This document shows, piece by piece, positions 1-64,000 of a stretch of 64,000 bases of DNA. Below the pieces are notes generated by a model, which saw nothing but the letters and a program-made list of their open reading frames with translations, was not told the DNA's origin and made no database searches. The stretch comes from Escherichia coli. GTDB lineage: Bacteria > Pseudomonadota > Gammaproteobacteria > Enterobacterales > Enterobacteriaceae. The translations under genes were made by a program, and so were the position numbers. The stretch lies in assembly GCF_013122565.1 (NCBI RefSeq), contig NZ_CP053258.1; one strand, given 5' to 3'. Numbering within the stretch: the first letter of the stretch is position 1; the number at the start of each line of letters is the position of its first letter.

Positions 1-109
1 AATGAAAGCCGAAGCGCTGGCGATGGGCTTTACCCATGCTGCATGCGGTCCGTTTGTCCGCTCTTCTTACCACGCCGATTTGCAGGCGAAAGGGATGGAA
101 GTTAAGTAA
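1..109 (+). CDS. lipA: lipoyl synthase, C-terminal fragment (gene starts upstream of window)
   Basis: Frame beginning at nt 2 translates to [35 protein letters not shown] then stop at 107-109; recognised as the LipA C-terminus. Confidence 0.85.
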
Positions 110-136
110 TCCTGTAATAATTACTTACATCTGTCT

Positions 137-170
137 GATAAAAAACCCGCTTTTTGAAGCGGGTTTTTTG
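137..170. terminator. bidirectional intrinsic terminator between convergent lipA and tatE
   Basis: aaaaaacccgcttt-ttga-agcgggtttttt: GC stem flanked by an A-run and a T-run (coordinates approximate). Confidence 0.7.
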
Positions 171-209
171 TATCGAACAAGATATTGAGGGAGCGTCCTG
201 CTCGCCACG

Positions 210-413
210 TCACTCTTTATGAGAGAGCTTTTCAGCCTGAAGATCAACGTCTGCGCCTTTTTTCGCCGCAGCATCATCATCATTCATCGCCTTCTTGAAC
301 CCTTTAATGGCCGCTCCAAGGTCTCCGCCCAGCGTACGTAACTTCTTAGTCCCAAACAGCAGAACGACCAGCGCCGCAACTACCAGCAGTTTGGTAATAC
401 TAATCTCACCCAT
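210..413 (-). CDS. tatE: Sec-independent translocase component TatE (67 aa)
   Basis: Internal ATG of track ORF 210..449; [41 protein letters not shown] is a TatA/E-family sequence with one N-terminal TM helix. Confidence 0.9.
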
Positions 414-541
414 AGATACCTTCTTGACATATAACCGGCAACAGAACACGCCTTAAAAACCAGAGAATATTAACGGTCATTCGACGCGCGCACACAATAG
501 CAATCTGTAACAAGGTGAATCAAGCGCCGAGTAAAAAAACA

Positions 542-1330
542 TCATAATAATTGCGGCGGCGCAAAGCGACGGTTGTTTAAGACGGGCAGTTGCGCGCGCA
601 CCTGACGCACACGTTCGGGCGTCACTTCCGCCATAATGAGTGCAGGCATTTCTGACGCTGCCGCAATGGTGACGCCAAAGGGATCTATAATCCGGCTTTG
701 CCCGATATTTTTGTTCCCGCACTCCCCCGCCGCCACCATATAACAGGTGGTATCCAGCGCACGAGCGGCAAGCAACGTTGACCAGTGATGCTCTTTGAGC
801 GGCCCGCGAACCCAGGCGGCAGGAAGTACCAGGATTTCAGCTCCCTGTAATGCCTGTGCCAGCGCCAGCTCTGGAAAGCGTAAGTCATAACAGGTCATCA
901 GACCGACCTTCATCCCTTCCACCTCCAGTAATGGAGCTATTTCATTACCAGCATCAACATGGCGTGATTCCTGAATGGCAAATGCATCATAGAGATGAAG
1001 TTTGGCATAACGGGCAACGATGTTTCCTGCCTGTAGCGCCACCAGCATATTCCATGCGCGCCCCGGCGTTGAAGGAACATGAATCGTCAGAATTGTCGTC
1101 ATCATGTTACGTTTACTTTCTCGCCGTAAACGTCCGAGGAATTCGCCTTCCAGCAGCTGTGCTGATTTAACCGATAGATCTGCATCATGATCATCGCGCG
1201 CCAGCAATGCTTCCGGCAGGACAAACAGCGATACGTCGTTTTCCGCCGCCTGCGCCATCAACGAGGCACAAATCTCAGCGTTCTTTTCCCACACAGATGT
1301 AACAGCAAACTGTCCTGCAGCAACCAACAT
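542..1330 (-). CDS. ybeM: C-N hydrolase (nitrilase superfamily, Nit1-like amidase), apparently intact
   Basis: Track ORF 542..1336 (264 aa) with no internal stop; start placed at third codon to give 262 aa; position between tatE and crcB matches ybeM. Confidence 0.8.
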
Positions 1331-1422
1331 TGCCACCTCCTGTCAGAGTCGTAAAATTCGCCAACGACGATTATTCGGCGTTACACTTATCACTCATACA
1401 AATCAAATAGCAGGATTTTGCA

Positions 1423-1806
1423 GTGTTACAACTTCTTTTAGCAGTTTTTATTGGCGGTGGTACGGGAAGCGTGGCGAGATGGCTGTTAAGTATGCGATTT
1501 AACCCGCTGCATCAGGCGATTCCGTTGGGGACGCTGGCTGCAAACCTGATTGGGGCATTCATCATAGGAATGGGATTCGCCTGGTTCAGCAGGATGACAA
1601 ACATTGATCCCGTGTGGAAAGTATTAATCACCACCGGATTTTGTGGCGGTCTAACAACCTTCTCAACATTTTCGGCAGAAGTGGTGTTTTTGTTACAAGA
1701 GGGTCGCTTTGGCTGGGCATTACTGAACGTTTTCGTCAACCTTCTGGGGTCTTTTGCCATGACCGCACTGGCATTCTGGCTGTTTTCGGCCTCAACCGCA
1801 CACTAA
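1423..1806 (+). CDS. crcB: fluoride ion channel CrcB/FluC (127 aa)
   Basis: Track ORF 127 aa, hydrophobic four-helix pattern with GGxTTFSTF motif; start codon appears to be GTG. Confidence 0.92.
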
Positions 1807-1809
1807 AGA

Positions 1810-1845
1810 CCAAAAAAAACCCGCTGATTAAGCGGGTTTTGAATT
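1810..1845. terminator. bidirectional intrinsic terminator between convergent crcB and cspE
   Basis: aaaaaaaacccgct-gatta-agcgggtttt hairpin with flanking A and T runs. Confidence 0.7.
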
Positions 1846-1859
1846 CTTGCTGACGTATC

Positions 1860-2069
1860 TTACAGAGCGATTACGTTTGCAGCAGAAGGGCCTTTGGCAC
1901 CGTTAGTGATTTCGAACTCTACACGCTGACCTTCAGCAAGAGTTTTAAAACCATTAGTCTGGATTGCAGAGAAGTGTACGAACACGTCTTTGCTGCCGTC
2001 TTCCGGAGTAATGAAACCGAATCCTTTGGACTCATTAAACCACTTAACGTTACCTTTAATCTTAGACAT
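1860..2069 (-). CDS. cspE: cold-shock-domain protein CspE (69 aa)
   Basis: Internal start of track ORF 1860..2153; [37 protein letters not shown] contains the RNP1/RNP2 cold-shock motifs. Confidence 0.95.
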
Positions 2070-2243
2070 CAAAATTACCTTTACATGAAAAATAGACACA
2101 AATGCTGTGTCGGTTACCAGTACACCAATTGTGGTACGCTTTGTCCAGTGCAACTTTACTAAAAAGTGATAAAAGTCGCGTTATTTTTGATGTTAATTAT
2201 TTTACTCATTGATTTTAAAGAGTTTACTAAAATTTCATTTGTC

Positions 2244-2804
2244 TCAAAACTGAAAGCGCATCCAGGCAAAGTACACATTGCCATTGTTGTAGGTACCCGG
2301 AATGTAGGTCATCTGAAAAGTCACTGGACCATAACCCACGGAGGCCAATGGCAGTAGAACCGGGAGAGGGATGTAATTCCAGTTATCGCGCGCCGTTACG
2401 CCGGCGGTGAATCCCAGACCTAAATGAAAATTTTCATCCGCCAGCGGTCGCCAGGTACTTTCCCATCCGTATCCGGCAATCGGTTCCCATTTGTTCCACG
2501 AGTCCTTAAATGCCATGGCATACAGGCCATGCCAGTTTCCTTTTTCATCCCAACGCGACTGACCAAAACCGCCACCCCACGGTCGCTCGTTATAGCGATC
2601 GGTTTTTTCTTTGTCGTAAGCGAAACGTGCATGCCAGGTGATGGCAGGAATATATAAATCATAATGTTCAGGCTGTTGCCAGGTTTGTGCAATATTTTCT
2701 CTAAACGTTGTCATCCACTCATCTGCGTTAGCAAAAACTTTACCAACGCTGATTAACTGAATAAAAACAAAGGAAAATATAGCGACATATTTACTCACGT
2801 TCAT
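2244..2804 (-). CDS. pagP: lipid A palmitoyltransferase PagP (186 aa)
   Basis: Internal ATG of track ORF 2244..2828 ([25 protein letters not shown] signal peptide); outer-membrane beta-barrel pattern; plus-strand cat at 2802-2804 confirms the ATG. Confidence 0.92.
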
Positions 2805-3284
2805 TTGTGACCATAAAACATTTATCAAAAATCTACTACTAGCATAGCAAAGCTACAATTAACATAACCTTAATAGCTCCAACATAAAGAATAATCTGAA
2901 TAGCTGCTCTATTTATTTCCGCTTGTTTAAGTTAAATATTTCCGCGCATCGATTTAAAATGATACATCGTTTTCTGCGATGGGAATAGTCATAAAAGAAA
3001 AAGCAAGTTATTACTGATAACAAAATGCAATCAAGAAAAAAATGACTTATTTTTTAATAAGATACAAAAAATTATCTTAACAAAGAATATATTATATATC
3101 GTCAACCCACGCCCATTATAGATTATTTTTTGAGCACACAACCGCAGCTAACACCATTGCAATTAACAAATTTGCATCAATCTACCATCAATTTACACAC
3201 ATTATTATGTGATAATTGCCAACTGTTAAATATGCGTTTTGTTATCTATGTATAAAAACAGCAACTTCAATGTCTTAATGGCAG

Positions 3285-3310
3285 TTTTTCTTGATTTTAA
3301 TCAGCATTCA
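3285..3310 (+). promoter_or_regulatory. FNR-like site candidate upstream of dcuC
   Basis: ttgattttaatcag resembles TTGAT-N4-ATCAA with one mismatch, about 90-100 bp upstream of the dcuC ATG. Confidence 0.3.
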
Positions 3311-3393
3311 CCGCCAATTTATTGGGCATATTTTTTCCTTAAGTTTTAGGAATTTTTTATTATTTACTTTGGGGCCTGGAGACAGGAAAAATT

Positions 3394-4779
3394 ATGCTGA
3401 CATTCATTGAACTCCTTATTGGGGTTGTGGTTATTGTGGGTGTAGCTCGCTACATCATTAAAGGGTATTCCGCCACTGGTGTGTTATTTGTCGGTGGCCT
3501 GTTATTGCTGATTATCAGTGCCATTATGGGGCACAAAGTGTTACCGTCCAGCCAGGCTTCAACAGGCTACAGCGCCACGGATATCGTTGAATACGTTAAA
3601 ATATTGCTAATGAGCCGCGGCGGCGACCTCGGCATGATGATTATGATGCTGTGTGGCTTTGCCGCTTACATGACCCATATCGGCGCGAATGATATGGTGG
3701 TCAAGCTGGCGTCAAAACCATTGCAGTATATTAACTCCCCTTACCTGCTGATGATTGCCGCCTATTTTGTTGCCTGTCTGATGTCTTTGGCCGTCTCTTC
3801 CGCAACCGGTCTGGGCGTTTTGCTGATGGCTACTCTGTTTCCGGTGATGGTAAACGTTGGTATCAGTCGTGGCGCAGCAGCTGCCATTTGTGCCTCCCCG
3901 GCGGCGATTATTCTCGCACCGACTTCAGGGGATGTGGTGCTGGCGGCACAGGCTTCCGAAATGTCGCTGATTGACTTCGCCTTCAAAACGACGCTGCCTA
4001 TCTCAATTGCTGCAATTATCGGCATGGCGATCGCCCACTTCTTCTGGCAACGTTATCTGGATAAAAAAGAGCACATTTCTCATGAAATGTTAGATGTCAG
4101 TGAAATCACCACCACTGCTCCTGCGTTTTATGCCATTTTGCCGTTCACGCCGATCATCGGTGTACTGATTTTTGACGGTAAATGGGGTCCGCAATTACAC
4201 ATCATCACTATTCTGGTGATTTGTATGCTGATTGCCTCCATTCTGGAGTTTCTCCGCAGCTTTAATACCCAGAAAGTTTTCTCTGGTCTGGAAGTGGCTT
4301 ATCGCGGGATGGCAGATGCGTTTGCTAACGTGGTGATGCTGCTGGTTGCCGCTGGGGTATTCGCTCAGGGGCTTAGCACCATCGGCTTTATTCAAAGTCT
4401 GATTTCTATCGCTACCTCGTTTGGTTCGGCGAGTATCATCCTGATGCTGGTATTGGTGATTCTGACAATGCTGGCGGCAGTCACGACCGGTTCAGGCAAT
4501 GCGCCGTTTTATGCGTTTGTTGAGATGATCCCGAAACTGGCGCACTCTTCCGGCATTAACCCGGCGTATTTGACTATCCCGATGCTGCAGGCGTCAAACC
4601 TGGGCCGTACCCTTTCGCCCGTTTCTGGCGTAGTCGTTGCGGTTGCCGGGATGGCGAAAATCTCACCATTTGAAGTCGTAAAACGCACCTCGGTGCCGGT
4701 GCTTGTTGGGCTGGTGATTGTTATCGTTGCTACAGAGCTGATGGTGCCAGGAACGGCAGCAGCGGTCACAGGCAAGTAA
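3394..4779 (+). CDS. dcuC: anaerobic C4-dicarboxylate transporter DcuC (461 aa)
   Basis: Track ORF 461 aa, polytopic membrane protein; ATG at 3394 preceded by a ggagacagg SD-like sequence. Confidence 0.95.
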   Translation: MLTFIELLIGVVVIVGVARYIIKGYSATGVLFVGGLLLLIISAIMGHKVLPSSQASTGYSATDIVEYVKILLMSRGGDLGMMIMMLCGFAAYMTHIGANDMVVKLASKPLQYINSPYLLMIAAYFVACLMSLAVSSATGLGVLLMATLFPVMVNVGISRGAAAAICASPAAIILAPTSGDVVLAAQASEMSLIDFAFKTTLPISIAAIIGMAIAHFFWQRYLDKKEHISHEMLDVSEITTTAPAFYAILPFTPIIGVLIFDGKWGPQLHIITILVICMLIASILEFLRSFNTQKVFSGLEVAYRGMADAFANVVMLLVAAGVFAQGLSTIGFIQSLISIATSFGSASIILMLVLVILTMLAAVTTGSGNAPFYAFVEMIPKLAHSSGINPAYLTIPMLQASNLGRTLSPVSGVVVAVAGMAKISPFEVVKRTSVPVLVGLVIVIVATELMVPGTAAAVTGK

Positions 4780-4784
4780 ATAGT

Positions 4785-4816
4785 AATGCCGGAGGCAAGT
4801 TTCCTCCGGCTTTATC
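4785..4816. terminator. hairpin terminator in the 40-bp gap between convergent dcuC and dpiA
   Basis: gccggagg-caagttt-cctccggc followed by tttat. Confidence 0.65.
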
Positions 4817-4819
4817 ATG

Positions 4820-5500
4820 TCACCCACTGTGGTATATGCGTTGCGGTCTGCCAACTTTGCCGTGAACAATTTCAGCAATAATCAGATGGCGGCTGGCGCA
4901 ATATTCAAGATAACGCCTGGCAGTGGTGCGGCTGATGGTCAATGCCTGCGCCACCGTTTCTGCCGTATGTTGCACACCAGGCTCTTTGAACAATTTTCGC
5001 ACCGCGTTTAGCGTCAAGGGGTCAATGCCGGTCGGCAGTTCGTCTTTGGGTTCACCACGAGCATAGGCATTAAACATCTCATCAATTTGCTTCTGGCTGG
5101 CGCTATCAATACTTTCCAGCATATGTTTACGCTGGCGGAAACGGGTTAGCGTTTGCCCCAGCCGTTCATAGGCAATTGGCTTGATGAGATAATCAAATAC
5201 ACCACAACGTACGGCTTCAGACACCGTTTCCATATCGCTGGCTGCAGTGGTAAACACCACGTCGCCGGGATAATGCGCCTGCACCAGTTCATGCAGTAAA
5301 TTAATCCCTCTACCGTCAGGAAGATAGTTATCGAGCAAGATTAGCCCCGGCTTAAAACGCTCGATCATCATTCGGGCCTGCGCCAGGTTTCCCGCCAGTA
5401 ATATCTGACTGAATCCGGGAATGTGACGAATATATTCCGCATGCATCTCTGCCAGCGGCGTTTCGTCCTCAACGATCAATAGGGTTAATGGAGCTGTCAT
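4820..5500 (-). CDS. dpiA: two-component response regulator DpiA/CitB (226 aa)
   Basis: Track ORF 226 aa with receiver domain (LIVEDE...D) and C-terminal HTH; first 10 codons overlap the 3' end of dpiB. Confidence 0.93.
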   Translation of the reverse strand: MTAPLTLLIVEDETPLAEMHAEYIRHIPGFSQILLAGNLAQARMMIERFKPGLILLDNYLPDGRGINLLHELVQAHYPGDVVFTTAASDMETVSEAVRCGVFDYLIKPIAYERLGQTLTRFRQRKHMLESIDSASQKQIDEMFNAYARGEPKDELPTGIDPLTLNAVRKLFKEPGVQHTAETVAQALTISRTTARRYLEYCASRHLIIAEIVHGKVGRPQRIYHSG

Positions 5501-7127
5501 TAGGTTTCACTTTCGGAATATAGATTGAAAATAAGGTACCGCAGGGATCATTATCTTCGAGAGTGATAACACCACCGCAGCGCGTTACGTAGCTGGCAAT
5601 CAAGTACAACCCAATGCCATGTTCACCGGGCTCGTCAGCACGCGTACTGACCCCCTGCTCAAATATTTTGTCTCGTAGAGACTCTGGAACGCCGCAGCCC
5701 TGATCGGCGACTTCAATCACCACATCATCGCCTTCATCGCTGAGGAATAATTCAACGATCTTGTTTCCTTCATCGCTACGCAGGCTGGCTTCGAAGGCGT
5801 TATCAAGTAAATTGCCCACAATGGCGGCAAACTCGGTGCTATCCAGTCCTGGCGGCAGTTGCGAAAGCTGGCTACCGGGGACGATGATCATTTTTAGCCC
5901 CAGTTCCCGGGCGCGCTGCACTTTACCAAAAAGCAGCCCCGCCACCTGGCGATCGGCAAACGCCTCGCGCAGGCTGTCAATAAGCTGTTGCTGTGCCTGA
6001 GACTCCCCCTGCACCATCGCCAGCACGCGATCATACTCTTTCATCTGCAACAGACCATTGAGCGTCGACATCCAATTGAGATGCTCGTGTCGCAATGTAC
6101 GAAGGCTCTCGACGTATTGTTTTATTTGCGTCAGTTGCGCATTGAGGGTGGAAATTTCGTCTTTACTACGAAAGCTGATAATGGCCCCCAGCAAATCATC
6201 ACCTGAACGAATAGCTTCCCGATTGGCAATAACGCTCAGACCGTTAAAGTTAGCCACCACATCCTGACGTTTTTCATCAATCTGTTCGGTAAAGAAATCG
6301 GCGGGCCTGACCACTTCAGCAATGGGTTTACCCAACCATTGCCGTCCGGGGGAACTCAGCCCCAGCATCTTTCTTGCGTTACGATTGATGGCGGTAATGT
6401 AACCGTGCGGATCCACCGCAATCAGCCCTTCATAAACCGAACTAAATAGCGCCTCTTGCTGACGGACCACGCGTGCGATTTGCTTTGGCTCCATGCCCAT
6501 CATCTGCCGACGGATATGCGCGGCCAGGAACCACGACAGCAACATCAGAATCCCTAACAGCACGACAAACACACCTGCCATTGGTAATAAAAACTCAGCC
6601 CGCCAGCTATCGATTTTACTCACCAGGTAGCCAATCGACACCACGCCGATGACTTTTCCATCGTCATCAAAAATTGGCGTTTTGGCGCGCATCGCCATGC
6701 CCATTGACCCTTTCCCGGTAATGAAGTAGCTCTCCCCTTTCTCCAGCGCGCCCTGTTTGGTGAACTGCATAGGATGACCAATTTTCTCCGGATTAGGATG
6801 GTAAAGGCGGATCGAGTGCCGGTCGCCAATCACCACATAATCAAAATCGGTATCTCTTTGTAATTTGTTAGCGATGGTCGCCAGCCGTTTGTAGTCACGC
6901 GTTTTTACTGCGCTGATGATACTGTCATTAGAAGCAATAATTTTCGCCTGATTCATTGCCATGTCGCGTACATGAAGCGTTAAATAGTCCTCAAAACTGG
7001 CCGTAAAATATTGCGCCAGGGCTGCAATGACAAATATTGAGAACACCAGAATCAGCAAAAAGATACGCAGCGGAAATGCCAGTCTTTGGAAAAATGCAAA
7101 CTGTTTATTCTCGTTAAGCTGCAACAT
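5469..7127 (-). CDS. dpiB: sensor histidine kinase DpiB/CitA (552 aa)
   Basis: Track ORF 5469..7187 trimmed to internal Met (MLQLNENKQFAFFQRLAF...) to give 552 aa; periplasmic sensor plus HATPase_c motifs. Confidence 0.9.
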   Translation of the reverse strand: MLQLNENKQFAFFQRLAFPLRIFLLILVFSIFVIAALAQYFTASFEDYLTLHVRDMAMNQAKIIASNDSIISAVKTRDYKRLATIANKLQRDTDFDYVVIGDRHSIRLYHPNPEKIGHPMQFTKQGALEKGESYFITGKGSMGMAMRAKTPIFDDDGKVIGVVSIGYLVSKIDSWRAEFLLPMAGVFVVLLGILMLLSWFLAAHIRRQMMGMEPKQIARVVRQQEALFSSVYEGLIAVDPHGYITAINRNARKMLGLSSPGRQWLGKPIAEVVRPADFFTEQIDEKRQDVVANFNGLSVIANREAIRSGDDLLGAIISFRSKDEISTLNAQLTQIKQYVESLRTLRHEHLNWMSTLNGLLQMKEYDRVLAMVQGESQAQQQLIDSLREAFADRQVAGLLFGKVQRARELGLKMIIVPGSQLSQLPPGLDSTEFAAIVGNLLDNAFEASLRSDEGNKIVELFLSDEGDDVVIEVADQGCGVPESLRDKIFEQGVSTRADEPGEHGIGLYLIASYVTRCGGVITLEDNDPCGTLFSIYIPKVKPNDSSINPIDR

Positions 7128-7507
7128 TGTTTTCCTTGCGGGTTGTCCCGAACCTCTTTGACGGATGTAATTAAAATGTTGAATCAAAATACATAGATAT
7201 TAATTATGATCGTGGCAAATTTTATTCATTAAATCAATTAAATCACTTAAACCTGCGGGTCATTTCGCAATTACATTAATTAAAAAACTTAAAACCATTA
7301 AATAAATAAAAAACCACTAACTCTATGTGAAATAAATCAAAATTTCACGCCGAAATACTCCTTAGGATGTATAGCGAAAGGAGAAAAAGATATACCTCGA
7401 TCGCCCTCCCTTTCTCCCAAGTGAAAATAAAAGGTTATCAGTTTGCAACATTGAACAACATTCGTTGCAAATCGATAACAATATGCACCTTCAGGATACT
7501 ATTTATT

Positions 7508-8566
7508 ATGTTCGGCAATGATATTTTCACCCGCGTAAAACGTTCAGAAAATAAAAAAATGGCGGAAATCGCCCAATTCCTGCATGAAAATGATTTGAGC
7601 GTTGACACCACAGTCGAAGTATTTATTACCGTAACCCGCGATGAAAAGCTTATCGCGTGCGGTGGAATTGCCGGAAATATTATTAAATGCGTTGCTATCA
7701 GTGAATCCGTTCGCGGTGAAGGACTGGCGCTAACATTAGCCACTGAATTGATAAACCTCGCCTATGAGCGGCACAGCACGCATCTGTTTATTTATACCAA
7801 AACCGAATACGAGGCGCTGTTCCGCCAGTGCGGTTTTTCCACGCTGACCAGCGTACCTGGCGTGATGGTGCTGATGGAAAACAGCGCCACGCGACTGAAA
7901 CGCTATGCCGAATCGCTGAAAAAATTTCGTCATCCAGGGAACAAGATTGGCTGCATTGTGATGAACGCCAATCCCTTTACGAATGGTCACCGTTATCTGA
8001 TTCAACAGGCTGCGGCACAGTGCGACTGGTTGCATCTGTTTTTAGTCAAAGAAGATTCTTCACGCTTCCCCTATGAAGACCGGCTGGATCTGGTGTTAAA
8101 AGGCACCGCCGATATTCCACGTCTGACTGTGCATCGCGGCTCCGAATACATCATCTCCCGCGCTACGTTCCCTTGCTACTTCATTAAAGAACAGAGCGTC
8201 ATTAACCATTGTTACACCGAAATTGATCTGAAGATTTTCCGTCAGTACCTCGCTCCCGCGCTGGGTGTAACTCACCGCTTTGTCGGTACTGAACCCTTTT
8301 GTCGCGTTACCGCCCAGTACAACCAGGATATGCGCTACTGGCTGGAAACGCCGACTATCTCCGCACCGCCCATCGAACTGGTTGAAATTGAGCGGCTGCG
8401 TTACCAGGAGATGCCGATATCCGCTTCCCGGGTACGTCAACTGCTGGCGAAAAACGATCTCACGGCTATCGCGCCGCTGGTCCCTGCAGTCACGCTGCAT
8501 TATTTGCAGAACCTGCTTGAGCACTCCCGCCAGGACGCGGCAGCTCGTCAAAAGACCCCCGCATGA
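7508..8566 (+). CDS. citC: [citrate (pro-3S)-lyase] ligase CitC (352 aa)
   Basis: Internal ATG (MFGNDIFTRVKRSENKKMAEI...) of track ORF 7367..8566; heads the citCDEFXG operon. Confidence 0.9.
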   Translation: MFGNDIFTRVKRSENKKMAEIAQFLHENDLSVDTTVEVFITVTRDEKLIACGGIAGNIIKCVAISESVRGEGLALTLATELINLAYERHSTHLFIYTKTEYEALFRQCGFSTLTSVPGVMVLMENSATRLKRYAESLKKFRHPGNKIGCIVMNANPFTNGHRYLIQQAAAQCDWLHLFLVKEDSSRFPYEDRLDLVLKGTADIPRLTVHRGSEYIISRATFPCYFIKEQSVINHCYTEIDLKIFRQYLAPALGVTHRFVGTEPFCRVTAQYNQDMRYWLETPTISAPPIELVEIERLRYQEMPISASRVRQLLAKNDLTAIAPLVPAVTLHYLQNLLEHSRQDAAARQKTPA

Positions 8567-8580
8567 GAAACAGGTGAAAA

Positions 8581-8877
8581 ATGAAAATAAACCAGCCCGC
8601 CGTTGCAGGCACCCTTGAGTCTGGGGATGTGATGATACGCATCGCCCCACTCGATACGCAGGATATCGACCTGCAAATCAACAGCAGCGTTGAGAAACAG
8701 TTTGGCGATGCAATTCGCACCACCATTCTGGACGTTCTCGCCCGCTACAACGTGCGCGGCGTACAGCTGAATGTCGATGACAAAGGCGCACTGGACTGCA
8801 TTTTACGTGCACGACTGGAAGCCCTGCTGGCACGCGCCAGCGGTATCCCGGCTCTGCCATGGGAGGATTGCCAATGA
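8581..8877 (+). CDS. citD: citrate lyase acyl carrier protein, gamma subunit (98 aa)
   Basis: Track ORF 98 aa ([24 protein letters not shown]...). Confidence 0.93.
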
Positions 8878-9782
8878 TTTCCGCTTCGCTGCAACAACGT
8901 AAAACTCGCACCCGCCGCAGCATGTTGTTTGTGCCTGGTGCCAATGCCGCGATGGTCAGCAACTCCTTCATCTACCCGGCTGATGCCCTGATGTTTGACC
9001 TCGAAGACTCCGTGGCATTACGTGAAAAAGACACCGCCCGCCGCATGGTTTATCACGCGCTGCAACATCCGCTGTATCGCGATATTGAAACCATTGTGCG
9101 TGTCAACGCGCTGGATTCCGAATGGGGTGTTAACGACCTGGAAGCCGTCGTTCGCGGTGGTGCGGACGTTGTGCGTCTGCCGAAAACCGATACCGCTCAG
9201 GATGTTCTGGATATCGAAAAAGAGATCCTGCGTATCGAAAAAGCCTGTGGTCGTGAACCCGGCAGCACCGGCCTGCTGGCGGCGATTGAATCTCCGCTGG
9301 GCATTACCCGCGCAGTGGAAATCGCTCACGCTTCCGAGCGTTTGATCGGTATCGCCCTCGGTGCAGAAGACTATGTGCGCAACCTGCGTACAGAACGCTC
9401 CCCGGAAGGAACTGAACTGCTGTTCGCTCGCTGCTCCATTTTGCAGGCCGCGCGCTCTGCGGGTATTCAGGCGTTCGATACCGTCTATTCCGACGCTAAC
9501 AACGAAGCCGGATTCCTGCAAGAAGCCGCCCACATCAAACAGCTGGGATTTGACGGCAAATCGCTGATCAACCCGCGTCAGATTGATCTGCTGCACAACC
9601 TCTACGCACCAACCCAGAAAGAAGTGGATCACGCCCGCCGCGTCGTAGAAGCCGCTGAAGCCGCCGCTCGCGAAGGCCTCGGCGTGGTTTCCCTGAACGG
9701 CAAGATGGTGGACGGTCCGGTTATCGATCGCGCCCGTCTGGTGCTCTCCCGTGCAGAACTTTCCGGCATCCGCGAAGAATAA
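8874..9782 (+). CDS. citE: citrate lyase beta subunit / citryl-CoA lyase (302 aa)
   Basis: Internal Met ([27 protein letters not shown]) of track ORF 8859..9782; 4-nt overlap with citD. Confidence 0.92.
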
Positions 9783-9792
9783 GGCAATCAAA

Positions 9793-11325
9793 ATGACGCA
9801 GAAAATTGAACAATCTCAACGACAAGAACGGGTAGCGGCCTGGAATCGTCGCGCTGAATGCGATCTTGCCGCTTTCCAGAACTCGCCAAAGCAAACCTAC
9901 CAGGCTGAAAAAGCGCGCGATCGCAAACTGTGCGCCAACCTGGAAGAAGCGATTCGTCGCTCTGGTTTACAGGACGGCATGACGGTTTCCTTCCATCACG
10001 CTTTCCGTGGCGGTGACCTGACCGTCAATATGGTGATGGACGTCATCGCAAAGATGGGCTTTAAAAACCTGACCCTGGCGTCCAGCTCCCTGAGTGATTG
10101 CCATGCGCCGCTGGTAGAACACATTCGCCAGGGCGTGGTTACCCGCATTTATACCTCCGGCCTGCGTGGTCCACTGGCGGAAGAGATCTCCCGTGGTCTG
10201 CTGGCAGAACCGGTGCAAATCCACTCTCACGGCGGACGTGTGCATCTGGTACAGAGCGGCGAATTGAATATCGACGTGGCTTTCCTCGGCGTCCCGTCCT
10301 GTGATGAATTCGGTAATGCCAACGGCTACACCGGTAAAGCCTGCTGCGGCTCCCTCGGTTATGCAATGGTTGATGCCGACAACGCAAAACAGGTCGTGAT
10401 GCTTACCGAAGAACTGCTGCCTTATCCGCATAATCCGGCAAGCATTGAGCAAGATCAGGTTGATTTGATCGTCAAAGTTGACCGCGTTGGCGATGCCGCG
10501 AAAATCGGCGCTGGCGCGACCCGTATGACCACTAACCCACGCGAACTGCTTATTGCCCGTAGCGCTGCGGATGTGATTGTCAACTCTGGCTACTTCAAAG
10601 AAGGTTTCTCCATGCAAACCGGTACCGGTGGCGCGTCGCTTGCGGTAACCCGTTTCCTGGAAGACAAAATGCGTAGCCGCGATATTCGCGCCGACTTCGC
10701 CCTCGGCGGTATTACCGCGACGATGGTTGATCTGCACGAAAAAGGTCTGATCCGCAAACTGCTGGATGTGCAGAGCTTTGACAGCCATGCTGCGCAATCG
10801 CTGGCCCGTAACCCCAATCACATCGAAATCAGCGCCAACCAGTACGCTAATTGGGGTTCGAAAGGCGCATCGGTTGATCGTCTCGACGTGGTGGTACTGA
10901 GCGCGCTGGAAATTGACACCCAGTTCAACGTTAACGTACTGACCGGCTCTGACGGCGTACTGCGCGGCGCTTCCGGTGGTCACTGCGATACCGCGATTGC
11001 CTCTGCGCTTTCCATCATCGTCGCGCCGCTGGTACGCGGTCGTATTCCGACTCTGGTGGATAACGTGCTGACCTGCATCACCCCGGGCTCCAGTGTCGAT
11101 ATTCTGGTCACAGACCACGGTATCGCAGTTAACCCGGCACGTCCGGAACTAGCAGAACGTCTGCAGGAAGCGGGCATTAAAGTGGTTTCCATTGAGTGGC
11201 TGCGCGAACGTGCGCGTCTGCTGACCGGTGAACCACAGCCGATTGAATTCACCGACCGCGTCGTTGCCGTTGTGCGTTACCGCGATGGCTCGGTGATCGA
11301 TGTTGTGCATCAGGTGAAGGAATAA
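9793..11325 (+). CDS. citF: citrate lyase alpha subunit / citrate CoA-transferase (510 aa)
   Basis: Internal Met (MTQKIEQSQRQERVAAWNRRAE...) of track ORF 9751..11325. Confidence 0.92.
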   Translation: MTQKIEQSQRQERVAAWNRRAECDLAAFQNSPKQTYQAEKARDRKLCANLEEAIRRSGLQDGMTVSFHHAFRGGDLTVNMVMDVIAKMGFKNLTLASSSLSDCHAPLVEHIRQGVVTRIYTSGLRGPLAEEISRGLLAEPVQIHSHGGRVHLVQSGELNIDVAFLGVPSCDEFGNANGYTGKACCGSLGYAMVDADNAKQVVMLTEELLPYPHNPASIEQDQVDLIVKVDRVGDAAKIGAGATRMTTNPRELLIARSAADVIVNSGYFKEGFSMQTGTGGASLAVTRFLEDKMRSRDIRADFALGGITATMVDLHEKGLIRKLLDVQSFDSHAAQSLARNPNHIEISANQYANWGSKGASVDRLDVVVLSALEIDTQFNVNVLTGSDGVLRGASGGHCDTAIASALSIIVAPLVRGRIPTLVDNVLTCITPGSSVDILVTDHGIAVNPARPELAERLQEAGIKVVSIEWLRERARLLTGEPQPIEFTDRVVAVVRYRDGSVIDVVHQVKE

Positions 11326-11328
11326 GCC

Positions 11329-12733
<1,405 letters not shown>

Positions 12734-12783
12734 TTATTTAAGCACTTGATAAATTTGGAAATATTAATTTTCGGAGAACCCGT

Positions 12784-14247
12784 ATGTCTTTAGCAAAAGA
12801 TAATATATGGAAACTATTGGCCCCACTGGTGGTGATGGGTGTCATGTTTCTTATCCCTGTCCCCGACGGTATGCCGCCGCAGGCATGGCATTACTTCGCT
12901 GTGTTTGTGGCAATGATTGTCGGCATGATCCTCGAGCCAATTCCGGCAACAGCGATCAGTTTTATTGCGGTTACTATTTGCGTTATTGGCAGTAATTACC
13001 TGCTCTTTGATGCCAAAGAATTAGCTGACCCAGCGTTTAATGCGCAAAAACAGGCACTGAAATGGGGTCTGGCTGGTTTTTCCAGCACCACGGTATGGCT
13101 GGTATTTGGCGCATTTATTTTTGCATTAGGGTATGAAGTTTCCGGGTTAGGTCGTCGCATTGCCCTTTTCCTGGTGAAATTCATGGGCAAACGCACGCTG
13201 ACGTTGGGTTATGCGATTGTCATTATCGACATTCTGCTGGCACCGTTTACACCGTCCAACACCGCGCGTACCGGGGGTACGGTTTTTCCGGTCATTAAAA
13301 ACCTGCCGCCGCTGTTTAAATCATTCCCGAACGATCCGTCCGCGCGTCGTATTGGCGGCTATTTAATGTGGATGATGGTCATTAGTACCAGTCTGAGTTC
13401 GTCTATGTTTGTCACCGGTGCGGCACCAAACGTGCTGGGTCTGGAGTTCGTCAGCAAAATTGCCGGTATCCAGATTAGCTGGTTGCAGTGGTTCCTCTGC
13501 TTCCTGCCGGTTGGGGTTATCTTGCTTATCATTGCGCCGTGGCTTTCCTACGTGCTGTACAAACCGGAAATCACACACAGTGAAGAAGTGGCAACCTGGG
13601 CGGGTGATGAACTAAAAACCATGGGGGCGCTGACACGCAGAGAGTGGACGCTGATTGGCCTTGTATTGCTCAGCTTAGGTTTGTGGGTATTTGGCAGTGA
13701 AGTCATTAATGCTACTGCGGTTGGTCTGCTGGCAGTTTCGCTAATGCTGGCCCTGCACGTTGTGCCGTGGAAAGACATTACCCGTTATAACAGCGCATGG
13801 AACACGCTGGTCAACCTGGCAACTCTGGTTGTGATGGCTAACGGCCTGACTCGTTCTGGTTTTATTGACTGGTTCGCCGGTACCATGAGTACGCACCTGG
13901 AAGGATTCTCACCAAACGCAACGGTGATTGTACTGGTTCTGGTGTTCTACTTTGCACACTACCTGTTTGCCAGCCTGTCTGCGCACACCGCAACCATGCT
14001 GCCGGTTATTCTGGCCGTCGGTAAAGGTATTCCGGGCGTACCAATGGAACAACTGTGTATCCTGCTGGTGCTGTCTATCGGTATCATGGGCTGTCTGACG
14101 CCGTATGCAACCGGTCCTGGGGTGATTATTTATGGCTGTGGCTATGTGAAATCAAAAGATTACTGGCGTCTTGGCGCAATCTTCGGGGTGATTTACATCT
14201 CTATGTTGCTGTTGGTTGGCTGGCCGATTCTCGCCATGTGGAACTAA
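12784..14247 (+). CDS. citT: citrate:succinate antiporter CitT (487 aa)
   Basis: Track ORF 487 aa, polytopic DASS-family transporter pattern; stop TAA at 14245-14247. Confidence 0.93.
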   Translation: MSLAKDNIWKLLAPLVVMGVMFLIPVPDGMPPQAWHYFAVFVAMIVGMILEPIPATAISFIAVTICVIGSNYLLFDAKELADPAFNAQKQALKWGLAGFSSTTVWLVFGAFIFALGYEVSGLGRRIALFLVKFMGKRTLTLGYAIVIIDILLAPFTPSNTARTGGTVFPVIKNLPPLFKSFPNDPSARRIGGYLMWMMVISTSLSSSMFVTGAAPNVLGLEFVSKIAGIQISWLQWFLCFLPVGVILLIIAPWLSYVLYKPEITHSEEVATWAGDELKTMGALTRREWTLIGLVLLSLGLWVFGSEVINATAVGLLAVSLMLALHVVPWKDITRYNSAWNTLVNLATLVVMANGLTRSGFIDWFAGTMSTHLEGFSPNATVIVLVLVFYFAHYLFASLSAHTATMLPVILAVGKGIPGVPMEQLCILLVLSIGIMGCLTPYATGPGVIIYGCGYVKSKDYWRLGAIFGVIYISMLLLVGWPILAMWN

Positions 14248-14278
14248 TACGTTCGCCAAACGCTGAATAAATCATCAC

Positions 14279-14312
14279 GCCCGCCAGGTAAGCCCACCTG
14301 GCGGGCTTTTTT
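14279..14312 (+). terminator. intrinsic terminator of the cit operon after citT
   Basis: gcccgccaggt-aagccc-acctggcgggc followed by TTTTTT. Confidence 0.75.
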
Positions 14313-14360
14313 ATGATTTAATAGATAGTATTCAGTGTATGTATGAGTTCCACACCCATT

Positions 14361-15167
14361 ATGAAAGCATTCTGGCGTAACGCCGCGTTGCTCGCGGTTT
14401 CTCTGCTTCCCTTCTCTTCTGCCAACGCCGTGGCGTTGCAGGCAAAACAGTATGGCGATTTTGATCGCTATGTCCTTGCCCTCTCCTGGCAAACCGGATT
14501 TTGCCAGAGTCAACACGATCGAAATCGTAACGAACGAGATGAATGTCGCCTGCAAACCGAAACGACCAACAAAACTGATTTTCTGACCGTACATGGTCTG
14601 TGGCCAGGATTGCCTAAATCGGTTGCTGCCCGTGGTGTTGATGAACGCCGCTGGATGCGCTTCGGTTGCGCTACTCGCCCAATCCCAAATCTGCCAGAAG
14701 CGCGCGCCAGCCGGATGTGTTCATCGCCGGAAACCGGGTTATCACTGGAAACGGCAGCTAAACTAAGTGAAGTCATGCCAGGAGCTGGCGGACGTTCCTG
14801 CCTGGAACGCTACGAATATGCCAAACACGGTGCCTGCTTTGGTTTTGATCCGGACGCATACTTCGGTACGATGGTACGCCTGAATCAAGAAATTAAAGAG
14901 AGCGAAGCCGGAAAATTCCTTGCGGATAATTACGGTAAAACAGTGAGCCGCCGTGACTTTGACGCCGCCTTTGCCAAAAGCTGGGGAAAAGAGAACGTGA
15001 AAGCAGTTAAGCTAACGTGCCAGGGTAACCCTGCGTATTTGACTGAAATTCAGATCTCGATCAAAGCTGACGCCATCAACGCTCCGCTTTCTGCAAACTC
15101 ATTCTTGCCACAACCACACCCAGGCAACTGTGGCAAAACCTTTGTGATTGATAAAGTGGGTTATTAA
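14361..15167 (+). CDS. rna: periplasmic ribonuclease I (RNase T2 family, 268 aa)
   Basis: Internal Met (MKAFWRNAALLAVSLLPFSSANA signal peptide) of track ORF 14343..15167; HGLWP motif of RNase T2. Confidence 0.92.
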   Translation: MKAFWRNAALLAVSLLPFSSANAVALQAKQYGDFDRYVLALSWQTGFCQSQHDRNRNERDECRLQTETTNKTDFLTVHGLWPGLPKSVAARGVDERRWMRFGCATRPIPNLPEARASRMCSSPETGLSLETAAKLSEVMPGAGGRSCLERYEYAKHGACFGFDPDAYFGTMVRLNQEIKESEAGKFLADNYGKTVSRRDFDAAFAKSWGKENVKAVKLTCQGNPAYLTEIQISIKADAINAPLSANSFLPQPHPGNCGKTFVIDKVGY

Positions 15168-15313
15168 TCATCTGATTTACAAAACACGCTAATTCGTCTC
15201 CCATAAACCATGACGATTAAGATTTATACATAATGCGCTGCATTGAGGAATTCCCTGAATGTGACGCAAATCACTTCAAAGAGTGAGCAACAGTCAGTAT
15301 CATCATGTGAGTT

Positions 15314-15348
15314 AAACCCTCGCCGCCTGACGGTGAGGGTTTTCTTTT
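15314..15348 (+). terminator. intrinsic terminator downstream of rna
   Basis: aaaccctcgccg-cctga-cggtgagggtttt-cttttgg hairpin plus U-tract (coordinates approximate). Confidence 0.6.
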
Positions 15349-15396
15349 GGGTATGTTTATCTGCGACACTCGCAGTACCGACGACATGGAGTAAAA

Positions 15397-15807
15397 ATGT
15401 CCAGACCAACTATCATCATTAACGACCTGGATGCCGAACGCATCGATATTCTGCTGGAGCAACCCGCCTATGCTGGTTTGCCAATCGCCGACGCGTTAAA
15501 CGCAGAGTTGGATCGCGCCCAAATGTGTTCGCCAGAAGAGATGCCACACGACGTGGTGACAATGAACAGCCGGGTTAAATTCCGCAATCTTAGCGATGGC
15601 GAAGTGCGTGTGCGCACGCTGGTGTATCCGGCAAAAATGACCGATAGCAATACTCAGCTTTCCGTTATGGCTCCGGTAGGTGCCGCACTGCTGGGACTGC
15701 GCGTTGGCGATTCCATTCACTGGGAACTTCCGGGCGGCGTTGCAACCCACCTTGAAGTGCTGGAACTCGAATACCAGCCAGAAGCTGCTGGCGACTACCT
15801 GCTTTAA
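15397..15807 (+). CDS. rnk: regulator of nucleoside diphosphate kinase Rnk (GreA/GreB-like, 136 aa)
   Basis: Track ORF 136 aa ([22 protein letters not shown]...). Confidence 0.92.
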
Positions 15808-15840
15808 TCCCATCTGCACAAGCGATAACTCGCTTTGCCC

Positions 15841-15862
15841 AGAGGATGCACTCGCATCCTCT
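15841..15862 (+). terminator. hairpin downstream of rnk (weak terminator candidate, no strong U-tract)
   Basis: agaggatgc-actc-gcatcctct inverted repeat about 35 nt after the rnk stop. Confidence 0.35.
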
Positions 15863-16037
15863 TTACGCAAAATCAGCAATTTTTCCTGGTTCTCACTGTT
15901 CACTTTTGCTGCAAAATTATTCCGTTTCGTTTGTGGGAATAACCATGGCAGAAGCATTTTACATCCTGATAGGATTCCTGATTATGGCGGCGATTATCGT
16001 CATGGCTGTCCTTTACCTCGAAAACCACTCCTGACGA

Positions 16038-17276
16038 TCATATTGTTCCCCCCGGCATCGCATTCACCAGACCTGAAACTGCCTTCTGCGCTGCCTCTGC
16101 GCTTTGTGCACCGGGTACCAGAATCACCTTACGGCACTCCTCTTCACGTTTTTCGAAAATCTCATATCCCCGGGCGGCCTCTTCAAACGGCATATAGTGG
16201 GTAACAATTTCTTCTGGTTTCAGTAATCCTTTCTCAATTAACGGTAATAATTCTCCCAGCCATGCGTGAACGTGGGTCTGTCCCATTTTAAACGTCAACC
16301 CTTTATCAAAGGCGTCGCCAAACAGGAAACCGTGAATAAATCCAGCGTAGACGCCCGGCACGCTAACAATGCCGCCACGCCTGACCGCCGCAATACACTG
16401 GCGCAACGCTTTACCGCTGCTGCCCTCCAGTTTCAGGTTAGTCAGCACCGTTTCCGTGGTGCTGCCTTTCGCTTCAAAACCGACGGCGTCTATTACTGCA
16501 TCCACGCCCCGGTGACCTGCCGTTTGTTCAATAATTGACTGTGCCGGATCGCTATCTTCATCAAAATTAATCGGGATCGCGCCGTAGCGGTCAGCGGCGA
16601 AACGCAAGCGGTAGGGATGATGATCAACAACAAAAATCTGTTCCGCACCGAGCAACCGTGCACAGGCGATTGTCAACAATCCCACAGGACCGGCACCATA
16701 GACTGCAACGCTTGAACCTTGTTGGATCTGCGCATTTTTTGCTGCCTGCCATGCCGTTGGCAGAATATCAGAAAGGAAAAGGGCTTTATCATCTGAAAGC
16801 AAAGGCGGTACTTTAAACGGCCCCACATTCCCTTTAGGGACGCGGACATATTCCGCCTGCCCGCCAGGAACGCCACCATACAGGTGACTATAACCAAACA
16901 ATGCCGCGGGAGCTGGTATCTGTTTTTTATTGAGCGCAGCGCCTTTACCCGCATTGGTATTTTCGCAGGCGGCATATTGCTGCAATCGACAGAAAAAACA
17001 GTCGCCACAAGCAATGACGAACGGAATTACCACCCGGTCGCCTTTTTGCAAATTTTTTACGTCCTTTCCGGTTTCAACGACTTCCCCCATAAATTCATGA
17101 CCAAAAATATCGCCATGTTTAACCTGGGGTATTTTGCCTCGATAAAGGTGGAGGTCAGAGCCACAGATCGCCGTTGCCGTAATACGCAGAATTATATCAT
17201 CTGCCTGTTCAATGCCCGGATCGGGAACATTTTCTACCTGAACGTGATGTGGGCCGTGATAAGTCAATGCTTTCAT
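16038..17276 (-). CDS. ybdR: zinc-type alcohol dehydrogenase-like oxidoreductase (412 aa)
   Basis: Track ORF 412 aa with MDR zinc-ADH motifs ([21 protein letters not shown]). Confidence 0.9.
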
Positions 17277-17496
17277 GCAACCTCCAGAGACAGTTCAAAA
17301 AAGAGTCAGTCTTTAAGGGTAGCTATCACAGCGGGAAAACGGGCGGTACCGCAGGATTTGGGAGAATTCCTGGTGTTCAGTGAGAATATATTCATCACAG
17401 AAACAGTTCGTAAGGAAAAAGAACCAGACAAATATCAGGGATAAATATTATAATCATGGCGAATGATTTGTTCATGATTAACAGGGAGAAAGGGTT

Positions 17497-17925
17497 ATGT
17501 ATAAGACAATCATTATGCCAGTTGATGTATTTGAAATGGAATTGAGCGACAAAGCTGTTCGCCACGCTGAATTCCTCGCCCAGGATGACGGAGTTATTCA
17601 TCTACTTCACGTACTACCCGGGTCAGCCAGCCTGAGCCTGCACCGTTTTGCCGCTGATGTGCGTCGTTTTGAAGAGCATCTGCAACATGAAGCAGAAGAA
17701 CGTCTGCAAACGATGGTCAGCCACTTCACCATCGATCCTTCCCGCATTAAACAACATGTCCGTTTTGGTAGTGTGCGGGATGAAGTCAATGAGTTGGCAG
17801 AAGAACTGGGTGCTGATGTTGTTGTTATCGGTTCTCGCAACCCATCGATTTCGACCCATCTGTTAGGTTCTAACGCCTCGAGCGTGATCCGCCACGCCAA
17901 TCTGCCGGTGCTGGTTGTGCGTTAA
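17497..17925 (+). CDS. uspG: universal stress protein G (142 aa)
   Basis: Track ORF 142 aa with UspA-fold ending [30 protein letters not shown]. Confidence 0.92.
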
Positions 17926-17941
17926 TTGCCAGAATAAGTAT

Positions 17942-17978
17942 CCCGCCCTGCCCGGAGTCATCCCGGCAGGGCTTTTTA
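17942..17978 (+). terminator. intrinsic terminator of uspG
   Basis: cccgccctgcccgg-agtcat-cccggcagggc followed by TTTTT. Confidence 0.75.
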
Positions 17979-17984
17979 TTGCCA

Positions 17985-18016
17985 TAAAAAAGCCGCCAGG
18001 TTTGACCCCGGCGGCT
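17985..18016 (-). terminator. intrinsic terminator of ahpCF (minus strand)
   Basis: Plus strand aaaaaagccgccagg-tttgacc-ccggcggc; on the minus strand a GC hairpin followed by a U-tract, just after the ahpF stop. Confidence 0.7.
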
Positions 18017-18045
18017 AAACAATTGCAGGTGAATCTTACTTCTTC

Positions 18046-19611
18046 TTATGCAGTTTTGGTGCGAATCAGGTAGTCAAAAGCACTCAGAGAGGCTTTGGCA
18101 CCTTCGCCAGTAGCGATGATGATCTGCTTGTACGGAACCGTCGTACAGTCACCCGCTGCGAACACGCCTTTGACGTTGGTTTCACATTTCGCATCAATGA
18201 TAATCTCACCCATGCGGTTACGCTCGACTGCGCCTTCCAGCCAGTTAGTGTTCGGCAGCAGACCAATCTGGACGAAAATACCGGCCAGTTCGATGTTGTG
18301 AATATCGCCGCTGACACGATCACGATATTCCAGACCAACGACTTTGCTGCCGTCGCCTTTCACTTCCGTAGTTTGCGCATTCAGAATGATGTCGACGTTT
18401 TTCAGGCTGCGCAGTTTGTCCTGCAGAACCTGGTCGGCTTTCATTTCTGGCGCAAATTCCAGCAGAGTAACGTGTTCAACGATACCCGCCAGGTCGATTG
18501 CCGCTTCCACGCCGGAGTTACCGCCGCCGATAACCGCTACGCGTTTGCCTTTAAACAGCGGGCCGTCGCAGTGCGGGCAGTAGGTCACGCCCTTGGTGCG
18601 ATACTGATCTTCGCCAGGAACGTTCATGTTGCGCCATTTTGCACCAGTCGCCACGATAATGCTGCGTGCTTTCAGTACCGCGCCAGAAGCTGTTTCAATC
18701 TGATGCAGGCCACCTTCAACCGCTGCCGGGATCAGTTTGCTGGCGCTCTGGCTGTCGATCACATCAACGTCGTATTCATCAACGTGAACTTTCAGCGCAC
18801 CTGCCAGTTTCTGGCCTTCGGTCTTCGGTACAGAAATGTAGTTTTCGATATCAACGGTATCGAGGATCTGACCACCAAAACGTTCGCCCATCAAACCAGT
18901 ACGGATACCTTTACGTGCGGAGTAAATTGCTGCCGCTGCACCCGCCGGGCCGGAACCGACGATTAATACGTCATAAGCATCACGCTTGTTCAGCTCTTCT
19001 GCCGCACGTTTTTCCGCGCCAGTATCAATTTTGGCGACGATTTCAGTCAACGTCATGCGGCCCTGACCAAACTCTTTCCCGTTTACGAACACTGCCGGAA
19101 CGCCCATCACGTTGCGATCGGTGATTTCGTTCTGGAAGGTGCCGCCGTCAATTGCAGTGTGCTTGATGCGCGGATTCAGTACGCTCATCAGGTTCAGCGC
19201 CTGCACCACGTCCGGGCAATTGTGGCAAGAGAGCGAGTAATAGGTTTCGAATTCAAAATCACCGTCAATATGGCGAATCTGCTCCAGCAGAGACTGCGCT
19301 TCTTTCGACGGATGACCACCGGTCCACAGCAGCGCCAGTACCAGCGAGGTGAACTCGTGGCCCAGCGGGGAGCCTGCAAAACGTGGCCCCTGGTTGGAAC
19401 CTGGGTTGGTGATCAGGAAAGACGGCTTACGCACCGGCAAGCTGTTATCTTCTTTAAAGGTGACTTTGTCTGACAGTTCTGCGATTTCAGCCAACAGTTC
19501 CTTGATTTCTGCCGATTTAGCGCTGTCATCCAGCGTGGCAATTAACTCAACAGGCTTGGTCAATTTCTCAAGGTAAGCCTTGAGTTGAGTTTTCATATTT
19601 GTGTCGAGCAT
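18046..19611 (-). CDS. ahpF: alkyl hydroperoxide reductase subunit F (521 aa)
   Basis: Internal Met ([17 protein letters not shown]) of track ORF 18046..19641; CPHCDGP redox centre and FAD/NAD GxGxxG motifs. Confidence 0.93.
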
Positions 19612-19781
19612 GTTTATCTCCTGGGCTTTAAACATCATCATGCAAGCGGCCTCTGCGGCTACCTGGATGCAGCTTGCATCATGGTGCGGGGAAGAAAATC
19701 GGGTGCCGCAGCACCCGATTAATTAGGTGAATTTCCGAAGTATTTCGCGCCGGAGTTGGTAGCGCGAAAGACGAAGGAAAT

Positions 19782-20345
19782 TTAGATTTTACCAACCAGG
19801 TCCAGAGACGGAGCCAGAGTTGCTTCACCTTCTTTCCATTTAGCCGGGCAAACTTCACCTGGGTGAGAAGCAACGTACTGGGCTGCTTTGATTTTGCGCA
19901 GCAGGTCAGACGCGTCACGGCCAATGCCTTCAGCGGTAACTTCGATAGCCTGGATGATACCCTGCGGGTCAACTACGAAGGTCGCACGGTCAGCCAGACC
20001 TTCTTCTTCACGCATGTTTTCGAAGTTACGGGTCAGGGCGCCAGTCGGGTCGCCGATCATCGCATATTTGATTTTAGCGATGGTTTCAGAGCTGCTGTGC
20101 CATGCTTTGTGGGTGAAGTGAGTATCAGTAGATACTGCGTATACGTCTACGCCCAGTTTCTGCAGTTCTTCGTAGTGGTCAGCAACGTCACCCAGTTCGG
20201 TCGGGCATACGAAAGTAAAGTCAGCCGGGTAGAAGAAGAAGACGCTCCAGCGGCCTTCGGTATCTTTTTCGGTGATTTCGATGAATTCGCCGTTTTTGAA
20301 TGCCTGGTTTTTAAAAGGTTTGATTTTGGTGTTAATCAAGGACAT
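19782..20345 (-). CDS. ahpC: alkyl hydroperoxide reductase subunit C, peroxiredoxin (187 aa)
   Basis: Track ORF 187 aa with FTFVCPTEL peroxidatic cysteine motif. Confidence 0.95.
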
Positions 20346-20349
20346 CTAT

Positions 20350-20470
20350 ACTTCCTCCGTGTTTTCGATGGGATGTAAGGTAACGAATTTTTTTCGATTC
20401 CGCTAATGTGTTTCCATTATCGAATCGATAAGTTTTACCTTACAACCTTCGTAAGACAACTTTGTGAACT
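20350..20470. promoter_or_regulatory. ahpC promoter region (OxyR-regulated by knowledge of the family; exact site not resolved)
   Basis: Location inferred from gene context; A/T-rich region with repeated cgat/atcg elements; no confident motif match by eye. Confidence 0.3.
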
Positions 20471-20718
20471 TTGCACCGCCGGCGGCGATAAAAAGTAAAA
20501 TGGGCCCCCTTTCCAGGTGACCGTGTAATCTGAACTACCCTTTGGTATCTTCAGCGCCTGTTCAGCAGGCTGCGTTGTTGCCCTTACAAATGCAACAACG
20601 ATAAGGATTACAACACCCTCATAAACAAAGGGCAATCACCTGATCTAAGCTCTTACCTATGACAGTGATAGGTTATGCCTTTTGCCCCATTTTTGCACTG
20701 ACTGAAAAGGATAAATAA

Positions 20719-21465
20719 ATGCTAAAAAAGTCACTTTTAATGACAATGCTACCTGCCATTGCCTTCGCAGAGGAACTTCCTGCTCCAGTAAAAGCGATTG
20801 AAAAACAGGGCATTACAATCATCAAAACGTTCGATGCCCCCGGAGGAATGAAAGGTTATCTCGGAAAGTATCAGGATATGGGCGTCACCATCTACCTGAC
20901 TCCAGATGGTAAGCACGCTATCTCTGGTTACATGTACAACGAGAAAGGTGAAAACCTGAGTAACACACTTATCGAAAAAGAAATTTACGCACCAGCCGGA
21001 CGCGAAATGTGGCAACGGATGGAACAATCCCACTGGCTCCTCGACGGTAAAAAAGACGCGCCGGTCATTGTCTACGTCTTCGCCGATCCGTTCTGCCCAT
21101 ATTGTAAACAGTTCTGGCAGCAGGCGCGCCCGTGGGTAGATTCTGGCAAAGTGCAGTTGAGAACATTGTTGGTTGGGGTTATCAAACCAGAAAGTCCGGC
21201 GACAGCCGCGGCAATTCTTGCCTCCAAAGATCCCGCAAAAACCTGGCAAGAATATGAAGCCTCTGGTGGCAAGCTTAAGCTAAACGTGCCTGCAAACGTA
21301 AGTACAGAGCAAATGAAAGTGTTAAGCGATAACGAGCAACTCATGGACGATCTGGGGGCAAATGTCACACCCGCTATCTATTACATGAGTAAGGAAAATA
21401 CGTTGCAACAAGCCGTGGGGTTGCCCGATCAGAAAACGCTTAATATCATTATGGGAAATAAATAA
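20719..21465 (+). CDS. dsbG: periplasmic disulfide isomerase DsbG (248 aa)
   Basis: Track ORF 248 aa with signal peptide and CPYC thioredoxin-fold active site. Confidence 0.92.
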
Positions 21466-21477
21466 AAGATAATTCAT

Positions 21478-21513
21478 GGATGGTTGAAATATACCCCTGC
21501 TTTTCAACCATCC
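21478..21513 (+). terminator. hairpin after dsbG (terminator candidate, weak U-tract)
   Basis: ggatggttgaaa-tatacccctgc-tttcaaccatcc 12-bp inverted repeat 13 nt after the dsbG stop. Confidence 0.45.
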
Positions 21514-21672
21514 TTAAAACGCATGAATTGCTCGCTCTGTGCCAGATGGCTGTGCTATTTTAGAAAAACTTAATCCTGAGTTAAGCAAAAAAACATAATC
21601 AATAAAAATATATACGCAAAAACATTGATTAAGTGAATACTTCATGGAAGAAAAATATAACCGGAGTACTGT

Positions 21673-22575
21673 ATGGCCAATCTCTACGACCTGAAAAAGT
21701 TCGACTTAAATCTTCTTGTCATCTTTGAGTGCATTTATAAACACTTAAGCATAAGCAAGGCTGCTGAGTCATTATATATCACTCCATCAGCAGTGAGTCA
21801 GTCGTTACAACGCTTACGTGCGCAATTTAATGACCCTTTATTCATTCGCTCAGGAAAAGGTATCACGCCAACTACGACAGGGTTAAATTTACACAATCAC
21901 CTTGAGAAAAACCTCAGAGGTCTTGAGCAAACAATCAATCTTGTTAATAAATCGGAAGTAAAGAAAAATTTTATTATCTACGGTCCTCAGCTCATCTCCT
22001 GTTCTCATAACCGCATGCTGATCCGCTGCCTACGGCAAGATACCTCGGTCGAGATTGAGTGCCATGACACACTTATTTCAGCCGAGAATGCTGAAGAACT
22101 GTTGGTTCATCGCAAAGCCGATCTGGTGATCACTCAAATGCCAGTGATCAGTCGTTCCGTCATTTGTATGCCATTGCATACGATTCGTAATACCCTAATT
22201 TGTAGTAATAAACATCCCCGGATTACAGATACCAGTACTTACGAACAAATTATGGAAGAAGAGTTCACCCAATTAATTTCCAAATCATCGGGGCTTGATG
22301 ACATTCAAATGGAAATAGACGAGAGGTTTATAAATCGTAAAATTGCCTTTCGTGGCTCCTCTTTATTGGCGATCATAAATAGCATTGCGATTACAGATTT
22401 GCTAGGAATAGTTCCCTTTGAACTTTATGAATCCCACCAAGAATCTCTTAATTTAAAGGAAATAAAACTAGAGCACCCCCTACCCTTGGTTAAGCTTTAC
22501 ATTTGTTACAACAAGACTTCTCTAAACAACCTGGCATTCTCACGATTCATTGACAGATTGAATGATAATTCTTGA
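21673..22575 (+). CDS. ybdO: LysR-family transcriptional regulator (300 aa)
   Basis: Track ORF 300 aa with N-terminal LysR HTH (LSISKAAESLYITPSAVSQSLQRLR); strongly AT-rich coding sequence. Confidence 0.88.
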   Translation: MANLYDLKKFDLNLLVIFECIYKHLSISKAAESLYITPSAVSQSLQRLRAQFNDPLFIRSGKGITPTTTGLNLHNHLEKNLRGLEQTINLVNKSEVKKNFIIYGPQLISCSHNRMLIRCLRQDTSVEIECHDTLISAENAEELLVHRKADLVITQMPVISRSVICMPLHTIRNTLICSNKHPRITDTSTYEQIMEEEFTQLISKSSGLDDIQMEIDERFINRKIAFRGSSLLAIINSIAITDLLGIVPFELYESHQESLNLKEIKLEHPLPLVKLYICYNKTSLNNLAFSRFIDRLNDNS

Positions 22576-22720
22576 TATATAGATTCAGAGAGAGGCTACA
22601 TCCTTTCATTTCTATTCATTTCATCAATAAAAAATAAAATACTCTACCTTACAGGACTTACTTTATAATTAACGACCTTATCTCACTGATCACCCTGTAA
22701 CGTTCAGAGAGCGTATTTAG

Positions 22721-23941
22721 ATGTCTATTTATAAAATTCCTCTTCCACTCAATATTCTGGAAGCTGCACGAGAGCGTATTACCTGGACACTCAATACCCT
22801 ACCCCGCGTTTGTGTCTCATTTTCTGGCGGCAAAGACTCTGGTTTAATGCTGCATCTGACAGCCGACCTTGCCCGACAAATGGGCAAAAAAATCTGCGTT
22901 TTGTTTATCGACTGGGAAGCGCAGTTCTCATGCACTATCAACTATGTTCAGTCACTACGCGAGTTTTACGCCGATGTCATCGAAGAGTTTTACTGGGTTG
23001 CGCTCCCGCTTACGACGCAAAATTCCCTTTCACAATACCAACCCGAATGGCAGTGCTGGGAACCTGATGTCGAATGGGTGCGTCAGCCCCCGCAAGATGC
23101 GATAACCGATCCTGACTTTTTCTCCTTTTACCAGCCAGGCATGACCTTCGAACAATTTGTACGTGAGTTTGCCGAATGGTTTTCACAAAAACGTCCGGCG
23201 GCGATGATGATCGGCATCCGTGCGGATGAGTCCTACAATCGTTTTGTCGCCATCGCCAGTTTAAATAAACAACGTTTTGCCGACGATAAACCCTGGACTA
23301 CGGCCGCGCCAGGCGGTCATAGCTGGTACATATACCCCATCTACGACTGGAAAGTCGCCGATATCTGGACCTGGTATGCTAAAAACCAAAGCCTCTGTAA
23401 CCCACTGTATAATCTGATGTATCAGGCAGGTGTCCCTCTGCGTCATATGCGAATTTGCGAACCTTTTGGCCCGGAGCAACGGCAAGGATTATGGCTCTAT
23501 CACGTCATCGAACCGGATCGCTGGGCGGCCATGTGCGCACGAGTCAGCGGAGTAAAAAGTGGCGGCATTTACGCCGGACATGACAACCATTTTTATGGTC
23601 ATCGTAAAATCCTCAAGCCGGAACATTTAGACTGGCAGGAGTATGCATTATTGCTACTCAGCAGCATGCCGGTGAAAACAGCTGAACATTACCGTAATAA
23701 AATCGCCATTTATTTGCACTGGTATCAGAAAAAAGGCATCGAGGTTCCACAAACCCAACAAGGGGACATTGGCGCGAAAGATATCCCCTCCTGGCGGCGA
23801 ATATGCAAAGTTTTACTCAACAACGATTACTGGTGCCGGGCATTATCATTTAGCCCCACAAAAGCGAAGAATTATCAGCGTTATAACGAACGGATAAAAG
23901 GAAAACGTCAGGAATGGGGGATACTATGCAACAACGATTAA
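22721..23941 (+). CDS. ybdN: PAPS-reductase-like PP-loop ATP pyrophosphatase domain protein (IbrA-like, 406 aa)
   Basis: Track ORF 406 aa; PP-loop motif SFSGGKDS at residues 33-40 (about nt 22817-22840). Confidence 0.88.
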   Translation: MSIYKIPLPLNILEAARERITWTLNTLPRVCVSFSGGKDSGLMLHLTADLARQMGKKICVLFIDWEAQFSCTINYVQSLREFYADVIEEFYWVALPLTTQNSLSQYQPEWQCWEPDVEWVRQPPQDAITDPDFFSFYQPGMTFEQFVREFAEWFSQKRPAAMMIGIRADESYNRFVAIASLNKQRFADDKPWTTAAPGGHSWYIYPIYDWKVADIWTWYAKNQSLCNPLYNLMYQAGVPLRHMRICEPFGPEQRQGLWLYHVIEPDRWAAMCARVSGVKSGGIYAGHDNHFYGHRKILKPEHLDWQEYALLLLSSMPVKTAEHYRNKIAIYLHWYQKKGIEVPQTQQGDIGAKDIPSWRRICKVLLNNDYWCRALSFSPTKAKNYQRYNERIKGKRQEWGILCNND

Positions 23942-24543
23942 CGCAGGATTTAACGCAATTTCTCGCCAGCTTGCCGGAAGACGATCGCATCAAAGCGATT
24001 AATGAAATCCGCATGGCGATCCATCAGGTAAGTCCTTTTCGGGAAGAGCCGGTGGATTGTGTTTTGTGGGTCAAAAATGATCAGCTTGTGCCAAATGATT
24101 ACAACCCAAACAACGTGGCACCGCCCGAGAAAAAATTGCTGAAAAAATCCATTGAAACTGATGGTTTTACCCAACCCATTGTGGTGACCAACACGACAGC
24201 CAATTCACTTGAAATCGTTGATGGTTTTCACCGCCATGAAATCGGTAAAGGATCATCATCATTAAAACTACGCTTAAAAGGTTATTTACCGGTGACCTGC
24301 CTGGAGGGGACGCGTAATCAGCGCATCGCCGCGACTATTCGTCATAATCGCGCTCGTGGACGCCATCAAATCACCGCCATGTCGGAAATCGTCCGTGAAC
24401 TTAGCCTGTTGGGATGGGACGATAATAAAATTGGCAAAGAGCTGGGAATGGACAGCGACGAAGTGCTGCGCCTGAAGCAAATTAACGGCCTGCAAGAGTT
24501 GTTTGCCGACCGTCAATATTCCCGCGCCTGGACTGTCAAATAA
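23914..24543 (+). CDS. ybdM: ParB/Srx-like nuclease domain protein (IbrB-like, 209 aa)
   Basis: Track ORF 209 aa; DGFHRHE motif at residues 103-109 (about nt 24220-24240); 28-nt overlap with ybdN. Confidence 0.88.
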   Translation: MGDTMQQRLTQDLTQFLASLPEDDRIKAINEIRMAIHQVSPFREEPVDCVLWVKNDQLVPNDYNPNNVAPPEKKLLKKSIETDGFTQPIVVTNTTANSLEIVDGFHRHEIGKGSSSLKLRLKGYLPVTCLEGTRNQRIAATIRHNRARGRHQITAMSEIVRELSLLGWDDNKIGKELGMDSDEVLRLKQINGLQELFADRQYSRAWTVK

Positions 24544-25704
24544 CTACAGCTGGCGCAGGCGTTCAGCTGCTGCCAGCAACGTCGATTCCTTCTTGGCAAA
24601 ACAGAGACGAATCAGTTTATGTGGGAAGGGATCGGCGCAAAACACCGATAGCGGAATCGCCGCTACGCCGTGCTCCTGCGTCAGCCACTGGCAAAACTCA
24701 ACATCATCCAGGGTAGATACGGCGCTGTAATCCACCAGCAAAAAGTATGTGCCTTCGCACGGTAAAATCTCCAGCCGACTTTCATTTAAGGCGTTAACCA
24801 GAATATCGCGCTTCTGGCGATAAAAGTCCGGTAACGCAAGATAATGCTCAGGTTCTGCACGTAGCATATCGGCAAGCGCCAGCTGTGCCGGGGTATTTAC
24901 CGAAAAGGTCAGATACTGATGTACCTTGCGAATTTCGGCACTGATGGGCGCTGGCGCAACGCAATAACCCACTTTCCAGCCGGTCATATGATAGGTCTTG
25001 CCAAACGATGACACCGCCACCGCCCGCTCACGCAACTGCGGATGCGCCAGCACACTGGCATGGCCCTGTTGTGAAAAGTTGATGTGCTCGTAGACTTCAT
25101 CGCTAATGACAAAAATCTCGTGCCCGGCGATCGCCTGCCACAAAGCGGCGAAATCAGCCTGCTGCCAGACAGTTGCACTGGGGTTATGCGGAGTGTTGAG
25201 GATCACCAGTCGGGTGCGCTCGCTTAACAATGCGGCAAATTCCTGCCAGTCAACGCGAAAATGCGGTGGTTGCAGTGCCATACGCTTCACTATTCCCCCA
25301 GAAAGCGCGATGGCGGGGGCGTAACTGTCATAGCTGGGATCAAAACAAATCACTTCATCGCCATTGCGCACCAATGCGGTAATCGCCGCGTATAACGCCT
25401 CCGTCGCCCCTGCCGTTACGGTGATATCGCTGTCGGCATCCGGTTGATAGCCATACAGACGTTCCGTTTTCTGAGCAATCGCCTCGCGCAAGGCCTGCAC
25501 GCCGCTCATGGGCGCGTATTGGTTTGCCCCCTGGGCAACGTGGTACGCCAGTCGCTCTTGTAAATAGCGCGGACCATCAAAATCAGGAAAGCCTTGCGAA
25601 AGGTTAATCGCCTGGTGTTGCTGCGCCAGCGCGCTCATCTGGGTGAAAATAGTGGTGCCAAGTTGTGGAAGTTTGCTTTGTGGAATCAGAGGGTTATTTG
25701 TCAT
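24544..25704 (-). CDS. ybdL: PLP-dependent methionine aminotransferase (386 aa)
   Basis: Track ORF 386 aa, class I/II aminotransferase pattern (SFGKTY lysine region); stop abuts the ybdM stop. Confidence 0.9.
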   Translation of the reverse strand: MTNNPLIPQSKLPQLGTTIFTQMSALAQQHQAINLSQGFPDFDGPRYLQERLAYHVAQGANQYAPMSGVQALREAIAQKTERLYGYQPDADSDITVTAGATEALYAAITALVRNGDEVICFDPSYDSYAPAIALSGGIVKRMALQPPHFRVDWQEFAALLSERTRLVILNTPHNPSATVWQQADFAALWQAIAGHEIFVISDEVYEHINFSQQGHASVLAHPQLRERAVAVSSFGKTYHMTGWKVGYCVAPAPISAEIRKVHQYLTFSVNTPAQLALADMLRAEPEHYLALPDFYRQKRDILVNALNESRLEILPCEGTYFLLVDYSAVSTLDDVEFCQWLTQEHGVAAIPLSVFCADPFPHKLIRLCFAKKESTLLAAAERLRQL

Positions 25705-25812
25705 TTTTATTGTACCTGACGAAGTTGCGTGTTGAAGGCACTATAACACGATGCTAGTATTTGGCAATCAAGACGTTTAGATGTCTAAATAAAACAATAA
25801 GGACAACACAAC

Positions 25813-26901
25813 ATGCCTCACAATCCTATCCGCGTGGTCGTCGGCCCGGCTAACTACTTTTCACATCCAGGAAGTTTCAATCACCTGCACGATTTTTTCA
25901 CTGATGAACAGCTTTCTCGCGCGGTGTGGATCTACGGCGAACGCGCCATTGCTGCGGCGCAAACCAAACTTCCGCCAGCGTTTGAACTGCCAGGGGCAAA
26001 GCATATTTTGTTTCGCGGTCATTGCAGCGAAAGCGATGTACAACAACTGGCGGCTGAGTCCGGTGACGATCGCAGCGTGGTGATTGGCATCGGCGGCGGC
26101 GCACTGCTCGACACCGCGAAAGCCCTCGCCCGCCGTCTCGGTCTGCCGTTTGTTGCCGTTCCGACGATCGCCGCCACCTGCGCCGCCTGGACACCGCTCT
26201 CCGTCTGGTATAACGATGCCGGACAGGCGCTGCATTATGAGATTTTCGACGACGCCAATTTTATGGTGCTGGTGGAGCCAGAGATTATCCTCAATGCGCC
26301 GCAACGATATCTGCTGGCGGGGATCGGTGACACGCTGGCGAAATGGTATGAAGCGGTGGTGCTGGCCCCGCAACCAGAAACGTTGCCGCTAACCGTGCGG
26401 CTAGGGATCAATAATGCGCTGGCTATTCGCGACGTCTTGTTAAACAGTAGCGAACAGGCGCTTGCCGATCAGCAAAATCACCAGTTAACGCAATCATTTT
26501 GCGATGTGGTGGATGCCATTATTGCTGGTGGTGGGATGGTTGGTGGTCTGGGCGATCGTTTTACGCGTGTGGCGGCAGCTCATGCCGTGCATAACGGTCT
26601 GACCGTGCTGCCGCAAACCGAGAAGTTTCTCCACGGCACCAAAGTCGCCTACGGAATTCTGGTGCAAAGCGCCTTGCTGGGTCAGGATGATGTGCTGGCG
26701 CAATTAACTGGAGCGTATCAGCGTTTTCATCTGCCGACTACGCTGGCGGAGCTGGAAGTGGATATCAATAATCAGGCGGAGATCGACAAAGTGATTGCCC
26801 ACACCTTGCGCCCGGTGGAATCCATTCATTACCTGCCGGTCACGCTGACACCGGATACGTTGCGTGCAGCGTTCGAAAAAGTGGAATCGTTTAAAGCCTG
26901 A
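25813..26901 (+). CDS. ybdH: iron-containing alcohol dehydrogenase family hydroxycarboxylate dehydrogenase (362 aa)
   Basis: Track ORF 362 aa, glycerol-dehydrogenase-like fold (GGGALLDTAKA motif). Confidence 0.9.
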   Translation: MPHNPIRVVVGPANYFSHPGSFNHLHDFFTDEQLSRAVWIYGERAIAAAQTKLPPAFELPGAKHILFRGHCSESDVQQLAAESGDDRSVVIGIGGGALLDTAKALARRLGLPFVAVPTIAATCAAWTPLSVWYNDAGQALHYEIFDDANFMVLVEPEIILNAPQRYLLAGIGDTLAKWYEAVVLAPQPETLPLTVRLGINNALAIRDVLLNSSEQALADQQNHQLTQSFCDVVDAIIAGGGMVGGLGDRFTRVAAAHAVHNGLTVLPQTEKFLHGTKVAYGILVQSALLGQDDVLAQLTGAYQRFHLPTTLAELEVDINNQAEIDKVIAHTLRPVESIHYLPVTLTPDTLRAAFEKVESFKA

Positions 26902-26910
26902 CGTACACAT

Positions 26911-27108
26911 TTAGCAGCAGCGCGCGCCGCCTTTTCCACCGTAGCGCGCGTCCTGCCGCTCACGGAAAAACTCCTCGTAGGTCATCGGCGTCTGATCGGG
27001 ATGGTTAACCCGCATATGTTCGACATAGTTGTCGTAATCAGGCATACCAATCATCAGTTTCGCCGCCTGACCTAAATATTTTCCGGCTTTTGCCAGTGAA
27101 TCAAACAT
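26911..27108 (-). CDS. ybdD: small DUF466 protein encoded downstream of cstA (65 aa)
   Basis: Track ORF 65 aa ([48 protein letters not shown]...). Confidence 0.85.
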
Positions 27109-27141
27109 TAATACCTCCGGTAATCAGGTTGCCAGGAGAGT

Positions 27142-27176
27142 GCCGGATGCGGCGTGAACGCCTTATCCGGCCTACA
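27142..27176. repeat. REP (repetitive extragenic palindrome) between ybdD and cstA
   Basis: gccggatgcggcgtgaacgccttatccggcctaca, canonical REP-like sequence; the same 35-mer recurs at 49068-49102. Confidence 0.6.
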
Positions 27177-27184
27177 AATGCTAT

Positions 27185-27295
27185 CAACGTGCTCGGTCAG
27201 TCCCCTCGCCCCACCGGGGAGAGGGTTAGGGTGAGGGGAAACCCTCGGCGCCATGCCAACATTCGCCAACATTCCCCCTCACTCTGACTTTAGTG
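27185..27295. repeat. GC-rich imperfect palindromic element (GGGAGAGGG / CCCTCACCC cores) downstream of cstA
   Basis: cccctcgccccaccggggagagggttagggtgaggggaaaccctc...; shares about 20-nt cores with the element in the fepB leader (coordinates approximate to about 15 bp). Confidence 0.4.
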
Positions 27296-29395
27296 CGCGC
27301 CTTTTGCCTGCGCCACGATCTCCTCGACATTTTCCGGCATCGGCTCATACGGCGTTTCTTTCGCCGTTGGCTTCGGATCTTTCAATGCCGCAAGTGCCGT
27401 CTTAATCGAGAACAGTGCCAGAACCACCACGACCACCATAAAGAAGATGGTTAACCCGGCATCCAGACGGTTGTTGAACACCAGTTGCGCCAGCTGTGAC
27501 TCAGTATACTGCGACGGAATATTGCCGCTGTCGATCATTGCCTGGAACTTGTTAGCAATCGCCAGGAAGCCGACTTTCGCATCCGGGCTAAACGCTTTCT
27601 GCCAGCCTGCGGTCAGGGTACAAATCAGCAGCCAGGCCGTTGGTACCAGCGCCACCCAGGCGTAACGTTGACGTTTCATTTTGAACAGCACTACGGCACA
27701 GAGCATCAGCGCCATCCCTGCCAGCATCTGGTTGGCAATACCAAACAGCGGCCACAGAGTGTTAATACCGCCCAGCGGATCGACCACGCCCTGATGGAGG
27801 AAGTAGCCCCACGCCAGTACGCACAGCGCCGTTGCCAGCAGGTTAGCAGGCAGTGAATCGGTCCGTTTCAGACCCGGAGACACCACGCCCAGCAGATCCT
27901 GCAACATAAAGCGCGCAGCACGCGTACCTGCATCCACCGCCGTCAGAATAAACAGTGCTTCAAACAAAATGGCGAAGTGATACCAGAACGCCACATCCAT
28001 CATGCCGCCCAGCGCGCCGTGCAGAATGTAGGCCATCCCCACCGCCAGCGTCGGCGCACCGCCCGCACGGGAAATGATCGACTGTTCACCCACTTCGCTG
28101 GCAATCTGGTTTAGCGTATCCGGGGTAATCGCAAAGCCCCAGCTACTCACCACCTGCGCGGCAGAAGCGACCACATCCGCCGTCCCTGCCGGAGCCAGCA
28201 CCGCCATCGGGCTGTTCATGGCGAAGTACACACCCGGATCGATGATACAGGCGGAAACCAGCGCCATAATCGCTACGAAGGATTCCATCAACATCCCGCC
28301 GTAGCCGATAAAGCACGCCTGCCCTTCGTTCGCCAGCATCTTCGGCGTGGTGCCGGAAGAGATCAGCGCATGGAAGCCAGACACCGCGCCACAGGCGATG
28401 GTGATAAACAGGAACGGGAACAGGTTACCGGTCCATACCGGGCCAGTGCCATCGACAAATTTGGTCAGCGCAGGCATGGTCAGCGTCGGGCGCATAATCA
28501 AAATGCCTACCGCCAGACCGACGATAGTCCCGATTTTCAGGAAGGTAGAAAGGTAGTCACGCGGAGCCAGCAGCAACCACACCGGCAGCACCGCCGCCAC
28601 AAAACCGTAACCCACCAGCATCCAGGTCAGCTGCACGCCGGTAAAGTCAAAGTACGGTGCCCAGGTCGGGCTTTCTGCCACCCAGCCGCCAGAGATAATG
28701 GCGAAAATCAGGAATACCAGACCGATGACCGACACTTCACCAATACGCCCCGGACGCAGATAGCGCAGGTAGATCCCCATAAACAGCGCCAGCGGAATGG
28801 TGAACGCAACGGTATACGTTCCCCACGGGCTATGAGTCAGGGCTTTCACCACGATCATCGCCAGTACTGCAAGGATAATGACCATGATCATAAAGCAGGC
28901 CACCAGCGCTATCACCCCGGCGGTTGGCCCCATCTCTTCTTTGACCAGCTCACCCAGCGATCGACCGTCACGGCGCGTAGAAACAAACAGCACCATGAAA
29001 TCCTGCACCGCACCGGCGAGAACCACCCCGGCGAGCAGCCAGATCATCCCTGGCAGGTAACCCATTTGCGCCGCCAGTACCGGCCCAACCAACGGACCTG
29101 CTCCGGCAATGGCCGCAAAATGGTGACCGAACAGCACTTTCTTGTCCGTCGGCACATAGTCCAGCCCGTCGTTATGCCGCACCGCTGGCGTCATACGCGT
29201 CGGGTCAACCGCCAGCACATTTTTGGCGATATACAGACCATAAAAACGGTAAGCGATCAGATAGATACAGACCGACGCCACCACAATCCACAGTGCGTTG
29301 ATCTGTTCCCCACGATTTAAAGCAATGTATCCCAGAGCAAATGCTCCCATTACAGAGAGCACTGTCCAGACGAGGTATTTCCCTGATTTGTTCAT
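27290..29395 (-). CDS. cstA: carbon starvation protein A, CstA-family peptide/pyruvate transporter (701 aa)
   Basis: Track ORF 701 aa, large polytopic membrane protein. Confidence 0.93.
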   Translation of the reverse strand: MNKSGKYLVWTVLSVMGAFALGYIALNRGEQINALWIVVASVCIYLIAYRFYGLYIAKNVLAVDPTRMTPAVRHNDGLDYVPTDKKVLFGHHFAAIAGAGPLVGPVLAAQMGYLPGMIWLLAGVVLAGAVQDFMVLFVSTRRDGRSLGELVKEEMGPTAGVIALVACFMIMVIILAVLAMIVVKALTHSPWGTYTVAFTIPLALFMGIYLRYLRPGRIGEVSVIGLVFLIFAIISGGWVAESPTWAPYFDFTGVQLTWMLVGYGFVAAVLPVWLLLAPRDYLSTFLKIGTIVGLAVGILIMRPTLTMPALTKFVDGTGPVWTGNLFPFLFITIACGAVSGFHALISSGTTPKMLANEGQACFIGYGGMLMESFVAIMALVSACIIDPGVYFAMNSPMAVLAPAGTADVVASAAQVVSSWGFAITPDTLNQIASEVGEQSIISRAGGAPTLAVGMAYILHGALGGMMDVAFWYHFAILFEALFILTAVDAGTRAARFMLQDLLGVVSPGLKRTDSLPANLLATALCVLAWGYFLHQGVVDPLGGINTLWPLFGIANQMLAGMALMLCAVVLFKMKRQRYAWVALVPTAWLLICTLTAGWQKAFSPDAKVGFLAIANKFQAMIDSGNIPSQYTESQLAQLVFNNRLDAGLTIFFMVVVVVLALFSIKTALAALKDPKPTAKETPYEPMPENVEEIVAQAKGAH

Positions 29396-29575
29396 AGTTG
29401 TTATCCGTGTGCGTGTCCATAGAGATGTTACATTTTGTTTCTATAACATCTTTGTACGATTTAACAACACGGCAACCATGTAAATCGGAGTTGAAACCAA
29501 TATTTAACTTAACAATGTTAACTCGATCACTCCGTTAACCGAGTTTTCCTGCAATCTCATTTAATTCTGTCGGGC

Positions 29576-30737
<1,162 letters not shown>

Positions 30738-30738
<1 letters not shown>

Positions 30739-31595
30739 TATTTCACCTCGCGGGAGAGTAGCTTCCACCAGGCGTCGATGGTCGGGTTTTTCGCCAGCAT
30801 GACAAAGTCGATATCGCCATGCACTTTGCGCCAGCGCGCCGCCAGCGCCATCATGCGCACCGAATCCAGACCGTAGTCGATCAGGTTGTCGTCATCGAAC
30901 GGTTCATCGGACTCGTCCAGCAACGGCAGGATAACCTCACGCAGCGCCGCTTTGCTGGCGGGGACAGGTGCTGGCAGTAATTCTTCAGTCATCACCACCC
31001 GGCCAGACCGTCCGGCCACATATTTCAGCGACATCAAATGCTCGTCACGGCTGAAATCGGCCAGCGCATCCGCCACCATAAACGGTTTAATATCGCGCAT
31101 AAATGCGTCGGTTGCGGTAGTCATACAGCCAATGTGGGCATATACCCCGGTAATAATCAGCTGGTTACGTCCACTCTCTTTGAGCATTTGCTCCAGCGGA
31201 GAACGATGAAACGCGCTGTAGCGCCACTTCACCAGCACCGTGTCGTCGGCATCTGGCGTCAGGCGATCCACCACCTTTTGCTGTTCCGGCGAACGGGTCA
31301 GGCCCGGCCCCCACATATCATTCAACAGCGCCCGATCTTCATCGCTCTGCTCTTTCGGCTGGGCGGTGTAATAAACCGGAATATTGTGCTGTTTGCAGTA
31401 GTCGCGCAGCGCAGCAATATTCGCGATCACCTGCTCCATCATCGGGCAGTTCTCGCCCCAGAAGCTGACAAAATAGTCCTGCATATCATGGATTAACAAC
31501 GCGGCACGTTGCGGTTCAAAGGCCCAGTCGACTTTATTCTTAGGGATATCGTGAGACTCCGGCAGTGCGTAAGCCTGTAATTTTGGAATAGCCAT
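30738..31595 (-). CDS. entB: isochorismatase / aryl carrier protein EntB (285 aa)
   Basis: Track ORF 285 aa with isochorismatase domain and C-terminal carrier domain (GLDSVRMMAL). Confidence 0.94.
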
Positions 31596-31608
31596 CGTGT
31601 TCTCTCCT

Positions 31609-33219
31609 TCAGGCTGATGCGCGTGACGCCAGCCACTGACGTAATTGTTTTTTATCGACTTTCCCGACCGCCGTCAGCGGAAGTGAATCCACACACTCCA
31701 CGCGATCCGGTAATTTAAATTCGGCAATACCCTGTTCACGCAGGAAACGACGCACCTGCACCGCGCGCAGCGGCTCTTTTACCACCAGATAAGCACAGCT
31801 TTTTTCGCCCATCAGCTCATCTTCCATACTGACCAGTGCGGCGTAGATCACCGCCGGATGGCGCAGCAGCAGGTTTTCGATCTCTTCGGCAGCGATCTTC
31901 TCACCGCCACGGTTGATCTGATCTTTCTCGCGCCCCTGCACGGTGATGTACCCCTCTGGATCAATAGAGATCAGATCGCCGGAACAGTAAAAACCGTTGG
32001 CATCAAAGGCGCTGGCATTGTGCTGCGGGCTTTTGTAATAGCCACGGAAGGTGTACGGACCGCGGGTCATCAGGCGTCCAACTTCCCCTTGCGGCAGTGG
32101 TTTTCCTTCGGCATCGGCAACCCACACTTCATCGTCCGGACACATTGGGTAACCCTGGGTATGGATAATTTTCTCCGCGCTATCATCAAGTCGGGTGTAG
32201 TTCACCAGCCCTTCCGCCATGCCAAACACCTGCTGCAACTGGCAGCCAATCTCAGCGGGAATACGCGCCGCAAGGGTGGCAGAAAGACGTGCGCCGCCGA
32301 CCTGTAACAGTTTCAGCGAGGCAAGCTGCGCCCGGCTTTCGCCTTCAGCCAGCGCCTGCAACCACAGGCTGACTGCCGGCGGCACCAGCGCGGTAACGTT
32401 AACCTGATGTTTTGCAATCAACGGGAAGCAAAGCGTGGCGCTGGGATCGGCCGCCAGAACAACCGTTCCTCCGGCAAGAAAGACGCCCAGCGATCCCGGC
32501 GAACTCATGGCGTAGTTATGAGCCGCCGGGATCGCGCACAGGTAGCGTGTCTGTTGTGTGAACTGACAAATCTCGACGCTACGACGCACGCTGTAGTAGT
32601 AGTCGTTATGAGTGCGCGGGATCAGCTTCGGTGTACCGGTGGTGCCGCCGGAAAGCTGGAAATAGGCCACTTCATCAGCAGGTGACGGCATAGCAGTAAA
32701 ACCGTCTGCCGGATGGTTAATCGCATCCTGCAAGTTATGCTCACCGCAGTCGTTGTGCAGTTGCACCACGCGAATGGAGGAGTGCTCTGCAACAAATGTG
32801 TTGAGGAAATCATCCCCGCTAAATAGCGCATGTTGGCGATCGGCAATCAGTAACGCCGGTTCAATCTGGCTGGCATAGGCGTTCAGTTCACTACGCTGAT
32901 GGCTGAACAGCGCCAGCACCGGCGCAACGCCCAGTTTCAGCAGTGCGAAAAAGGTAATATACAATTCAGCGACGTTACCCAGTTGTACCAGCGCGGTTTC
33001 ACCAGGTTTAATGCCCTGACGGCGCAAACTACAGGCGAGGTTATCCGCCGCCTGATTCAGCTCCCGGTAACTCAACTGCCGCTCGCCGTCGATAACCGCG
33101 ATGCTGTCACTCGCAGCATGTCGTGTCAGAATGTCAGTCAATGGCAAATCCTGCCAGTAGCCTTTTTCCCGATAGCGACGGGCAAACTCTTCCGGCCAGC
33201 GGGTAAATGGAATGCTCAT
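31609..33219 (-). CDS. entE: 2,3-dihydroxybenzoate-AMP ligase (536 aa)
   Basis: Track ORF 536 aa with adenylation-domain motifs ([14 protein letters not shown]-like). Confidence 0.94.
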
Positions 33220-33228
33220 CCTCGCTCC

Positions 33229-34404
33229 TTAATGCAATCCAAAAACGTTCAACATGGTAGAAAGTTTGACGCCTGTTTCGCGCCACTCACCCAACGGTGA
33301 CGACGCAGGCACAATCCCCGCTCCGGCAAACAGACGCACCTGATTTTCCCGCAGCTTCGCGCAGCGGATGGTCACCACCCATTCGCCGTTACCTTCGCTG
33401 TCACACCAACCCACGATGCCGCCAAACAGTTCGCGGTCGAACGGCTCCAGTTCAGCAATAACCTGGGTCGCGGCCTGATGCGGGAAACCGCTCAGCGCGG
33501 GGGTCGGATGCAGCAGACAGGCCAGAGTCAGTGCGTTTTCTTGCGAATTCGCTTTACCTTCAAAGGGAGTTGCGAGATGCCACAGCGTCGGCGTGGTAAT
33601 CAGCTGTGGACAGGAGGGAACGTGTAACTCACTACTGCGTTCGCGCAGTACCTCTTTCATCGCCTGAGTCACCAGTTCATGTTCATGGCGATCTTTTTCT
33701 GACGCCAGCAGACGATTACCCGCTTCGCGATCGAGCACTTCATCCGGCTGACGACGCGCGGAACCGGCTAACGGAATGGAGCTAAAACGCTCGCCGTCTT
33801 TACGTAGCAGCAGTTCCGGGCTGGCCCCCAGCAGGACGCCACCATCTGCCAACGGCACATGGAAGTTGTAACTAACCGGGTTTTGCGCAATCAACCGTTC
33901 CAGCAATACGCCACTATCAATGGCGGCGTCAGTGGTGATATCAATCAACCGTGACAACACCACTTTGTCGACCTGCGGCGTGGCGGTAAGTGCGGCAGCG
34001 CGAGCAACCATCTGTTCAAACGTGGTTTGTTCCGGAATTGCCTGGCGTTCCACCACGTTCAGCGACTGGCTGCGGGTGAAACGGCGTGCGGAAGCTTGTT
34101 TTTCCTGACGGGAGAACGACTGCCAGGATTCAGGAATATACAGCGACGAAGGCTGACATGGATCGAAGGGAATCGCCCCGACCATCACCGGATTTTTGAT
34201 GCCCTGCGCTTTGGCGTCGGCAAACAGCGCGGCGAGTTTTTGCTGGAAGGGACTGTCGGGCGAATCCCCATTCACAGCCGGTTCATCGAAGCGGGCGAAA
34301 CATCCTGACGTCGTAAAACTGCGGTACGGCGACATAAAGAAAAAGCGATTGGGCGCAAGTGTTGCCATGGTCTGCTGTACTTCCTCAGCCAGTGACGTAT
34401 CCAT
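33229..34404 (-). CDS. entC: isochorismate synthase (391 aa)
   Basis: Internal ATG ([19 protein letters not shown]) of track ORF 33229..34416; the track start codon is GTG. Confidence 0.93.
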
Positions 34405-34419
34405 ATCATCCTCCACAAA

Positions 34420-34460
34420 ATGATAAAGGCTTTAATAATGATTATCATTTATATTTTCGG
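34420..34460. promoter_or_regulatory. Fur box in the divergent entC / fepB control region
   Basis: aataatgattatcattt, a near-perfect match to the GATAATGATAATCATTATC Fur consensus, about 30 bp upstream of the entC ATG (coordinates approximate). Confidence 0.6.
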
Positions 34461-34589
34461 TCGCTAACCTAAAAGCAAACGCGCACTATGTCAACTCTTG
34501 AGGTAACGCAATCTGCAACTCGGGGTTGCATCTGGTTGTGGTTACAATGAAAATGAGAAGCATTATTGATGGATTCGCATAAGCGCAAT

Positions 34590-34730
34590 GTGATGGCCTG
34601 CGCCGTTCTGCCCCCTCTCCCTTCCAGGGAGAGGGCTGGGGTGAGGGTTAATGCTCGCACCAGTGCTGGCTGTTCCCCTCACCCTCTCCCCAAAGGGGCG
34701 AGGGTACGGATTGTGCGCTTTGTCGAATTT
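34590..34730. repeat. GC-rich imperfect palindromic element in the fepB leader / entC-fepB intergenic region
   Basis: ccccctctccc-ttcc-agggagagggctggggtgaggg ... cccctcaccctctcccc-aaa-ggggcgaggg: nested inverted repeats (coordinates approximate to about 15 bp). Confidence 0.4.
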
Positions 34731-34772
34731 GTCATTACGCCCTTAACCTTATTAATAACAGGAAGCTGATTT

Positions 34773-35729
34773 GTGAGACTCGCCCCGCTCTACCGCAATG
34801 CCCTTCTATTAACAGGACTTTTGCTTTCAGGAATAGCCGTAGTTCAGGCCGCCGACTGGCCGCGTCAGATTACTGACAGCCGGGGCACTCATACCCTGGA
34901 AAGCCAGCCGCAGCGTATTGTTTCCACCAGCGTCACCCTGACTGGCTCACTGCTGGCGATTGATGCTCCTGTGATCGCCAGCGGCGCGACCACGCCGAAT
35001 AACCGCGTCGCGGATGACCAGGGTTTTTTACGCCAGTGGAGCAAGGTGGCGAAAGAACGCAAACTGCAACGGCTCTATATCGGCGAACCGAGCGCCGAAG
35101 CCGTTGCCGCGCAAATGCCGGATCTGATTTTAATTAGCGCAACCGGTGGTGATTCGGCGCTGGCGCTGTATGATCAGCTTTCCACCATCGCCCCGACATT
35201 AATCATCAATTACGACGACAAAAGCTGGCAGTCGCTGTTAACGCAGCTTGGCGAAATTACCGGGCATGAGAAACAAGCGGCAGAGCGGATTGCACAGTTT
35301 GATAAGCAACTGGCGGCGGCGAAAGAGCAAATCAAATTACCGCCGCAGCCGGTCACTGCCATTGTCTATACCGCCGCTGCACACAGTGCCAATCTCTGGA
35401 CGCCGGAATCAGCACAAGGGCAGATGCTGGAACAACTCGGCTTTACGTTGGCGAAATTGCCCGCAGGGTTAAACGCCAGCCAAAGCCAGGGCAAACGCCA
35501 TGACATCATTCAGCTTGGTGGAGAAAATCTGGCTGCAGGGTTAAATGGCGAGTCACTATTCCTGTTCGCCGGTGATCAGAAAGATGCCGATGCTATTTAT
35601 GCCAATCCACTGCTCGCGCACCTGCCCGCAGTACAAAACAAGCAGGTTTATGCGCTGGGAACCGAGACGTTCCGTCTGGATTACTACAGCGCCATGCAAG
35701 TGCTGGAACGACTTAAGGCGCTGTTTTAA
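34773..35729 (+). CDS. fepB: ferric enterobactin periplasmic binding protein (318 aa)
   Basis: Track ORF 318 aa with signal peptide; start codon appears to be GTG; long structured leader upstream. Confidence 0.93.
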
Positions 35730-35732
35730 GCA

Positions 35733-36983
35733 TTAACCGTCAGACGCTGTCACCTGCGGCGGCGTCTGGCGAAAACGTCGCAACTCCACCAGCACCAGCA
35801 ATAACAACACGCCGATAATCAACAAACCAAAACCGCTCGCGCTTGCGGAAGCAACCGGTGTCATCATCGCTCCCAAACCGCCCAGCAGCGCCGCGCCTAT
35901 GGCATCGCCCGTCACGTTTTGTGCCGTCCACAAACCATTAATCCGCCCTAACATCGCTTCCGGGGTTTGCGTTTGCAGCATTGTATATTGCAGCAACGAG
36001 CTGACCGCACTCAACCAGCCGAACAGCGCCAGACAAACCACGCCTAAAATCCACATCGGCATCAGGCCAAACAGACCAATGGCGAGGAACGATCCCAGCG
36101 TGGAGAGCAGCATCAATAACCCTGGTCGCGCGCTATGCGCCAACTTCCCGCTGGTTAACGCGCCAATAGCCGCGCCGAGCGGGATCGCCGCATAGAGAAA
36201 ACCAATCTGTGCCGCCGACATCTGCCAGTTGTCAGCCAGCGCCGGATACAGTACCCGCACCGCACTCGCCATCGTCAATAAACCACCCAGCAGCGCAATC
36301 CCTCCCACCAGCGGGCTGGCGAGCAGAAAACGAAATCCTGCCAGTAATGATTTCAACGGATGCTCACGCGGCTGCGGTGGTGGTGGCAGTGCCGGAAGGC
36401 TTAACAACGGTAGCAAGGTAATAAACGTGCCCGCCGCCGCCAGTCCGTAGTTCCAGGCCACACCGCCAGTCGCCAGCAATAAACCGCCAATCATGGGCGA
36501 AATCACCGACCCCAGACGCACGGTCAACATGGTGATCGCCCCGGCCTGCATTAAGTTTTCACGCCCTACCAGTGCAGGTGTCGCCGCCAGTAGCGCCGTA
36601 ACGCCAAGTGATGCGAAAAAACCATCCCATAAACCAAGTAAATAGATTGCCAGCAATGACGGTTCAGGCAGCAGTGCATTAAGGCACAGTCCAATGAAGC
36701 CAATGCCACAGGTGCCGCGCGCCAGCAAAATCACTTTTTTGCGTTCATAGCGATCCGCCAGCACACCGCCGACCATCAGGCCAACAAACATCGCGCCGCC
36801 GGTCAGCGTCACCGAAAGCCCCACCTGCCAGGTGGAATGTGTCATCATCTGGATCTGCACCGGCACCGCGACGCCGAGCAAACCCAGAGAAACAATAGAG
36901 ATGAAACGAGCGAGGAATACTGCGCGAAACGCCGGGTGCGTTTTCAACAGGCTGAGGTTAAGCAGCCAGGATTGTTTATTCAT
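35733..36983 (-). CDS. entS: enterobactin exporter, MFS family (416 aa)
   Basis: Track ORF 416 aa, 12-TM MFS pattern; convergent with fepB with a 3-bp gap. Confidence 0.92.
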
Positions 36984-37044
36984 TACAATGCCTTGCCATC
37001 AAATATTTTAAATACCTATTCTTAGGCTGCACATGCTAACATAT

Positions 37045-37085
37045 CCAAATAAGATCGATAACGATAATTAATTTCATTATCATGG
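37045..37085. promoter_or_regulatory. Fur-box-like sequence in the divergent entS / fepD control region
   Basis: gataacgataattaatttcattatc in the 98-110 bp entS-fepD intergenic region (coordinates approximate). Confidence 0.5.
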
Positions 37086-37093
37086 AAGTTCGT

Positions 37094-38098
37094 ATGTCTG
37101 GTTCTGTTGCCGTGACACGCGCCATTGCCGTGCCCGGATTGCTGTTATTACTGATTATCGCGACGGCATTAAGCCTGCTCATTGGGGCAAAATCACTCCC
37201 CGCTTCCGTAGTGCTGGAGGCCTTCTCCGGCACCTGCCAGAGCGCCGACTGCACCATCGTGCTTGACGCGCGACTGCCGCGCACCCTTGCCGGTTTACTG
37301 GCAGGCGGTGCGCTTGGCCTTGCCGGGGCGTTAATGCAAACCCTCACCCGAAACCCACTTGCCGACCCCGGCTTGCTTGGCGTGAACGCCGGAGCCAGCT
37401 TTGCCATTGTGCTGGGTGCGGCGCTGTTTGGTTACTCATCCGCGCAGGAACAACTGGCGATGGCCTTCGCCGGGGCGCTGGTGGCCTCGTTGATTGTTGC
37501 CTTTACCGGCAGCCAGGGCGGCGGGCAGTTAAGCCCGGTGCGTTTAACCCTGGCGGGCGTGGCACTGGCGGCAGTGCTGGAAGGGCTGACCAGCGGCATC
37601 GCCCTGCTCAACCCTGACGTCTACGATCAGTTGCGTTTCTGGCAAGCCGGTTCGCTGGATATTCGCAATCTTCACACCTTAAAAGTAGTACTGATCCCGG
37701 TATTGATTGCCGGAGCAACCGCGCTATTACTGAGCCGCGCGCTGAACAGTCTGAGTCTCGGCAGCGATACCGCAACGGCGCTGGGCAGTCGCGTGGCGCG
37801 CACACAGTTGATTGGTCTGCTGGCGATTACCGTGCTTTGTGGTAGTGCGACGGCGGTAGTTGGCCCGATTGCCTTTATCGGCCTGATGATGCCGCACATG
37901 GCGCGCTGGCTGGTAGGTGCCGATCATCGCTGGTCGCTGCCCGTCACGCTACTTGCTACCCCTGCCCTGCTGCTGTTTGCCGATATCATCGGGCGGGTGA
38001 TTGTGCCCGGTGAACTGCGCGTTTCTGTGGTCAGTGCGTTTATTGGTGCACCGGTGCTAATCTTCCTCGTGCGACGTAAAACGCGAGGTGGCGCATGA
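37094..38098 (+). CDS. fepD: ferric enterobactin ABC transporter permease FepD (334 aa)
   Basis: Internal Met (MSGSVAVTRAIAVPGLLLLL) of track ORF 37082..38098; FecCD-family permease. Confidence 0.9.
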   Translation: MSGSVAVTRAIAVPGLLLLLIIATALSLLIGAKSLPASVVLEAFSGTCQSADCTIVLDARLPRTLAGLLAGGALGLAGALMQTLTRNPLADPGLLGVNAGASFAIVLGAALFGYSSAQEQLAMAFAGALVASLIVAFTGSQGGGQLSPVRLTLAGVALAAVLEGLTSGIALLNPDVYDQLRFWQAGSLDIRNLHTLKVVLIPVLIAGATALLLSRALNSLSLGSDTATALGSRVARTQLIGLLAITVLCGSATAVVGPIAFIGLMMPHMARWLVGADHRWSLPVTLLATPALLLFADIIGRVIVPGELRVSVVSAFIGAPVLIFLVRRKTRGGA

Positions 38099-39087
38099 TT
38101 TACGTCTCTCGCCGATTAATCATCACCTGTTTGCTGTTGGTTTCCGCCTGTGTGGTTGCAGGTATCTGGGGATTACGCAGCGGTGCCGTCACGCTGGAAA
38201 CCTCGCAGGTATTCGCCGCGCTGATGGGCGATGCGCCGCGCAGTATGACGATGGTGGTCACCGAATGGCGTTTACCACGAGTGCTGATGGCGCTGTTGAT
38301 TGGCGCGGCGCTGAGCGTCAGCGGCGCGATTTTTCAGTCGCTGATGCGTAACCCGCTCGGCAGCCCTGACGTAATGGGCTTTAACACCGGGGCGTGGAGC
38401 GGCGTGCTGGTGGCGATGGTGCTGTTTGGTCAGGATCTGACGGCTATCGCGCTGGCAGCAATGGCGGGCGGCATTGTCACCTCGCTGTTGGTCTGGCTGC
38501 TCGCCTGGCGTAACGGTATCGACACCTTTCGGTTGATTATTATCGGCATCGGCGTTCGCGCCATGCTGGTGGCCTTTAATACCTGGCTGTTGCTGAAAGC
38601 GTCTTTAGAAACGGCGCTAACAGCGGGTTTGTGGAATGCAGGCTCGCTCAACGGCCTGACGTGGGCAAAAATCTCGCCTTCCGCCCCCATCATTATATTG
38701 ATGCTCATTGCCGCTGCCTTACTGGTACGCCGGATGCGCTTGCTGGAGATGGGCGATGATACCGCCTGCGCGCTGGGCGTCAGCGTCGAGCGTTCGCGTC
38801 TGTTAATGATGCTGGTTGCAGTGGTGCTTACCGCTGCGGCAACGGCGCTTGCCGGGCCGATTTCCTTTATTGCTTTAGTCGCGCCGCACATTGCCCGACG
38901 CATTAGCGGCACCGCTCGCTGGGGGCTGACCCAGGCGGCGCTGTGCGGAGCGCTGTTACTGCTGGCGGCCGATCTCTGCGCCCAACAACTGTTTATGCCG
39001 TATCAACTTCCGGTTGGCGTCGTTACCGTCAGCCTCGGCGGTATTTACCTTATCGTCTTGTTAATTCAGGAGTCTCGCAAAAAATGA
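38095..39087 (+). CDS. fepG: ferric enterobactin ABC transporter permease FepG (330 aa)
   Basis: Track ORF 330 aa; 4-nt overlap with fepD. Confidence 0.92.
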   Translation: MIYVSRRLIITCLLLVSACVVAGIWGLRSGAVTLETSQVFAALMGDAPRSMTMVVTEWRLPRVLMALLIGAALSVSGAIFQSLMRNPLGSPDVMGFNTGAWSGVLVAMVLFGQDLTAIALAAMAGGIVTSLLVWLLAWRNGIDTFRLIIIGIGVRAMLVAFNTWLLLKASLETALTAGLWNAGSLNGLTWAKISPSAPIIILMLIAAALLVRRMRLLEMGDDTACALGVSVERSRLLMMLVAVVLTAAATALAGPISFIALVAPHIARRISGTARWGLTQAALCGALLLLAADLCAQQLFMPYQLPVGVVTVSLGGIYLIVLLIQESRKK

Positions 39088-39899
39088 CCGAATCAGTAGC
39101 CCGTTTGCGCGGCGAACAGTTAACCCTGGGATATGGCAAATATACCGTTGCGGAAAATCTGACTGTAGAAATTCCTGATGGTCACTTCACGGCAATTATC
39201 GGACCAAATGGCTGTGGTAAATCCACGTTACTGCGTACCTTAAGCCGCCTGATGACGCCTGCTCACGGGCATGTCTGGCTGGATGGCGAGCACATTCAAC
39301 ATTACGCCAGTAAAGAAGTTGCACGCCGGATTGGTCTGTTGGCGCAAAATGCCACCACGCCGGGCGATATCACCGTGCAGGAGCTGGTGGCGCGTGGACG
39401 TTATCCGCATCAACCGCTGTTTACCCGCTGGCGCAAAGAGGATGAAGAAGCGGTAACGAAAGCGATGCAGGCCACGGGAATAACTCATCTGGCAGATCAA
39501 AGCGTGGATACCCTTTCTGGCGGACAACGCCAGCGAGCGTGGATCGCGATGGTGCTGGCCCAGGAAACGGCAATTATGCTGCTCGACGAACCCACGACCT
39601 GGCTGGATATCAGTCATCAGATTGATCTACTGGAACTGTTAAGCGAACTGAACCGCGAGAAAGGCTATACCCTGGCGGCGGTGCTGCACGATCTTAATCA
39701 GGCCTGTCGTTACGCCAGCCATTTGATTGCATTGCGGGAAGGGAAAATTGTTGCTCAGGGAGCGCCGAAGGAGATTGTCACTGCTGAACTGATTGAGCGC
39801 ATTTATGGTCTGCGATGCATGATCATTGACGATCCGGTAGCCGGAACGCCGCTTGTGGTGCCGCTCGGACGAACGGCACCTTCAACCGCAAATAGTTAA
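39084..39899 (+). CDS. fepC: ferric enterobactin ABC transporter ATPase FepC (271 aa)
   Basis: Internal ATG at 39084 (MTESVARLRGEQLTLGY) of track ORF 38943..39899; Walker A GPNGCGKST and LSGGQRQR signature. Confidence 0.93.
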   Translation: MTESVARLRGEQLTLGYGKYTVAENLTVEIPDGHFTAIIGPNGCGKSTLLRTLSRLMTPAHGHVWLDGEHIQHYASKEVARRIGLLAQNATTPGDITVQELVARGRYPHQPLFTRWRKEDEEAVTKAMQATGITHLADQSVDTLSGGQRQRAWIAMVLAQETAIMLLDEPTTWLDISHQIDLLELLSELNREKGYTLAAVLHDLNQACRYASHLIALREGKIVAQGAPKEIVTAELIERIYGLRCMIIDDPVAGTPLVVPLGRTAPSTANS

Positions 39900-41029
39900 A
39901 CTAAGTGGTCTGCCATCATGGCATCCTGTTTTCTGGATGCCATCGCATGGCGCAACAGCACACCACCACAAGCCACCATCCCGCCGATCAACGCGGAAAG
40001 GATCACAATAATCGCCTTACCCGGACCGTCTTTTTTCACTGGCAATGACGGGCTTAACTGATATTTAAACGGCGTAAAATTCACATCGTTGACATTTGCT
40101 TTTGTTAATTGCTCGACAAGATACTGACGATTACGTAATTCACCATTCAGTTCCGCAACGTCAGTAACCGCTTTTTCAATTTCCAGTTTGCGTTCAATAC
40201 CGTCTGCGCCGAGAGAAATAGAGAAATCGGGGTCATCTTTAACGGCCTGACCATTACTGTATACGGGCTTTTTAATTCCTGCCGCGTTGGCAATGTCGAG
40301 TGAATAATTGAGGCGCTGAATGTTTGCATCAAGTTGATTTTTCGTTTTAATGCGATCCTGAGCCAGTTTTTCTTTTTCAAACTGGGTTTTGATCTCCAGC
40401 TTATTACGGACGTTTTCTAGCGACTCTTTCACCACCAACGCAGAGATATAATCGATATACCCGCTCAAAACGGTCTGCGCCTCTTCACTGGTTGGCGCGG
40501 TAAAACTTAGCGTCCAGGAGGTATACAGTGACGGTTCATCTTTTTTCTTACTGGCATTGTCATCAACCGCTTTCATTTTTTCGCTCAATGCGACAATTGC
40601 GCGATGCAAATCCAGTTCGTCGATTTTCGCCTCTTTTAATTGGTCCATCACATAAGGTGATGAACGCAGGTACTCTTCCAGCAAGCTAATTGACTGAAAT
40701 TTCTTGATAAACAGATTAAATACACCGCCACGGTCGATATTAACATCGAGATCAAGAACGCGGAGTTTGGTAAAGGTTTTCTCCAGGTCCTGCCACTGAA
40801 TGGCTTCGGCGGGAGTAATGACGGCTGAGCTGGTCCATTTTTGCGGCAGGATGAAAGAGATCAGCAAGCCTGCGCAGGCAAATGCAAAAACGACTGCCAT
40901 GACCGTTTTTTTGGCCCGCCATAAAACTTCGATTAGATTAAGTAAATCAATTTCATTATTACTGGGCGATGCCAGAGGATACTCAGGAAAATGAGCGTCA
41001 CTTCCCTGTTTAATATTCAGTGATGACAT
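39896..41029 (-). CDS. fepE: polysaccharide co-polymerase (Wzz-like) FepE (377 aa)
   Basis: Internal Met (MSSLNIKQGSDAHFPEYPLASP) of track ORF 39896..41080; two TM helices flanking a coiled-coil periplasmic domain. Confidence 0.9.
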   Translation of the reverse strand: MSSLNIKQGSDAHFPEYPLASPSNNEIDLLNLIEVLWRAKKTVMAVVFAFACAGLLISFILPQKWTSSAVITPAEAIQWQDLEKTFTKLRVLDLDVNIDRGGVFNLFIKKFQSISLLEEYLRSSPYVMDQLKEAKIDELDLHRAIVALSEKMKAVDDNASKKKDEPSLYTSWTLSFTAPTSEEAQTVLSGYIDYISALVVKESLENVRNKLEIKTQFEKEKLAQDRIKTKNQLDANIQRLNYSLDIANAAGIKKPVYSNGQAVKDDPDFSISLGADGIERKLEIEKAVTDVAELNGELRNRQYLVEQLTKANVNDVNFTPFKYQLSPSLPVKKDGPGKAIIVILSALIGGMVACGGVLLRHAMASRKQDAMMADHLV

Positions 41030-41194
41030 GGGTATAACCTGAAAATGAGTCCAATAGGGGAAAATCTCCACGGCGCTCACTTTACCAGTTGGTGAGAATT
41101 ATCCGAAGCTGAAGTTTGTAAATTCCTTCCACTGAATGAAACATTCACTCTATTTAAGAGAAATGACCAACAAACATATAAATTAAATAAATGA

Positions 41195-41229
41195 TTAACC
41201 CATAATTATTTCCTGTAATTATGGGTTAA
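41195..41229. repeat. perfect 14-bp-arm inverted repeat 15 nt downstream of the entF stop
   Basis: ttaacccataatta-tttcctg-taattatgggttaa; followed on the minus strand by an AT-rich tract. Confidence 0.6.
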
Positions 41230-41243
41230 TAGATAATATTAAT

Positions 41244-44200
41244 TTACCTGTTTAGCGTTTCGCGAATAATCGGCCCAATTTTTTCAAACGCCCCTGGAGA
41301 GATAATATCCACATGCGCACAATCCTGACGATAGATATCCAGCCCGGCTATCCACGGCGACCAGGCGCGTTCGGGGCTCATACCTTCCTGAAGCGTACGT
41401 TCAGCAACAAACAGCGTCGCTCTACCATCAAACGGTACGCTATGAGCAGTCGTCAGCAGGCGCACAGCATCAGCGTAGTTGCCTTCAATGGTGGTAAACA
41501 ACTCCGTTGAAGTACTTCCCTGCTGTGCCGCCAGGAAGGCCTCGCGTTCGCGGTTAATCTCCGCCAGCACTTCCGGGTCCAGGCCATTAGCCTCTTTTTC
41601 CTGCCAGTTTTGCGTTTCTGGCGGCCAGGTATCCAGCAAGCCAAGAAATGCCACCTGTTCGCCACGGGCACGCAGTCGCGCCGCAATACCCTGCGCCAGC
41701 GTACCGCCCAGCGAATAACCCAGCAGGTAATAAGGGCCGTGCGGTTGTTGCTCAAGTAACGTTGCCAGATGCGCTTCGCAGACTTCATCCAGATTTGCCG
41801 CGGTCTGCATGGGGCCATTGGGGCGCGGCGACTGAATGCCGATAATCGACCATTGTGGATCGAGATAACGCGAGAGCACGCTGAACTGCCAGGCAAAACC
41901 GGACGCAGGATGGAAACAAAACAGCGTCGGGCCATTACCTTCACGCAACGGCAGAATGGTTTCGAATCCCATGCGCCGGGAGCTGTCCTCTTCACCATCA
42001 ATAATCGTTGCCAGTTTGGCGACGGTTGATGCGACCATCACCTGCCCCGGCGTCACCTGACGGGCAAACTGCCGACTTAACTGCGCTGCCAGTTTCATTG
42101 CCAGTAGCGAATGACCGCCTAGCGCGAAGAAATCAGCATCGGCATCCTGCACGTCACAACCCAGCAACGACGCGAATGCCGCGGCGATAATCGTTTCACT
42201 GCCCGCTTTCGGCGCACGCCCCGGCGCTTGTGCTTTCAGTTCAGGCAACGGTAAGGCTTTGCGATCCAGCTTGCCGTTGGCGCTAAGAGGTAACTGTGGA
42301 AGTTGCAGCAGAACCACGGGCACCATATGTGGTGGCAATGTTTCGCGAAGCTGCGCCTGTAATGCGCTGGTATCCAACGGCAGGCCCGATTGCGACACCA
42401 GATAGCCCACCAACTGACGCGCATCACCACCGGTGGCTGCCGCCTGGTTAATCACACAGGCGTGGGTAACGGCTTGTTCGACACCCGGCAGCGCCTGCAT
42501 CACGCGATCGATTTCGCCCAGTTCGATACGCTGCCCGCGAATTTTTAGCTGATCGTCACTGCGCCCGAGGTATTCCACCGCGCCGTTATCGAGCCAGCGG
42601 GCAACGTCTCCGGTACGGTACATCCGTTCACCTGGGGCAAAAGGATCGGCAATAAAGCGGCTGGCGGTCAGATCGGGTCGTCCAAGATACCCCTGCGCCA
42701 GTTGAATGCCGGTGAGATAGAGATCACCCGCCACACCCGGCGGCACCGGATGCATCATCGCATCGAGAATGCGCAGGCCCGTATTCCACACCGGATAACC
42801 AATCGGCACACTGCTGCCGCGTACCTGTGCCAGTTCCTCGCCAAAGGCCGGATACCAGCTCACATCTACCGCTGCTTCCGTCGGGCCATACAGATTATGC
42901 AACGGCGCGCCGGTTAACTGTTGCCATTCGCGGCATAAATCAGCCGGTAAGGCTTCACCACTACAGAAAACCTGTTTCAACGTCGCGCAACTCTGGCGAG
43001 CGGTTTGCGGCGTCAGCGATGCAACAAATGCCGCCAGCATCGACGGCACAAAGTGCGTGGTCGTTACGCCATATTCGGCAAAGAATTGCTGCATAGCGAG
43101 CGGGTCGCGGTGCGCTTCCGGTTCAGCCATCACCAGTTTCGCCCCGGCAATAAACGGCCAGAAAAACTCCCACACCGAGACATCAAAACTGCACGGCGTT
43201 TTTTGGGCAACGACATCTTCGCCTGTAAGCGGATAATGATTTTGCATCCACAACAGGCGGTTGACGATAGCCGTCTGCCCGACCATTACCCCTTTCGGCC
43301 TGCCGGTGGAGCCAGAGGTAAAGATGATATAAGCCGTGTGATGCGGTTGTGAAAGTTGCAGCGGCGCACTGCCCTGCGGTGTAAGCGGGGCGTTATAGCA
43401 AAGGCTGGTTAAATCTGGAACATCAACAAAGCGCGGCAGTTGATCGTCGGTGGTGATTAACAGCGACGGACGCGCATCTTCCAGCATCATTTTCAGGCGA
43501 TCGTCCGGATAGCCGGTATCCAGCGGTAGCCAGGCCGCACCAGCTTCAACAATCGCATGTAGCGCCAGGGTCAAAAAGACCGAGCGCGGTAATGCCACCG
43601 CCACGCTGTCCCCTGGTTTAACGCCGTGCTCACGCAGCAGATTCGCCAGCGCCACCACCTGCTCGCGCATTTCCCGATAGCTGAACTGGTAACGCGCATC
43701 TGCCAGCGCCGGAGCATCCGGTGTTTTTGCCGCTTGTTCTGCCACCAGCGCGCTAAGCGTGGTTTCTGGAATCTCAACCTGAGTGGCGTTGATCTGCGCC
43801 AGCTGCGCGTATTCACCTGGCAGCATAATATCGACATCGCCGCACAACAGCGCCGGATCCGCGGCGAATTGGGCGATCAGCATTTTCAGGCGTTCAGCAT
43901 GCTGGATTAACGTTGGCTCAGCGTAACGCTGTTTATTGGCGAGGATTTCAATACTCAAATCACCGTGTTCATCCGGGAACAGGGCCAGTTCAAGGTCATT
44001 AACCGGACCGGTTGCCAGGGTATGGGTTTGCGCCTGAACATCAGGAATATCCAGTTGGTAATCAAAGACCTTGATATTGAGTACCGGACCAAACAGGGGT
44101 TCATCACCTGCCGCTCGCCCGCTGTCACGGACAATTTGTTCGGCATCGTAACGTTGATGGCGACGCATTTTTTTCAGTTGAGCCGCCAGTCGGGTTGCCA

Positions 44201-45125
44201 GTTCCGGCAGCGTTTCTTGCGCCGCAATATGAATACCCAACGGCAAAACGTTGAGCACGGGTCCGGTAGCCGTCAGCGCCGCCGAGCCCAGTCGACGCAT
44301 AAAGATAAATCCGGCAGCGTAGTCCATGCGATTGCACAATCGCCCCAGCCACAAAGCCGCCAGCGCAAGGGCTAAATCGGTACGCTGCACACCTGAAAGT
44401 TGCGTAGCCAGCTGGCGGAATTCCCCGTCAGTAAATTCCAGTTTCAGGCGCAGAATATCTGCCGAAGCGCTGCGCCCCGGTAAAGGTGCCGGAGAAAGTG
44501 ACGCGGGCGGCGGCAATTGACGACGCTGTTCCGCCCAGAATGCCGCATCACGCTGCCAGGCTTCGCTTTCGCGATATTGCTGGTACTCTTCCACTACATC
44601 AGCGAAAGGCGTAAACGGCGAAGCAGGCGTTGGTTCGCCACGCAGCCATGCGCAGTAAATATTGGCGATCTGGCGGGTAATGGCCGGGAAACTGAAGCCA
44701 TCGACCAGCAAATGGTGATAACGCTGATACCAGTACCAGCGGTTATCCGCCACCTGTATCAACTGATGAAAGACCAGTGGTTTACCGCTATCGACGCGCA
44801 GATCTTGTTGCAAATCCGCCTGCATTAATGCCTGCGCAGTACCGTGCGGATCAATGTTGGTTCGCAGGTCGATAATTTCTGGCAGTTCGAACGTCAGCGC
44901 ATCATCGACCCACTGCCAGACTTCGCCGTTATCTTCCGTAAAACGCATCCGCAGCGTATCTGCTTGCGCTAATCCGGCAACCACCGCGCGGGCCAGTAAT
45001 GGCGCATCAACCTCTCCGGTTAACTCAACGTAATGCGCCACGCTCCAGGCGGAGGGTAAATCCGACAGTTTTTCTGCCATCCAGATGCCGGGCTGTGCGG
45101 CGACCAAAGGTAAATGCTGGCTCAT
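41244..45125 (-). CDS. entF: enterobactin non-ribosomal peptide synthetase EntF (C-A-PCP-TE, 1293 aa)
   Basis: Internal ATG (MSQHLPLVAAQPGIWMAEKL) of track ORF 41244..45263; cat at 45123-45125 on the plus strand; adenylation, carrier (GGHSLLAMKLAAQ) and thioesterase (GYSLGG) motifs. Confidence 0.95.
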   Translation of the reverse strand: MSQHLPLVAAQPGIWMAEKLSDLPSAWSVAHYVELTGEVDAPLLARAVVAGLAQADTLRMRFTEDNGEVWQWVDDALTFELPEIIDLRTNIDPHGTAQALMQADLQQDLRVDSGKPLVFHQLIQVADNRWYWYQRYHHLLVDGFSFPAITRQIANIYCAWLRGEPTPASPFTPFADVVEEYQQYRESEAWQRDAAFWAEQRRQLPPPASLSPAPLPGRSASADILRLKLEFTDGEFRQLATQLSGVQRTDLALALAALWLGRLCNRMDYAAGFIFMRRLGSAALTATGPVLNVLPLGIHIAAQETLPELATRLAAQLKKMRRHQRYDAEQIVRDSGRAAGDEPLFGPVLNIKVFDYQLDIPDVQAQTHTLATGPVNDLELALFPDEHGDLSIEILANKQRYAEPTLIQHAERLKMLIAQFAADPALLCGDVDIMLPGEYAQLAQINATQVEIPETTLSALVAEQAAKTPDAPALADARYQFSYREMREQVVALANLLREHGVKPGDSVAVALPRSVFLTLALHAIVEAGAAWLPLDTGYPDDRLKMMLEDARPSLLITTDDQLPRFVDVPDLTSLCYNAPLTPQGSAPLQLSQPHHTAYIIFTSGSTGRPKGVMVGQTAIVNRLLWMQNHYPLTGEDVVAQKTPCSFDVSVWEFFWPFIAGAKLVMAEPEAHRDPLAMQQFFAEYGVTTTHFVPSMLAAFVASLTPQTARQSCATLKQVFCSGEALPADLCREWQQLTGAPLHNLYGPTEAAVDVSWYPAFGEELAQVRGSSVPIGYPVWNTGLRILDAMMHPVPPGVAGDLYLTGIQLAQGYLGRPDLTASRFIADPFAPGERMYRTGDVARWLDNGAVEYLGRSDDQLKIRGQRIELGEIDRVMQALPGVEQAVTHACVINQAAATGGDARQLVGYLVSQSGLPLDTSALQAQLRETLPPHMVPVVLLQLPQLPLSANGKLDRKALPLPELKAQAPGRAPKAGSETIIAAAFASLLGCDVQDADADFFALGGHSLLAMKLAAQLSRQFARQVTPGQVMVASTVAKLATIIDGEEDSSRRMGFETILPLREGNGPTLFCFHPASGFAWQFSVLSRYLDPQWSIIGIQSPRPNGPMQTAANLDEVCEAHLATLLEQQPHGPYYLLGYSLGGTLAQGIAARLRARGEQVAFLGLLDTWPPETQNWQEKEANGLDPEVLAEINREREAFLAAQQGSTSTELFTTIEGNYADAVRLLTTAHSVPFDGRATLFVAERTLQEGMSPERAWSPWIAGLDIYRQDCAHVDIISPGAFEKIGPIIRETLNR

Positions 45126-45340
45126 TGTGCCTCCTGCAACTGGGTGAAATTCGACGGTGTCAGAGTACGCCAGTGGGTTTCCAGCCACTGCTGGCAGGAC
45201 GCCTGTGACTGCGGCTGACACACAACGTCCCAGCCTGCCGGTAAGGCGCATTGTTGCGGCCACAGACTGAATTGCCCCTGCGCATTGCGCAAAATGTAAA
45301 ACGCTCCCTGCGGATCATCGAAGGGATTACTGAATGCCAT
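45122..45340 (-). CDS. ybdZ: MbtH-like protein (72 aa)
   Basis: Internal Met (MAFSNPFDDPQGAFYILRNAQGQFSLWP) of track ORF 45122..45346; 4-nt overlap with entF start. Confidence 0.9.
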   Translation of the reverse strand: MAFSNPFDDPQGAFYILRNAQGQFSLWPQQCALPAGWDVVCQPQSQASCQQWLETHWRTLTPSNFTQLQEAQ

Positions 45341-45342
45341 AT

Positions 45343-46545
45343 TCAACTCCTGTCATGGAAAAGTGGTTGCCAGAGGTCGATTAGCCCCTGCATCAAGCCA
45401 CCGCGCCAACAAAGCGCATCATGTCCGCCGTCAACCTGACGCCAGAAAATGGATACTTTTATGGGGTGTAATTGCGCATATAGCGCCTGATTGGCCCGCA
45501 TGATCATCGGCTCGCGAATACCCGCTTCCAGCACAATGCGCAGACCTTCGGCGCTAACTTCACCAGCTTTAAGCTTTTCAAGTAACACGCCCTCTTGCTG
45601 CCCGCCCCGGTGCGGCCACCAGTACGATCCTGACTGGCTTAATACACAGCCAAAGCGTTCAGGCCAGTGCAGTCCGGCATACAGCGCGGAAAGCCCACCA
45701 AAACTCTGCCCGGCGACCACGGTGCGATCGGCGCGATCGCTAAAAGGGGCAATAGCTTTCACCAGGGGTAATAACTCTTGCTGTACTGCCAGCCAGAAAT
45801 CCGCATTACACGGCAGTTCGTGGGCGCGATGCGTGGTGTCGATAGCGTCGATCAACACATACACGGCGGGAGGAAGTTGCTGACGATGGGTCAACGAAGT
45901 CAGCGCAGGCCAGACGGGCATACTCTGCGCCCAAAATTCGCCATCAAGCAAAACTGCCAGCGGGCGTTCTTCTGCTGTTGCATCACCGGTGGTAAAAATC
46001 CATACACGGCGTGAATTTTTCAACCGTTCACTTTTCCAGATAATTTCTTTGGCTGGTATTTCTGGCGCTTGCGGACAATCCCATCCCGGTTGCAGAGGCG
46101 CTTGCGGCATTTCGAGTGCAGAAACAGCGTGCCCTCGCCCGCCTTTCCAGCTTTGTGGATTCAGCGGATCGGCTATTGCCTGGGGTAATAGTTTTCGCCA
46201 GCCTTCACGTAATTCGAGGCGATCGGGGGATGGTGCAGAAAAAATGTCATCGCGTTCGGTGGGAATAAAGCAGTAGCTGCCGCGCCAGTTGGCATTGAGT
46301 TGTGTCGTCCACTGCCAGACATCAGTACCTGCAATTCGCTGCATCGACTGGGGCTGGCTGTTCTGATGATGATCGGTCACACCAGTGATGTAGACCCATA
46401 CGCGCTTTATCGTCGAGTATTCTTCAGAACCTTGGGGATCACGCCACCAGAAAGTGACCTCAAACATTTCGTCATTCAGACGCTGCCATTCCGGGCCATG
46501 TTTCGACTGCCACCAGCTCTCACTTCCTACTTTTAACGCCGTCAC
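45343..46545 (-). CDS. fes: enterochelin esterase (400 aa)
   Basis: Track ORF 400 aa with GQSFGG serine-hydrolase motif; start codon is GTG. Confidence 0.92.
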   Translation of the reverse strand: MTALKVGSESWWQSKHGPEWQRLNDEMFEVTFWWRDPQGSEEYSTIKRVWVYITGVTDHHQNSQPQSMQRIAGTDVWQWTTQLNANWRGSYCFIPTERDDIFSAPSPDRLELREGWRKLLPQAIADPLNPQSWKGGRGHAVSALEMPQAPLQPGWDCPQAPEIPAKEIIWKSERLKNSRRVWIFTTGDATAEERPLAVLLDGEFWAQSMPVWPALTSLTHRQQLPPAVYVLIDAIDTTHRAHELPCNADFWLAVQQELLPLVKAIAPFSDRADRTVVAGQSFGGLSALYAGLHWPERFGCVLSQSGSYWWPHRGGQQEGVLLEKLKAGEVSAEGLRIVLEAGIREPMIMRANQALYAQLHPIKVSIFWRQVDGGHDALCWRGGLMQGLIDLWQPLFHDRS

Positions 46546-46589
46546 ACCATAACCCCATGTTTACTGTGCAATTTTTCATTGATTGCAGA

Positions 46590-46630
46590 AATATATTGAT
46601 AATATTATTGATAACTATTTGCATTTGCAA
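46590..46630. promoter_or_regulatory. Fur box(es) in the divergent fes / fepA control region
   Basis: ttgataatattattgataactatttgc, overlapping Fur-consensus hexamers, within the 242-bp fes-fepA intergenic region. Confidence 0.6.
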
Positions 46631-46787
46631 TAGCGTAATGGCGCGCCGTGGGAAGCGCGGACATTAATTAACCAACTGCACTGCGTGTCTTTCAGGATCA
46701 AAGGCTTTCGCGGTAGCGGGCTGCGTCATGCTGGTGACGCCCCTGCCCGACAGTTGCAATTCGTGGCAAAAATGCAGGAATAAAACA

Positions 46788-49028
46788 ATGAACAAGAAGA
46801 TTCATTCCCTGGCCTTGTTGGTCAATCTGGGGATTTATGGGGTAGCACAGGCACAAGAGCCAACCGATACTCCTGTTTCACATGACGATACCATTGTCGT
46901 TACCGCCGCCGAGCAGAACTTGCAGGCACCTGGCGTTTCGACCATCACCGCAGATGAAATCCGCAAAAACCCGGTTGCCCGCGATGTGTCGGAGATCATC
47001 CGTACCATGCCAGGCGTTAACCTGACCGGTAACTCCACCAGTGGTCAGCGTGGTAATAACCGCCAGATTGATATTCGCGGCATGGGTCCGGAAAACACGC
47101 TGATTTTGATTGACGGCAAGCCAGTAAGCAGCCGTAACTCGGTGCGTCAGGGCTGGCGTGGTGAGCGCGATACCCGTGGTGATACCTCCTGGGTGCCACC
47201 TGAAATGATTGAACGTATTGAAGTTCTGCGTGGTCCGGCAGCTGCGCGTTACGGCAACGGCGCGGCGGGCGGCGTGGTTAACATCATTACCAAAAAAGGC
47301 AGCGGTGAGTGGCACGGCTCCTGGGATGCTTATTTCAATGCGCCAGAACATAAAGAGGAAGGTGCCACCAAACGCACCAACTTCAGCCTGACCGGTCCGC
47401 TGGGCGACGAATTCAGCTTCCGCTTGTATGGCAACCTCGACAAAACCCAGGCTGACGCGTGGGATATCAACCAGGGCCATCAGTCCGCGCGTGCCGGAAC
47501 GTATGCCACGACGTTACCAGCCGGGCGCGAAGGGGTGATCAACAAAGATATTAATGGTGTCGTTCGTTGGGATTTCGCACCTCTGCAGTCACTCGAACTG
47601 GAAGCGGGCTACAGCCGCCAGGGTAACCTGTATGCGGGCGATACCCAGAACACCAACTCTGACGCTTACACTCGCTCGAAATATGGCGATGAAACCAACC
47701 GCCTGTATCGCCAGAACTACTCGCTGACCTGGAACGGTGGCTGGGATAACGGCGTGACCACCAGCAACTGGGTGCAGTACGAACACACCCGTAACTCGCG
47801 CATCCCGGAAGGTCTGGCGGGCGGCACAGAAGGGAAATTTAACGAAAAAGCGACACAGGATTTCGTCGATATCGATCTTGATGACGTGATGCTGCATAGC
47901 GAAGTTAACCTGCCGATTGATTTCCTCGTTAACCAGACGCTGACGCTGGGTACGGAGTGGAATCAGCAACGGATGAAGGACTTAAGTTCCAACACCCAGG
48001 CACTGACCGGAACGAATACCGGCGGCGCTATTGATGGTGTGAGTGCCACCGACCGTAGCCCGTATTCAAAAGCAGAAATTTTCTCGCTGTTTGCCGAAAA
48101 CAACATGGAGCTGACTGACAGCACCATCGTAACGCCGGGGCTGCGTTTCGATCATCACAGTATTGTCGGCAATAACTGGAGCCCGGCGCTGAACATATCG
48201 CAAGGTTTAGGCGATGACTTCACGCTGAAAATGGGCATTGCCCGCGCCTATAAAGCGCCGAGCCTGTACCAGACTAACCCGAACTACATTCTCTACAGTA
48301 AAGGTCAGGGCTGCTATGCCAGCGCGGGCGGCTGCTATCTGCAAGGTAACGATGACCTGAAAGCAGAAACCAGCATCAACAAAGAGATTGGTCTGGAGTT
48401 CAAACGCGACGGCTGGCTGGCGGGCGTCACCTGGTTCCGTAACGATTATCGCAATAAGATTGAAGCGGGCTATGTGGCTGTAGGGCAAAACGCAGTCGGC
48501 ACCGATCTCTATCAGTGGGATAACGTGCCGAAAGCGGTGGTTGAAGGTCTGGAAGGATCTTTAAACGTACCGGTTAGCGAAACGGTGATGTGGACCAATA
48601 ACATCACTTATATGCTGAAGAGTGAAAACAAAACCACGGGCGACCGTTTGTCGATCATCCCGGAGTATACGTTGAACTCAACGCTGAGCTGGCAGGCACG
48701 GGAAGATTTGTCGATGCAAACGACCTTCACCTGGTACGGCAAGCAGCAGCCGAAGAAGTACAACTATAAAGGTCAGCCAGCGGTTGGCCCGGAAACCAAA
48801 GAAATTAGTCCTTACAGCATTGTTGGCCTGAGCGCGACCTGGGATGTGACGAAGAATGTCAGTCTGACCGGCGGCGTGGACAACCTGTTCGACAAACGTT
48901 TGTGGCGTGCGGGTAATGCCCAGACCACGGGCGATCTGGCAGGGGCCAACTATATCGCCGGTGCCGGTGCGTATACCTATAACGAGCCGGGACGTACGTG
49001 GTACATGAGCGTTAATACTCACTTCTGA
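46788..49028 (+). CDS. fepA: TonB-dependent ferric enterobactin outer-membrane receptor (746 aa)
   Basis: Internal Met (MNKKIHSLALLVNLGIYGVAQA signal peptide) of track ORF 46728..49028; TonB box DTIVVTA and C-terminal aromatic residue. Confidence 0.95.
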   Translation: MNKKIHSLALLVNLGIYGVAQAQEPTDTPVSHDDTIVVTAAEQNLQAPGVSTITADEIRKNPVARDVSEIIRTMPGVNLTGNSTSGQRGNNRQIDIRGMGPENTLILIDGKPVSSRNSVRQGWRGERDTRGDTSWVPPEMIERIEVLRGPAAARYGNGAAGGVVNIITKKGSGEWHGSWDAYFNAPEHKEEGATKRTNFSLTGPLGDEFSFRLYGNLDKTQADAWDINQGHQSARAGTYATTLPAGREGVINKDINGVVRWDFAPLQSLELEAGYSRQGNLYAGDTQNTNSDAYTRSKYGDETNRLYRQNYSLTWNGGWDNGVTTSNWVQYEHTRNSRIPEGLAGGTEGKFNEKATQDFVDIDLDDVMLHSEVNLPIDFLVNQTLTLGTEWNQQRMKDLSSNTQALTGTNTGGAIDGVSATDRSPYSKAEIFSLFAENNMELTDSTIVTPGLRFDHHSIVGNNWSPALNISQGLGDDFTLKMGIARAYKAPSLYQTNPNYILYSKGQGCYASAGGCYLQGNDDLKAETSINKEIGLEFKRDGWLAGVTWFRNDYRNKIEAGYVAVGQNAVGTDLYQWDNVPKAVVEGLEGSLNVPVSETVMWTNNITYMLKSENKTTGDRLSIIPEYTLNSTLSWQAREDLSMQTTFTWYGKQQPKKYNYKGQPAVGPETKEISPYSIVGLSATWDVTKNVSLTGGVDNLFDKRLWRAGNAQTTGDLAGANYIAGAGAYTYNEPGRTWYMSVNTHF

Positions 49029-49067
49029 TGCTAACGTCAGATTGTTGACAAAGTGCGCGTCGTTCAT

Positions 49068-49164
49068 GCCGGATGCGGCGTGAACGCCTTATCCGGCCTA
49101 CAAAATCTTGCTAATTCAATATATTGCAGGACTACGTAGGCCTGATAAGCGTAGCGCATCAGGC
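49068..49164. repeat. BIME: two REP units in inverted orientation between fepA and entD
   Basis: gccggatgcggcgtgaacgccttatccggcctaca (49068-49102) and gtaggcctgataagcgtagcgcatcaggc (49136-49164). Confidence 0.6.
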
Positions 49165-49201
49165 AGTTTTGCGTTTGTCATCAGTCTCTAATACGGTCGA
49201 C

Positions 49202-49822
49202 ATGAAAACTACGCATACCTCCCTCCCCTTTGCCGGACATACGCTGCATTTTGTTGAGTTTGATCCGGCGAGTTTTCACGAGCAGGATTTACTCTGGCTG
49301 CCGCACTACGCGCAACTGCAACACGCTGGACGGAAGCGCAAAGCCGAACATTTAGCCGGACGGATCGCTGCAGTTTATGCGCTGCGGGAATATGGCTATA
49401 AATATGTGCCCGCAATCGGCGAGCTACGCCAACCTGTGTGGCCTGCGGGGGTATACGGCAGCATTAGTCACTGTGGGACTACGGCATTAGCCGTGGTATC
49501 TCGTCAACCGATTGGCATTGATATTGAAGAAATTTTTTCTGCGCAAACCGCAAGAGAATTGACAGACAACATTATTACGCCAGCGGAACACAAGCGACTC
49601 GCAGACTGCGGTTTAGCCTTTTCTCTGGCGCTGACACTGGCATTTTCCGCCAAAGAAAGCGCATTTAAGGCATCGAAGAGACAAACTGAAGCAGGTTTTA
49701 TGGACTATCAGATAATTAACTGGAATAAACAGCAGGTCATCATTCATCGTGAGAATAAGATGTTTGCTGTGCACTGGCAGATAAAAGAAAAAATAGTCAT
49801 AACTCTGTGCCAACACGATTAA
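49202..49822 (+). CDS. entD: 4'-phosphopantetheinyl transferase EntD (206 aa)
   Basis: Internal ATG at 49202 (MKTTHTSLPFAGHTLHF) of track ORF 49124..49822; stop TAA at 49820-49822. Confidence 0.9.
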   Translation: MKTTHTSLPFAGHTLHFVEFDPASFHEQDLLWLPHYAQLQHAGRKRKAEHLAGRIAAVYALREYGYKYVPAIGELRQPVWPAGVYGSISHCGTTALAVVSRQPIGIDIEEIFSAQTARELTDNIITPAEHKRLADCGLAFSLALTLAFSAKESAFKASKRQTEAGFMDYQIINWNKQQVIIHRENKMFAVHWQIKEKIVITLCQHD

Positions 49823-49843
49823 TTGACAACATCTGGTACGATT

Positions 49844-49871
49844 CGCCCGCAGCCATCACTGACCGCGGGCG
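49844..49871 (-). other. stem-loop in the hokE 3' region (candidate hok mRNA 3'-terminal structure)
   Basis: cgcccgc-agccatcactgac-cgcgggcg inverted repeat between the entD stop and the hokE stop; no adjacent U-tract. Confidence 0.4.
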
Positions 49872-49943
49872 AAAGTGTAAAGCAGGTGCCCTACCATCCT
49901 GACCTGACAACCGGATATGCGGGGATTGCTCCCCGCACAACGG

Positions 49944-50096
49944 CTACTTCTTCGGTTCGTAAGCGAGAACAGCCTTAAACTCAATATTACGTTCCTTCAC
50001 CGTAAACTCACACAGCGAGTCTCCGACCAGAAGCGTAAATCCCAGTACCGTCAAACACAGCACTATGACTGCCACAAGGGCATATTTCGTCAGCAT
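49944..50096 (-). CDS. hokE: Hok-family small membrane toxin HokE (50 aa)
   Basis: Internal Met of track ORF 49944..50180; [50 protein letters not shown] has the Hok single-TM plus conserved Cys/EVAAF-like tail; the track ORF N-terminus runs into IS150 and is an artefact. Confidence 0.8.
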
Positions 50097-50192
50097 GTTT
50101 ATATTGCCTCCATGCGAAGAAGGGACTACCATCCAAATTGCTAGGTTTGGGTAGGTAGCCCCAGGGTGTACTGACCCCAAAAAGTTGGACAG

Positions 50193-51044
50193 TTAAACAC
50201 GAGGCATATAGGTCTGATTCCGATATTCAATTGGAGTCAGACCTTTTAATTTCAGGCTAATTCTTCTGCTGTTGTAGTATTCAATATATTCCGTAACAGC
50301 ATCCTTCAGTTCGCTTATATTACTGAACTCATCAAGATAAAAACACTCCGACTTTAAGGTTCCAAAGAAACACTCCACCACAGCATTATCCAGACAATTG
50401 CCTTTTCTGGACATGCTTTGTTTAATACCATGTTCTTTAAGGATATTTTGATATCTTCTCATACGATACTGCCATCCCTGGTCAGAGTGCAGAACAGGAT
50501 GCTCGTGAGGATTAAGCTTTTTGAATGCCTGATCGAGCATATTCTCAACCATGTTCATCACTGGTCTTTCCGAAAGGCTGTAAGAAATAACTTCATTGTT
50601 GAAGAGATCTATTACTGGAGACAAATACAGCTTGCGCCCATTGACTGCAAATTCAGTAACATCGGTAACCCACTTCTCGTTTGGCCGCGTAGCCTTGAAA
50701 TCTCTTTGGAGAACATTGGGGGCGGTTTGCCCTACCTCTCCTCTGTAAGAGCGGTATCGCTTGACCTTAATCGCTGCCTTAAGTGAGAGGGTTCCCATCA
50801 GGCGCTGAACAGCTTTATGGTTAATCTGTTTCCCTTCTCGATGAAGAGACAGCGTTACCCTACGGTATCCGTATCGGCCTCTATTCTCATGATAAATCTC
50901 ACCAATACGCTTTTTAACGTCCGCATACTTGTCAGGCTTGCTGAGAGCCTTTAGATGGTAATAAAACGTACTGCGCGGTATCTCCGCAGCCCTGAGAAGC
51001 TCATCAAGAGGATAAAACTGCCTTAGCTCGTTGAGTACTTTCAC
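50193..51044 (-). CDS. insK: IS150 OrfB (InsK, DDE catalytic domain, 283 aa; expressed as OrfAB fusion by -1 frameshift)
   Basis: Track ORF 283 aa with integrase-core DDE region; overlaps orfA in the -1 frame. Confidence 0.93.
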
Positions 51045-51562
51045 TTTTTCGTGGGATGAGCTAAGGCTTTCAGCTTTTTTAGATACACAAGCCGCGTTTC
51101 AAGAAATCGAACTTGCCTTTCAAGATCCTCAATGCGTCGGTCTTTTGACAGCTCCAATGCTGATGCCGCTTTTTCTGGATCAACTGATATTGCAATGTTT
51201 CTTTTGGTGCCAATCTTGAGCGCGCGTAAACCAGCTTCTCCGCGCTCTTCATAAACCTTCAGCCACCTGGCTACAGAACCACTACCAGCAAGCATAAAGT
51301 GAGCAGCAGCCTGATTAAGGGACATGTGCTGCTCGATCACAGCTTTCACGACCTTAATACGCAACTCTGGATCAGCACTAACACCTTTAGGTTTGGGAAT
51401 TAAACCTTTTTCTCCATGTTTTTCATAGAGGGCAACCCATGTCCTGACCTGGGTTCGGGGGACACCAAAACGTGCCGAGATGATCCTGTAACCATCATCA
51501 GTAGTGAAGTAGTGATTCACGACTTCAAGGCGCTTTTCAAAAGGGTATTTTGGCTTTGACAT
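51041..51562 (-). CDS. insJ: IS150 OrfA (InsJ, HTH DNA-binding, 173 aa)
   Basis: Track ORF 173 aa (MSKPKYPFEKRLEVVNHYFTTDDGYRIISARFGVPRTQVRTW...), recognised as IS150 OrfA. Confidence 0.93.
   Translation of the reverse strand: MSKPKYPFEKRLEVVNHYFTTDDGYRIISARFGVPRTQVRTWVALYEKHGEKGLIPKPKGVSADPELRIKVVKAVIEQHMSLNQAAAHFMLAGSGSVARWLKVYEERGEAGLRALKIGTKRNIAISVDPEKAASALELSKDRRIEDLERQVRFLETRLVYLKKLKALAHPTKK
51074..51080 (-). other. IS150 programmed -1 ribosomal frameshift slippery heptamer A_AAA_AAG near the end of orfA
   Basis: orfA codons ...CTA AAA AAG CTG... (L-K-K-L) located 11-12 codons before the orfA stop, within the orfA/orfB overlap window. Confidence 0.7.
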
Positions 51563-51984
51563 ATCAGGGGCTATTCCATTTCATCGTCCAACAAAATGGG
51601 TGCAGTACAGGGTTGATAGAAATATCTCCTGGGGCTTCATCTTTCCAGACCTCAGAGTAAACCTGAAACCGGAAAGCTTCAGGCACCCGCCGTTATCTTA
51701 CCCTTCCTCAACAAAATAGCTGTTTATTTATACAGTGAGTCCTGTTTCGGACTTCTCACTCCCCATTTGATCAACTGAAGCTGAACCCGTTTTTTTCTGC
51801 ATGCCGCAATCGTCAAAATTCTTCGCCACCAGCCAGCCGTGCCATAACTTGTCACATTGCAAAAGTAGCCAAATTGCTTCAGGCACCATCAGTTCACCAT
51901 CACCAAAAAAAAGAAACATTCCAGAACTTCCGCATCTCGCCCAGCCGCTCCGACTTCTATACTGAATAGAAAACGCCAACATAA

Positions 51985-53112
<1,128 letters not shown>

Positions 53113-53177
53113 GCCTGGAATTGCCTTACAGAAGAATATCCCTGACAATGGTGTTTTAACTTACATTTAACAATGTT

Positions 53178-53426
53178 ATGAAACACCCTTTAGAAACCTT
53201 GACCACCGCAGCAGGCATTTTGCTGATGGCTTTCCTCTCTTGCCTGCTGCTGCCCGCCCCCGCACTGGGGCTTACGCTGGCACAAAAACTGGTGACCACG
53301 TTCCATCTGATGGATCTTAGTCAGCTTTACACTTTATTGTTTTGTCTGTGGTTTTTAGTGCTGGGCGCTATTGAGTATTTTGTTCTGCGCTTTATCTGGC
53401 GACGCTGGTTCTCGCTGGCGGATTAA
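53178..53426 (+). CDS. ybdJ: small inner-membrane protein (DUF1158, 82 aa)
   Basis: Track ORF 82 aa, two hydrophobic helices. Confidence 0.85.
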
Positions 53427-53490
53427 ACGTCGATTATCGCCGTACTTCGCGGCATACTTTGCTTATTCTCCTTCGCCTAAAGGAACGTTT

Positions 53491-53859
53491 ATGGATAAGC
53501 AATCACTGCACGAAACGGCGAAACGCCTGGCCCTTGAGTTACCCTTTGTCGAGCTTTGCTGGCCTTTTGGCCCGGAGTTCGATGTTTTTAAAATTGGCGG
53601 CAAGATTTTTATGCTGTCGTCGGAGCTACGCGGCGTCCCCTTTATCAATCTGAAGTCCGATCCACAAAAATCCCTGTTAAATCGGCAAATATACCCAAGC
53701 ATTAAGCCAGGGTATCACATGAATAAAAAGCACTGGATTTCGGTGTATCCCGGCGAGGAAATCTCCGAAGCGTTACTTCGCGATCTGATCAACGATTCGT
53801 GGAATCTGGTGGTTGATGGTCTGGCTAAACACGATCAAAAAAGAGTGCGTCCAGGCTAA
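53491..53859 (+). CDS. ybdF: MmcQ/YjbR-like DUF419 protein (122 aa)
   Basis: Internal Met ([22 protein letters not shown]) of track ORF 53371..53859. Confidence 0.85.
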
Positions 53860-53952
53860 AGCGGAAATCTATAGCGCATTTTTCTCGCTTACCATTTCTC
53901 GTTGAACCTTGTAATCTGCTGGCACGCAAAATTACTTTCACATGGAGTCTTT

Positions 53953-54606
53953 ATGGATATCATTTCTGTCGCCTTAAAGCGTCATTCCACTAAGGCATTT
54001 GATGCCAGCAAAAAACTTACCCCGGAACAGGCCGAGCAGATCAAAACTCTCCTGCAATACAGCCCATCCAGCACCAACTCCCAGCCGTGGCATTTTATTG
54101 TTGCCAGCACGGAAGAAGGTAAAGCGCGTGTTGCCAAATCCGCTGCCGGTAATTATGTGTTCAACGAACGTAAAATACTTGATGCCTCGCACGTCGTGGT
54201 GTTCTGTGCAAAAACCGCGATGGACGATGCCTGGCTGAAGCTGGTTGTTGACCAGGAAGATGCTGATGGCCGCTTTGCCACGCCGGAAGCGAAAGCCGCG
54301 AACGATAAAGGTCGCAAGTTCTTCGCCGATATGCACCGTAAAGATCTGCATGATGATGCAGAGTGGATGGCAAAACAGGTTTATCTCAACGTCGGTAACT
54401 TCCTGCTCGGCGTGGCGGCTCTGGGTCTGGACGCGGTACCCATCGAAGGTTTTGACGCCGCCATCCTCGATGCAGAATTTGGTCTGAAAGAGAAAGGCTA
54501 CACCAGTCTGGTGGTTGTTCCGGTAGGTCATCACAGCGTTGAAGATTTTAACGCTACGCTGCCGAAATCTCGTCTGCCGCAAAACATCACCTTAACCGAA
54601 GTGTAA
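53953..54606 (+). CDS. nfsB: oxygen-insensitive NAD(P)H nitroreductase NfsB (217 aa)
   Basis: Internal Met ([23 protein letters not shown]) of track ORF 53902..54606; nitroreductase fold. Confidence 0.93.
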
Positions 54607-54665
54607 TTCTCTCTTGCCGGGCATCTGCCCGGCTATTTCCCCTCAGATTCTCCTGATTTGCATAA

Positions 54666-55961
<1,296 letters not shown>

Positions 55962-55963
55962 TT

Positions 55964-56000
55964 AAAAAAACCGCTCTCATCGAATGGATGAGAGCGGACA
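55964..56000. terminator. bidirectional terminator between convergent ybdG and pheP
   Basis: aaaaaaa-ccgctctcatc-gaatg-gatgagagcgg: the A-run on plus gives a U-tract for pheP on minus. Confidence 0.6.
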
Positions 56001-56028
56001 TCGTTTTGTCGGATGTAGCGTGAATGCC

Positions 56029-57405
56029 TTATTTCCGACGCAGCGTTTTAAATGCCACAAACAGGAATACAATCCACACCGGCAGCAGGATCGCTGACAA
56101 GCGCATATCATCCATCGTGCACATCAGCAGCAAAATCATGCCGAGGAAGGCAATGCAGAGATAGTTTCCGAACGGATAGAGCAGCGCCTTAAACTGTGTT
56201 TCACGCCCCTGACGTCGCATCGCTGCACGAAAACGCAGATGCGCCAGACAGATCATAATCCAGTTCAACAGCAGCGTTGCTACCACCAGCGCCATCAGCA
56301 GACCAAACGCTTTTTGCGGCAGCAGATAGTTGATTAACACCACCAGCGAAGTGATCGCTCCGGAAAGCATCAGCGAGTTAATCGGCACGCCGCGACGGCT
56401 AACACGGGTAAGGAACTTCGGCGCATTACCCTGCACAGAAAGGCCAAACAGCATGCGGCTGTTAGAGTAAACCCCGCTGTTATACACCGACAGCGATGCT
56501 ACCAGAATGACGAAGTTCAGCGCAGAAGCTACCACGTTGCTGTCGAGATTATGGAAAATCATCACAAACGGGCTACTGTTGGATTTCACTTCCACCCACG
56601 GATAGAGCGCCAGTAAAACCACCAGTGAACCGATGTAAAACAGCAGGATGCGATACACCACCTGATTTACCGCTTTTGGAATGCTTTTTTCCGGATCGCG
56701 CGCTTCAGCGGCAGTAATCCCAATCAGCTCCAGACCGCCGAAGGAGAACATAATTACCGCCAGCGACAAAATCAGCCCATTCCAGCCGGTGGCGAAGAAA
56801 CCACCGTAGCGCCAGAGGTTGTCGATACTGGCTTTCTCGCCGCCGTGACCAGAAAACAGCAGCCACAGGCCAAAGCCGATCATACCGATGATCGCCAGCA
56901 CTTTAATCAGCGCAAACCAGAACTCGGTTTCGCCATATAAGCGCACGTTCACCAGGTTAACGGCGTTGATGATAATAAAGAAGGCGGCAGCCCAAATCCA
57001 CGTTGGAACATCCGGGAACCAGTACTGCATATAGATGCCCGCAGCGGTCAGCTCTGCCATTCCCACCAGCACGAACATCACCCAGTAATTCCAGCCAGAG
57101 AGGAAGCCCGCGAACGGTCCCCAGTATTTATAGGCAAAGTGGGCAAATGAACCGGATACCGGCTCCTCAACCACCATTTCGCCAAGCTGGCGCATAATCA
57201 GGAAAGCGATGATCCCGGCGACGCCGTAGCCCAGCAATACAGCCGGACCCGCCATCTGAATCGCCGGGCCAATGCCAAGAAACAGACCAGTACCAATTGC
57301 GCCACCCAGCGCAATCAGTTGAATATGACGGTTATGTAATCCGCGATGAAGCGTCGGCTCTTGATTCGACGCAGTATCTTCCGATACGGTTGACGCGTTT
57401 TTCAC
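56029..57405 (-). CDS. pheP: phenylalanine-specific permease, APC family (458 aa)
   Basis: Track ORF 56029..57441 trimmed to residue 13 (GTG start; VKNASTVSEDTASNQEP) to give 458 aa; start codon choice is from memory of PheP length. Confidence 0.88.
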   Translation of the reverse strand: MKNASTVSEDTASNQEPTLHRGLHNRHIQLIALGGAIGTGLFLGIGPAIQMAGPAVLLGYGVAGIIAFLIMRQLGEMVVEEPVSGSFAHFAYKYWGPFAGFLSGWNYWVMFVLVGMAELTAAGIYMQYWFPDVPTWIWAAAFFIIINAVNLVNVRLYGETEFWFALIKVLAIIGMIGFGLWLLFSGHGGEKASIDNLWRYGGFFATGWNGLILSLAVIMFSFGGLELIGITAAEARDPEKSIPKAVNQVVYRILLFYIGSLVVLLALYPWVEVKSNSSPFVMIFHNLDSNVVASALNFVILVASLSVYNSGVYSNSRMLFGLSVQGNAPKFLTRVSRRGVPINSLMLSGAITSLVVLINYLLPQKAFGLLMALVVATLLLNWIMICLAHLRFRAAMRRQGRETQFKALLYPFGNYLCIAFLGMILLLMCTMDDMRLSAILLPVWIVFLFVAFKTLRRK

Positions 57406-57506
57406 GCCTTTCCCCTGTGTGTCTTTTTTGTTGAGGGGCACCTTTTAACATTTAGTGCCCATCGTCGCAAGACACAATCCACACGGTCAAACGGGGTATC
57501 CTGCTT

Positions 57507-60500
57507 TTATTTCCGTACCCGATGTCGGTGCAGCCACATCAGCTTATACGCCGCCGGGATAATAAACAGCGACAGCAAAGGCGCGGTGATCATGCCGCCA
57601 ATCATCGGCGCGGCAATCCGGCTCATCACCTCTGATCCTGCCCCCGTTCCCCACAGAATCGGCAGCAGACCGGCGATAATCACCGCCACCGTCATCGCTT
57701 TCGGGCGCACGCGCAGGACCGCGCCGTGATATAACGCCTCATCCAGCTTCTGCTCGCTGAATGTTTGTGGATTATTCAACGACGGCTCGGCCTCTATGGC
57801 GTGACGTAAATACATCAGCATCACCACGCCAAATTCGGCGGCGACCCCGGCGAGGGCGATAAAGCCAGTGCCCGTCGCCACGGAAAGATGAAAGCCCATC
57901 CACCAAAGCAACCAGATGCCGCCCACCAGCGCAAACGGTACGCTGCTGATAATCAGCAACGCTTCGCCCACCCGACGGAATGCCAGATACAACAGCACGA
58001 AGATGATCATCAGTGTCATCGGCACCATGAGTTTCAGCTTATGGTTGGCGCGCTCCAGTAGCTCGAACTGCCCGGAGAATGCCACGCTGGTGCCCGGTTT
58101 TAACTGCACTTTTTCAGCTATCGCTTTTTGCAAATCGTGAACCACCGACACCATGTCACGATCGCGGGCATCGATATAAATCCAGCTCGTCGGGCGCGCA
58201 TTCTCGGTTTTCAGCATTGACGGTCCGGTAGAGACTTTAACGTCGGCCACGTCTGCCAGGGTGATTTGCTGCTTCATCGGCGTCAGGATCGGCAGCTGGC
58301 GCAGTGCCTGCGGACTATCGCGCCAGCTTTGCGGATAACGCAGATTAATTGGATAACGGGCAATTCCTTCCACCGTTTCGCCAACCATCGCCCCGCCCAC
58401 CGCAGAAGTCACAAACAACTGCACATCCGCCACCGTCATACCGTAACGTGCGGCTTTTTCACGGTTAATCTCAACGTTGATATAGCGCCCACCTTCCAGA
58501 CGCTCGGCAAGCGCAGAAGCTACGCCTGGCACCGTTCGCGCCACTTCTTCAATTTGCTCCGCCATCGCGTCGATATCCGCCAGCACAGTGCCGGAAACTT
58601 TAATGCCGATGGGGCTTTTAATGCCGGTCGAGAGCATATCGATACGGTTACGAATTGGCGGCACCCACAGATTCGCCAGCCCCGGCAGACGCACGGTGTT
58701 ATCCAGTTCCTCAATGATTTTGTCCATCGTCATGCCTGGCCGCCACTGATCCTGTGGCTTAAGCTGGATGGTCGTTTCCACCATCTCCAGCGGAGCAGAG
58801 TCGGTGGCGGTTTCCGCTTTTCCGGTTTTGCCAAATACCCGCGCCACTTCAGGTACGCTCATAATCAGCTTGTCGGTTTTTTGCAGCATACTCGCCGCCT
58901 CTGCTGCGGAAATCCCCGGCAGCGTCGATGGCATATACAACAAGTCGCCTTCATTGATCTGCGGTAAAAATTCCCCGCCAACTTTATTGAGCGGCCAGAG
59001 AACCGTCAGCACCGAAAGCGCTGCCACCAACAGCGTGGTTTTCGGCCAGTGCAGTACTTTCAGCAATAGCGGATGATAAACACGAATCAAAAAGCGATTG
59101 AGCGGGTTACTGCTTTCCGGCGGAATTTTGCCACGGATCCAGTAACCCATCAGGATAGGGATCACCACGATCGCCAGCAGCGCCGCGCCCGCCATCGCAT
59201 ACGTTTTGGTGAACGCCAGCGGGCCAAACAGACGCCCTTCCTGCCCTTCCAGGGTGAAGATCGGGATAAACGACAGTGTGATAATCAGCAGACTGATAAA
59301 CAGCGCCGGTCCCACTTCAACAGACGCATCGGTAATCACCTGCCAGCGCGTTTTATTATCCAGCGTGGCGTCAGGATGCTGGTGCTGCCACTCTTCCAGC
59401 CGTTTATGCGCATTCTCGATCATGACGATAGCGGCATCGACCATCGCCCCGACGGCAATCGCAATACCGCCCAGCGACATAATATTGGCATTCAGCCCCT
59501 GGAAGTGCATGACAATAAAAGCAATACACAACCCCAGCGGCAACGAAATAATCGCCACCAGCGCCGAGCGCACATGCCAGAGAAACAGCGCACAGACTAC
59601 CGCCACCACAATAAACTCTTCCAGCAACTTGCCGCTGAGGTTGTCGATGGCCCGGTCAATGAGCTGGCTGCGATCGTATGTTGTAACTATCTCCACGCCT
59701 TCCGGCAGACTACTTTTCAGCGTTTCCAGTTTGTCCTTCACGGCGGCGATCACTTCTCGGGCGTTTTTGCCGGAGCGCAGGATCACCACCCCGCCCGCAA
59801 CTTCGCCTTCGCCGTTCAGTTCGGCAATGCCCCGGCGCATCTCCGGGCCAACCTGGACCTTCGCAACATCACGCAGATAAACAGGCACGCCATTTTCACT
59901 GGCTTTTAAAACGATGTGATTAAAGTCGTCGAGCGTTTGCAGATAGCCGCTGGCGCGCACCATATATTCCGCTTCCGCCAGTTCGATCGACGAACCGCCC
60001 GCTTCCTGGTTTGAAGCATCTAGCGCGCTTTTTACTTCGGCGAGACTGATACCATATTGCGCCAGGCGCTGGGGATCGATAACCACCTGATACTCTTTCA
60101 CCACGCCGCCCACCGACGCCACTTCCGCAACGTCAGGGATGGTTTTTAGCTCATATTTGAGAAACCAGTCCTGCAATGAGCGTAAATCGGCCAGATCGTG
60201 CTTACCGCTGCGATCCACCAGTGCATATTCATAGATCCAGCCAACACCCGTGGCATCTGGCCCCAGCTCGGCGCTGACTCCCGCAGGCAGCTTACCCTGT
60301 ACCTGGTTGAGGTACTCCAGCACCCGCGTGCGCGCCCAGTACGGATCGGTGCCATCTTCGAAAATGACATACACATAAGAGTCGCCAAACTGCGAGAAAC
60401 CGCGCACAGTCTTCGCGCCAGGTACCGACAACATGGTGGTAGTTAGCGGATAAGTCACCTGATTTTCAACGATTTGCGGTGCCTGCCCGGGATAGCTGGT

Positions 60501-60650
60501 TTTAATAATCACCTGCACATCGGAGAGATCCGGCAGCGCATCCACTGGCGTGTTAATGATGGTCCAGGTACCCCAGATGCTCAGAAACAACGCACCCATC
60601 AGTACCAGAAAACGGTTCGCCACCGAGCGACGAATAATCCATTCAATCAT
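57507..60650 (-). CDS. cusA: RND copper/silver efflux pump inner-membrane subunit CusA (1047 aa)
   Basis: Track ORF 1047 aa, 12-TM RND architecture. Confidence 0.95.
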
Positions 60651-60661
60651 TGGTTATTCCC

Positions 60662-61885
60662 TCAATGCGCATGGGTAGCAGTTTCAGAGCGCATCCGCTC
60701 CAGTGCGCCAGAAATATTGGCTTCGGAATCAATCAGGAACAGGCCGCTGGAAACCACCTTTTCACCTTCCGCCAGACCAGAGCGTAACGCGGTGACACCT
60801 TGCGATGCCTGGAAAACGGCAACGCGTTTCGGTACAAAGCGCCCGTCGGCATCAACGGTAATCACCCGCTGTTCGTTGCCGGTATCAATCAGCGCTTGTG
60901 ACGGAATGAGCAGCATCGGTTCGCTGGCGGTATTGAGTTGCAACCAGGCGTTCATTCCCGGTTTTAGCGCCTCGTCGGCGTTGTCGACTTCCAGACGCAG
61001 CTGCAGCGTGCGGGTCGCGGCATCCACGCCAGGTAGTAGCGTCCATTTGCGGATGGTGAGTGTTTTATCAGGTCGCGCCGGAACGGTGAGCGTAAACTGC
61101 GAGGCATCTTTCACCAGCCAGGCGATGGACTCCGGGATCGCAGCAGTGACCCACACCGGGTCCATACCCTGAATTTTCGCTACCACGTTATCTTTGGCGA
61201 TATTCATTCCCGCGCGCAGATCAAACGCGGTGATCACGCCATCAATGGGTGCTTTGAGCGTAAAGCGAGTCTGGATTTTTTGCGTGGCGATCAGGCGGCG
61301 AATATCCGCCTCCGGCATTCCCGCCAGTCGCAGCCGCTCAAGAATGCCTTCAGTCTGGGTCGCCGTACCGCCGGTTTCGCGCAGCAGTAAATACTCACTC
61401 TGCGCTTCCACCCAGTCGGGAATGGTCAGGTCGAGAAGCGGTGTGCCCTTTTGCACTTTATCGCCCACGGTAAGCGGATACACCTTGTCGATAAACCCGG
61501 CGGCGCGAGCCTGCACAATGGCATACTGATACTCGTTGTAACTGACATTCGCCGGGAAACTCTGGGCAAAAGTCAGCGGCCCGCGCGTGACGGTAGCCGT
61601 TTTCACCCCCAGATTCTGCGTCTGAGTCGGGTCAATGCGCACACCAGACGCAGAACTCTCTTCATCGGCATATTTCGGCACCAGATCCATATCCATAAAC
61701 GGCGATTTACCTGGTTTATCGAACCGCGTATTGGGATACATCGGGTCGTACCAGAATAAGATTTTACGTTCTGCGGTCGACGTTTTTTCTGCGGGTGGTT
61801 CAGCCTTTGCAAACCAGGTAAAACCTGCCGCAGAAATAATACCGCCCGCGATCATGCTGCCGATAATAAGCGCGATTTTTTTCAT
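60662..61885 (-). CDS. cusB: periplasmic adaptor (membrane fusion) protein CusB (407 aa)
   Basis: Track ORF 407 aa. Confidence 0.94.
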   Translation of the reverse strand: MKKIALIIGSMIAGGIISAAGFTWFAKAEPPAEKTSTAERKILFWYDPMYPNTRFDKPGKSPFMDMDLVPKYADEESSASGVRIDPTQTQNLGVKTATVTRGPLTFAQSFPANVSYNEYQYAIVQARAAGFIDKVYPLTVGDKVQKGTPLLDLTIPDWVEAQSEYLLLRETGGTATQTEGILERLRLAGMPEADIRRLIATQKIQTRFTLKAPIDGVITAFDLRAGMNIAKDNVVAKIQGMDPVWVTAAIPESIAWLVKDASQFTLTVPARPDKTLTIRKWTLLPGVDAATRTLQLRLEVDNADEALKPGMNAWLQLNTASEPMLLIPSQALIDTGNEQRVITVDADGRFVPKRVAVFQASQGVTALRSGLAEGEKVVSSGLFLIDSEANISGALERMRSETATHAH

Positions 61886-61900
61886 CTCATTAAACCTGGG

Positions 61901-62233
61901 TTACTGGCTGACTTTAATATCCTGTAATAAAGAAAGGTTGCCCTGCTGGACAAAATTAAACGCCACTTTGTCGCCAGTTTTAATTTCACTCATTTTCGTC
62001 TGCGGAGTGATGGTAAAGCGCATGGTCATCTCCGGCCAGTTCACGGCAGCAATCGGATCGTGATGGATGGTGATTTTTTTGCTTTCCAGATCAACACCTT
62101 TTACCACGCCGGTAGCACTAATGACCTGTGGTTGTGCTTCGCTCATGGTTTCATGATGATGTTCGTTAGCCTGGGCATTAAAGCCAATAACGGTAAACAG
62201 ACTGAACATTGCGACTTGCAGTGCTTTTTTCAT
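61901..62233 (-). CDS. cusF: periplasmic copper/silver chaperone CusF (110 aa)
   Basis: Track ORF 110 aa with signal peptide and Met/His/Trp metal site region (HHHETMSE...MTMRF). Confidence 0.93.
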   Translation of the reverse strand: MKKALQVAMFSLFTVIGFNAQANEHHHETMSEAQPQVISATGVVKGVDLESKKITIHHDPIAAVNWPEMTMRFTITPQTKMSEIKTGDKVAFNFVQQGNLSLLQDIKVSQ

Positions 62234-62256
62234 TTATTCTCTCCTGGAGTTAAAAA

Positions 62257-63639
62257 TTATTGCTGCCAACCGCCACCAAGTGCGGTATATAAAGAAATTT
62301 CGTTGACCTGACGGGCATAATTCAGGTCAAGTAAGGTTTGTCGGGTTGCAAATAAAGAACGCTCGGCATCCAGCACTTCCAGATAACTTACCGCGCCGTG
62401 CTGATATAATGCCCGCGCCCGTTGCAAAGTAATTTGCAGCGACGCCAGATAACGCTGCTGGGCGCTAATTTGATCGTTCAGGCTTTGACGTAATGCCAGC
62501 GCATCTGCCACTTCTTTAAAGGCGTTCTGGATTTTCTGTTCATAATTCACCACCGACTGCTGCTGGCGAATTTCGGCGATATCCAGATTGGCCTGGTTGC
62601 GTCCGGCATTAAAAATGGGGATCTCAATTTTAGGAATAAAATTCCACATCCCGCTGCTGGCGTTAAATAATGACGACAGATCGCTGCTGGCGGTTGATAT
62701 TCCGCTGGTCAGGCTGATAGACGGGAAAAATGCTGCACGTGCAGCACCAATATTGGCATTAGCCGCCATTAACGCGTGTTCAGCTTCCATAATATCCGGG
62801 CGCTGCAATAAGATTTGCGACGACAAGCCCGCCGGTAATTTAACGCTTTGCAGGCTGTCGCTGTTTACTGTCTGCGCTTGCGGCAGTTTACCGTAGCTTC
62901 CCAGCAACAGTTGCAATGCATTATTCGCCTGCGCCAGTTCCCCCTGACGTTTAGCGATGTCGCTGCGGGTACTTTCAATAACCCCGCGAGCCTGTTCCAG
63001 CGCCAGAACATTGCTGCTACCTGTCAACAGTTGTTTTTCGACAAACGCATATGACTGCTGATAATTACGCAGCGTTTCTTCGGCTATTTGCAATTGCGCA
63101 TACGCCAGCTGCTGATTGAAATAGCTTTGCGCGACATTAGAAACCAGCAGAATATGCACCGCGCGCTGAGCTTCCTCAGTGGCTAAATAATTTTGTCGCT
63201 CGGCTTCGCTCATGTTCTTTAAGCGCCCGAAAAAATCGAGGTCAAAGCTGGCGTTAAGGCCAGTAGAAAACTCCCGCGTCGTGGCTGAATCGCCTTTAAG
63301 ATTGCCGCTCCAGCTGCCGCTGCCCTCACCATTGAGCTGTGGGTAGCGGTCGGCATCAGTCAGACGATATTGCGCCCGTGCCTCCTGCACTTTCAGCGTC
63401 GCCATGCGCAAATCCCGGTTATTCACCAGCGCCTCGCTAATCAGCGTCTTCACCTGATTATCAACAAAAAAGGTGCGCCAGCCCGCGTTCTGATAGTTAT
63501 CTGCTGCGTTAACCAGGCCGTTCTGGCTGAGTGAGAACTGCTGAGGAACGGGCATTGCCGGACGCTGATAATCCGGTGCCAGTGAACAACCGGTTAGCGC
63601 AAGGGCCACACAAAATGGCAGAAGTTTACAAGGAGACAT
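62257..63639 (-). CDS. cusC: outer-membrane efflux channel lipoprotein CusC (about 457-460 aa)
   Basis: Track ORF 460 aa with lipobox LTGCSLA. Confidence 0.94.
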   Translation of the reverse strand: MSPCKLLPFCVALALTGCSLAPDYQRPAMPVPQQFSLSQNGLVNAADNYQNAGWRTFFVDNQVKTLISEALVNNRDLRMATLKVQEARAQYRLTDADRYPQLNGEGSGSWSGNLKGDSATTREFSTGLNASFDLDFFGRLKNMSEAERQNYLATEEAQRAVHILLVSNVAQSYFNQQLAYAQLQIAEETLRNYQQSYAFVEKQLLTGSSNVLALEQARGVIESTRSDIAKRQGELAQANNALQLLLGSYGKLPQAQTVNSDSLQSVKLPAGLSSQILLQRPDIMEAEHALMAANANIGAARAAFFPSISLTSGISTASSDLSSLFNASSGMWNFIPKIEIPIFNAGRNQANLDIAEIRQQQSVVNYEQKIQNAFKEVADALALRQSLNDQISAQQRYLASLQITLQRARALYQHGAVSYLEVLDAERSLFATRQTLLDLNYARQVNEISLYTALGGGWQQ

Positions 63640-63699
63640 AGGCTCATAATTTCTGGTGATTTTATACCGCCAACTTTACTCGCCAGGCTCTGATTTTCC

Positions 63700-63740
63700 G
63701 GTGACAGGAAAATGACAAAATTGTCATTTTGCCAATAAGC
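63700..63740. promoter_or_regulatory. CusR-box palindrome between divergent cusC and cusR
   Basis: aaaatgacaaaattgtcatttt, a perfect palindrome ATGACAA-nn-TTGTCAT, in the 156-bp cusC-cusR intergenic region. Confidence 0.6.
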
Positions 63741-63795
63741 GATTGCCATCTGATCCCGCTACTCTAGAATTGCCCGGGCAACATGCGGAGGAAAT

Positions 63796-64000
63796 ATGAA
63801 ACTGTTGATTGTCGAAGATGAAAAGAAAACCGGAGAATACTTGACCAAAGGGTTAACCGAAGCCGGTTTTGTGGTCGATTTGGCCGACAACGGGCTGAAT
63901 GGCTACCATCTGGCGATGACCGGTGATTATGATCTGATAATCCTCGATATTATGCTGCCGGACGTGAACGGCTGGGATATCGTGCGCATGTTGCGCTCCG
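63796..64000 (+). CDS. cusR: two-component response regulator CusR, N-terminal fragment (continues past window end)
   Basis: ATG at 63796 then [68 protein letters not shown] receiver domain. Confidence 0.88.

Follow-up and report, generated by a model that had tools for sequence, protein, structure and literature searches.

The window analyzed here is a 64,000-nucleotide stretch of Escherichia coli DNA (contig NZ_CP053258.1) in which ybdN and ybdM, two of the remaining genes of unknown function of E. coli K-12, are neighbored by ahpCF, dsbG, ybdO, ybdL and hcxA. The pair is known and already annotated; it belongs to the IbrA/IbrB family and has been published as CitR-repressed. RefSeq names YbdM 'IbrB-like' and UniProt names homologues 'Immunoglobulin-binding regulator', in agreement with the IbrA/IbrB link drawn by a first-pass annotation that was made from the sequence letters. 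The gene coordinates, the SFSGGKDS sequence at residues 33–40 of YbdN, the DGFHRHE motif of YbdM and the 28-nt overlap given in that annotation are all correct by the open reading frame list and the translation. An alternative in-frame ybdM ATG lies at 23926, 4 nt downstream of GGGGGA; the annotated start at 23914 follows a GGA at a distance of 11 nt. The true overlap could thus be 16 nt instead of 28 nt; the reading frames overlap under both starts.

Table 1 Features of the ybdNM locus, in window coordinates.
Feature	Positions	Strand	Basis or remark
ybdO/citR, LysR-type repressor of ybdNM	21673..22575	+	300-aa ORF; CitR equivalog match
ybdO–ybdN intergenic region, presumed ybdNM promoter/operator region	22576..22720	+	145 bp, AT-rich
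ybdN, IbrA-family PP-loop ATP pyrophosphatase, 406 aa	22721..23941	+	ORF list, profiles, AF2 model
PP-loop motif SFSGGKDS, YbdN residues 33–40	22817..22840	+	translation, homologue alignment
PAPS-reductase-like α/β domain, YbdN residues 30–234	22808..23422	+	
DUF3440, family-specific helical C-terminal domain, YbdN residues 237–406	23429..23938	+	Pfam, model
28-nt overlap of ybdN 3' end and ybdM 5' end	23914..23941	+	16 nt if ybdM starts at 23926
ybdM, small IbrB-family ParB-like protein, 209 aa	23914..24543	+	ORF list, profiles, AF2 model
DGFHRHE motif, YbdM residues 103–109	24220..24240	+	alignment; at ParB box II position
TIRHNRARGRH motif, YbdM residues 141–151	24334..24366	+	alignment; second invariant basic family motif
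YbdM helix-turn-helix DNA-binding region, ~residues 170–196	24421..24501	+	

The windowed GC content is 0.36–0.41 over positions 21500–22999, 0.44–0.55 over the upstream flank (18000–21499), 0.50–0.58 over the downstream flank (24500–27499) and 0.47–0.51 over ybdM and the remainder of ybdN. Low GC is thus confined to ybdO, the region between the two genes and ~280 nt at the start of ybdN. The ORF at 21673..22575 matches the NCBIfam CitR equivalog model with 456 bits (cut-off 400), which bears out the earlier description of the pair as following a LysR regulator in AT-rich DNA. Published work reports a ChIP-exo peak of CitR and finds ybdNM derepressed once citR is deleted, with rises of 5.5 log2 for ybdN and 2.5 log2 for ybdM (PMC9068703). 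These data suggest a regulatory role for the ybdO–ybdN intergenic region, and ybdNM is probably a silent chromosomal copy in E. coli, off in normal growth. A consensus scan detected no strong sigma-70 match in 22576..22720 and one weak terminator-like hairpin at 22590–22607; promoter and terminator consensus matches were found only at the level seen in shuffled sequence. There is no match to an Rfam family in 20000–27500. The ybdO gene itself is hypervariable within E. coli, with only 74–90% nucleotide identity between flanks that are 97–98% identical (dS 0.8–1.6, ω 0.07–0.18), and it is missing from ~15 of 65 Enterobacteriaceae loci that retain ybdNM.

Of 5426 E. coli genomes, 5422 carry ybdNM. 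In each of the 65 Enterobacteriaceae loci, a set of close relatives collected by a single-protein search of genome contigs, the pair is found at one and the same site, flanked by ahpC/dsbG and ybdL. Three distant homologues were also looked up, and only short contigs matched. An overlap of ~25 nt is retained in the 65 loci and both genes rise when citR is deleted, in line with the co-expression that had been read from the overlap. The ω values of ybdN (0.04–0.05) and ybdM (0.06–0.12) indicate purifying selection as in the housekeeping neighbors. Enterobacterial ybdNM is the syntenic, vertically inherited copy of the IbrA/IbrB two-gene module and is under strong purifying selection, an observation that is new here; the E. 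coli copy is intact. Also new is a second, island- or prophage-borne paralogue in 2094 of the 5426 E. coli genomes (39%), which shares 57% identity with YbdN and 58% with YbdM.

YbdN belongs to the PAPS-reductase/FAD-synthase/CysD clade of PP-loop ATP pyrophosphatases and carries an additional helical domain. It contains an SGGxDS PP-loop and the Rossmann-like adenine nucleotide α-hydrolase fold that characterize the PP-loop superfamily. Pfam recognizes PAPS_reduct and DUF3440, the latter (PF11922) on residues 237–344 (E value 1.6e-22) and 352–383, and DUF3440 is all-helical in the AF2 model (pLDDT 88.5). Among 39 homologues the PP-loop residues G37, K38 and S40 are invariant and S35, G36 and D39 are at least 90% conserved; further invariant residues of catalytic appearance are D64/E66 and those of a GIRxDESxxR motif. 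The α/β domain harbors this motif together with a Trp-rich insertion (W110, W113 and W119). Comparison of the YbdN sequence with the PDB yielded nothing informative (FAD synthase, E value 0.003), and the DUF3440 family profile had no match among solved structures (best E value 0.21). Long homologues were inspected as fusions that might hint at function and were rejected, because they are mostly over-extended ORFs in high-GC DNA, frameshifts or chimeras (P0184, P0237, P0245, L088 and L141); the sole credible fusion joins a 135-aa protein of unknown nature to YbdN (P0123).

The catalytic cysteine of CysH sits in a C-terminal ECGLH motif. RefSeq names YbdN 'phosphoadenosine phosphosulfate reductase' and many virome papers follow this reading, according to which YbdN would reduce PAPS to sulfite in sulfur assimilation. 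That role can be virtually discounted. The CysH/PAPS-reductase equivalog models score 24–33 bits on YbdN against cut-offs of 154–254 (NF002537, 33 versus 154; TIGR02057, 33 versus 254; TIGR00434, 24 versus 165). No cysteine is invariant, or present in a column of at least 90% conservation, in the 39 homologues, and the Cys of the RICEPFG sequence, near the CysH-equivalent position, becomes D, N, H, A or G in several of them. The intact PP-loop suggests that ATP is used, and the additional DUF3440 domain and the obligate ParB-like partner likewise speak against a reductase. YbdN was accordingly rejected as a true PAPS reductase, on the wide margin by which the curated models are missed and on the missing cysteine.

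YbdM, a small protein of the ParB type, combines a nucleotide-pocket domain with a helix-turn-helix (HTH). An N-terminal helical hairpin, missing from the Firmicute-phage homologues, precedes the ParB/Srx domain, and the chain terminates ~13 residues beyond the C-terminal HTH, leaving no C-terminal dimerization domain (AF2 model pLDDT 83). The ParB N-terminal domain was found both by profile (Pfam ParB_N) and by fold, so that the PP-loop and ParB/Srx folds first proposed from motifs are both assigned by profile and fold searches. The alignment of 28 sequences, drawn from enterobacteria and from Streptococcus, Lactobacillus and Pseudoalteromonas phages, shows D103, G104, H106 and R107 of DGFHRHE to be invariant, as are T141, R143, H144, N145, A147, R148, G149 and H151. 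The (near-)invariance of the PP-loop and DGxHR motifs across 39 and 28 diverse homologues, respectively, argues that they are not chance occurrences. A profile alignment with Helicobacter pylori ParB places DGFHRHE at the site of the ParB box II GERRxRA (vvDGfhRnr versus liaGERRlR). The box II glutamate is thereby replaced by F, and a ParB-like CTP-driven clamp cycle is not to be assumed. The PDB search with YbdM gave nothing informative (Noc, E value 0.004), no ParA is encoded among the window ORFs at the locus, and neither Pfam nor PHROG has a match for the ~150 aa that long viral forms of YbdM carry at the C terminus.

The first-pass annotation had compared the pair with the DNA phosphorothioation proteins DndC and DndB. 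The analogy holds at the superfamily level and fails beyond it. YbdN scores 22.2 bits on the DndC model TIGR03183 (cut-off 290.4), and YbdM matches no DndB/DGQHR model, its NCBIfam matches at E ≤ 0.01 being only Noc (E value 8e-5) and parB_part (E value 0.01). Neither DndA/IscS nor DndD nor DndE is encoded in the window or in 80 viral loci, as had been noted for the E. coli locus. An identification of ybdNM as DndC/DndB was rejected on these grounds and on the missing invariant cysteine. The 'defense-like' label given to the pair fared less well. Protection of the host from phages by a chromosomal modification or abortive system would fit the fold-level kinship of YbdN with DndC (PADLOC E value 2e-5, over just 72 of 481 profile positions) and BrxP (E value 2e-4), a 2026 preprint that presents NAP-associated candidate defense clusters with PAPS reductase and ParBc proteins, and the unusual divergence of the ybdO/ybdM region within E. 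coli. However, these matches are marginal, as is the partial MTase_II match of YbdM, and no PADLOC-DB v2 model is matched above noise. The fixed position in 65 of 65 loci, that of a core locus and not of an island, and the low ω (0.04–0.12) speak against host defense, no nuclease or effector gene is linked to ybdNM among the window ORFs or in the 80 viral loci, and hundreds of phages themselves encode the pair. A host anti-phage system is therefore highly improbable. According to a second-hand statement in a preprint, a phage PAPS reductase helps to evade Dnd.

Apart from the enterobacterial copy, the IbrA/IbrB module is found mostly on phages, prophages and genomic islands. In GenBank phage records, tblastn located YbdN in 224 and YbdM in 225, at adjacent coordinates and with identical counts for the two proteins in the ten genera listed (Flavobacterium 90, Mycobacterium 60, Streptococcus 21, Arthrobacter 12, Bacillus 8, and others). 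Of 80 IMG/VR loci, 72 have a YbdM homologue within five genes of YbdN, and either gene may come first. Where ybdN leads (24 viral loci), the two genes overlap by 4–34 nt in 20 cases, with starts called mechanically. No other gene family recurs beside the viral pair in more than 11 of the 80 loci, and no sulfur or other group-donor enzyme is consistently linked to it there. The YbdN and YbdM families are obligate partners, which is a new observation. The phage modules lie among replication and recombination genes or adjoin methyltransferase or terminase genes, also in virulent Streptococcus phages, and a GNAT acetyltransferase occasionally stands between or beside the two genes. An accessory role in phage DNA packaging or partition, in which the ParB-like protein would serve partition or genome recognition or act like a small terminase and the E. 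coli copy would be a relic, is scarcely credible. The module is distant from the terminase in phages of Streptococcus, Lactobacillus and Flavobacterium, the obligate PP-loop enzyme would be left unexplained, and the strong purifying selection on E. coli ybdNM argues against a relic.

The reading preferred here, to which a probability of roughly 40% is assigned, is that of a ParB-guided, ATP-dependent and sulfur-independent nucleic-acid (DNA) modification module of phage origin. In its favor stand the folds and the invariant, catalytic-looking residues of both proteins, their obligate pairing, the DNA-related gene context in phages, the precedents for ParB-like partners of DNA-modifying enzymes, the selective constraint and the control by CitR. 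YbdM would bind DNA and recruit or activate YbdN. At the cost of ATP, YbdN would adenylylate an oxygen atom of a nucleic acid; the target is most likely DNA, perhaps at an oxyanion of the phosphate type, and the chemistry, free of sulfur, would resemble what FAD synthase and CysD do. Adenylylation may yield the final mark or an activated intermediate for further substitution. In phages the mark would protect or re-program the genome; in the cell, where the operon would normally be off, it would alter the reading of marked DNA and might thereby account for the activation of prophage eib genes that has been reported to depend on IbrAB. In its boldest form, as an uncharacterized adenylylation-type DNA modification system that runs on ATP and not on sulfur, in which the ParB-like protein loads the PP-loop enzyme on DNA, and as a widespread phage genome-marking or counter-defense device of which practically every E. 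coli and numerous other Enterobacteriaceae keep a silent, conserved copy, the proposal is unlikely. The literature searched contained no modified nucleotide, substrate, activity or mechanistic study for any member of either family. The target could also be tRNA, rRNA or phage RNA, modified by YbdN in the manner of the PP-loop enzymes TilS, ThiI, TtuA or NcsA; YbdM, as a subunit that binds RNA or DNA, would provide specificity or regulation. This is very unlikely, as the closest relatives of YbdN form the PAPS-reductase/FAD-synthase/CysD clade and not the tRNA enzymes, the profile search detected no THUMP, PUA or other RNA-binding domain in YbdN, the partner carries a ParB-type DNA-binding HTH, thiolation would call for an invariant Cys that the family lacks, and the operon is presumably silent during normal growth.

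The main rival to DNA modification is a gene-expression switch that leaves DNA covalently unaltered. YbdM/IbrB would be a VirB/KorB-like nucleotide-gated DNA binder that counter-silences or represses H-NS-bound AT-rich phage or prophage genes, and YbdN would make or remove its ligand or adenylylate YbdM or another protein. The name of the family derives from the activation of prophage eib genes, the locus lies within a silenced, AT-rich region controlled by CitR and H-NS, and a core chromosomal copy under purifying selection is what a regulator would show. FAD synthase and CysD, the nearest structural relatives of YbdN, make adenylylated small molecules, and a resistance plasmid raises the level of YbdM protein 29-fold (PMC8764527). 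Nonetheless, a switch is somewhat unlikely. The module is also carried by virulent phages, in which there are no prophage genes for it to activate (the Moineauvirus Streptococcus phage 94), and an ever-present dedicated 400-aa enzyme would be a costly addition to a regulator. YbdM lacks the catalytic glutamate of ParB box II, and no parS-like or otherwise notable palindrome is present in 21400–24700. As regards DNA modification, several observations run counter to it as well: no sulfur or other group-donor enzyme accompanies the viral pair consistently, which leaves the chemical outcome undefined, the box II glutamate is replaced by F, a core, vertically inherited copy is unusual for restriction-evasion or epigenetic-marking modules and suits a regulatory role at least equally, and to our knowledge gene activation is the only phenotype reported for the IbrA/IbrB family.

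Phage and virome studies routinely mis-annotate the pair as a sulfur-metabolism 'PAPS reductase' auxiliary gene. The obligate pairing, the lack of cysteines for PAPS reduction or phosphorothioation, the ParB and HTH partner and the strong purifying selection narrow the search to ATP-dependent adenylylation on or near DNA, for which ybdNM offers an easy genetic handle in a model organism. Should a new DNA mark or a ParB-based gene switch emerge, it would matter for phage–host conflict, xenogeneic silencing and virome annotation.

Among known systems, FAD synthase (the PAPS domain of eukaryotic Fad1/FADS) and the ATP sulfurylase CysD share just 18–21% sequence identity with YbdN, which adds the Trp-rich insertion and DUF3440. 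DndC, SspD and BrxP are PAPS-reductase-clade enzymes that modify DNA, and the Dnd system resembles ybdNM in combining a PAPS-reductase-type PP-loop enzyme with a ParB/Srx protein that bears a DGxHR-type motif. However, DndC is described as having a cysteine dyad or Fe-S ligands (PMC12839542, PMC10853773) that have no invariant counterpart in the YbdN family, and YbdN has DUF3440 in place of the DndC C-terminal region. A small ParB-family protein coupled to, and needed by, a DNA-modifying enzyme is also seen in phage- or island-borne systems: DpdB is the ParB-like partner of DpdA in 7-deazaguanine modification (PMC12839542), and a ParB-dependent phage thymine dioxygenase requires its ParB on dsDNA only (PMC13229309). 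The enzymes there are a transglycosylase and an Fe/2OG dioxygenase, whereas YbdN is a PP-loop ATPase of putative activity, and the dioxygenase-associated ParB has no obvious DNA-binding domain whereas YbdM has an HTH. ParB-methyltransferase fusions exist as well (phrog_498; PADLOC MTase_II). The CTP-dependent ParB-family regulators KorB and VirB and the chromosomal ParB/Spo0J/Noc proteins have GERR in box II where YbdM has DGFHR, so that the catalytic Glu is lost, and YbdM differs from canonical ParB in its N-terminal helical hairpin and in having no C-terminal dimerization domain, ParA or parS. The closest likeness is to IbrA/IbrB, with the same two families in the same order and in overlapping reading frames: a PAPS_reduct and DUF3440 protein stands beside an IbrB-type ParB-like protein. 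Sandt et al. (2002) reportedly found that both ibrA and ibrB are needed to activate prophage eib expression, and K-12 ybdNM is said not to substitute for ibrAB. ybdNM differs from ibrAB in being a core chromosomal copy, syntenic across Enterobacteriaceae, that is preceded by its own LysR repressor.

The gene order around the pair is ahpF-ahpC-dsbG-ybdO(citR)-ybdN-ybdM-ybdL-hcxA-ybdD-cstA-ent. Coordinates and translations confirm the overlapping genes and both motifs read in the first-pass annotation, and the LysR gene that it placed upstream in AT-rich DNA is CitR/YbdO; the GC content is 0.36-0.41 over 21500-22999 and 0.47-0.51 in the remainder of ybdNM. With the annotated ybdM start at 23914, which has GGA 11 nt upstream, the overlap is 28 nt. 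The true start is uncertain and the overlap could be 16 nt, because an in-frame ATG at 23926, four codons inside the annotated ORF, has a better-spaced Shine-Dalgarno-like GGGGGA 4 nt upstream. The stop of ybdM (+) abuts that of the convergent ybdL (-) at 24543/24544 with zero intergenic bases and no terminator-like hairpin seen between the two ends; read-through transcripts from either gene would be antisense to the other. Between ybdD and cstA, a REP-type palindromic element and the G-rich palindromic repeat after it together account for a spurious 65-aa entry among the mechanically called ORFs.

Features of the ybdN-ybdM region and selected homologous loci
Feature	Location	Strand	Detail
ybdN	22721..23941	+	406 aa
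ybdM	23914..24543	+	209 aa
LysR regulator CitR/YbdO ORF, upstream of ybdN	21673..22575		456 bits vs cut-off 400
PP-loop SFSGGKDS	YbdN residues 33-40		
DGFHRHE	YbdM residues 103-109		
REP-type element	27141-27175		GCCGGATGCGGCGTGAACGCCTTATCCGGCCTAC
G-rich palindromic repeat	27195-27245		CCCCTCGCCCCACCGGGGAGAGGGTTAGGGTGAGGGG
IbrAB-like second copy, other E. coli genomes	L072:6001-7847; L152; L153		
phrog_26647 protein, viral loci	L075-L110, e.g. L078:3521-3928		
YbdM homologue, Streptococcus phage	L001:6296-6805		no N-terminal hairpin
YbdM homologue, Lactobacillus phage	L003:6259-6777		no N-terminal hairpin
YbdM homologue, Pseudoalteromonas phage	L002:6702-7235		no N-terminal hairpin
Long YbdM homologues, viral loci	L135, L138, L145-L151, e.g. 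L149:4826-5965		374-412 aa

The pair is already known and annotated, as a member of the IbrA/IbrB family to which it had been linked earlier and as a published CitR-regulated operon. A CitR binding site lies upstream of citR-ybdNM, citR deletion raises ybdN by 5.5 log2 and ybdM by 2.5 log2, and H-NS is reported to regulate the region (PMC9068703). YbdM, termed 'completely uncharacterized' in 2022, increases 29-fold at the protein level with a CTX-M-15 plasmid (PMC8764527), and a ybdM knockout turned up in a peptide-resistance screen (PMC12147183). No mechanistic study of YbdN/YbdM or of the IbrA/IbrB family was found in the literature searched.

Nearly every complete E. coli genome (5422 of 5426) carries the locus. 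Across 65 Enterobacteriaceae species genomes, including Citrobacter, Salmonella arizonae and diarizonae, Enterobacter, Lelliottia, Kosakonia, Phytobacter and Pseudocitrobacter, the pair occupies one and the same position, with ahpC/dsbG on one side and ybdL on the other, and the overlap is kept. The ybdO gene is far more divergent than the pair (49-60% amino acid identity) and is missing from about 15 of these 65 loci. Pairwise dN/dS values of 0.04-0.05 for ybdN and 0.06-0.12 for ybdM are similar to those of ybdL and dsbG. Near-universal presence, synteny and low dN/dS show that the chromosomal pair is old, vertically inherited and functionally constrained, neither defence-island cargo nor a decaying relic. 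Host defence, suggested in the first-pass annotation, is not supported in this syntenic, vertically inherited setting and is an improbable function; PADLOC returned solely partial, marginal matches to DndC, BrxP and a ParB-fused methyltransferase.

Nucleotide identity to other E. coli falls to 74-90% over ybdO, the intergenic region and the 5' part of ybdN (21500-23000), compared with 97-98% in the flanks; ybdM (24000-24500), at ~90%, is divergent to a lesser extent. Only 9 of the 5422 matching genomes share at least 99% identity with the window at the ybdO-ybdM locus. The excess divergence is mainly synonymous (ybdO dS 0.8-1.6, omega 0.07-0.18), which suggests, rather than positive selection, that this silenced AT-rich segment holds deep allelic lineages or alleles that were imported. 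Islands, prophages or plasmids in 2094 of the 5426 genomes carry another, IbrAB-like paralogue (57-58% amino acid identity); a single genome has it in up to 4 places, and 71 places are plasmid-borne. Examples of its island settings are one beside a PerC-family regulator and the aerobactin genes and one near yaiO and yaiP; one strain has a frameshift in the enzyme gene.

Relatives of the pair are widespread in phages. Full-length PHROGs families, phrog_2302 (E 6e-76) and phrog_2159 (E 3e-69), cover both proteins, and more than 589 IMG/VR contigs encode relatives. YbdN matches 224 GenBank phage records and YbdM 225, with the same ten genus counts among those listed and adjacent coordinates. In 72 of the best 80 IMG/VR contigs, YbdN has a YbdM homologue no more than a few genes away, on either side of it and usually overlapping when downstream. 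Matching distribution and close linkage therefore define the pair as a self-contained, obligate two-component unit. In a virulent Streptococcus thermophilus phage it is flanked by the lysin and cro genes, and in a Pseudoalteromonas phage it closes the early region; an annotated Lactobacillus phage has it too, and an Arthrobacter phage has the order ParB, PAPS-reductase, ParB, methyltransferase, HTH, large terminase. No other gene family recurred in more than 11 of the 80 viral loci. A ~135-aa protein without assigned function (phrog_26647, E 9e-10) is directly upstream of YbdN in 11 of the 80 and is fused to the YbdN N-terminus in the homologue P0123. Another 8 viral loci, not necessarily distinct from these, and locus L156 have a GNAT acetyltransferase next to the pair or inserted between its two genes. 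Both may be optional third components.

The fold assignments of the first-pass annotation hold. In YbdN, Pfam PAPS_reduct covers residues 30-234 (E 8e-14) and DUF3440 residues 237-383 (E 1.6e-22); conserved across the family are the PP-loop, D64/E66, a GIRxDESxxR motif and numerous tryptophan residues, with no invariant or near-invariant cysteine. Curated CysH/PAPS reductase and CysD models score far below threshold (24-33 bits vs cut-offs of 154-254), as does DndC (22 vs 290). No DndB or DGQHR model matched, and DndA/D/E-like neighbours are absent from the window, as first noted, and from the 80 viral loci. Model scores, missing conserved cysteines and missing neighbours thus exclude membership of the Dnd, Ssp and BREX-4 phosphorothioation enzymes and of the true PAPS reductases, and the earlier Dnd analogy survives at the superfamily level only. 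The RefSeq name 'phosphoadenosine phosphosulfate reductase' labels the domain rather than the function, and PAPS reduction as the activity is scarcely credible. The 505-aa Shigella flexneri entry A0A6N3R9C3 (AFDB), named 'ParB-like nuclease domain protein' and 94% identical to YbdN over 334 columns, resembles a YbdN-YbdM fusion, which a frameshift within the overlap or a gene-calling artefact may have produced.

ParB_N matches the single YbdM sequence weakly (E 1e-4). The family profile matches H. pylori ParB (E 1.3e-6), aligning NxYNPN with box I (NPYQPR) and DGFHR with box II (GERR), which indicates that YbdM is a real ParB-type DNA-binding protein. Mean column identity in the YbdM family is 55% between enterobacteria and Firmicute phages, an unusually high degree of conservation. 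An N-terminal helical hairpin (~first 45 residues), present in the enterobacterial and most viral-contig proteins, is an accessory element, since the three phage homologues in the table lack it. The long viral forms carry a conserved ~150-aa Cys/Trp-containing C-terminal extension, with motifs including WECxxAGFY and NRIxWLGQA, that has no Pfam or PHROG match.

Our tentative reading, with a probability of roughly 0.4 for the mechanism as a whole, is ParB-guided, ATP-dependent nucleic-acid adenylylation. YbdM would bind DNA by means of its HTH and use its nucleotide pocket to recruit or activate YbdN, which would spend ATP to adenylylate an oxygen of the nucleic acid, either as the mark itself or as an activated intermediate. 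The AMP acceptors of the closest structural relatives of YbdN are phosphate or sulphate oxyanions, and sulphur chemistry seems unlikely. The main rival, possible though doubtful, is an expression switch of the VirB/KorB type, with YbdN either providing a ligand or modifying a protein; RNA modification by the pair is a minor and improbable alternative, and a role in packaging or partition appears very unlikely. Under the adenylylation reading, phages would mark or protect their genomes, and in cells the reading of marked DNA would be altered. For this conserved E. coli K-12 operon and widespread phage module, the biochemical function is now better constrained and still of interest.

PAPS-reductase-type enzymes that act as DNA modifiers include DndC, SspD and BrxP. 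ParB-like partners of DNA-modifying enzymes have a precedent in DpdB with DpdA (PMC12839542), and a phage thymine dioxygenase requires its ParB on dsDNA only (PMC13229309). The pocket motif of YbdM is of the xGxHR kind found in Srx, serine kinase and DndB-like members, whereas the CTPase ParBs carry GERR.

Follow-up and report, generated by a model that had tools for sequence, protein, structure and literature searches.

The zero-spacer boundary between the convergent genes ybdM and ybdL in Escherichia coli: a probably old junction with a candidate ybdL 3' hairpin inside ybdM

The window, a 64,000-nt stretch of Escherichia coli DNA from contig NZ_CP053258.1, contains a pair of convergent genes, ybdM and ybdL, which end against each other (Table 1). 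The Pfam domains encoded around them are DsbG, a LysR regulator, PAPS reductase/DUF3440, ParB_N, a class I/II aminotransferase, Fe-ADH and CstA. The ybdN frame overlaps the start of ybdM by 28 nt, and ybdNM is a weakly expressed operon repressed by CitR (PMC9068703). The two stops stand tail to tail (...gtc aaa TAA/CTA cag ctg..., positions 24541..24546), with the ybdM TAA at 24541-24543 on the plus strand and the ybdL TAG at 24546-24544 on the minus strand (CTA at 24544-24546 on the plus strand), and the spacer between them is 0 nt. This is how a sequence-only reading of the stretch had described the junction, and the sequence, the ORF list and the RefSeq annotation all agree with it. RefSeq gives the same abutting coordinates in K-12, in MB53 (a strain 99% identical to the window), in an APEC O1:K1 strain and in GmF046. 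The zero-spacer junction can be seen in every K-12 annotation.

Table 1. Features of the ybdM-ybdL region, numbered from the first letter of the window
Feature	Position	Strand	Basis
Inverted repeat 3' of the dsbG stop	21473..21518	+	17-nt arms, 88% complementary (repeat search)
citR (ybdO), LysR-type repressor of ybdNM	21673..22575	+	ORF list; Pfam; 39% GC; PMC9068703
ybdN CDS, PAPS reductase + DUF3440	22721..23941	+	ORF list; Pfam; RefSeq
ybdM CDS, IbrB-like, ParB_N domain, 209 aa	23914..24543	+	ORF list; Pfam ParB_N; RefSeq (K-12; MB53)
U-rich tail UUUGCUUC, directly 3' of the stem-loop on ybdL-sense RNA	24473..24480	-	Sequence
Stem-loop on ybdL-sense RNA, candidate ybdL terminator or protective 3' hairpin	24481..24517	-	MFE fold
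ybdL CDS, methionine-oxo-acid transaminase, 386 aa	24544..25704	-	ORF list; Pfam Aminotran_1_2 E=2.9e-59; RefSeq
Two predicted hairpins on ybdM-sense RNA	24549-24577, 24581-24636	+	Fold z=-2.1

Both proteins end at C-termini that are typical of their families. The YbdM C-terminus, ...AWTVK, is common to homologs of 36-55% identity or lies within a few residues of theirs, and the YbdL stop residue is identical in 80/80 species loci, whether ybdM adjoins or is absent. The junction might be thought a coincidence or an annotation artefact, one of the two stops having been mis-called; that both frames stop where their homologs stop argues against this. Among other convergent genes, such spacing is found at the tight end of the range. 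Four arbitrarily chosen 50-kb stretches of K-12 contain 23 convergent CDS pairs, whose spacers run from 0 to 501 nt and in most cases fall at 40-150 nt. One of the 23 (yceK-msyB) is spaced by exactly 0 nt, and two further pairs by 10 nt or less. Within the window itself, the yldA/ybdR spacer is 3 nt, the hcxA/ybdD spacer is 9 nt, and the fepC and fepE stops overlap by 4 nt (39896-39899). Since the K-12 sample and the window both hold similarly tight pairs, a zero spacer belongs to the lower tail of the distribution, uncommon yet not unique. In yceK-msyB and fepC-fepE, as in ybdM/ybdL, the stops abut or overlap tail to tail, and in fepC/fepE a boundary even tighter than ybdM/ybdL exists 15 kb off, between core enterobactin genes.

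The junction is also widely inherited. Of 5426 complete E. coli genomes, 5331 (98%) carry the dsbG-citR(ybdO)-ybdN-ybdM-ybdL block, as do all recovered Escherichia, Salmonella and Citrobacter loci. Across 48 aligned ybdM-bearing sequences (the window plus 47 species loci, which are related, so that counts over them are not independent), the spacer is 0 nt in 46, and these span about 11 genera: Escherichia, Salmonella, Citrobacter, Enterobacter, Klebsiella, Raoultella, Kluyvera, Lelliottia, Pseudocitrobacter, Superficieibacter and Huaxiibacter. The stop codons themselves turn over (TAG, TAA or TGA for ybdL, TAA or TAG for ybdM), while the spacer stays at 0. Two Citrobacter species carry a 13-nt insertion between the stops, thus zero spacing is not strictly required. 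Compared with the ybdD-hcxA junction, which varies from 8 to 859 nt in the same genomes and takes up REP elements and inserted genes, the ybdM/ybdL junction is unusually stable. With both stops at what would be their ancestral positions, the spacer may simply have shrunk to zero, a state that should be very stable because only a single phosphodiester bond is left where an insertion is harmless. We therefore read the junction as an old, stably inherited and maximally compacted convergent boundary, with a ybdL 3' end formed at a hairpin inside ybdM, rather than as the scar of a fresh insertion, and we give this reading a probability of about 60%.

The sequence-only reading had taken the flush boundary as the mark of an insertion of the citR-ybdN-ybdM block directly against a core gene. 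Part of this is reasonable. Base composition in the block is atypical, with 39% GC in citR, 32-33% in the flanking intergenic regions and 48% in ybdN and ybdM, against 52% for the window and 54-57% for ybdL, hcxA and cstA. Kosakonia and Pluralibacter lack ybdNM, and there dsbG converges straight on ybdL with a spacer of 4-30 nt; more distant Enterobacterales likewise lack the genes. Because the block is lower in GC and absent from these taxa, an ancient insertion between dsbG and ybdL is plausible, if unproven. The inverted repeat behind dsbG looks like that gene's own terminator-like hairpin; it opens a 207-nt AT-rich spacer that would form the left edge of the putative inserted block.

A stronger version holds that a horizontally acquired ybdO-N-M island landed flush at the ybdL stop, leaving the zero spacer as a scar and the island without its own terminator. 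Besides composition and absence from those taxa, it can draw on the reported silencing by H-NS via citR (PMC9068703) and on the stretch from the ybdM stop to 25835, in which no terminator-like site was found on the plus strand. However, with the block in 98% of E. coli and the same 0-nt junction in about 11 genera, what relatives carry is essentially the block with identical ends, which does not fit a recent insertion. Genomes without the block are either as far off as another genus or family, or have lost it in an IS-mediated deletion; the candidate H40 (17% coverage) was rejected as an empty site, as it reflects an ISKpn26-mediated deletion from citR to entF. The Pfam domains of the block (LysR, PAPS reductase/DUF3440 and ParB_N only) include no integrase or transposase, no tRNA was found in the window, and a repeat search found no direct repeats bracketing 21466-24543. 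Core genes such as fepC/fepE and hcxA/ybdD are packed about as closely, and a later deletion of spacer can also give zero spacing. The comparison with ybdNM-less genomes, proposed earlier as a way to define the insertion boundary, does yield the short dsbG-ybdL spacers of Kosakonia and Pluralibacter, but the direction of the event could be either ancestral gain or loss in Kosakonia, and secondary loss does occur. The island is thus an unlikely explanation of the zero spacer, and a flush gene boundary beside AT-rich genes is in itself not evidence for recent insertion. Partial PADLOC matches of YbdN/YbdM to defence components (DndC, BrxP, type II methyltransferase) are weak, and no claim of a defence system is made.

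A spacer of 0 nt leaves no place for an intergenic terminator, and each transcript must therefore end inside the other gene. To this extent the earlier remark that ybdM has no room for a terminator is right, and overlap of the two transcripts has already been published by others: in E. coli MG1655, ybdL-ybdM is one of 165 convergent pairs whose transcripts overlap (ExcludonFinder 2025; PMC12288877), the listed pairs overlapping in at least 50% of 58 RNA-seq samples. However, a 3' hairpin can sit inside the coding sequence of the partner, and this seems to be the case for ybdL. What the present analysis adds is a ybdL-sense hairpin within the last 25 codons of ybdM. Its sequence is AUUGACGGUC-G-GCAA (7-nt loop) UUGC-A-GGCCGUUAAU, and it lies 27-66 nt past the ybdL stop, within ybdM codons of about 185-197. 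In the window this is a stable G+C-containing stem-loop of 14 pairs, which folds at -16.6 kcal/mol when read in the ybdL sense and at -9.1 in the ybdM sense. Across Escherichia, Citrobacter, Salmonella, Enterobacter and Klebsiella its energy ranges from -13 to -21.5 kcal/mol, and in 37/48 sequences the ybdL-sense fold is the stabler of the two.

The same alignment points to a structure that is kept as RNA. Over the 48 sequences 78% of cells are paired, whereas sliding the partners yields 54.5% at most. G-U pairs are found at two positions, in 45/48 and 31/48 sequences, whose equivalents on the ybdM-sense strand are C-A mismatches. One pair covaries, being C-G in 20 sequences and U-A in 18. Compensatory change beyond the coding constraint is thus present, among related sequences and with the qualification that a register shifted by -3, the codon periodicity, scores covariation as high as the true register. 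The hairpin is weak in this register in two genera, Kluyvera and Pseudocitrobacter, where another upstream arm seems to pair instead.

The YbdM family consensus over this stretch, LRLKQ..GL.ELF....YS.AWTVK, is fairly conserved, so some nucleotide conservation at the end of ybdM is expected anyway, and the hairpin could be a mere by-product of the peptide. RNAalifold, which returned only weak consensus structures from both alignments and did not recover the ybdL-sense hairpin, would agree with this; because of that outcome, our case is built on counting pairs, comparing the two strands and recoding. For the last of these, the first 93 nt past the ybdL stop were set against 200 synonymous recodings of the same peptide. 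On the ybdL-sense strand z is -2.8 in the window and -2.2 on average, falling below 0 in 48/48 sequences and below -1.64 in 37/48, whereas the opposite strand averages only -0.7. With the peptide held fixed, an excess of RNA structure 3' of ybdL is thus present on one strand only and is conserved. The hairpin even improves once the ybdM frame has been destroyed (see below), and together with the positions of the stops these results make any artefact, in the annotation or in the fold, very improbable.

The destroyed frames come from three lineages in which secondary loss of ybdNM can be demonstrated (L025, L055 and L074). All they keep of ybdM is its last 50 nt or so, in register. Their homology to ybdM rests on an identity of 50-57% in register versus 24-26% at shifted registers, as blastn of the remnants against ybdM-bearing relatives gave no match at E<=1e-3. 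The remnants fold as free-standing stems of 15-17 bp, fully Watson-Crick in L074, and no U run follows them. More generally, a strong hairpin lies within about 90 nt 3' of ybdL in most taxa that lack ybdM. These observations suggest, at somewhat less than even odds, that the last ~25 codons of ybdM are dual-coding, specifying both the YbdM C-terminus and an antisense stem-loop that ends or protects the ybdL mRNA. Selection on the RNA would then have constrained ybdM codons, and even some amino acids, across the Enterobacteriaceae, and would have kept the stem after ybdM was deleted.

How the hairpin acts can be proposed by comparing it to known 3' ends. It is probably either a ybdL terminator or a protective 3' stem-loop. 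Without a spacer, 3'-end formation of each mRNA would fall inside the partner gene, and the stem-loop antisense to the last 25 ybdM codons may, with UUUGCUUC, act as an intrinsic terminator. E. coli ybdL shares with such terminators a stable stem-loop soon after the stop. The U-rich tail behind it has 5 U in 8 nt in E. coli and makes an imperfect U-tract, with variants UCUGCUU and UUUGUUU. By eye, the Gln codon at the tail is CAA in roughly 34/48 sequences, which favours antisense U, but Lys AAG is commoner than AAA, opposite to a U-tract trend; because the two trends oppose each other, no selection on the U-tract is claimed. Alternatively, the stem-loop might protect a transcript terminated by Rho. 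In Rho-dependent mRNAs the 3' end is marked by a stable stem-loop that lacks a U-tract (Dar and Sorek, 2018; PMC6061677), and the remnant hairpins of the ybdNM-less lineages, which have no U run, resemble these structures guarding against 3' exonucleases. The candidate ybdL element differs from both kinds in lying wholly inside the coding sequence of another gene, on its antisense strand. Scanned for consensus terminators, the segment 21000-27000 gave no call at the hairpin and nothing on the plus strand 3' of the ybdM stop, and Rfam gave no family at 24300-24800, even at E<=1. The Term-seq supplements of Adams et al. contain no 3' end or Rho region for ybdL or ybdM, whether sought by gene name or by position, the look-up by position having used 634.2-635.1 kb from our own estimated U00096.3 conversion; low expression may explain the absence.

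With its zero spacer annotated in K-12 and its transcript overlap published, the junction itself matters little. The hairpin offers a modest, testable example of a 3'-end RNA structure of one gene that would be encoded in the frame of its convergent neighbour and would outlive the loss of that neighbour. It bears on how compact bacterial genomes accommodate terminators, on a possible constraint on synonymous positions where convergent genes end, and on the risk of altering ybdL expression when ybdM is recoded or deleted.

The published list also raises the possibility of a selected excludon, in which the full 3' overlap would be kept for mutual repression of ybdNM and ybdL, by transcriptional interference or by RNase III cutting the duplex, leading to mutually exclusive expression. 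The geometry is that of a convergent excludon, with ybdM ending at 24543 on the plus strand and ybdL at 24544 on the minus strand. Like the pairs on that list, which also includes ybdD-hcxA, ybdR-yldA, yceK-msyB and clsC-opgC, ybdL-ybdM are adjacent convergent genes with overlapping 3' transcripts, though their 0-nt spacer compares with a reported mean of 95 nt. [quoted passage not shown] The stability of the ybdM/ybdL junction relative to ybdD-hcxA would fit, as would a mild excess of structure antisense to the ybdL 3' end that is seen only in taxa with an abutting convergent gene. However, deletion of citR strongly raises ybdN and ybdM, and ybdL is not among the changed genes in those data; it appears nowhere in the main text of the paper, including its listed differentially expressed genes (PMC9068703). 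An SdsR paper that mentions ybdL was set aside as unrelated to the junction. In addition, several losses of ybdNM have left ybdL and its hairpin in place, a 13-nt spacer is tolerated, and no functional link is known between a methionine transaminase and an IbrAB-like pair. A selected excludon is accordingly improbable here.

Under the compacted-boundary reading, the rare ybdNM transcripts, repressed by CitR and reportedly silenced by H-NS via citR, would run into antisense ybdL and might be ended diffusely by Rho, polymerase collision or decay. Convergent pairs can have overlapping transcripts that end without a canonical terminator or Rho, for which head-on collision of polymerases has been proposed (SEnd-seq, Ju et al., 2019; bioRxiv 10.1101/2022.10.23.513370). 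The ybdL-ybdM pair is similarly convergent, but the collision model concerns well-expressed pairs with a defined overlap; since ybdNM is very weakly expressed (PMC9068703), collisions with ybdL should be rare. The two hairpins predicted on the ybdM-sense RNA, just past the ybdM stop and antisense to the ybdL 3' end, are followed by no U-tract. Their recoding test gives z=-3.6 on a near-identical locus (L004) and a mean of only -1.17 across 47 species, and RNAalifold finds no structure shared among them. They are weak candidates for a ybdNM 3'-end structure: with the same reserve as for the dual-coding proposal, of which this forms the second half, a weaker reciprocal structure in the last ybdL codons may serve the incoming ybdNM transcript, or that of dsbG. 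As for Rho, a Rho-dependent region lies antisense to hcxA at the neighbouring tight junction (PMC7815308), which shows that this mode of termination operates locally.

The convergent genes ybdM (+) and ybdL (-) abut tail to tail: ACT GTC AAA TAA is followed directly by CTA CAG CTG (24532-24552), and the ORF coordinates leave a spacer of 0 nt. This was claimed in the sequence-only reading, and it is borne out by the sequence, the ORFs and the RefSeq annotation. In RefSeq the genes also abut in K-12 (in locus L001, ybdM 6217-6846 + and ybdL 6847-8007 -), in two strains that are divergent, and in MB53, whose identity to the window is 99%. The gene names of that reading agree with the Pfam domains.

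Coordinates of the features (window positions unless a locus of the species scan is named)
Feature	Position	Strand	Remarks
DsbG	20719-21465		Pfam
Inverted repeat	21473-21518		17 nt, 88% complementary; directly 3' of dsbG stop
LysR regulator (citR, ybdO)	21673-22575		Pfam
PAPS reductase + DUF3440 (ybdN)	22721-23941		Pfam
Direct repeat CAACAACGATTA	23818-23829 and 23929-23940		exact, 12 nt
ybdM ORF	23914..24543	+	209 aa; stop TAA 24541-24543; Pfam ParB_N
ybdN end/ybdM start overlap	23914-23941		28 nt, different frames
Predicted ybdL hairpin	24517-24481	-	14 pairs
ybdL ORF	24544..25704	-	386 aa; stop TAG (CTA on + strand) 24544-24546; Pfam class I/II aminotransferase
Fe-ADH (hcxA)	25813-26901		Pfam; CstA domain also found
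yldA/ybdR junction	16034-16038		spacer 3 nt
hcxA/ybdD junction	26899-26913		spacer 9 nt
fepC/fepE overlap	39896-39899		4 nt; fepC (+) ends 39899, fepE = wzz(fepE) (-) ends 39896
cspA thermoregulator	1812-2170	-	Rfam gathering-score match
rnk leader	15243-15351	+	Rfam gathering-score match
ES036 sRNA	49102-49143	+	Rfam gathering-score match
sok antitoxin RNA	51533-51688	-	Rfam gathering-score match; adjoins hokE
Insert, Citrobacter sp. Cu233	L016:9162-9174		13 nt
Insert, C. youngae CCUG 30791	L049:9162-9174		13 nt
Raoultella terrigena	L074:9162-9230		without ybdNM; ~50 nt of ybdM 3' end, then citR-like gene, dsbG
Enterobacter sp. 10-1	L025:9162-9230		without ybdNM; ~50 nt of ybdM 3' end, then citR-like gene, dsbG
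Klebsiella indica	L055:9162-9235		without ybdNM; ~50 nt of ybdM 3' end, then citR-like gene, dsbG

This boundary between two genes is compact and old. Of 5426 complete E. coli genomes, 5422 match the 6.2-kb stretch from dsbG to hcxA and 5331 cover it to at least 80%; the lowest-coverage genome inspected carries an IS-mediated deletion rather than an empty site. Scanning one genome per species with YbdL yielded 80 loci, and ybdM adjoins ybdL in 50 of them (tblastn, window proteins as queries). The window and 47 of these 50 were aligned, the 48 sequences covering Escherichia, Salmonella, Citrobacter, Enterobacter, Klebsiella, Raoultella, Kluyvera, Lelliottia, Pseudocitrobacter, Superficieibacter, and Huaxiibacter. 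A 0-nt spacer is seen in 46, the sole exceptions being two Citrobacter with a 13-nt insert exactly between the stops (TGACGTGATTTCG or TGACGCGATTTCG). Since the stop codons vary (TAG, TAA, or TGA for ybdL; TAA or TAG for ybdM) at a constant 0 nt, it is the spacing that is conserved, not the sequence. By textbook estimates, the split between Escherichia and Salmonella alone is, to an order of magnitude, 100 million years old. As a control, the ybdD-hcxA junction of the same genomes has spacers that run from 8-9 nt in Escherichia through 35 nt in Salmonella and 11-191 nt in Citrobacter, which has REP-like inserts, to 859 nt in Pseudocitrobacter, where a two-ORF module is inserted. Compared with this 8-859 nt range, the ybdM-ybdL boundary is unusually stable.

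A zero spacer belongs to the lower tail of the distribution and is not singular. There are 704 convergent pairs in E. coli (preprint), and the 23 convergent CDS pairs sampled from four arbitrarily picked 50-kb K-12 stretches have spacers of 44, 4, 50, 133, 90, 132, 46, 43, 154, 41, 165, 501, 34, 98, 49, 40, 63, 7, 0, 41, 39, 42, and 95 nt. One pair, yceK-msyB, is at exactly 0 nt, and 3/23 are at 10 nt or less. Core-gene pairs also show zero spacing, so this feature alone does not mark the edge of an island. The fepC/fepE pair of the window, core genes of the enterobactin locus, has a convergent junction tighter than that of ybdM and ybdL.

The abutment was initially said to fit an island, citR-ybdNM, inserted flush against a core gene. 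Insertion itself is plausible. The GC content is 39% in citR, 32-33% in its two intergenic regions, and 48% in ybdN/ybdM, against 54-57% in ybdL, hcxA, and cstA. In Kosakonia, dsbG is the direct convergent neighbor of ybdL, across a 30-nt spacer containing a hairpin and a T-run, and 4 nt separate the two genes in Kosakonia cowanii and Pluralibacter; in Enterobacterales farther off, ybdL has none of these neighbors. Such gene orders would fit a block that entered between the two convergent stops, of dsbG and ybdL, in an ancestor shared by the Escherichia, Klebsiella, and Enterobacter groups; loss in Kosakonia is the other possible direction of the event. What does not stand is to take the junction for the scar of a recent insertion. 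Identical junctions are found in Escherichia and its sister genera; Pfam, tRNA, and repeat searches found no integrase, tRNA, or flanking direct repeats for citR-ybdNM; and secondary loss happens, ybdNM having disappeared from three lineages that retain a citR-like gene and dsbG. In these, a decayed ybdM 3' end has kept its register relative to the ybdL stop (50-57% identity, versus 24-26% in shifted registers). Both proteins keep their native ends: the YbdL C-terminus is at the same residue in 80/80 loci, with or without ybdM, and many full-length YbdM homologs (36-55% identity) align through the final residues of query and subject, most terminating at ...AWTVK or a few residues away. Judging from these alignments, the junction was formed without extension or truncation of either gene, and the spacer is simply missing.

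The same reading held that there is no room for a terminator and that transcripts must end within the opposite gene, which is sound. The overlap is already documented: ybdL-ybdM, ybdD-hcxA, and ybdR-yldA belong to the 165 convergent pairs for which ExcludonFinder reports overlapping transcripts in 50% or more of 58 MG1655 RNA-seq samples (PMC12288877). The junction is therefore both annotated and catalogued. The ybdNM operon is repressed by CitR and barely expressed in wild type, and citR is reported to be H-NS-regulated (PMC9068703). At the neighboring tight junction, the antisense strand of hcxA carries a Rho-dependent region (Adams et al., PMC7815308), so read-through antisense RNA in this neighborhood is ended by Rho; ybdL and ybdM are absent from those listings by name and estimated coordinates.

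The ybdL-sense RNA is predicted to fold into a stem-loop just past the ybdL stop (AUUGACGGUC-G-GCAA, a 7-nt loop, UUGC-A-GGCCGUUAAU, then UUUGCUUC), within the ybdM codons encoding ...KQINGLQELFADRQY.... Five lines of evidence suggest that this hairpin is under selection. Its free energy is -16.6 kcal/mol, versus -9.1 on the ybdM-sense strand, and stability favors the ybdL-sense strand in 37/48 sequences, since the opposite strand has C-A mismatches in place of conserved G-U pairs. Across the 48 sequences, which are related to one another, 78% of cells are paired, versus at most 54.5% with slid partners; one stem pair occurs as C-G 20 times and as U-A 18 times, and one slid register equals the covariation score of the true one. 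Against 200 synonymous recodings per species, which keep that species' own peptide, the native ybdL-sense RNA of the first 93 nt past the ybdL stop is the more stable in 48/48 (mean z -2.2, 37 below -1.64); on the opposite strand the mean z is -0.7. The piece of ybdM surviving in the three loss lineages is the hairpin segment, with stems of 15-17 bp (fully Watson-Crick in Raoultella terrigena), and most taxa without ybdM have a strong hairpin within ~90 nt past ybdL. Neither RNAalifold nor the terminator scan calls the hairpin, and it is weak in this register in Kluyvera and Pseudocitrobacter. The U-run that follows is imperfect, and is missing from the remnants without ybdNM. The candidate hairpin may be the ybdL terminator or, with about even confidence, a stem-loop that protects an mRNA terminated by Rho, after Dar and Sorek (PMC6061677). 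Such an element embedded in ybdM is of a kind already known and adds a small, testable point. A weaker, reciprocal signal is present on the antisense strand of the final 33 ybdL codons, with a mean z of -1.17 where ybdM abuts, -1.89 where dsbG does, and +0.18 without a convergent neighbor; no shared structure was found there.

The ybdN/ybdM overlap, which RefSeq likewise annotates in K-12 and further strains, suggests translational coupling within the operon. YbdN and YbdM (annotated "IbrB-like") are a widespread pair: a search of 1.8 billion 50% cluster representatives gives YbdM 1935 relatives (E<=0.001), some far longer than itself, and PADLOC gives weak DndC, BrxP, and methyltransferase matches to the pair and nothing stronger. 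The inverted repeat after dsbG looks like that gene's own terminator and opens the 207-nt, 33% GC spacer preceding citR. MB53, the closest genome, has an ISEcp1-blaCTX-M-32 insertion in the upstream citC region; this is seemingly not in the window, because the upstream features are out of line with MB53. Positions 20700-26900 are ~94% identical to K-12 and ~91% to B2 strains, reaching 99% or more in only 5/5422 genomes. CitR is the most divergent protein (89% to K-12, 73-87% in other Escherichia), compared with 99% for YbdL and 100% for CstA. The AT-rich citR either evolves much faster than its neighbors or exists as distinct alleles.

Follow-up and report, generated by a model that had tools for sequence, protein, structure and literature searches.

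The window analyzed here is a 64,000-nt stretch of Escherichia coli DNA, the minus strand of which carries cstA (27290-29395) followed by ybdD (26911-27108), with a spacer of 181 nt between them (27109-27289). The 701-aa product of cstA matches Pfam PF02554 over the whole profile (positions 1-560 of 560, E 6.4e-257, 854 bits against a cut-off of 27), which places it in the CstA family (PF02554; TC 2.A.114), and RefSeq labels it "pyruvate/proton symporter CstA". By analogy with its K-12 orthologue, for which H+/pyruvate symport has been described (Hwang 2018; Gasperotti 2020), it would be an H+/pyruvate symporter. The 65-aa product of ybdD falls within the 60-70 aa or so that characterize the YbdD/YjiX (DUF466) family and matches PF04328 (Sel_put/DUF466) at profile positions 2-61 of 61 (E 1.6e-30, 105 bits against a cut-off of 25). 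An earlier note on this DNA had called the same two genes on the same strand, with a gap of about 180 bp containing a REP and a GC-rich palindrome; the ORF coordinates and Pfam matches agree with the gene calls, and both elements are present in the spacer. Convergent with ybdD lies hcxA (ybdH; 25813-26901, plus strand), an oxidoreductase gene by its NCBIfam PRK10586 assignment. The genes run entH-cstA-ybdD, followed by the convergent hcxA and by ybdL, as in K-12 b0597-b0600, and the genes, their order and their neighbors are those of K-12 cstA (b0598) and ybdD (b4512), the constitutive pyruvate uptake system of Hwang 2018. Among 5,426 complete E. coli genomes, RefSeq annotates both genes in almost every one. 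The locus is the E. coli cstA-ybdD pyruvate-uptake locus and has already been described; the DUF466-CstA pairing, the BoxC copy at this site and an AlphaFold-Multimer complex of the two proteins are likewise already in print.

Upstream of cstA, the entH-cstA intergenic region (29396-29575, minus strand) holds the cstA promoter and leader according to the ORF map. It contains a CRP-like site at 29516-29531 with two mismatches to the consensus, a match that taken alone is not above chance, and two GGA motifs lie directly 5' of the cstA ATG. CsrA sites at the cstA leader were reportedly described by Dubey in 2003. Expression of cstA is activated by cAMP-CRP and repressed by Fis (Gasperotti 2020).

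A role for YbdD in pyruvate uptake is known from K-12 (Hwang 2018). Deletion of either cstA or ybdD confers resistance to 3-fluoropyruvate and lowers pyruvate uptake to 13% (ΔcstA) or 20% (ΔybdD) of the wild-type level; the double mutant behaves like the single mutants, without synergy. The ybdD deletion that the earlier note had proposed as a test of CstA-dependent uptake had thus already been made, and it lowers pyruvate uptake. Complementation with cstA only, as in Gasperotti 2020, does not settle whether YbdD is required, because only btsT, cstA and yhjX were deleted in that background and chromosomal ybdD and yjiX should remain. A PDB sequence search returned no solved structure for CstA or YbdD. 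The AlphaFold2 model of YbdD (pLDDT 67.5) has helices at residues 2-20, 25-35 and 44-56 and a flexible C-terminal tail ending in RCC, and a published AlphaFold-Multimer model of the CstA-YbdD complex scores above 0.75 (ipTM+pTM). We picture YbdD as a small accessory protein of three helices that is not itself in the membrane, is needed for CstA-dependent uptake and probably acts by binding CstA. YbdD is extremely conserved, and its sequence is 72-80% identical to homologues from Pseudomonas, Sulfurospirillum and Bartonella. The protein ends in GGARCC, with a Cys-Cys carboxyl terminus; H31, H36, C64 and C65 are invariant, the two cysteines across 18 diverse homologues, and the C-terminal RCC/KCU motif of the YbdD/YjiX family was noted by Haft 2022. 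In Campylobacter, the C-terminal Cys-Cys of the family is Cys-Sec.

The association of the two genes extends well beyond E. coli. In a sample biased to Gammaproteobacteria, cstA lies directly upstream of the DUF466 gene on the same strand at 72 of 78 testable loci, as it does in the window, bearing out the recurrence that the earlier note had pointed out. The spacer measures 2-26 nt in Pseudomonas, 1 nt in Plasticicumulans and about 45-63 nt in most enterics. The two genes would appear to form an ancient same-strand pair, near-abutting in Pseudomonas, whose spacer has probably grown to 181 nt here. The paralogous btsT-yjiX pair, also cited in that note, is present in K-12, where BtsT is 62% identical to CstA and YjiX is 73% identical to YbdD. 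As with cstA-ybdD, the gene for a CstA-family pyruvate symporter precedes, on the same strand, one for a DUF466 protein with a terminal RCC, and a hairpin lies between them. However, the btsT-yjiX spacer is just 49 nt long (181 nt at cstA-ybdD), a U-rich tail (UUUGUUCUU) makes its hairpin resemble an intrinsic terminator, and yjiX is followed by the COG0523 GTPase gene yjiA, whereas ybdD is followed by the convergent hcxA. A yjiA-like gene lies 3' of the DUF466 gene at 35 of 80 loci, and in Gilliamella it stays with the DUF466 gene even where cstA is missing.

The earlier note had described the mRNA between the two genes as highly structured, and folding supports this: the spacer RNA has a predicted free energy of -85.6 kcal/mol (z = -2.7 relative to dinucleotide shuffles). 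The fold contains three main helices, all given here on the minus strand. The first, hairpin 1 (AGAGUGAGGGGGAAU...GUUUCCCCUCACCCU; 27228-27285), is a 52-nt hairpin that begins 5 nt past the cstA stop codon; its core (27231-27282) folded alone gives -29.8 kcal/mol. Hairpin 1 was found in every Escherichia allele examined, including E. albertii and a divergent genome labelled E. coli, and its loop contains a 10-bp tandem repeat (aatgttggcg/aatgttggca, 27254-27273) that is present in zero, one or two copies depending on the strain. The second helix belongs to a dispersed repeat of the BoxC/PIT/"HPG1" family (27199-27240), BoxC being the same element as PIT (Holder 2015). Its core hairpin is CCCUCUCCCC-GGU-GGGGCGAGGG at 27203-27225, and it has the C-rich/G-rich palindrome with the G-rich 21-mer GGGAGAGGGTTAGGGTGAGGG that marks the family; this 21-mer is exact at 27217-27237 on the plus strand and had no matches in shuffled sequences. 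The copy between cstA and ybdD was listed by Kaplan 2016. It shares the exact HPG1 21-mer with the BoxC/PIT/TMECO/HPG1 repeats (Holder 2015; Kaplan 2016), and nothing sets it apart from them as a repeat; at this site its 5' flank also supplies the 3' arm of hairpin 1. BoxC and hairpin 1 together form a closed composite structure (27195-27289, -52 kcal/mol). A related BoxC pair lies elsewhere in the window, between entC and fepB.

The third helix is a REP element (GTAGGCCGGATAAGGCGTTCACGCCGCATCCGGC; 27142-27175), the stem of which (27142-27171) has a predicted free energy of -19.5 kcal/mol. It is an imperfect palindrome of about 35 nt with the GCCGGATG...CCGGCCTAC consensus and many intergenic copies, as is typical of REP/BIME elements; the identical 34-mer recurs at 49068-49101, between fepA and entD, and was absent from shuffles. 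E. coli genomes have a median of 35-39 places that match it. An Rfam search of the spacer returned no known cis-regulatory RNA, yielding only a sub-threshold match to the REP-derived naRNA4 (39 bits against a cut-off of 59.5) and a chance match to Antizyme_FSE. The sequences 3' of the composite hairpin and of the REP are not U-rich, and a terminator scan of 27109-27289 found no site resembling an intrinsic terminator. A promoter scan of the spacer and of the last ~600 nt of cstA was likewise negative for sigma-70-like sites. A 54-aa ORF at 27108-27272, whose stop overlaps the ybdD start codon (TAATG), was rejected as a gene: it is a translation of the two repeats, BoxC and REP, other alleles have it in altered form or not at all, and in K-12 it lacks the overlapping stop.

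Within E. coli, the spacer varies between strains. The spacer of K-12 is 182 nt long and has hairpin 1, BoxC and REP in common with the window, and the ybdD-plus-spacer segment of the window is about 95% identical to it; the window allele is a rare one, with 16 records at 99% identity or above over that segment. Besides those of 181 and 182 nt, alleles of 172, 153, 143, 127 and 112 nt occur. REP is absent from the 143-, 153- and 112-nt alleles and BoxC from the 112- and 127-nt alleles, so that all four combinations of presence and absence are found within the species. The 112-nt allele, with neither repeat, is carried by 1,187 of 5,426 genomes (22%), indicating that REP and BoxC are dispensable. 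Every allele, the repeat-free one included, nevertheless retains at least two strong hairpins. The Shine-Dalgarno sequence of ybdD, GGAGG at 27114-27118 (minus strand, 5 nt before the ATG), is invariant in all seven aligned alleles. Substitutions around it in the window allele are predicted to pair the Shine-Dalgarno sequence and the AUG, for which the predicted probabilities of being unpaired are 0.15 and 0.05, respectively, compared with 0.64 and 0.71 in K-12. We considered sequestration of this site as a conserved switch and rejected the idea, as the pairing is predicted only in the allele of the window, and neither in K-12 nor in most of the others.

A hairpin at this position is also found outside Escherichia. 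Each of 53 spacers of 30-200 nt contains a hairpin of -15 kcal/mol or lower, with a median MFE z-score of -4.0, and the hairpin sequences are unrelated between genera. What is conserved between the paired genes is a hairpin, whatever its sequence, and not REP or BoxC as such. Only 6 of the 53 spacers have at least four U among the 8 nt 3' of the stem; in Enterobacterales and Aeromonas a stable hairpin, usually without a U-tract, would in every case lie between both genes. Hairpins after genes are common in bacteria, and their presence alone is no proof of a role within an operon.

The distance from the cstA stop codon to the start of the hairpin is 0-13 nt in many other genera. Ribosome stalling by a REP within 15 nt of a stop codon is a mechanism reportedly shown for REPs by Liang, Rudd and Deutscher in 2015. 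With its start 5 nt past the stop and its stable core, hairpin 1 might similarly stall terminating ribosomes and lower CstA synthesis. We regard this as very improbable, since that mechanism concerns REPs and not hairpin 1, and several genera have the hairpin at more than 15 nt from the stop.

RNA 3' ends mapped in K-12 fall at the bases of these structures. Aligned to the window, the Term-seq 3' end at K-12 632098 (LB, OD600 2.0; Adams 2021) corresponds to 27192 on the minus strand. This position is 84 nt short of the ybdD ATG and 7 nt past the base pair that closes the composite hairpin. A second 3' terminus, at K-12 632150-632159 in Supplementary Data 2 of the TRS paper (peak 632154, signal 0.97), corresponds to 27131-27140 on the same strand, 2-11 nt 3' of the REP stem with its peak at 6 nt. 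The 3' end immediately after BoxC contrasts with work from the Maher laboratory that, as summarized in Holder 2015, found that PIT/BoxC elements act neither as promoters nor as terminators and have no effect in vivo. The earlier note had proposed that the spacer structure could uncouple or stabilize expression of the small protein. The 3' ends after the BoxC composite and after REP fit this proposal, but these particular repeats cannot be essential to it, as 22% of genomes lack both.

That same dispensability, together with the inactivity summarized for PIT/BoxC and the scattering of REP and BoxC copies over many intergenic regions, would be expected if the two repeats were neutral selfish insertions with no effect on cstA-ybdD and the K-12 3' ends were incidental decay intermediates. 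We think this somewhat unlikely. The strong hairpins persist even in the repeat-free allele, a hairpin of unrelated sequence occupies the same place in all 53 spacers from other genera, and the 3' ends are sharp and lie exactly at hairpin bases in two independent data sets.

Other data concern the start of ybdD transcripts. Adams 2021 places 632098 in its "5' UTR" list, for which the stated rule is a mapped TSS 21-200 nt upstream, implying a TSS between 631898 and 632077. RegulonDB, in the entries quoted by Kaplan 2016, gives cstA and ybdD as separate single-gene units (1/1), and in a Salmonella time course ybdD clusters with ybdL, ybdH, ybdM and met genes. These observations are consistent with ybdD being an independent unit, with a promoter within the final ~100 nt of cstA or the initial ~80 nt of the spacer, the hairpins forming the cstA terminator region. 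We consider this possible but doubtful: the promoter scan located no candidate there, a spacer promoter could not fit into the 1-60 nt that separate the genes in most other taxa, and the two genes are induced together when Salmonella is inside macrophages. Antisense transcription from hcxA could alternatively account for the Salmonella clustering. Neither gene appears in the SMRT-Cappable-seq supplements.

Antisense transcription has also to be weighed for the palindromes themselves, which fold on either strand. The stop codons of ybdD and hcxA are only 9 bp apart, so their transcripts must overlap; the pair is among the listed convergent excludons, and an antisense-strand Rho-termination region lies at K-12 631994, just past the spacer. 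The palindromes might therefore mainly serve the opposite strand, ending or stabilizing a long hcxA 3' UTR antisense to ybdD within a ybdD-hcxA excludon. We find this quite improbable, given that the mapped sense-strand 3' ends point to an action of the hairpins on the cstA strand and that most other genera have the hairpin without an adjacent hcxA (for example, with a same-strand yjiA-like gene next).

The reading that we favor, with a probability of roughly 0.6, is that in this pyruvate-uptake locus the spacer hairpins define or protect the 3' ends of cstA mRNA, and that ybdD is expressed by read-through or from a nearby start site. Most transcripts from the CRP-dependent cstA promoter would acquire their 3' ends at the spacer hairpins, whether through inefficient termination or because 3' exonucleases trim them back as far as the stems, and ends bounded in this way would protect cstA mRNA. 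The output of ybdD would differ from that of cstA and would probably be lower, coming from read-through, from a start near the cstA 3' end or from both, with translation from its own strong GGAGG site. REP and BoxC would be interchangeable, the presence of some hairpin being what matters. An independent ybdD start and this favored reading are not mutually exclusive.

A precedent is the REP-stabilized operon mRNA of malE-malF, reported by Newbury et al. in 1987. As in such operons, cstA-ybdD has an intercistronic REP with an RNA 3' end a few nt past the stem, and by analogy the upstream message would be expected to exceed the downstream one. In contrast to malE-malF, the REP here is dispensable in many strains and shares the spacer with BoxC and a resident hairpin. 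We infer that the hairpins cause the K-12 3' ends and set the CstA:YbdD ratio. Several points run counter to this. A 1:1 complex of transporter and accessory protein offers no obvious gain from lower ybdD expression; absence of both repeats from 22% of genomes has no known consequence, so the repeat part could be neutral; and the summary in Holder 2015 and the RegulonDB entries quoted in Kaplan 2016 speak for inactive repeats and separate units, respectively.

A more far-reaching version, which we hold to be unlikely, links a selected hairpin to a regulatory YbdD. The hairpin retained, irrespective of its sequence, between cstA-family and DUF466 genes in Enterobacterales, Aeromonas and beyond may be an attenuator or RNA-stability element that keeps YbdD sub-stoichiometric to CstA, with REP and BoxC tolerated as substitutes, and YbdD/YjiX may regulate the transporter by sensing metal or redox state rather than serve as a passive subunit. 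The invariant H31 and H36, the C-terminal Cys-Cys and the functional tie to the COG0523 GTPase YjiA may point in this direction.

Little would change in what is known of the locus itself, as earlier work had already described both genes, the part they play together in pyruvate uptake, and the two repeat families. What the natural E. coli spacer alleles provide, carrying both repeats, one or neither, is a ready allelic series for the effects of REP and BoxC on a gene pair that flanks them.

The cstA ORF (701 aa; 27290-29395, minus strand) matches the full Pfam CstA profile (PF02554, E 6.4e-257), and the ybdD ORF (65 aa; 26911-27108, minus strand) matches Sel_put/DUF466 (PF04328, E 1.6e-30). Coordinates and Pfam matches agree with the same-strand pair described in the earlier note. 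Using a 2.8-kb query and a threshold of at least 80% of its length, we found the region in 5,419 of 5,426 complete E. coli genomes, where the genes are annotated as 'pyruvate/proton symporter CstA' and 'YbdD/YjiX family protein' and are flanked by entH and hcxA. Gene order in K-12 is identical to that of the window. The top identity of the window region to E. coli genomes is 98.8% with this query, and only 16 records reach at least 99% with a 579-nt query, indicating that the window lineage is uncommon within E. coli. The finding of the earlier note is real and correctly described, yet it was already known and annotated.

To sample other species, we took one genome per species and the best 80 DUF466 loci by similarity, which is why the sample is mostly Gammaproteobacteria. 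Among the 78 loci with sufficient upstream sequence, 72 have a cstA homolog directly upstream on the same strand, consistent with the claim that the pairing recurs in bacteria; of the other six, five belong to Gilliamella and one to Moellerella. The comparison with the K-12 paralogs also holds, BtsT and YjiX being 62% and 73% identical to the window proteins, whereas the btsT-yjiX spacer is 49 nt long, with a GC hairpin and then UUUGUUCUU. In L057 (Edwardsiella ictaluri) and L077 (Pseudomonas sp. Kh13), the cstA frame read to the next stop passes the DUF466 start by 55 and 29 nt, respectively; the genes could genuinely overlap, or the cause could be a frameshift or an artefact at the end of the alignment.

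The cstA-ybdD spacer (27109-27289, minus strand) is 181 nt long (182 nt in K-12) and contains, 5' to 3' on the coding strand, hairpin 1, BoxC, REP and the ybdD Shine-Dalgarno sequence (SD). Hairpin 1 (27285-27228, minus strand) starts 5 nt past the cstA stop codon, and its core alone folds to -29.8 kcal/mol. Folding places the BoxC core hairpin at 27225-27203 (minus strand), and the exact BoxC 21-mer, GGGAGAGGGTTAGGGTGAGGG, which has no matches in shuffles, lies at 27217-27237 (plus strand). An outer helix closes hairpin 1 and BoxC into a composite (27195-27289, minus strand; -52 kcal/mol). The 34-mer REP (27175-27142, minus strand) has a stem of -19.5 kcal/mol, and the SD, GGAGG, occupies 27118-27114 (minus strand). 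The earlier description of about 180 bp with a REP and a GC-rich palindrome, giving highly structured mRNA, is thus borne out, the entire spacer folding to -85.6 kcal/mol (z -2.7). A sequence scan of the spacer revealed no hairpin-plus-U-tract terminator, and an Rfam search of it gave only a sub-threshold match, to the REP-derived naRNA4. The palindrome has been described before: Kaplan et al. 2016 catalogued exactly this copy, between cstA and ybdD, as 'HPG1', and Holder et al. 2015 identified motifs of this kind as BoxC/PIT elements, which their account of earlier work describes as inactive in vivo, whether as promoters, as terminators or otherwise.

A 34-mer identical to the spacer REP lies at 49068-49101, where fepA (46728-49028) and entD (49124-49822), which share a strand, are 95 nt apart. 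It is the window's second instance of a REP that separates a large gene for a membrane protein from a small gene downstream. The hairpin 1 loop (27254-27273) contains a 10-bp tandem repeat (aatgttggcg / aatgttggca) present in two, one or zero copies depending on the E. coli strain, a small slippage-type polymorphism. A 54-aa ORF running through BoxC and REP (27108-27272, minus strand), whose stop overlaps the ybdD start (TAATG), is almost certainly no gene, as it is unconserved in K-12 and shorter alleles.

We surveyed E. coli spacers with the 579-nt query, which runs from ybdD across the spacer into the 3' end of cstA. The spacers fall into discrete length classes, and all combinations of BoxC and REP occur among the aligned alleles: both are present in the 181-, 182- and 172-nt alleles, BoxC without REP in the 143- and 153-nt alleles, REP without BoxC in the 127-nt allele, and neither in the 112-nt allele. 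The latter, found in 1,187 of 5,426 complete genomes, retains two hairpins, hairpin 1 and GCCCUCUUAAUUCAGGAGGGC; the latter has AUUUGUAUUA after it and is similar to the hairpin of the Citrobacter spacer. E. albertii and one divergent genome labeled E. coli have hairpin 1 and REP without BoxC. Hairpin 1 and the SD are kept in all aligned E. coli alleles, and the middle part is exchanged. Judged from these alignments, REP and BoxC are dispensable, and it is possible that they are neutral insertions. Predicted SD and AUG accessibility differs between alleles, being low in the rare window allele (P(unpaired) 0.15 and 0.05), in which folding predicts that both base-pair with spacer sequence upstream of them (regions involved, 27105-27139 and 27182-27190), and high in K-12 (0.64 and 0.71). 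Since accessibility varies by allele, SD sequestration as a conserved switch is ruled out.

Spacer length ranges from 1 nt in Plasticicumulans and 2-26 nt in Pseudomonas through about 42-63 nt in most Enterobacteriaceae, Aeromonas and Orbaceae and 112-182 nt in Escherichia to as much as 835 nt in some Providencia. We observed a simple hairpin with a dG of -15 kcal/mol or better in every one of the 53 spacers of 30-200 nt; whole-spacer MFE z scores in this length range have a median of -4.0 and are below -2 in 92%. The stems are non-homologous between genera: Citrobacter-type stems are GCCCUCUCC...GGAGAGGGC, REP-like stems occur in Lelliottia and Enterobacter, and inverted BoxC pairs occur in Enterobacter, Pseudocitrobacter and Cedecea, among other types. 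The conserved feature between the two genes is a hairpin of any sequence. At least four U among the 8 nt past the stem were found in only 6 of the 53 spacers, indicating that most of these hairpins are not canonical terminators. In most of the 53 spacers the hairpin starts 0-13 nt past the stop codon, and ribosome stalling at a hairpin in this position is a possible but improbable alternative role.

Published K-12 data place RNA 3' ends at these structures. The Term-seq map of Adams et al. 2021 has a dominant 3' end at 632098 (+) in LB at OD600 2.0. Their '3' end region' spans -50 to +10, as we verified on the cstA 629914 entry, and this convention assigns the end to the G of GACUGACCGAG (window ~27192), which is 7 nt past the pair that closes the hairpin-1/BoxC composite and precedes the ybdD ATG by 84 nt. 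The TRS re-analysis gives a 3' terminus at 632150-632159 (peak 632154, signal 0.97), 6 nt past the REP stem (window ~27136). The 5'-UTR list of Adams et al. 2021 still includes 632098, and entry to that list requires a mapped TSS 21-200 nt upstream of the 3' end; by this rule a TSS is required at 631898-632077. An independent ybdD promoter is thus possible, and a sequence scan found no sigma-70-like promoter in the spacer. RegulonDB, in the portion relayed by Kaplan 2016, gives cstA and ybdD as single-gene units. Both genes are induced in Salmonella in macrophages; in another Salmonella time course, ybdD clusters with ybdL, ybdH and ybdM.

On the opposite strand, Adams et al. 2021 report a Rho-termination region at K-12 631994, and ExcludonFinder classifies ybdD-hcxA as a convergent overlap. 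The stops of these convergent genes are 9 bp apart (26901-26911), so their transcripts must overlap. Together, the Rho region at the cstA 3' end and the excludon imply that hcxA has a 3' UTR of ~400 nt running antisense to both ybdD and the spacer, and an antisense or excludon role involving the hcxA strand is possible, though not likely.

Two further Term-seq 3' ends in K-12, 629914 and 629954, lie 20 and 60 nt inside the cstA coding sequence (window ~29375 and ~29335), suggesting premature termination or processing at the cstA start. They are near the leader, a known CsrA binding region. Elsewhere in the window, a BoxC-type palindrome pair (34609-34710) lies between the divergent entC (33229-34416, minus strand) and fepB (34773-35729, plus strand). 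The listed flank of a very abundant end in Adams 2021 (K-12 624680, about 100,000 Term-seq reads) closely matches 34559-34619 and enters the first palindrome, which gives a further BoxC element with an RNA 3' end.

With respect to function, the Tn-seq screen of Hwang et al. 2018 for resistance to 3-fluoropyruvate identified both cstA and ybdD. Pyruvate uptake was 13% of wild type in the cstA deletion and 20% in the ybdD deletion, with no synergy in the double mutant; they concluded that CstA and YbdD make up a single constitutive system for pyruvate uptake, and proposed a two-hybrid experiment. Gasperotti et al. 2020 showed CstA to be a specific H+-driven pyruvate transporter controlled by CRP and Fis; their deletions were limited to btsT, cstA and yhjX, so ybdD and yjiX were presumably left on the host chromosome. 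According to Haft 2022, both YbdD and YjiX end in Arg-Cys-Cys-COOH and each adjoins CstA or its paralog; the Campylobacter/Helicobacter homologs have Cys-Sec at the end. The pairing, the btsT/yjiX analogy and one experiment proposed in the earlier note are therefore already in the literature.

A PDB search returned no structure for either CstA or YbdD. YbdD is highly conserved: homologs from Pseudomonas, Sulfurospirillum, Bartonella and Neisseriales relatives are 72-80% identical to the E. coli protein, with invariant residues including H31, H36, C64 and C65. Modeled alone, YbdD has helices at 2-20, 25-35 and 44-56 with moderate confidence and a flexible C-terminal Cys-Cys tail, and it lacks any hydrophobic stretch long enough to span a membrane; these features fit a cytoplasmic partner folding on CstA. 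The AlphaFold-Multimer CstA-YbdD complex predicted by Fesenko et al. 2024 passes the ipTM+pTM cut-off of 0.75. In 35 of the 80 loci, including Pseudomonas, Aeromonas, Edwardsiella and Sulfurospirillum, the DUF466 gene is followed, in the same orientation, by a gene for a YjiA-like COG0523 metal-binding GTPase (4216-5265 in locus L053; yjiA at 410-1366 in L087, the K-12 btsT locus), and this GTPase gene still adjoins the DUF466 gene in the five Gilliamella loci without upstream cstA. The window ybdD, in contrast, has no such neighbor. The YjiA-like neighbor, His31, His36 and the C-terminal Cys-Cys hint at a possible metal- or redox-related role for YbdD.

Our modest additions are the within-species presence/absence series of spacer repeats, the sequence-independent hairpin between the genes across genera, and the match in position between hairpins and RNA 3' ends mapped in published work. 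The evidence best supports an ancient pairing of transporter and accessory protein, with a hairpin conserved between their genes; in the window lineage, ordinary REP and BoxC repeats supplement this hairpin. Most cstA transcripts would have their 3' ends at the hairpins, through termination or exonuclease trimming, and ybdD may be expressed from read-through or from a TSS close to where cstA ends. If the predicted SD/AUG pairing is real, ybdD would be translated less well from the read-through transcripts of this strain.

Follow-up and report, generated by a model that had tools for sequence, protein, structure and literature searches.

Between cstA and ybdD, two genes whose products act jointly in pyruvate uptake (PMC5847655), the chromosome of Escherichia coli carries a short element, and the locus raises the question of what this element is and whether it matters to the two genes that enclose it. 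The window considered here, i.e., the whole stretch of 64,000 nucleotides that was analysed (contig NZ_CP053258.1 of assembly GCF_013122565.1), contains the genes fepDGC-entS-fepB / entCEBAH-cstA-ybdD-hcxA in an orientation inverted relative to that of K-12. Both cstA (27290-29395, stop codon 27290-27292) and ybdD (26911-27108, start codon 27106-27108) lie on the minus strand, so that the cstA-ybdD mRNA carries the C-rich strand of the element. The spacer between the stop codon of cstA and the start codon of ybdD is 181 nt long and the element (27187-27241) lies inside it, i.e., it is intergenic. The strain differs from K-12, as K-12-type records are about 95% identical to the window over the surrounding 580 nt, and the 201 nt around the element are found with 100% identity in strains such as UTME-7.

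A first-pass annotation of this DNA had proposed that the element is palindromic, adjoins a canonical REP and has a related copy some 7 kb away, the two copies belonging to a dispersed repeat family distinct from REP, for which the Box C class was offered as a guess. The two 21-mers quoted in support, GGGAGAGGGTTAGGGTGAGGG and GGGAGAGGGCTGGGGTGAGGG, were located on the plus strand at 27217-27237 and 34627-34647, 7,410 bp apart. Their kinship goes beyond chance, since they are the sole two matches in the 64 kb with at most two mismatches, and 100 dinucleotide-preserving shuffles yielded no such match (mean 0.00, maximum 0). The likeness extends beyond the G/C runs: the three 9-nt blocks of the two copies match at 8/9, 9/9 and 9/9 positions, and a left extension is also common to both. 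The 9-mers GGGTGAGGG and GGGAGAGGG are over-represented in the window (4 found versus 0.32 expected, and 5 versus 0.20, respectively). Extra 9-mer matches at 2362 and 37341 were considered as further copies and rejected, being isolated single blocks within coding sequence. The description as palindromic, however, has to be abandoned, as the order of blocks in the element, one C-block and then two G-blocks, is not that of a simple palindrome.

A repeat described under the names BoxC, PIT element and TMECO has the consensus CCCTCNCCC-N3-6-GGGNGAGGG-N3-GGGNGAGGG, with a last position [G/T/C/-] (Holder et al. 2015, NAR 43:10126, PMC4666352). BoxC was first noted adjoining envM/fabI (Bergler et al. 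1992, J Gen Microbiol 138:2093), and the name PIT, which stands for potential intrastrand triplex, originates from Hoyne et al. 2000 (J Mol Biol 302:797) and Hoyne & Maher 2002 (J Mol Biol 318:373). Applied to the window as a regular expression, this consensus gives two matches, 27203-27237 and 34613-34647, both on the plus strand. The cstA copy reads CCCTCGCCC-CACCG-GGGAGAGGG-TTA-GGGTGAGGG-G, which is the published subtype "type A, one mismatch" ("A mm"; the type A/B and mismatch subtypes are defined in PMC4666352), the commonest one in K-12.

Ten K-12 copies, fetched by their published coordinates, were aligned with the window copy (11 sequences). Over its 37-nt core, the cstA copy shares 84-95% identity with the ten K-12 copies, including the one located between fabI and ycjD, which is the original envM BoxC, and 100% identity with the LF82 copy; over 55 nt, its identity to the K-12 copies ranges from 0.69 to 0.91. 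Conservation in the 11 copies extends over about 55 nt, comprising a left extension (aCGnGCnCGntCgGTC) that is partly conserved, an invariant core and a GAA tail, in agreement with the 56 bp cited as the length of BoxC (PMC2267715). The K-12 copies fetched lie between annotated genes, except for alx-sstT, where a single flanking gene is annotated. The guess of Box C was thus correct: the published consensus fits, and the alignment with the ten other E. coli copies, that of fabI/envM among them, holds over about 55 nt. The family is also dispersed: in 5,425 of 5,426 complete E. coli genomes, a 100-nt BoxC composite used as BLAST query hits a median of 18 places per genome (range 3-32), and 92,377 of the 92,445 places are on chromosomes. 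Published counts are 23 K-12 copies fitting the consensus (PMC4666352) and 32 BoxC copies (PMC2267715).

It should be added that the site itself has already been catalogued. An identical 36-mer, CCCTCGCCCCACCGGGGAGAGGGTTAGGGTGAGGGG, is tabulated for LF82 (NC_011993, 604683-604718) and for NRG 857C (Holder et al. 2015, Table S8), and the LF82 interval falls between cstA and ybdD. Judged by its sequence, the element 27187-27241 is an ordinary BoxC copy of subtype A with one mismatch, at a locus that is already in a published list. It belongs to the same family as the 23 K-12 copies, with an exact fit to the consensus, the "A mm" subtype, TTA as loop 2, an intergenic location and roughly 55 nt conserved with the flanks. 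Nothing essential sets it apart, except that its loop 1 (ACC) is locus-specific and that its partner would be cut to a 15-nt remnant. Rfam 15, which has no BoxC family, gives no gathering-level match at the element, and the interval 27192-27291 has chance-level matches only (E of at least 0.05).

On the plus strand, the unit begins with the left extension ACGTGCTCGGTCAGTC (27187-27202), corresponding to the partly conserved columns of the 11 copies and common to the type-B copy too. Block 1, the C-block CCCTCGCCC (27203-27211), which is recognized by the consensus and invariant in the alignment, is separated by loop 1 (CACCG, 27212-27216), which varies among copies, from block 2, the first G-block GGGAGAGGG (27217-27225). 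Blocks 1 and 2 pair with one G.A mismatch, which is that of the published "mm" subtype. Loop 2 (TTA, 27226-27228) defines type A and leads to block 3, the second G-block GGGTGAGGG with an additional G (27229-27238), which is the third strand in the published in-vitro triplex and an alternative partner of block 1.

The sequence that follows suggests that the element was once part of a pair. MAFFT aligns the next 35 nt (27239-27273) with the spacers of the K-12 tail-to-tail type-A/type-B pairs located at fepB-entC, ygfF-gcvP and alx-sstT (consensus approximately GAACAGGCCAGCACTGGTGCGAACATTA). A 10-nt tandem duplication, GCCAACATTC twice (27255-27274), is single-copy or deleted in other strains. 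Next to it, CCCCCTCACTCTGAC (27274-27288) abuts the cstA stop codon. It is the inverted complement of block 3, with which both the DNA and the RNA folds predict it to pair, and MAFFT places it opposite the beginning of the partner copy of the K-12 pairs; it is probably the remnant of an inverted partner, of which only 15 nt would be left beside a spacer resembling those of the K-12 pairs. As a whole, 27187-27288 looks like a degenerate tail-to-tail BoxC pair, in which the type-A copy is intact, the spacer is of the kind found in pairs and the partner would survive as a 15-nt remnant. The interval originally delimited, 27185-27295, spans this putative decayed unit almost exactly.

The second match in the window belongs to a pair. 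The plus-strand copy of the fepB-entC divergent region (34613-34648, regex match 34613-34647) is type-B-like, with CTG as loop 2, and is the orthologue of K-12 TMECO no. 8. The closest relative of the cstA copy at that locus is not this copy, which the first-pass annotation had quoted, but its inverted type-A partner on the minus strand (34675-34704). According to the regex and to alignments with K-12, this partner has lost 6 nt (TTAGGG) compared with K-12 and has no consensus match. The fepB-entC locus of the window is thus an inverted type-A/type-B pair whose type-A member is damaged by a 6-nt deletion.

The canonical REP announced beside the element is indeed present in the cstA-ybdD spacer as the inverted repeat GCCGGATGCGGCGTGAACGCCTTATCCGGCCTAC (27142-27175), outside BoxC and 12 nt away from its left extension. 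In Rfam it resembles, below threshold, the REP-derived family naRNA4 (E = 1.8e-5, the match being confined to 27069-27172), and a query that includes it yields at least 40 BLAST places per E. coli genome. The distinction drawn between the two families also holds, since 27187-27241 has no similarity to the adjoining REP and the REP consensus palindrome (GCCGGATG...CATCCGGC type), sought in this interval, was not found there. REP/BIME elements and BoxC are alike in being dispersed, intergenic and hairpin-forming, often just after stop codons and inside operons. However, REP is a simple imperfect palindrome found in several hundred copies (485 copies of PU-BIME in E. coli, PMC2267715), whereas BoxC has three blocks and about 20-30 copies.

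Comparison of eight aligned E. coli alleles, and of further alleles from public assemblies, reveals that the cstA-ybdD spacer is highly polymorphic, a mosaic of alleles. BoxC and REP coexist in the window strain and in K-12. BoxC is present and REP missing in NC101, LF82, MEC2025, MSB1_8B and L139, while in ECONIH5 and L138 blocks 2 and 3 of BoxC are fused by the loss of 6 nt. KKa019 has the REP and no BoxC core, and neither is found in the class with a 511-nt match, to which CUVET17 and L137 belong. In terms of BLAST coverage, which gives approximate shares, the BoxC + REP composite is covered to at least 80% in 2,729 of 5,426 genomes (about half) and the BoxC composite in 4,096 of 5,426; roughly one quarter of the genomes would have BoxC only and roughly one quarter no BoxC core (approximately 1,200-1,330 of 5,426).

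In K-12, the third block is disrupted by a single inserted A (GGGTGAGAGGG). The K-12 cstA copy is absent from the published list of 23 because its third block is mutated and fails the consensus, and consensus-based catalogues therefore undercount the BoxC family, which calls for caution in annotation. Two loci underwent the identical 6-nt deletion independently, namely the cstA copy in ECONIH5 and L138 and, in the window, the fepB-entC partner. Such deletions fit slippage between G-runs that are 6 nt apart and also the elevated local variability reported by Holder et al. (2015, PMC4666352); variability and partial deletions have been described for the family. In the alleles devoid of BoxC, a remnant of the left extension (CCGAGCGTGTTGATAGC) survives, as does a hairpin whose sequence is complementary to the partner remnant, which makes these alleles look like products of deletion or of palindrome correction rather than empty sites, matching the published "palindrome effect". 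Neither a clean empty site nor a target-site duplication was found among the BoxC-plus and BoxC-less alleles compared, the differences amounting to complex replacement.

The same spacer is occupied in other ways in other genera. In Salmonella and Citrobacter, it is about 60-65 nt long and contains one plain hairpin, GCCCTCTCC-loop-GGAGAGGGC, after which ATTTG is found some 22 nt ahead of the ybdD ATG. The E. coli allele of the 511-nt class retains a homologous hairpin, AGCCCTC...GAGGGCATTTG. The Salmonella/Citrobacter hairpin occupies the same position, about 22 nt upstream of the ybdD start, and BoxC blocks 1 and 2 use the CCCTCTCC/GGAGAGGG words of which its stem is made. Unlike BoxC, it has only two blocks, no third G-block and no BoxC flanks, and fails the consensus. 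In Enterobacter, the spacer carries a single type-B copy with the G-rich strand in the sense orientation (L140-142), head-to-head type-A/type-B pairs (L150, L152), a collapsed perfect palindrome (L153), a REP only (L151), or a REP with a two-block hairpin or a degenerate copy (L143, L146, L154). The G-rich-sense BoxC copy of Enterobacter lies next to ybdD, in an orientation opposite to that of Escherichia. Since the BoxC-type copies of Enterobacter are arranged differently, the cstA-ybdD spacer was colonised by BoxC at least twice independently, in Escherichia and in Enterobacter.

Beyond these genera, a consensus scan was run on one genome per species; the matches listed come from few genomes and serve as examples, not as a taxonomic distribution. 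Among them, the three blocks are identical in Mitsuaria chitosanitabida (Betaproteobacteria, with more than 100 consensus matches), in a Methylomirabilota MAG, in a Contendobacter MAG and in an unclassified MAG. Among the matches listed, loop 1 reads GCTTGC in 128 of the 166 copies of the scanned loci, most of them from Mitsuaria. The plasmid matches obtained by BLAST come for the most part from Rhizobium, Sinorhizobium and Azospirillum, where they lie on large replicons that are often non-mobilizable, or from chromosome-sized E. coli records; the alphaproteobacterial megaplasmids carry the same three 9-nt blocks as E. coli. The element is essentially absent from phages (3 records). Loops and flanks are lineage-specific while the blocks remain constant across lineages. 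This broad occurrence is not new, since a wide proteobacterial distribution of the element had been reported previously (Holder et al. 2015, PMC4666352). Constant blocks combined with variable loops and flanks hint at a constraint beyond that of a plain hairpin, which the view of the element as a passenger does not explain.

As for what the element does in the transcript, the predicted RNA fold of the cstA-ybdD spacer has a minimum free energy of -84.1 kcal/mol (z = -3.45). In the C-rich mRNA strand, a three-way junction is predicted, with GUCAG/CUGAC as outer stem. One branch, GUGAGGGGG, directly follows the cstA stop codon and pairs with CCCCUCAC, the complement of block 3; another part of the junction is the hairpin CCCUCUCCCC-GGU-GGGGCGAGGG, and the REP hairpin comes next. 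At least one very stable hairpin is predicted in every allele examined from Escherichia, Salmonella, Citrobacter and Enterobacter, and the z-scores range from -2.5 to -12.6 apart from that of K-12 (-0.53). No promoter-like or terminator-like site was found on either strand of 26850-27450, where the hairpins lack a U-tract. Published tests of PIT elements detected neither promoter nor terminator activity, nor any effect on RNA polymerase. The pstA-pstB spacer of K-12 has the same REP + BoxC arrangement, also with the C-rich strand in the mRNA.

The BoxC of the cstA-ybdD spacer is most likely a dispensable passenger and not a dedicated regulator. We infer this neutrality from natural variation, dispensability being read from the alleles that have no BoxC core, a 6-nt deletion or, in K-12, a disrupted third block. 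What the element would contribute to the cstA-ybdD mRNA is strong stem-loops, with an effect presumably analogous to that of REP, so that a similar passive influence on mRNA decay is likely. A stable stem-loop between the cistrons could hinder 3'-5' decay or partly decouple cstA from ybdD, and the element may in this way affect mRNA stability, to judge from the predicted folds. At the DNA level, its directly repeated GGGNGAGGG blocks would lead to small slippage deletions. Taken together, the reading of this locus as a BoxC copy of the "A mm" subtype, within a decayed tail-to-tail pair, that is a dispensable passenger in the cstA-ybdD spacer appears highly probable to us.

The finding of a stable hairpin in every allele and genus examined could, nevertheless, mean selection for structure rather than neutrality. 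BoxC would then be here a selected intercistronic RNA module that protects the upstream cstA message from 3'-5' exonucleases or tunes ybdD relative to cstA, a role that BoxC, REP or a plain hairpin could fill alike. That at least one very stable hairpin persists between the cstA stop codon and the Shine-Dalgarno sequence of ybdD despite differing sequences speaks for this idea, together with the conserved plain hairpin of Salmonella and Citrobacter, the independent acquisition of BoxC by Enterobacter in the same spacer and the arrangement found at pstA-pstB. However, hairpin-forming repeats accumulate in spacers anyway, so that the persistence of hairpins is expected without selection; moreover, the K-12 allele folds no better than a shuffled sequence, about one quarter of the genomes have no BoxC core, and the published tests of PIT elements mentioned above were negative for promoter, terminator and polymerase effects. 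We regard such a module as somewhat unlikely. At the DNA level, the G-rich single strand could instead form an intrastrand purine-motif triplex (or H-DNA) that stalls polymerases and creates a rearrangement hot spot, as in the "source of genomic instability" model of Holder et al. The arrangement of the blocks is compatible with the triplets G.G-C, T.A-T and A.A-T (one mismatch, as read from the sequence), and "A mm" oligonucleotides form a stable triplex in vitro, with a Tm of 70-82 C (PMC4666352); the "type A mm" oligonucleotides used in published CD and NMR differ from the cstA copy in loop 1 only (PMC4666352). The marked polymorphism of the spacer would also suit this model, as would the recurrence, at the cstA copy and at the fepB-entC partner, of one 6-nt deletion that takes away loop 2 together with half a block. 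The triplex is, however, established in vitro only: DMS footprinting in vivo gave no support to a stable triplex, and a duplex formed when the complementary strand was present (PMC4666352). Furthermore, ordinary slippage between GGG runs 6 nt apart can account for the deletions, and the polymorphism also hits the REP and unrelated segments, which leaves the triplex model unlikely. A G-quadruplex of the G-rich strand, either regulatory or blocking replication, is highly improbable. Although GGGGAGAGGGTTAGGGTGAGGGG (27216-27238) fits the pattern of four G-runs of at least 3 with loops of 1-7 nt, the 18 imino signals that NMR gave for full-length TMECO oligonucleotides are consistent with a triplex and not with a quadruplex (PMC4666352), and the G-rich strand is the template strand of cstA, absent both from the mRNA and from the displaced non-template strand.

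The origin of the copy calls for the same weighing. REPs are mobilised by the RAYT transposase, and BoxC could likewise be mobile without being autonomous, or serve a conserved protein as binding site, the cstA copy being an insertion made by that machinery. The multiple copies with conserved ends (GGTC...GAA) in E. coli, the homogeneous lineage-specific loops and flanks within each genome, which suggest amplification bursts, the conservation of the block sequences across phyla and the independent colonisation of the same spacer in two genera would all be in line with mobility. Against it stand the lack of a clean empty site and of a target-site duplication in the allele comparison, the near absence from phages and the nature of the plasmid matches, mostly on large, often non-mobilizable replicons or chromosome-sized records. 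Furthermore, we know of no mobilising enzyme and no associated gene for BoxC. Mitsuaria was examined for a MITE-like organisation, as 27 of 30 close pairs among the matches listed are head-to-head there, but these pairs enclose unrelated DNA of 30-272 nt with no conserved interior, and this reading was rejected. An insertion by such machinery thus seems decidedly doubtful. Finally, a chance likeness of two G/C-rich stretches, or a Rho-independent terminator of cstA, has only G/C richness and the position after a stop codon in its favour. The shuffles, the alignment of 11 copies over 37-55 nt and the terminator scan, which found hairpins without a U-tract, rule it out for practical purposes, and ybdD lies downstream, is co-oriented and works with cstA.

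Two further ideas emerge from the comparison between genera, both of them speculative and of low probability. Either BoxC is attracted to, or grows from, existing CCCTC/GAGGG hairpins, or the intercistronic structure is selected and BoxC has been co-opted in it as an interchangeable module setting the CstA:YbdD ratio. If true, either of them would give a 30-year-old orphan repeat its first function or targeting rule.

The identification of the element itself adds little, as BoxC/PIT/TMECO has been described repeatedly since 1992 and the site figures in a supplementary table. The value of the locus lies rather in its natural allelic series (BoxC + REP, BoxC only, REP only, neither, 6-nt deletion and mutated third block). 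This series sits in a two-gene unit with a simple phenotype, pyruvate uptake and sensitivity to 3-fluoropyruvate, which makes the in-vivo role of BoxC directly testable.

Two small ORFs run across the element, one of 65 aa on the plus strand (27090-27287) and one of 54 aa on the minus strand (27108-27272), and both were set aside as mechanical ORFs. The start of the latter falls within the 10-nt duplication, and in the allele of NC101 and LF82 a stop codon cuts it short after three codons (ATG TTG GCA TAG).

Salmonella (locus L144, 1153-1179), Citrobacter (L147, 355-378) and E. coli alleles that have neither BoxC nor REP, such as that of strain CUVET17 (L122), have in common a plain hairpin between cstA and ybdD, GCCCTCTCC-loop-GGAGAGGGC with ATTTG after it. 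It precedes the ybdD start by about 22 nt, and its stem consists of the same words as blocks 1 and 2 of BoxC. This hairpin could represent either the structure that the spacer had ancestrally or a relic with two blocks. The same spacer also holds BoxC-type copies in Enterobacter genomes (among loci L140-L143, L146 and L150-L154, from Enterobacter and relatives), arranged otherwise than in E. coli: some spacers have one type-B copy, others type-A/type-B pairs placed head-to-head or a collapsed perfect palindrome of 49 nt, and others only a REP. These differing arrangements imply that the spacer was colonised independently and turned over rapidly in this second genus.

In K-12, the third block of the reference BoxC of this spacer is disrupted (GGGTGAGAGGG; K-12 locus L001, 12062-12072). 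Because of this disruption, the copy does not fit the published consensus and is not among the 23 listed K-12 TMECOs; the size of the BoxC family is underestimated by catalogues based on a consensus. The closest K-12 copy to the 55-nt BoxC of the window is that of the pstA-pstB intercistronic spacer (0.91; L136, NC_000913 3908367-3908548), whose arrangement matches that of cstA-ybdD: a type-A BoxC and a REP lie some tens of bases apart, and the operon mRNA likewise carries the C-rich strand of BoxC.

The partner copy of the fepB-entC locus (34675-34704, minus strand) lacks the 6 nt TTAGGG, corresponding to loop 2 and three G, so that blocks 2 and 3 are joined. The same loss is seen in cstA-ybdD copies of other strains (loci L127 and L138). 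It arose independently at fepB-entC in the window strain and at cstA-ybdD in those other strains, and this recurrence at two loci suggests a slippage hot spot within BoxC.

Two further local features characterise the window allele of the cstA-ybdD spacer. A perfect 10-nt tandem duplication (GCCAACATTC twice, 27255-27274), located within the spacer of the BoxC pair, is polymorphic: in the alignment of E. coli alleles, NC101 and KKa019 align with a single unit and the stretch is absent from CUVET17. Just upstream of ybdD (27109-27136, minus strand), the fold predicted for the window allele pairs the GGAGG of the Shine-Dalgarno sequence with CUCUCC(U)GG, a segment that lies upstream of it; K-12 reads differently there (CTCTTTCAG). 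According to this folding model, the ybdD ribosome-binding site may be occluded in an allele-specific way.

Consensus BoxC copies, well over a hundred, also occur in the betaproteobacterium Mitsuaria chitosanitabida (loci L010-L116), where they are uniform in loop 1 (GCTTGC) and in the right flank (TCTTCGGGCTC). Close pairs are mostly head-to-head there (minus then plus in 27 of 30), whereas those of E. coli are mostly tail-to-tail; the DNA enclosed by the head-to-head pairs of Mitsuaria is unrelated from pair to pair, 30-272 nt long, and in some cases contains tandem repeats. E. coli BoxC matches (94% identical) were also found at two places in each of two 174-kb "Campylobacter phage" records (MG065686.1, including 141090-141140, and MG065691.1, including 32983-33033). 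Such matches would not be expected in a Campylobacter phage and may reflect contamination or chimeric assembly.

Elsewhere in the window, Rfam matches at gathering level correspond to the cspA thermoregulator (1812-2170, minus strand), the rnk leader (15243-15351, plus strand), the ES036 sRNA (49102-49143, plus strand) and the sok antitoxin RNA (51533-51688, minus strand), this last suggesting a hok/sok locus at that position.

Follow-up and report, generated by a model that had tools for sequence, protein, structure and literature searches.

The GC-rich palindromic sequence upstream of fepB in the 64-kb window (i.e., the whole stretch of 64,000 nt of Escherichia coli DNA analyzed here) is, by alignment, the fepB-entC copy of the dispersed BoxC family of intergenic repeats. 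It is carried on a segment of 180 bp which, when compared with the spacers of related genomes, is a derived insertion that entered the fepB Fur box 2 nt from its 3' end. With a probability of roughly 85%, we regard the segment as a passively carried repeat, either neutral for fepB or with a mild modulatory effect on it, that has no evolved iron-regulatory role. Both the family and its copy at this locus have been described in the literature. The polarity of the insertion and the ~50:50 dimorphism within E. coli are a useful clarification rather than a discovery.

BoxC units in the fepB leader

In the window, entC and fepB are divergent and separated by a spacer of 368 bp (34405-34772). The initial annotation had described nested, GC-rich inverted repeats upstream of fepB and had considered that they might be a copy of a dispersed repeat family. 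The repeats are present at 34613-34704 as an inverted CCCTCNCCC/GGGNGAGGG pair, and the family proved to be BoxC/PIT/TMECO. The parts of the element are as follows:

34566-34745 (+), inserted segment carrying the BoxC pair, 180 bp (186 bp in K-12), delimited by alignment with O18 and O157:H7 E. coli
34566-34587 (+), left arm of the outer, imperfect inverted repeat, TTGATGGATTCGCATAAGCGCA, from a repeat search; closing helix of the predicted fold
34613-34647 (+), type B BoxC/TMECO unit, CCCTCTCCC-TTCCA-GGGAGAGGG-CTG-GGGTGAGGG, with four G3+ tracts, on the fepB sense strand
34613-34621, CCCTCTCCC
34627-34635, GGGAGAGGG
34638-34647, GGGGTGAGGG
34649-34674 (+), inter-unit spacer with a small internal hairpin (GCACCAGTGC), conserved in the paired K-12 copies ygfF-gcvP and alx-sstT
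34675-34704 (-), type A BoxC/TMECO unit, degenerate, CCCTCGCCCC-TTT-GGGGAGAGGG-TGAGGGG on the minus strand, from alignment with K-12 TMECO 7 and other type A copies
34675-34684, CCCCTCACCC
34682-34691, CCCTCTCCCC
34695-34704, GGGGCGAGGG
34714-34734 (+), right arm of the outer inverted repeat, from the repeat search; the conserved 5' flank of the type A unit

The type B (plus) and type A (minus) units are 27 nt apart, giving the inverted A and B pairing that is typical of the family. The repeat search resolved a central inverted repeat flanked by two local hairpins, together with an outer inverted repeat (34564-34587/34714-34737) that is 71% complementary over 24 nt and stops 8 nt before the right boundary of the insert. 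The element exceeds the 34590-34730 originally assigned to it, with family homology spanning ~34586-34737 and the insert 34566-34745. The pattern CCCTCNCCC-N2-7-GGGNGAGGG occurred three times in the 64-kb window vs. 0.00 expected (100 shuffles), and a chance palindrome was rejected by shuffling on both this count and the folding energies given below.

BoxC repeats reportedly received the name PIT elements from Hoyne and colleagues in 2000. The BoxC motif, later PIT elements, corresponds to the "triplex motif" CCCTCNCCC-N3-6-GGGNGAGGG-N3-GGGNGAGGG, of which 23 copies are tabulated for K-12 MG1655 (Holder, 2015, PMC4666352, Table 1). These include TMECO 7 (624,579-624,614, type A) and TMECO 8 (624,676-624,641, type B), and fepB-entC is among the five inverted pairs of type A and type B units in K-12 (PMC4666352). 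In the MG1655 region that we fetched (624,279-624,976), positions 624,579-624,676 fall between fepB (end 624,510) and entC (start 624,885). The same site holds the putative G-quadruplex motifs HPGQ 17/18 (Kaplan, 2016, PMC5100583), and BoxC is a recognized E. coli family in a systematic survey of stem-loops (PMC2267715).

The type B arm (34613-34647) fits the three-block C-G-G pattern exactly and is one base off K-12 TMECO 8. In the type A arm only the first two blocks fit, owing to a 6-nt deletion relative to K-12 TMECO 7 that fuses two G blocks and leaves three G tracts; the K-12 allele fits the pattern fully. The K-12 copies at fabI, zntA, yjdP, frlR, tauD, ygfF-gcvP, and alx-sstT can be aligned to the two arms base for base, and the hrpB-mrcB copy of K-12 is also homologous in the alignment. 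Across thirteen aligned K-12 loci the homology includes the flanks, i.e., ...GAGCNCAATCGGTC before type A and GTTTTCT before type B, and the copies at fabI, zntA, yjdP, ygfF, and alx share the 5' flank of type A (34714-34734). A genome-wide copy count, which had been put forward as a check on the repeat-family idea, returned 22,233 places for the 117-nt core in 4657 of 5426 complete E. coli genomes (median 3, maximum 13 places per genome). None of the best 30 of these 22,233 places overlaps an annotated feature, and both BoxC loci of the window are intergenic. An Rfam scan of 33500-36000 gave no match at E <= 1, and a known structured RNA was rejected on that result.

Long and short forms of the entC-fepB spacer

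The features of the spacer outside the repeat, together with the two copies of a trinucleotide that bounds the insertion, are listed here:

34404 (-), ATG of entC
34435-34452 (-), entC Fur box ("Fur box 2"), ATAAATGATAATCATTAT on the entC strand, by sequence match to PMC5020551
34526-34554 (+), putative fepB promoter, with -35 TTGCAT (34526-34531), a 17-nt spacer and -10 GAAAAT (34549-34554), proposed from cross-genus invariance
34550-34567 (+), fepB Fur box ("Fur box 1"), AAAATGAGAAGCATTATT, an exact match to the sequence in PMC5020551
34563-34565, left copy of TTA (single at the empty site)
34743-34745, right copy of TTA
34760-34775 (+), fepB Shine-Dalgarno AGGAAG (34760-34765) and GTG start, outside the insert
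34773 (+), GTG start codon of fepB

The entC-fepB spacer measures 187-189 bp in 46 of 80 species-representative loci of the Enterobacteriaceae, including E. albertii, one unnamed Escherichia species, Citrobacter, Enterobacter, Klebsiella, Raoultella, Leclercia, and Kosakonia, and it is 188 bp in both B2-like O18 and O157:H7 E. coli. Since the short spacer recurs across genera, the short form is ancestral and 34566-34745 is an insertion. The junction in O18 and O157:H7 reads ...GAGAAGCATTA/ACTTCATTAATAACAGGAAG..., while the window reads ...GAGAAGCATTA-(TTGATGG...180 bp...CGCCCTTA)-ACCTTATTAATAACAGGAAG...; the empty site is thus GCATTA/ACTTCATTAATAAC and the filled site GCATTA-(TTGATGG...CGCCCTTA)-ACCTTATTAATAAC. 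When 34566-34745 is removed from the window the junction becomes GCATTAACTTCATTAATAAC, and the short junction sequence is found in the seven other species whose spacers were compared, including E. albertii, Citrobacter, Enterobacter, Klebsiella, and Salmonella.

Megablast with the whole spacer separated two allele classes in E. coli. A query coverage of at least 80%, i.e., the long form, was seen in 2754 E. coli genomes; in most of the others the match ends at query base 161, which is position 34565 of the window. Queries with the left flank (46 nt) and the right flank (43 nt) of the insert each matched exactly 2754 of 5426 genomes, at essentially one place apiece, so that three independent queries give the long form in 2754 of the 5426 complete E. 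coli genomes. Of the 5418 E. coli genomes that have the locus, 2664 lack the insert in the fepB leader. The insert is likewise absent from 79 of the 80 species loci, the exception being E. whittamii, which keeps a collapsed remnant of 100 bp whose core is a single hairpin (GCGCCCCTCGAAGGTTGGGGCGAGGGG). The same insertion point, outer flanks and flanking substitutions in E. whittamii indicate a single old event. E. whittamii (1213-1500 of the fetched locus) and the long E. coli alleles also have in common the flank variant ACCTTAT, which suggests, from the sequences compared, either one old insertion or introgression. The K-12-like strains with the long leader are presumably phylogroup A. BoxC places are generally few in the genomes of short-spacer strains, with a single one in several of the matches listed.

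Other spacers in the family are enlarged as well. In Salmonella enterica subsp. arizonae the entC-fepB spacer is 308 bp (~1192-1500 of the fetched locus) and holds a palindromic insert of ~120 bp, located on the entC side of the Fur boxes, which we take to resemble an ERIC/IRU element. The spacer is 232-233 bp in Kluyvera, 311 bp in K. grimontii, 344 bp in Intestinirhabdus, and 247 bp in Pseudocitrobacter. These enlarged spacers contain no BoxC motif.

Promoter, Fur boxes and the extent of the leader

The positions of the fepB and entC Fur boxes agree with the Fur footprint coordinates of PMC2189734, and Fur box 1 overlaps the -10/-35 region of fepB (PMC5020551). The last 2 nt of the fepB Fur box come from the insertion; the entC Fur box is separate from the repeat and is given for context only. 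TTGCAT and TGAAAATGAGAAGCATTA are invariant among the Escherichia, Citrobacter, Enterobacter, Klebsiella, and Salmonella spacers compared, unlike the hexamer TACAAT (34543-34548), which varies among genera. From this comparison we infer that the fepB promoter is TTGCAT-N17-GAAAAT, with a start site near 34560-34562. A simple scan for promoter consensus did not flag the TTGCAT-N17-GAAAAT site. In O157:H7 the hexamer at 34543-34548 reads TATAAT, which may bear on which -10 is used.

Since the insertion point would be at about +5 of this putative transcript, the 5' UTR of fepB would have grown from ~30 nt to ~210 nt (~217 nt in K-12). The placement of the element within the fepB 5' UTR, as initially annotated, accordingly fits its position downstream of the Fur box and promoter, with the extent of the UTR set by the putative start site. 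Elkins and Earhart in 1989 and Brickman and colleagues in 1990 are said to have noted a stem-loop in the leader and a leader of ~217 nt in K-12. The consensus scan of the insert gave no terminator-like site and promoter-like sites only in the entC-proximal part of the spacer, and a terminator or internal promoter within the insert was rejected because the scan gave neither.

Predicted folding of the leader

RNA folding of the fepB leader, an analysis recommended at the outset, predicted a stable structure that is better than that of shuffled sequence. With energies that count Watson-Crick pairing only, 34590-34730 folded at -68.9 kcal/mol (z = -3.5) as RNA of the fepB strand and at -64.1 kcal/mol (z = -3.9) as RNA of the opposite strand. 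On the same terms the 180-nt insert reached -85.1 kcal/mol as RNA (z = -4.9, with 0 of 200 shuffles equally good) and -40.9 kcal/mol as single-strand DNA (z = -4.6). The long stem-loop that had been proposed for the leader stands insofar as the predicted fold is very stable (z to -4.9); its shape does not, since the window allele is predicted to form three adjacent hairpins inside an outer helix, and it is in the K-12 allele that the minimum-energy fold is a single long nested stem.

When the full leader was folded with 45 nt of coding sequence, the insert was predicted to pair only with itself, its outer inverted repeat forming the closing helix. From the Shine-Dalgarno sequence to the start codon, the predicted mean unpaired probability was 0.43 for the long leader of the window, 0.45 for that of K-12, and 0.43 for the short form, and the prediction thus showed the ribosome-binding site to be neither sequestered nor exposed by the insert. 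Since accessibility of the Shine-Dalgarno-to-start region is equal with and without the insert, the structure is not predicted to gate the initiation of translation.

Allelic variation and instability of the insert

Compared with K-12, the window has four substitutions and the 6-nt deletion inside the insert and no difference in the other 188 bp of the spacer. The first hairpin is perfect in the window allele (AGGGAGAGGG) vs. AGGGTGAGGG in K-12. Approximately 200 genomes match the 117-nt core of the window at no less than 95% identity, and the O26, O111, and O103 entries among those listed are free of gaps; by this token the ~200 genomes presumably share the 6-nt deletion. The exact sequence of the window was found in a single record, strain ET201. 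By our own count, the divergence between E. whittamii and the window is ~6% over the promoter half of the spacer and ~14-20% over the flanks of the insert.

Four other paired loci were compared between K-12 and strains with shorter spacers, and these showed internal collapses or replaced segments. At alx-sstT of E. coli R11, a strain with one BoxC-like match, an internal deletion of 78 bp leaves one hairpin, and such collapse of a pair to one hairpin has been called the "palindrome effect" (PMC4666352). Judging from its three remaining G tracts, the deletion-fused type A arm of the window can probably form only a hairpin. Taken together, the substitutions, deletions and collapses fit a repeat that is weakly constrained and prone to deletion.

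Other BoxC copies in the window and near fepB

The window contains a second BoxC copy and, close to it, a repeat of another kind:

27142-27175, canonical REP/PU palindrome, 27 nt before the BoxC unit at 27203; the spacer that holds both, flanked by cstA-like and ybdD-like ORFs, is 181 bp long
27203-27238 (+), second BoxC/TMECO copy, a single type A unit, CCCTCGCCCC-ACC-GGGGAGAGGG-TTA-GGGTGAGGGG, between the cstA-like and ybdD-like ORFs

The core of the 27203 copy is the CCCTCGCCC variant, which falls outside the pattern CCCTCWCCC. The K-12 counterpart of this copy is HPGQ 19, at cstA-ybdD (PMC5100583); it is not in Table 1 of Holder (PMC4666352), though the window copy fits Holder's pattern. 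On the other side of fepB, a type B BoxC unit lies immediately 3' of the fepB stop codon, in the convergent fepB-entS spacer, in several species of Enterobacter, Lelliottia, Leclercia, Silvania, and Pluralibacter (ten loci, at ~2397-2560 of our fetched loci L027, L034, L055, L058, L059, L063, L065, L072, L073, and L085). In sister species this position is either empty or taken by a REP-like palindrome, and different repeat families seem to occupy the fepB-entS spacer interchangeably. In Enterobacter genomes BoxC copies number up to 143.

What the insertion may do

The self-folding of the insert and the unchanged accessibility of the Shine-Dalgarno sequence and start codon make a passive repeat most likely. 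In such a course of events, a BoxC-bearing palindromic segment of 180 bp would have been inserted at about +5 of the fepB transcript and would be co-transcribed with fepB. Within the transcript the segment would then form a hairpin domain by itself, with the outer inverted repeat as closing helix, and the Shine-Dalgarno sequence and start codon would be no less accessible than in the short leader that preceded it. At the DNA level, the family to which the segment belongs forms hairpin, triplex and G-quadruplex structures in vitro and marks intergenic sites of unusual variability. What has been published on the family is in the same vein. According to the summary of earlier work in PMC4666352, PIT elements block DNA polymerase in vitro but not in vivo, where they were also credited with no promoter or terminator activity and with no influence on RNA polymerase, reverse transcriptase or conjugation. 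TMECO units show no association with gene class or with distance to ORFs (PMC4666352). Direct tests of the BoxC family have established no function, and the discovery value of the fepB copy is small. A search of the literature on the function of the fepB leader and on its targeting by RNase III or CsrA, with the primary fepB promoter papers outside its coverage, returned nothing relevant.

The initial annotation had suggested instead that the structure is a translational or stability element for fepB. A fepB-specific, cis-regulatory leader, whose stem-loop would control translation or mRNA stability under iron limitation, would account for the location directly after the Fur box (in a putative 5' UTR) and for the very stable predicted fold, and by analogy an outer helix ~5-7 nt from the putative 5' end could protect the transcript from decay that depends on that end. 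We consider this reading quite unlikely, however, since about half of the E. coli genomes and 79 of the 80 species have a fepB leader without the element, and a dedicated fepB element is hard to reconcile with a sequence that adjoins unrelated genes, often at their 3' ends, or with the unchanged accessibility predicted for the ribosome-binding site. The insert also gains substitutions and deletions faster than the adjacent promoter and has no match in Rfam. A broader proposal, that the insertion rewired fepB post-transcriptionally in the carrier lineages, appears improbable to us. In this proposal, a self-folding domain of 180 nt that would start ~5 nt from the mRNA 5' end and carry a G-rich tract on the sense strand would change the half-life of the fepB mRNA, its processing (e.g., through entry of RNase III or RNase E) or its translation, compared with the ancestral leader of ~30 nt. 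If it were true, FepB dosage during iron starvation would differ between K-12-like and O26/O111/O103-like strains on the one hand and B2 and O157:H7 strains on the other. The long allele has been retained by many lineages and by E. whittamii, as would be consistent with a benefit of some kind. Least probable of all, and very nearly dismissed here, is a small leader peptide from the ORF at 34566-34769 (67 codons, ATG at 34569). This ORF covers the insert, and the 6-nt indel does not disrupt its frame in K-12, but it has no Shine-Dalgarno sequence, its ATG is within ~10 nt of the putative 5' end, its product is a low-complexity translation of the palindromic repeat, its frame is shifted in the E. 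whittamii allele (80 nt shorter), and it is unannotated in the MG1655 RefSeq record. The ORF, which ends 3 nt before the fepB GTG, was therefore judged to be a translation artifact of the repeat.

Two further explanations concern DNA rather than RNA. The segment might act on the chromosome as a non-B DNA element (an intrastrand triplex, a G-quadruplex/hairpin switch or a cruciform), either as a hotspot of rearrangement or as a modulator of supercoiling and of the divergent transcription of entC and fepB, a role that is compatible with a passively carried repeat and that we hold as a tentative possibility, less probable than not. TMECO oligonucleotides form a triplex in vitro, and the surroundings of TMECO loci were more variable than control sites in 56 E. 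coli genomes (PMC4666352), while circular dichroism revealed an ion-dependent change between G-quadruplex and hairpin in vitro, for which the authors proposed no role (PMC5100583). In our own data, all five differences from K-12 fall inside the insert, the 6-nt deletion between GGG repeats is of the slippage type, collapses occurred in E. whittamii and at alx-sstT, and the single-strand DNA fold is well below shuffled energies. However, in vivo DMS footprinting of TMECO showed no triplex protection, and earlier in vivo assays were negative according to the same source (PMC4666352). The variability is equally explained by an unconstrained selfish repeat, and since the type A arm is short one G block, the potential for a triplex or G-quadruplex would be confined to the type B arm. 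Alternatively, the 180 bp might be a MITE-like element with inverted ends and a 3-bp TTA target duplication, mobilized in trans by some transposase. The clean filled and empty sites, the TTA that borders the insert on either side and the 22-24 nt of outer inverted repeat suggest such an insertion, if weakly, and the family is multi-copy and strictly intergenic. Yet the inverted repeat has the imperfect complementarity and the 8-nt shortfall at the right boundary described above, the outer left 20 nt are single-copy in E. coli at the sensitivity used, and the 3-nt match at the junction may be chance or deletion microhomology. Neither a clean empty site nor a duplication was seen at alx-sstT, ygfF-gcvP, hrpB-mrcB, or lldD-trmL. 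A search for a related autonomous element sharing the ends found none, the outer flanks being single-copy in E. coli at the sensitivity used. Phages gave no match to the repeat core and only two weak partial matches, in Campylobacter phages. The records labeled as plasmids that cover most of the element are mostly of 0.28-4.9 Mb, apparently mislabeled chromosomes, with one record of 113 kb; no true plasmid with the element was found, and the other plasmid matches are weak or partial. On balance, a MITE-like origin is doubtful.

The insertion nevertheless matters, if modestly, for work on this locus. The fepB-entC region is in wide use as a model of a Fur-regulated bidirectional promoter and as an expression cassette (PMC5020551). 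Half of that region in K-12 is a lineage-specific insertion that most enterobacteria do not have, which matters when results are generalized and when constructs are trimmed. The dimorphism of long and short forms over ~5400 genomes is, in addition, a natural experiment on whether BoxC has any effect upon a neighboring gene.

Comparison with known systems

A stable helix near the 5' end of an mRNA brings to mind the stem-loop stabilizers of the ompA type. The stem-loop in the 5' UTR of ompA has been shown experimentally to prolong mRNA half-life, whereas for fepB the start site and any effect are putative, and what forms the helix is a repeat that was inserted recently, not a leader conserved among species. 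The ERIC/IRU and other MITE-like repeats of enterobacteria are likewise imperfect palindromes of 100-200 bp that are intergenic, transcribed and polymorphic among strains; they are of a different sequence family, and the terminal repeats and target duplication of BoxC are weakly evidenced. REP/BIME (PU) sequences are also short, GC-rich, palindromic intergenic repeats that are co-transcribed with their neighbors, but the fepB element has no sequence similarity to them and did not fit the REP consensus when compared with the REP at 27142-27175. A mobilizing enzyme family, RAYT, and protein partners are known for REPs, and to our knowledge neither a mobilizing enzyme nor protein partners are known for BoxC. 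The closest system is the BoxC/PIT/TMECO/HPG1-HPG2 family itself (PMC4666352, PMC5100583), with which the fepB element has in common the sequence, the architecture of a type B unit with an inverted type A unit, and the locus, its K-12 orthologue being TMECO 7 and 8, or HPGQ 17 and 18. Relative to that K-12 copy, the window allele is distinguished by its perfect first hairpin and by the deletion of one G block in the type A unit, where the three-block pattern is lost.
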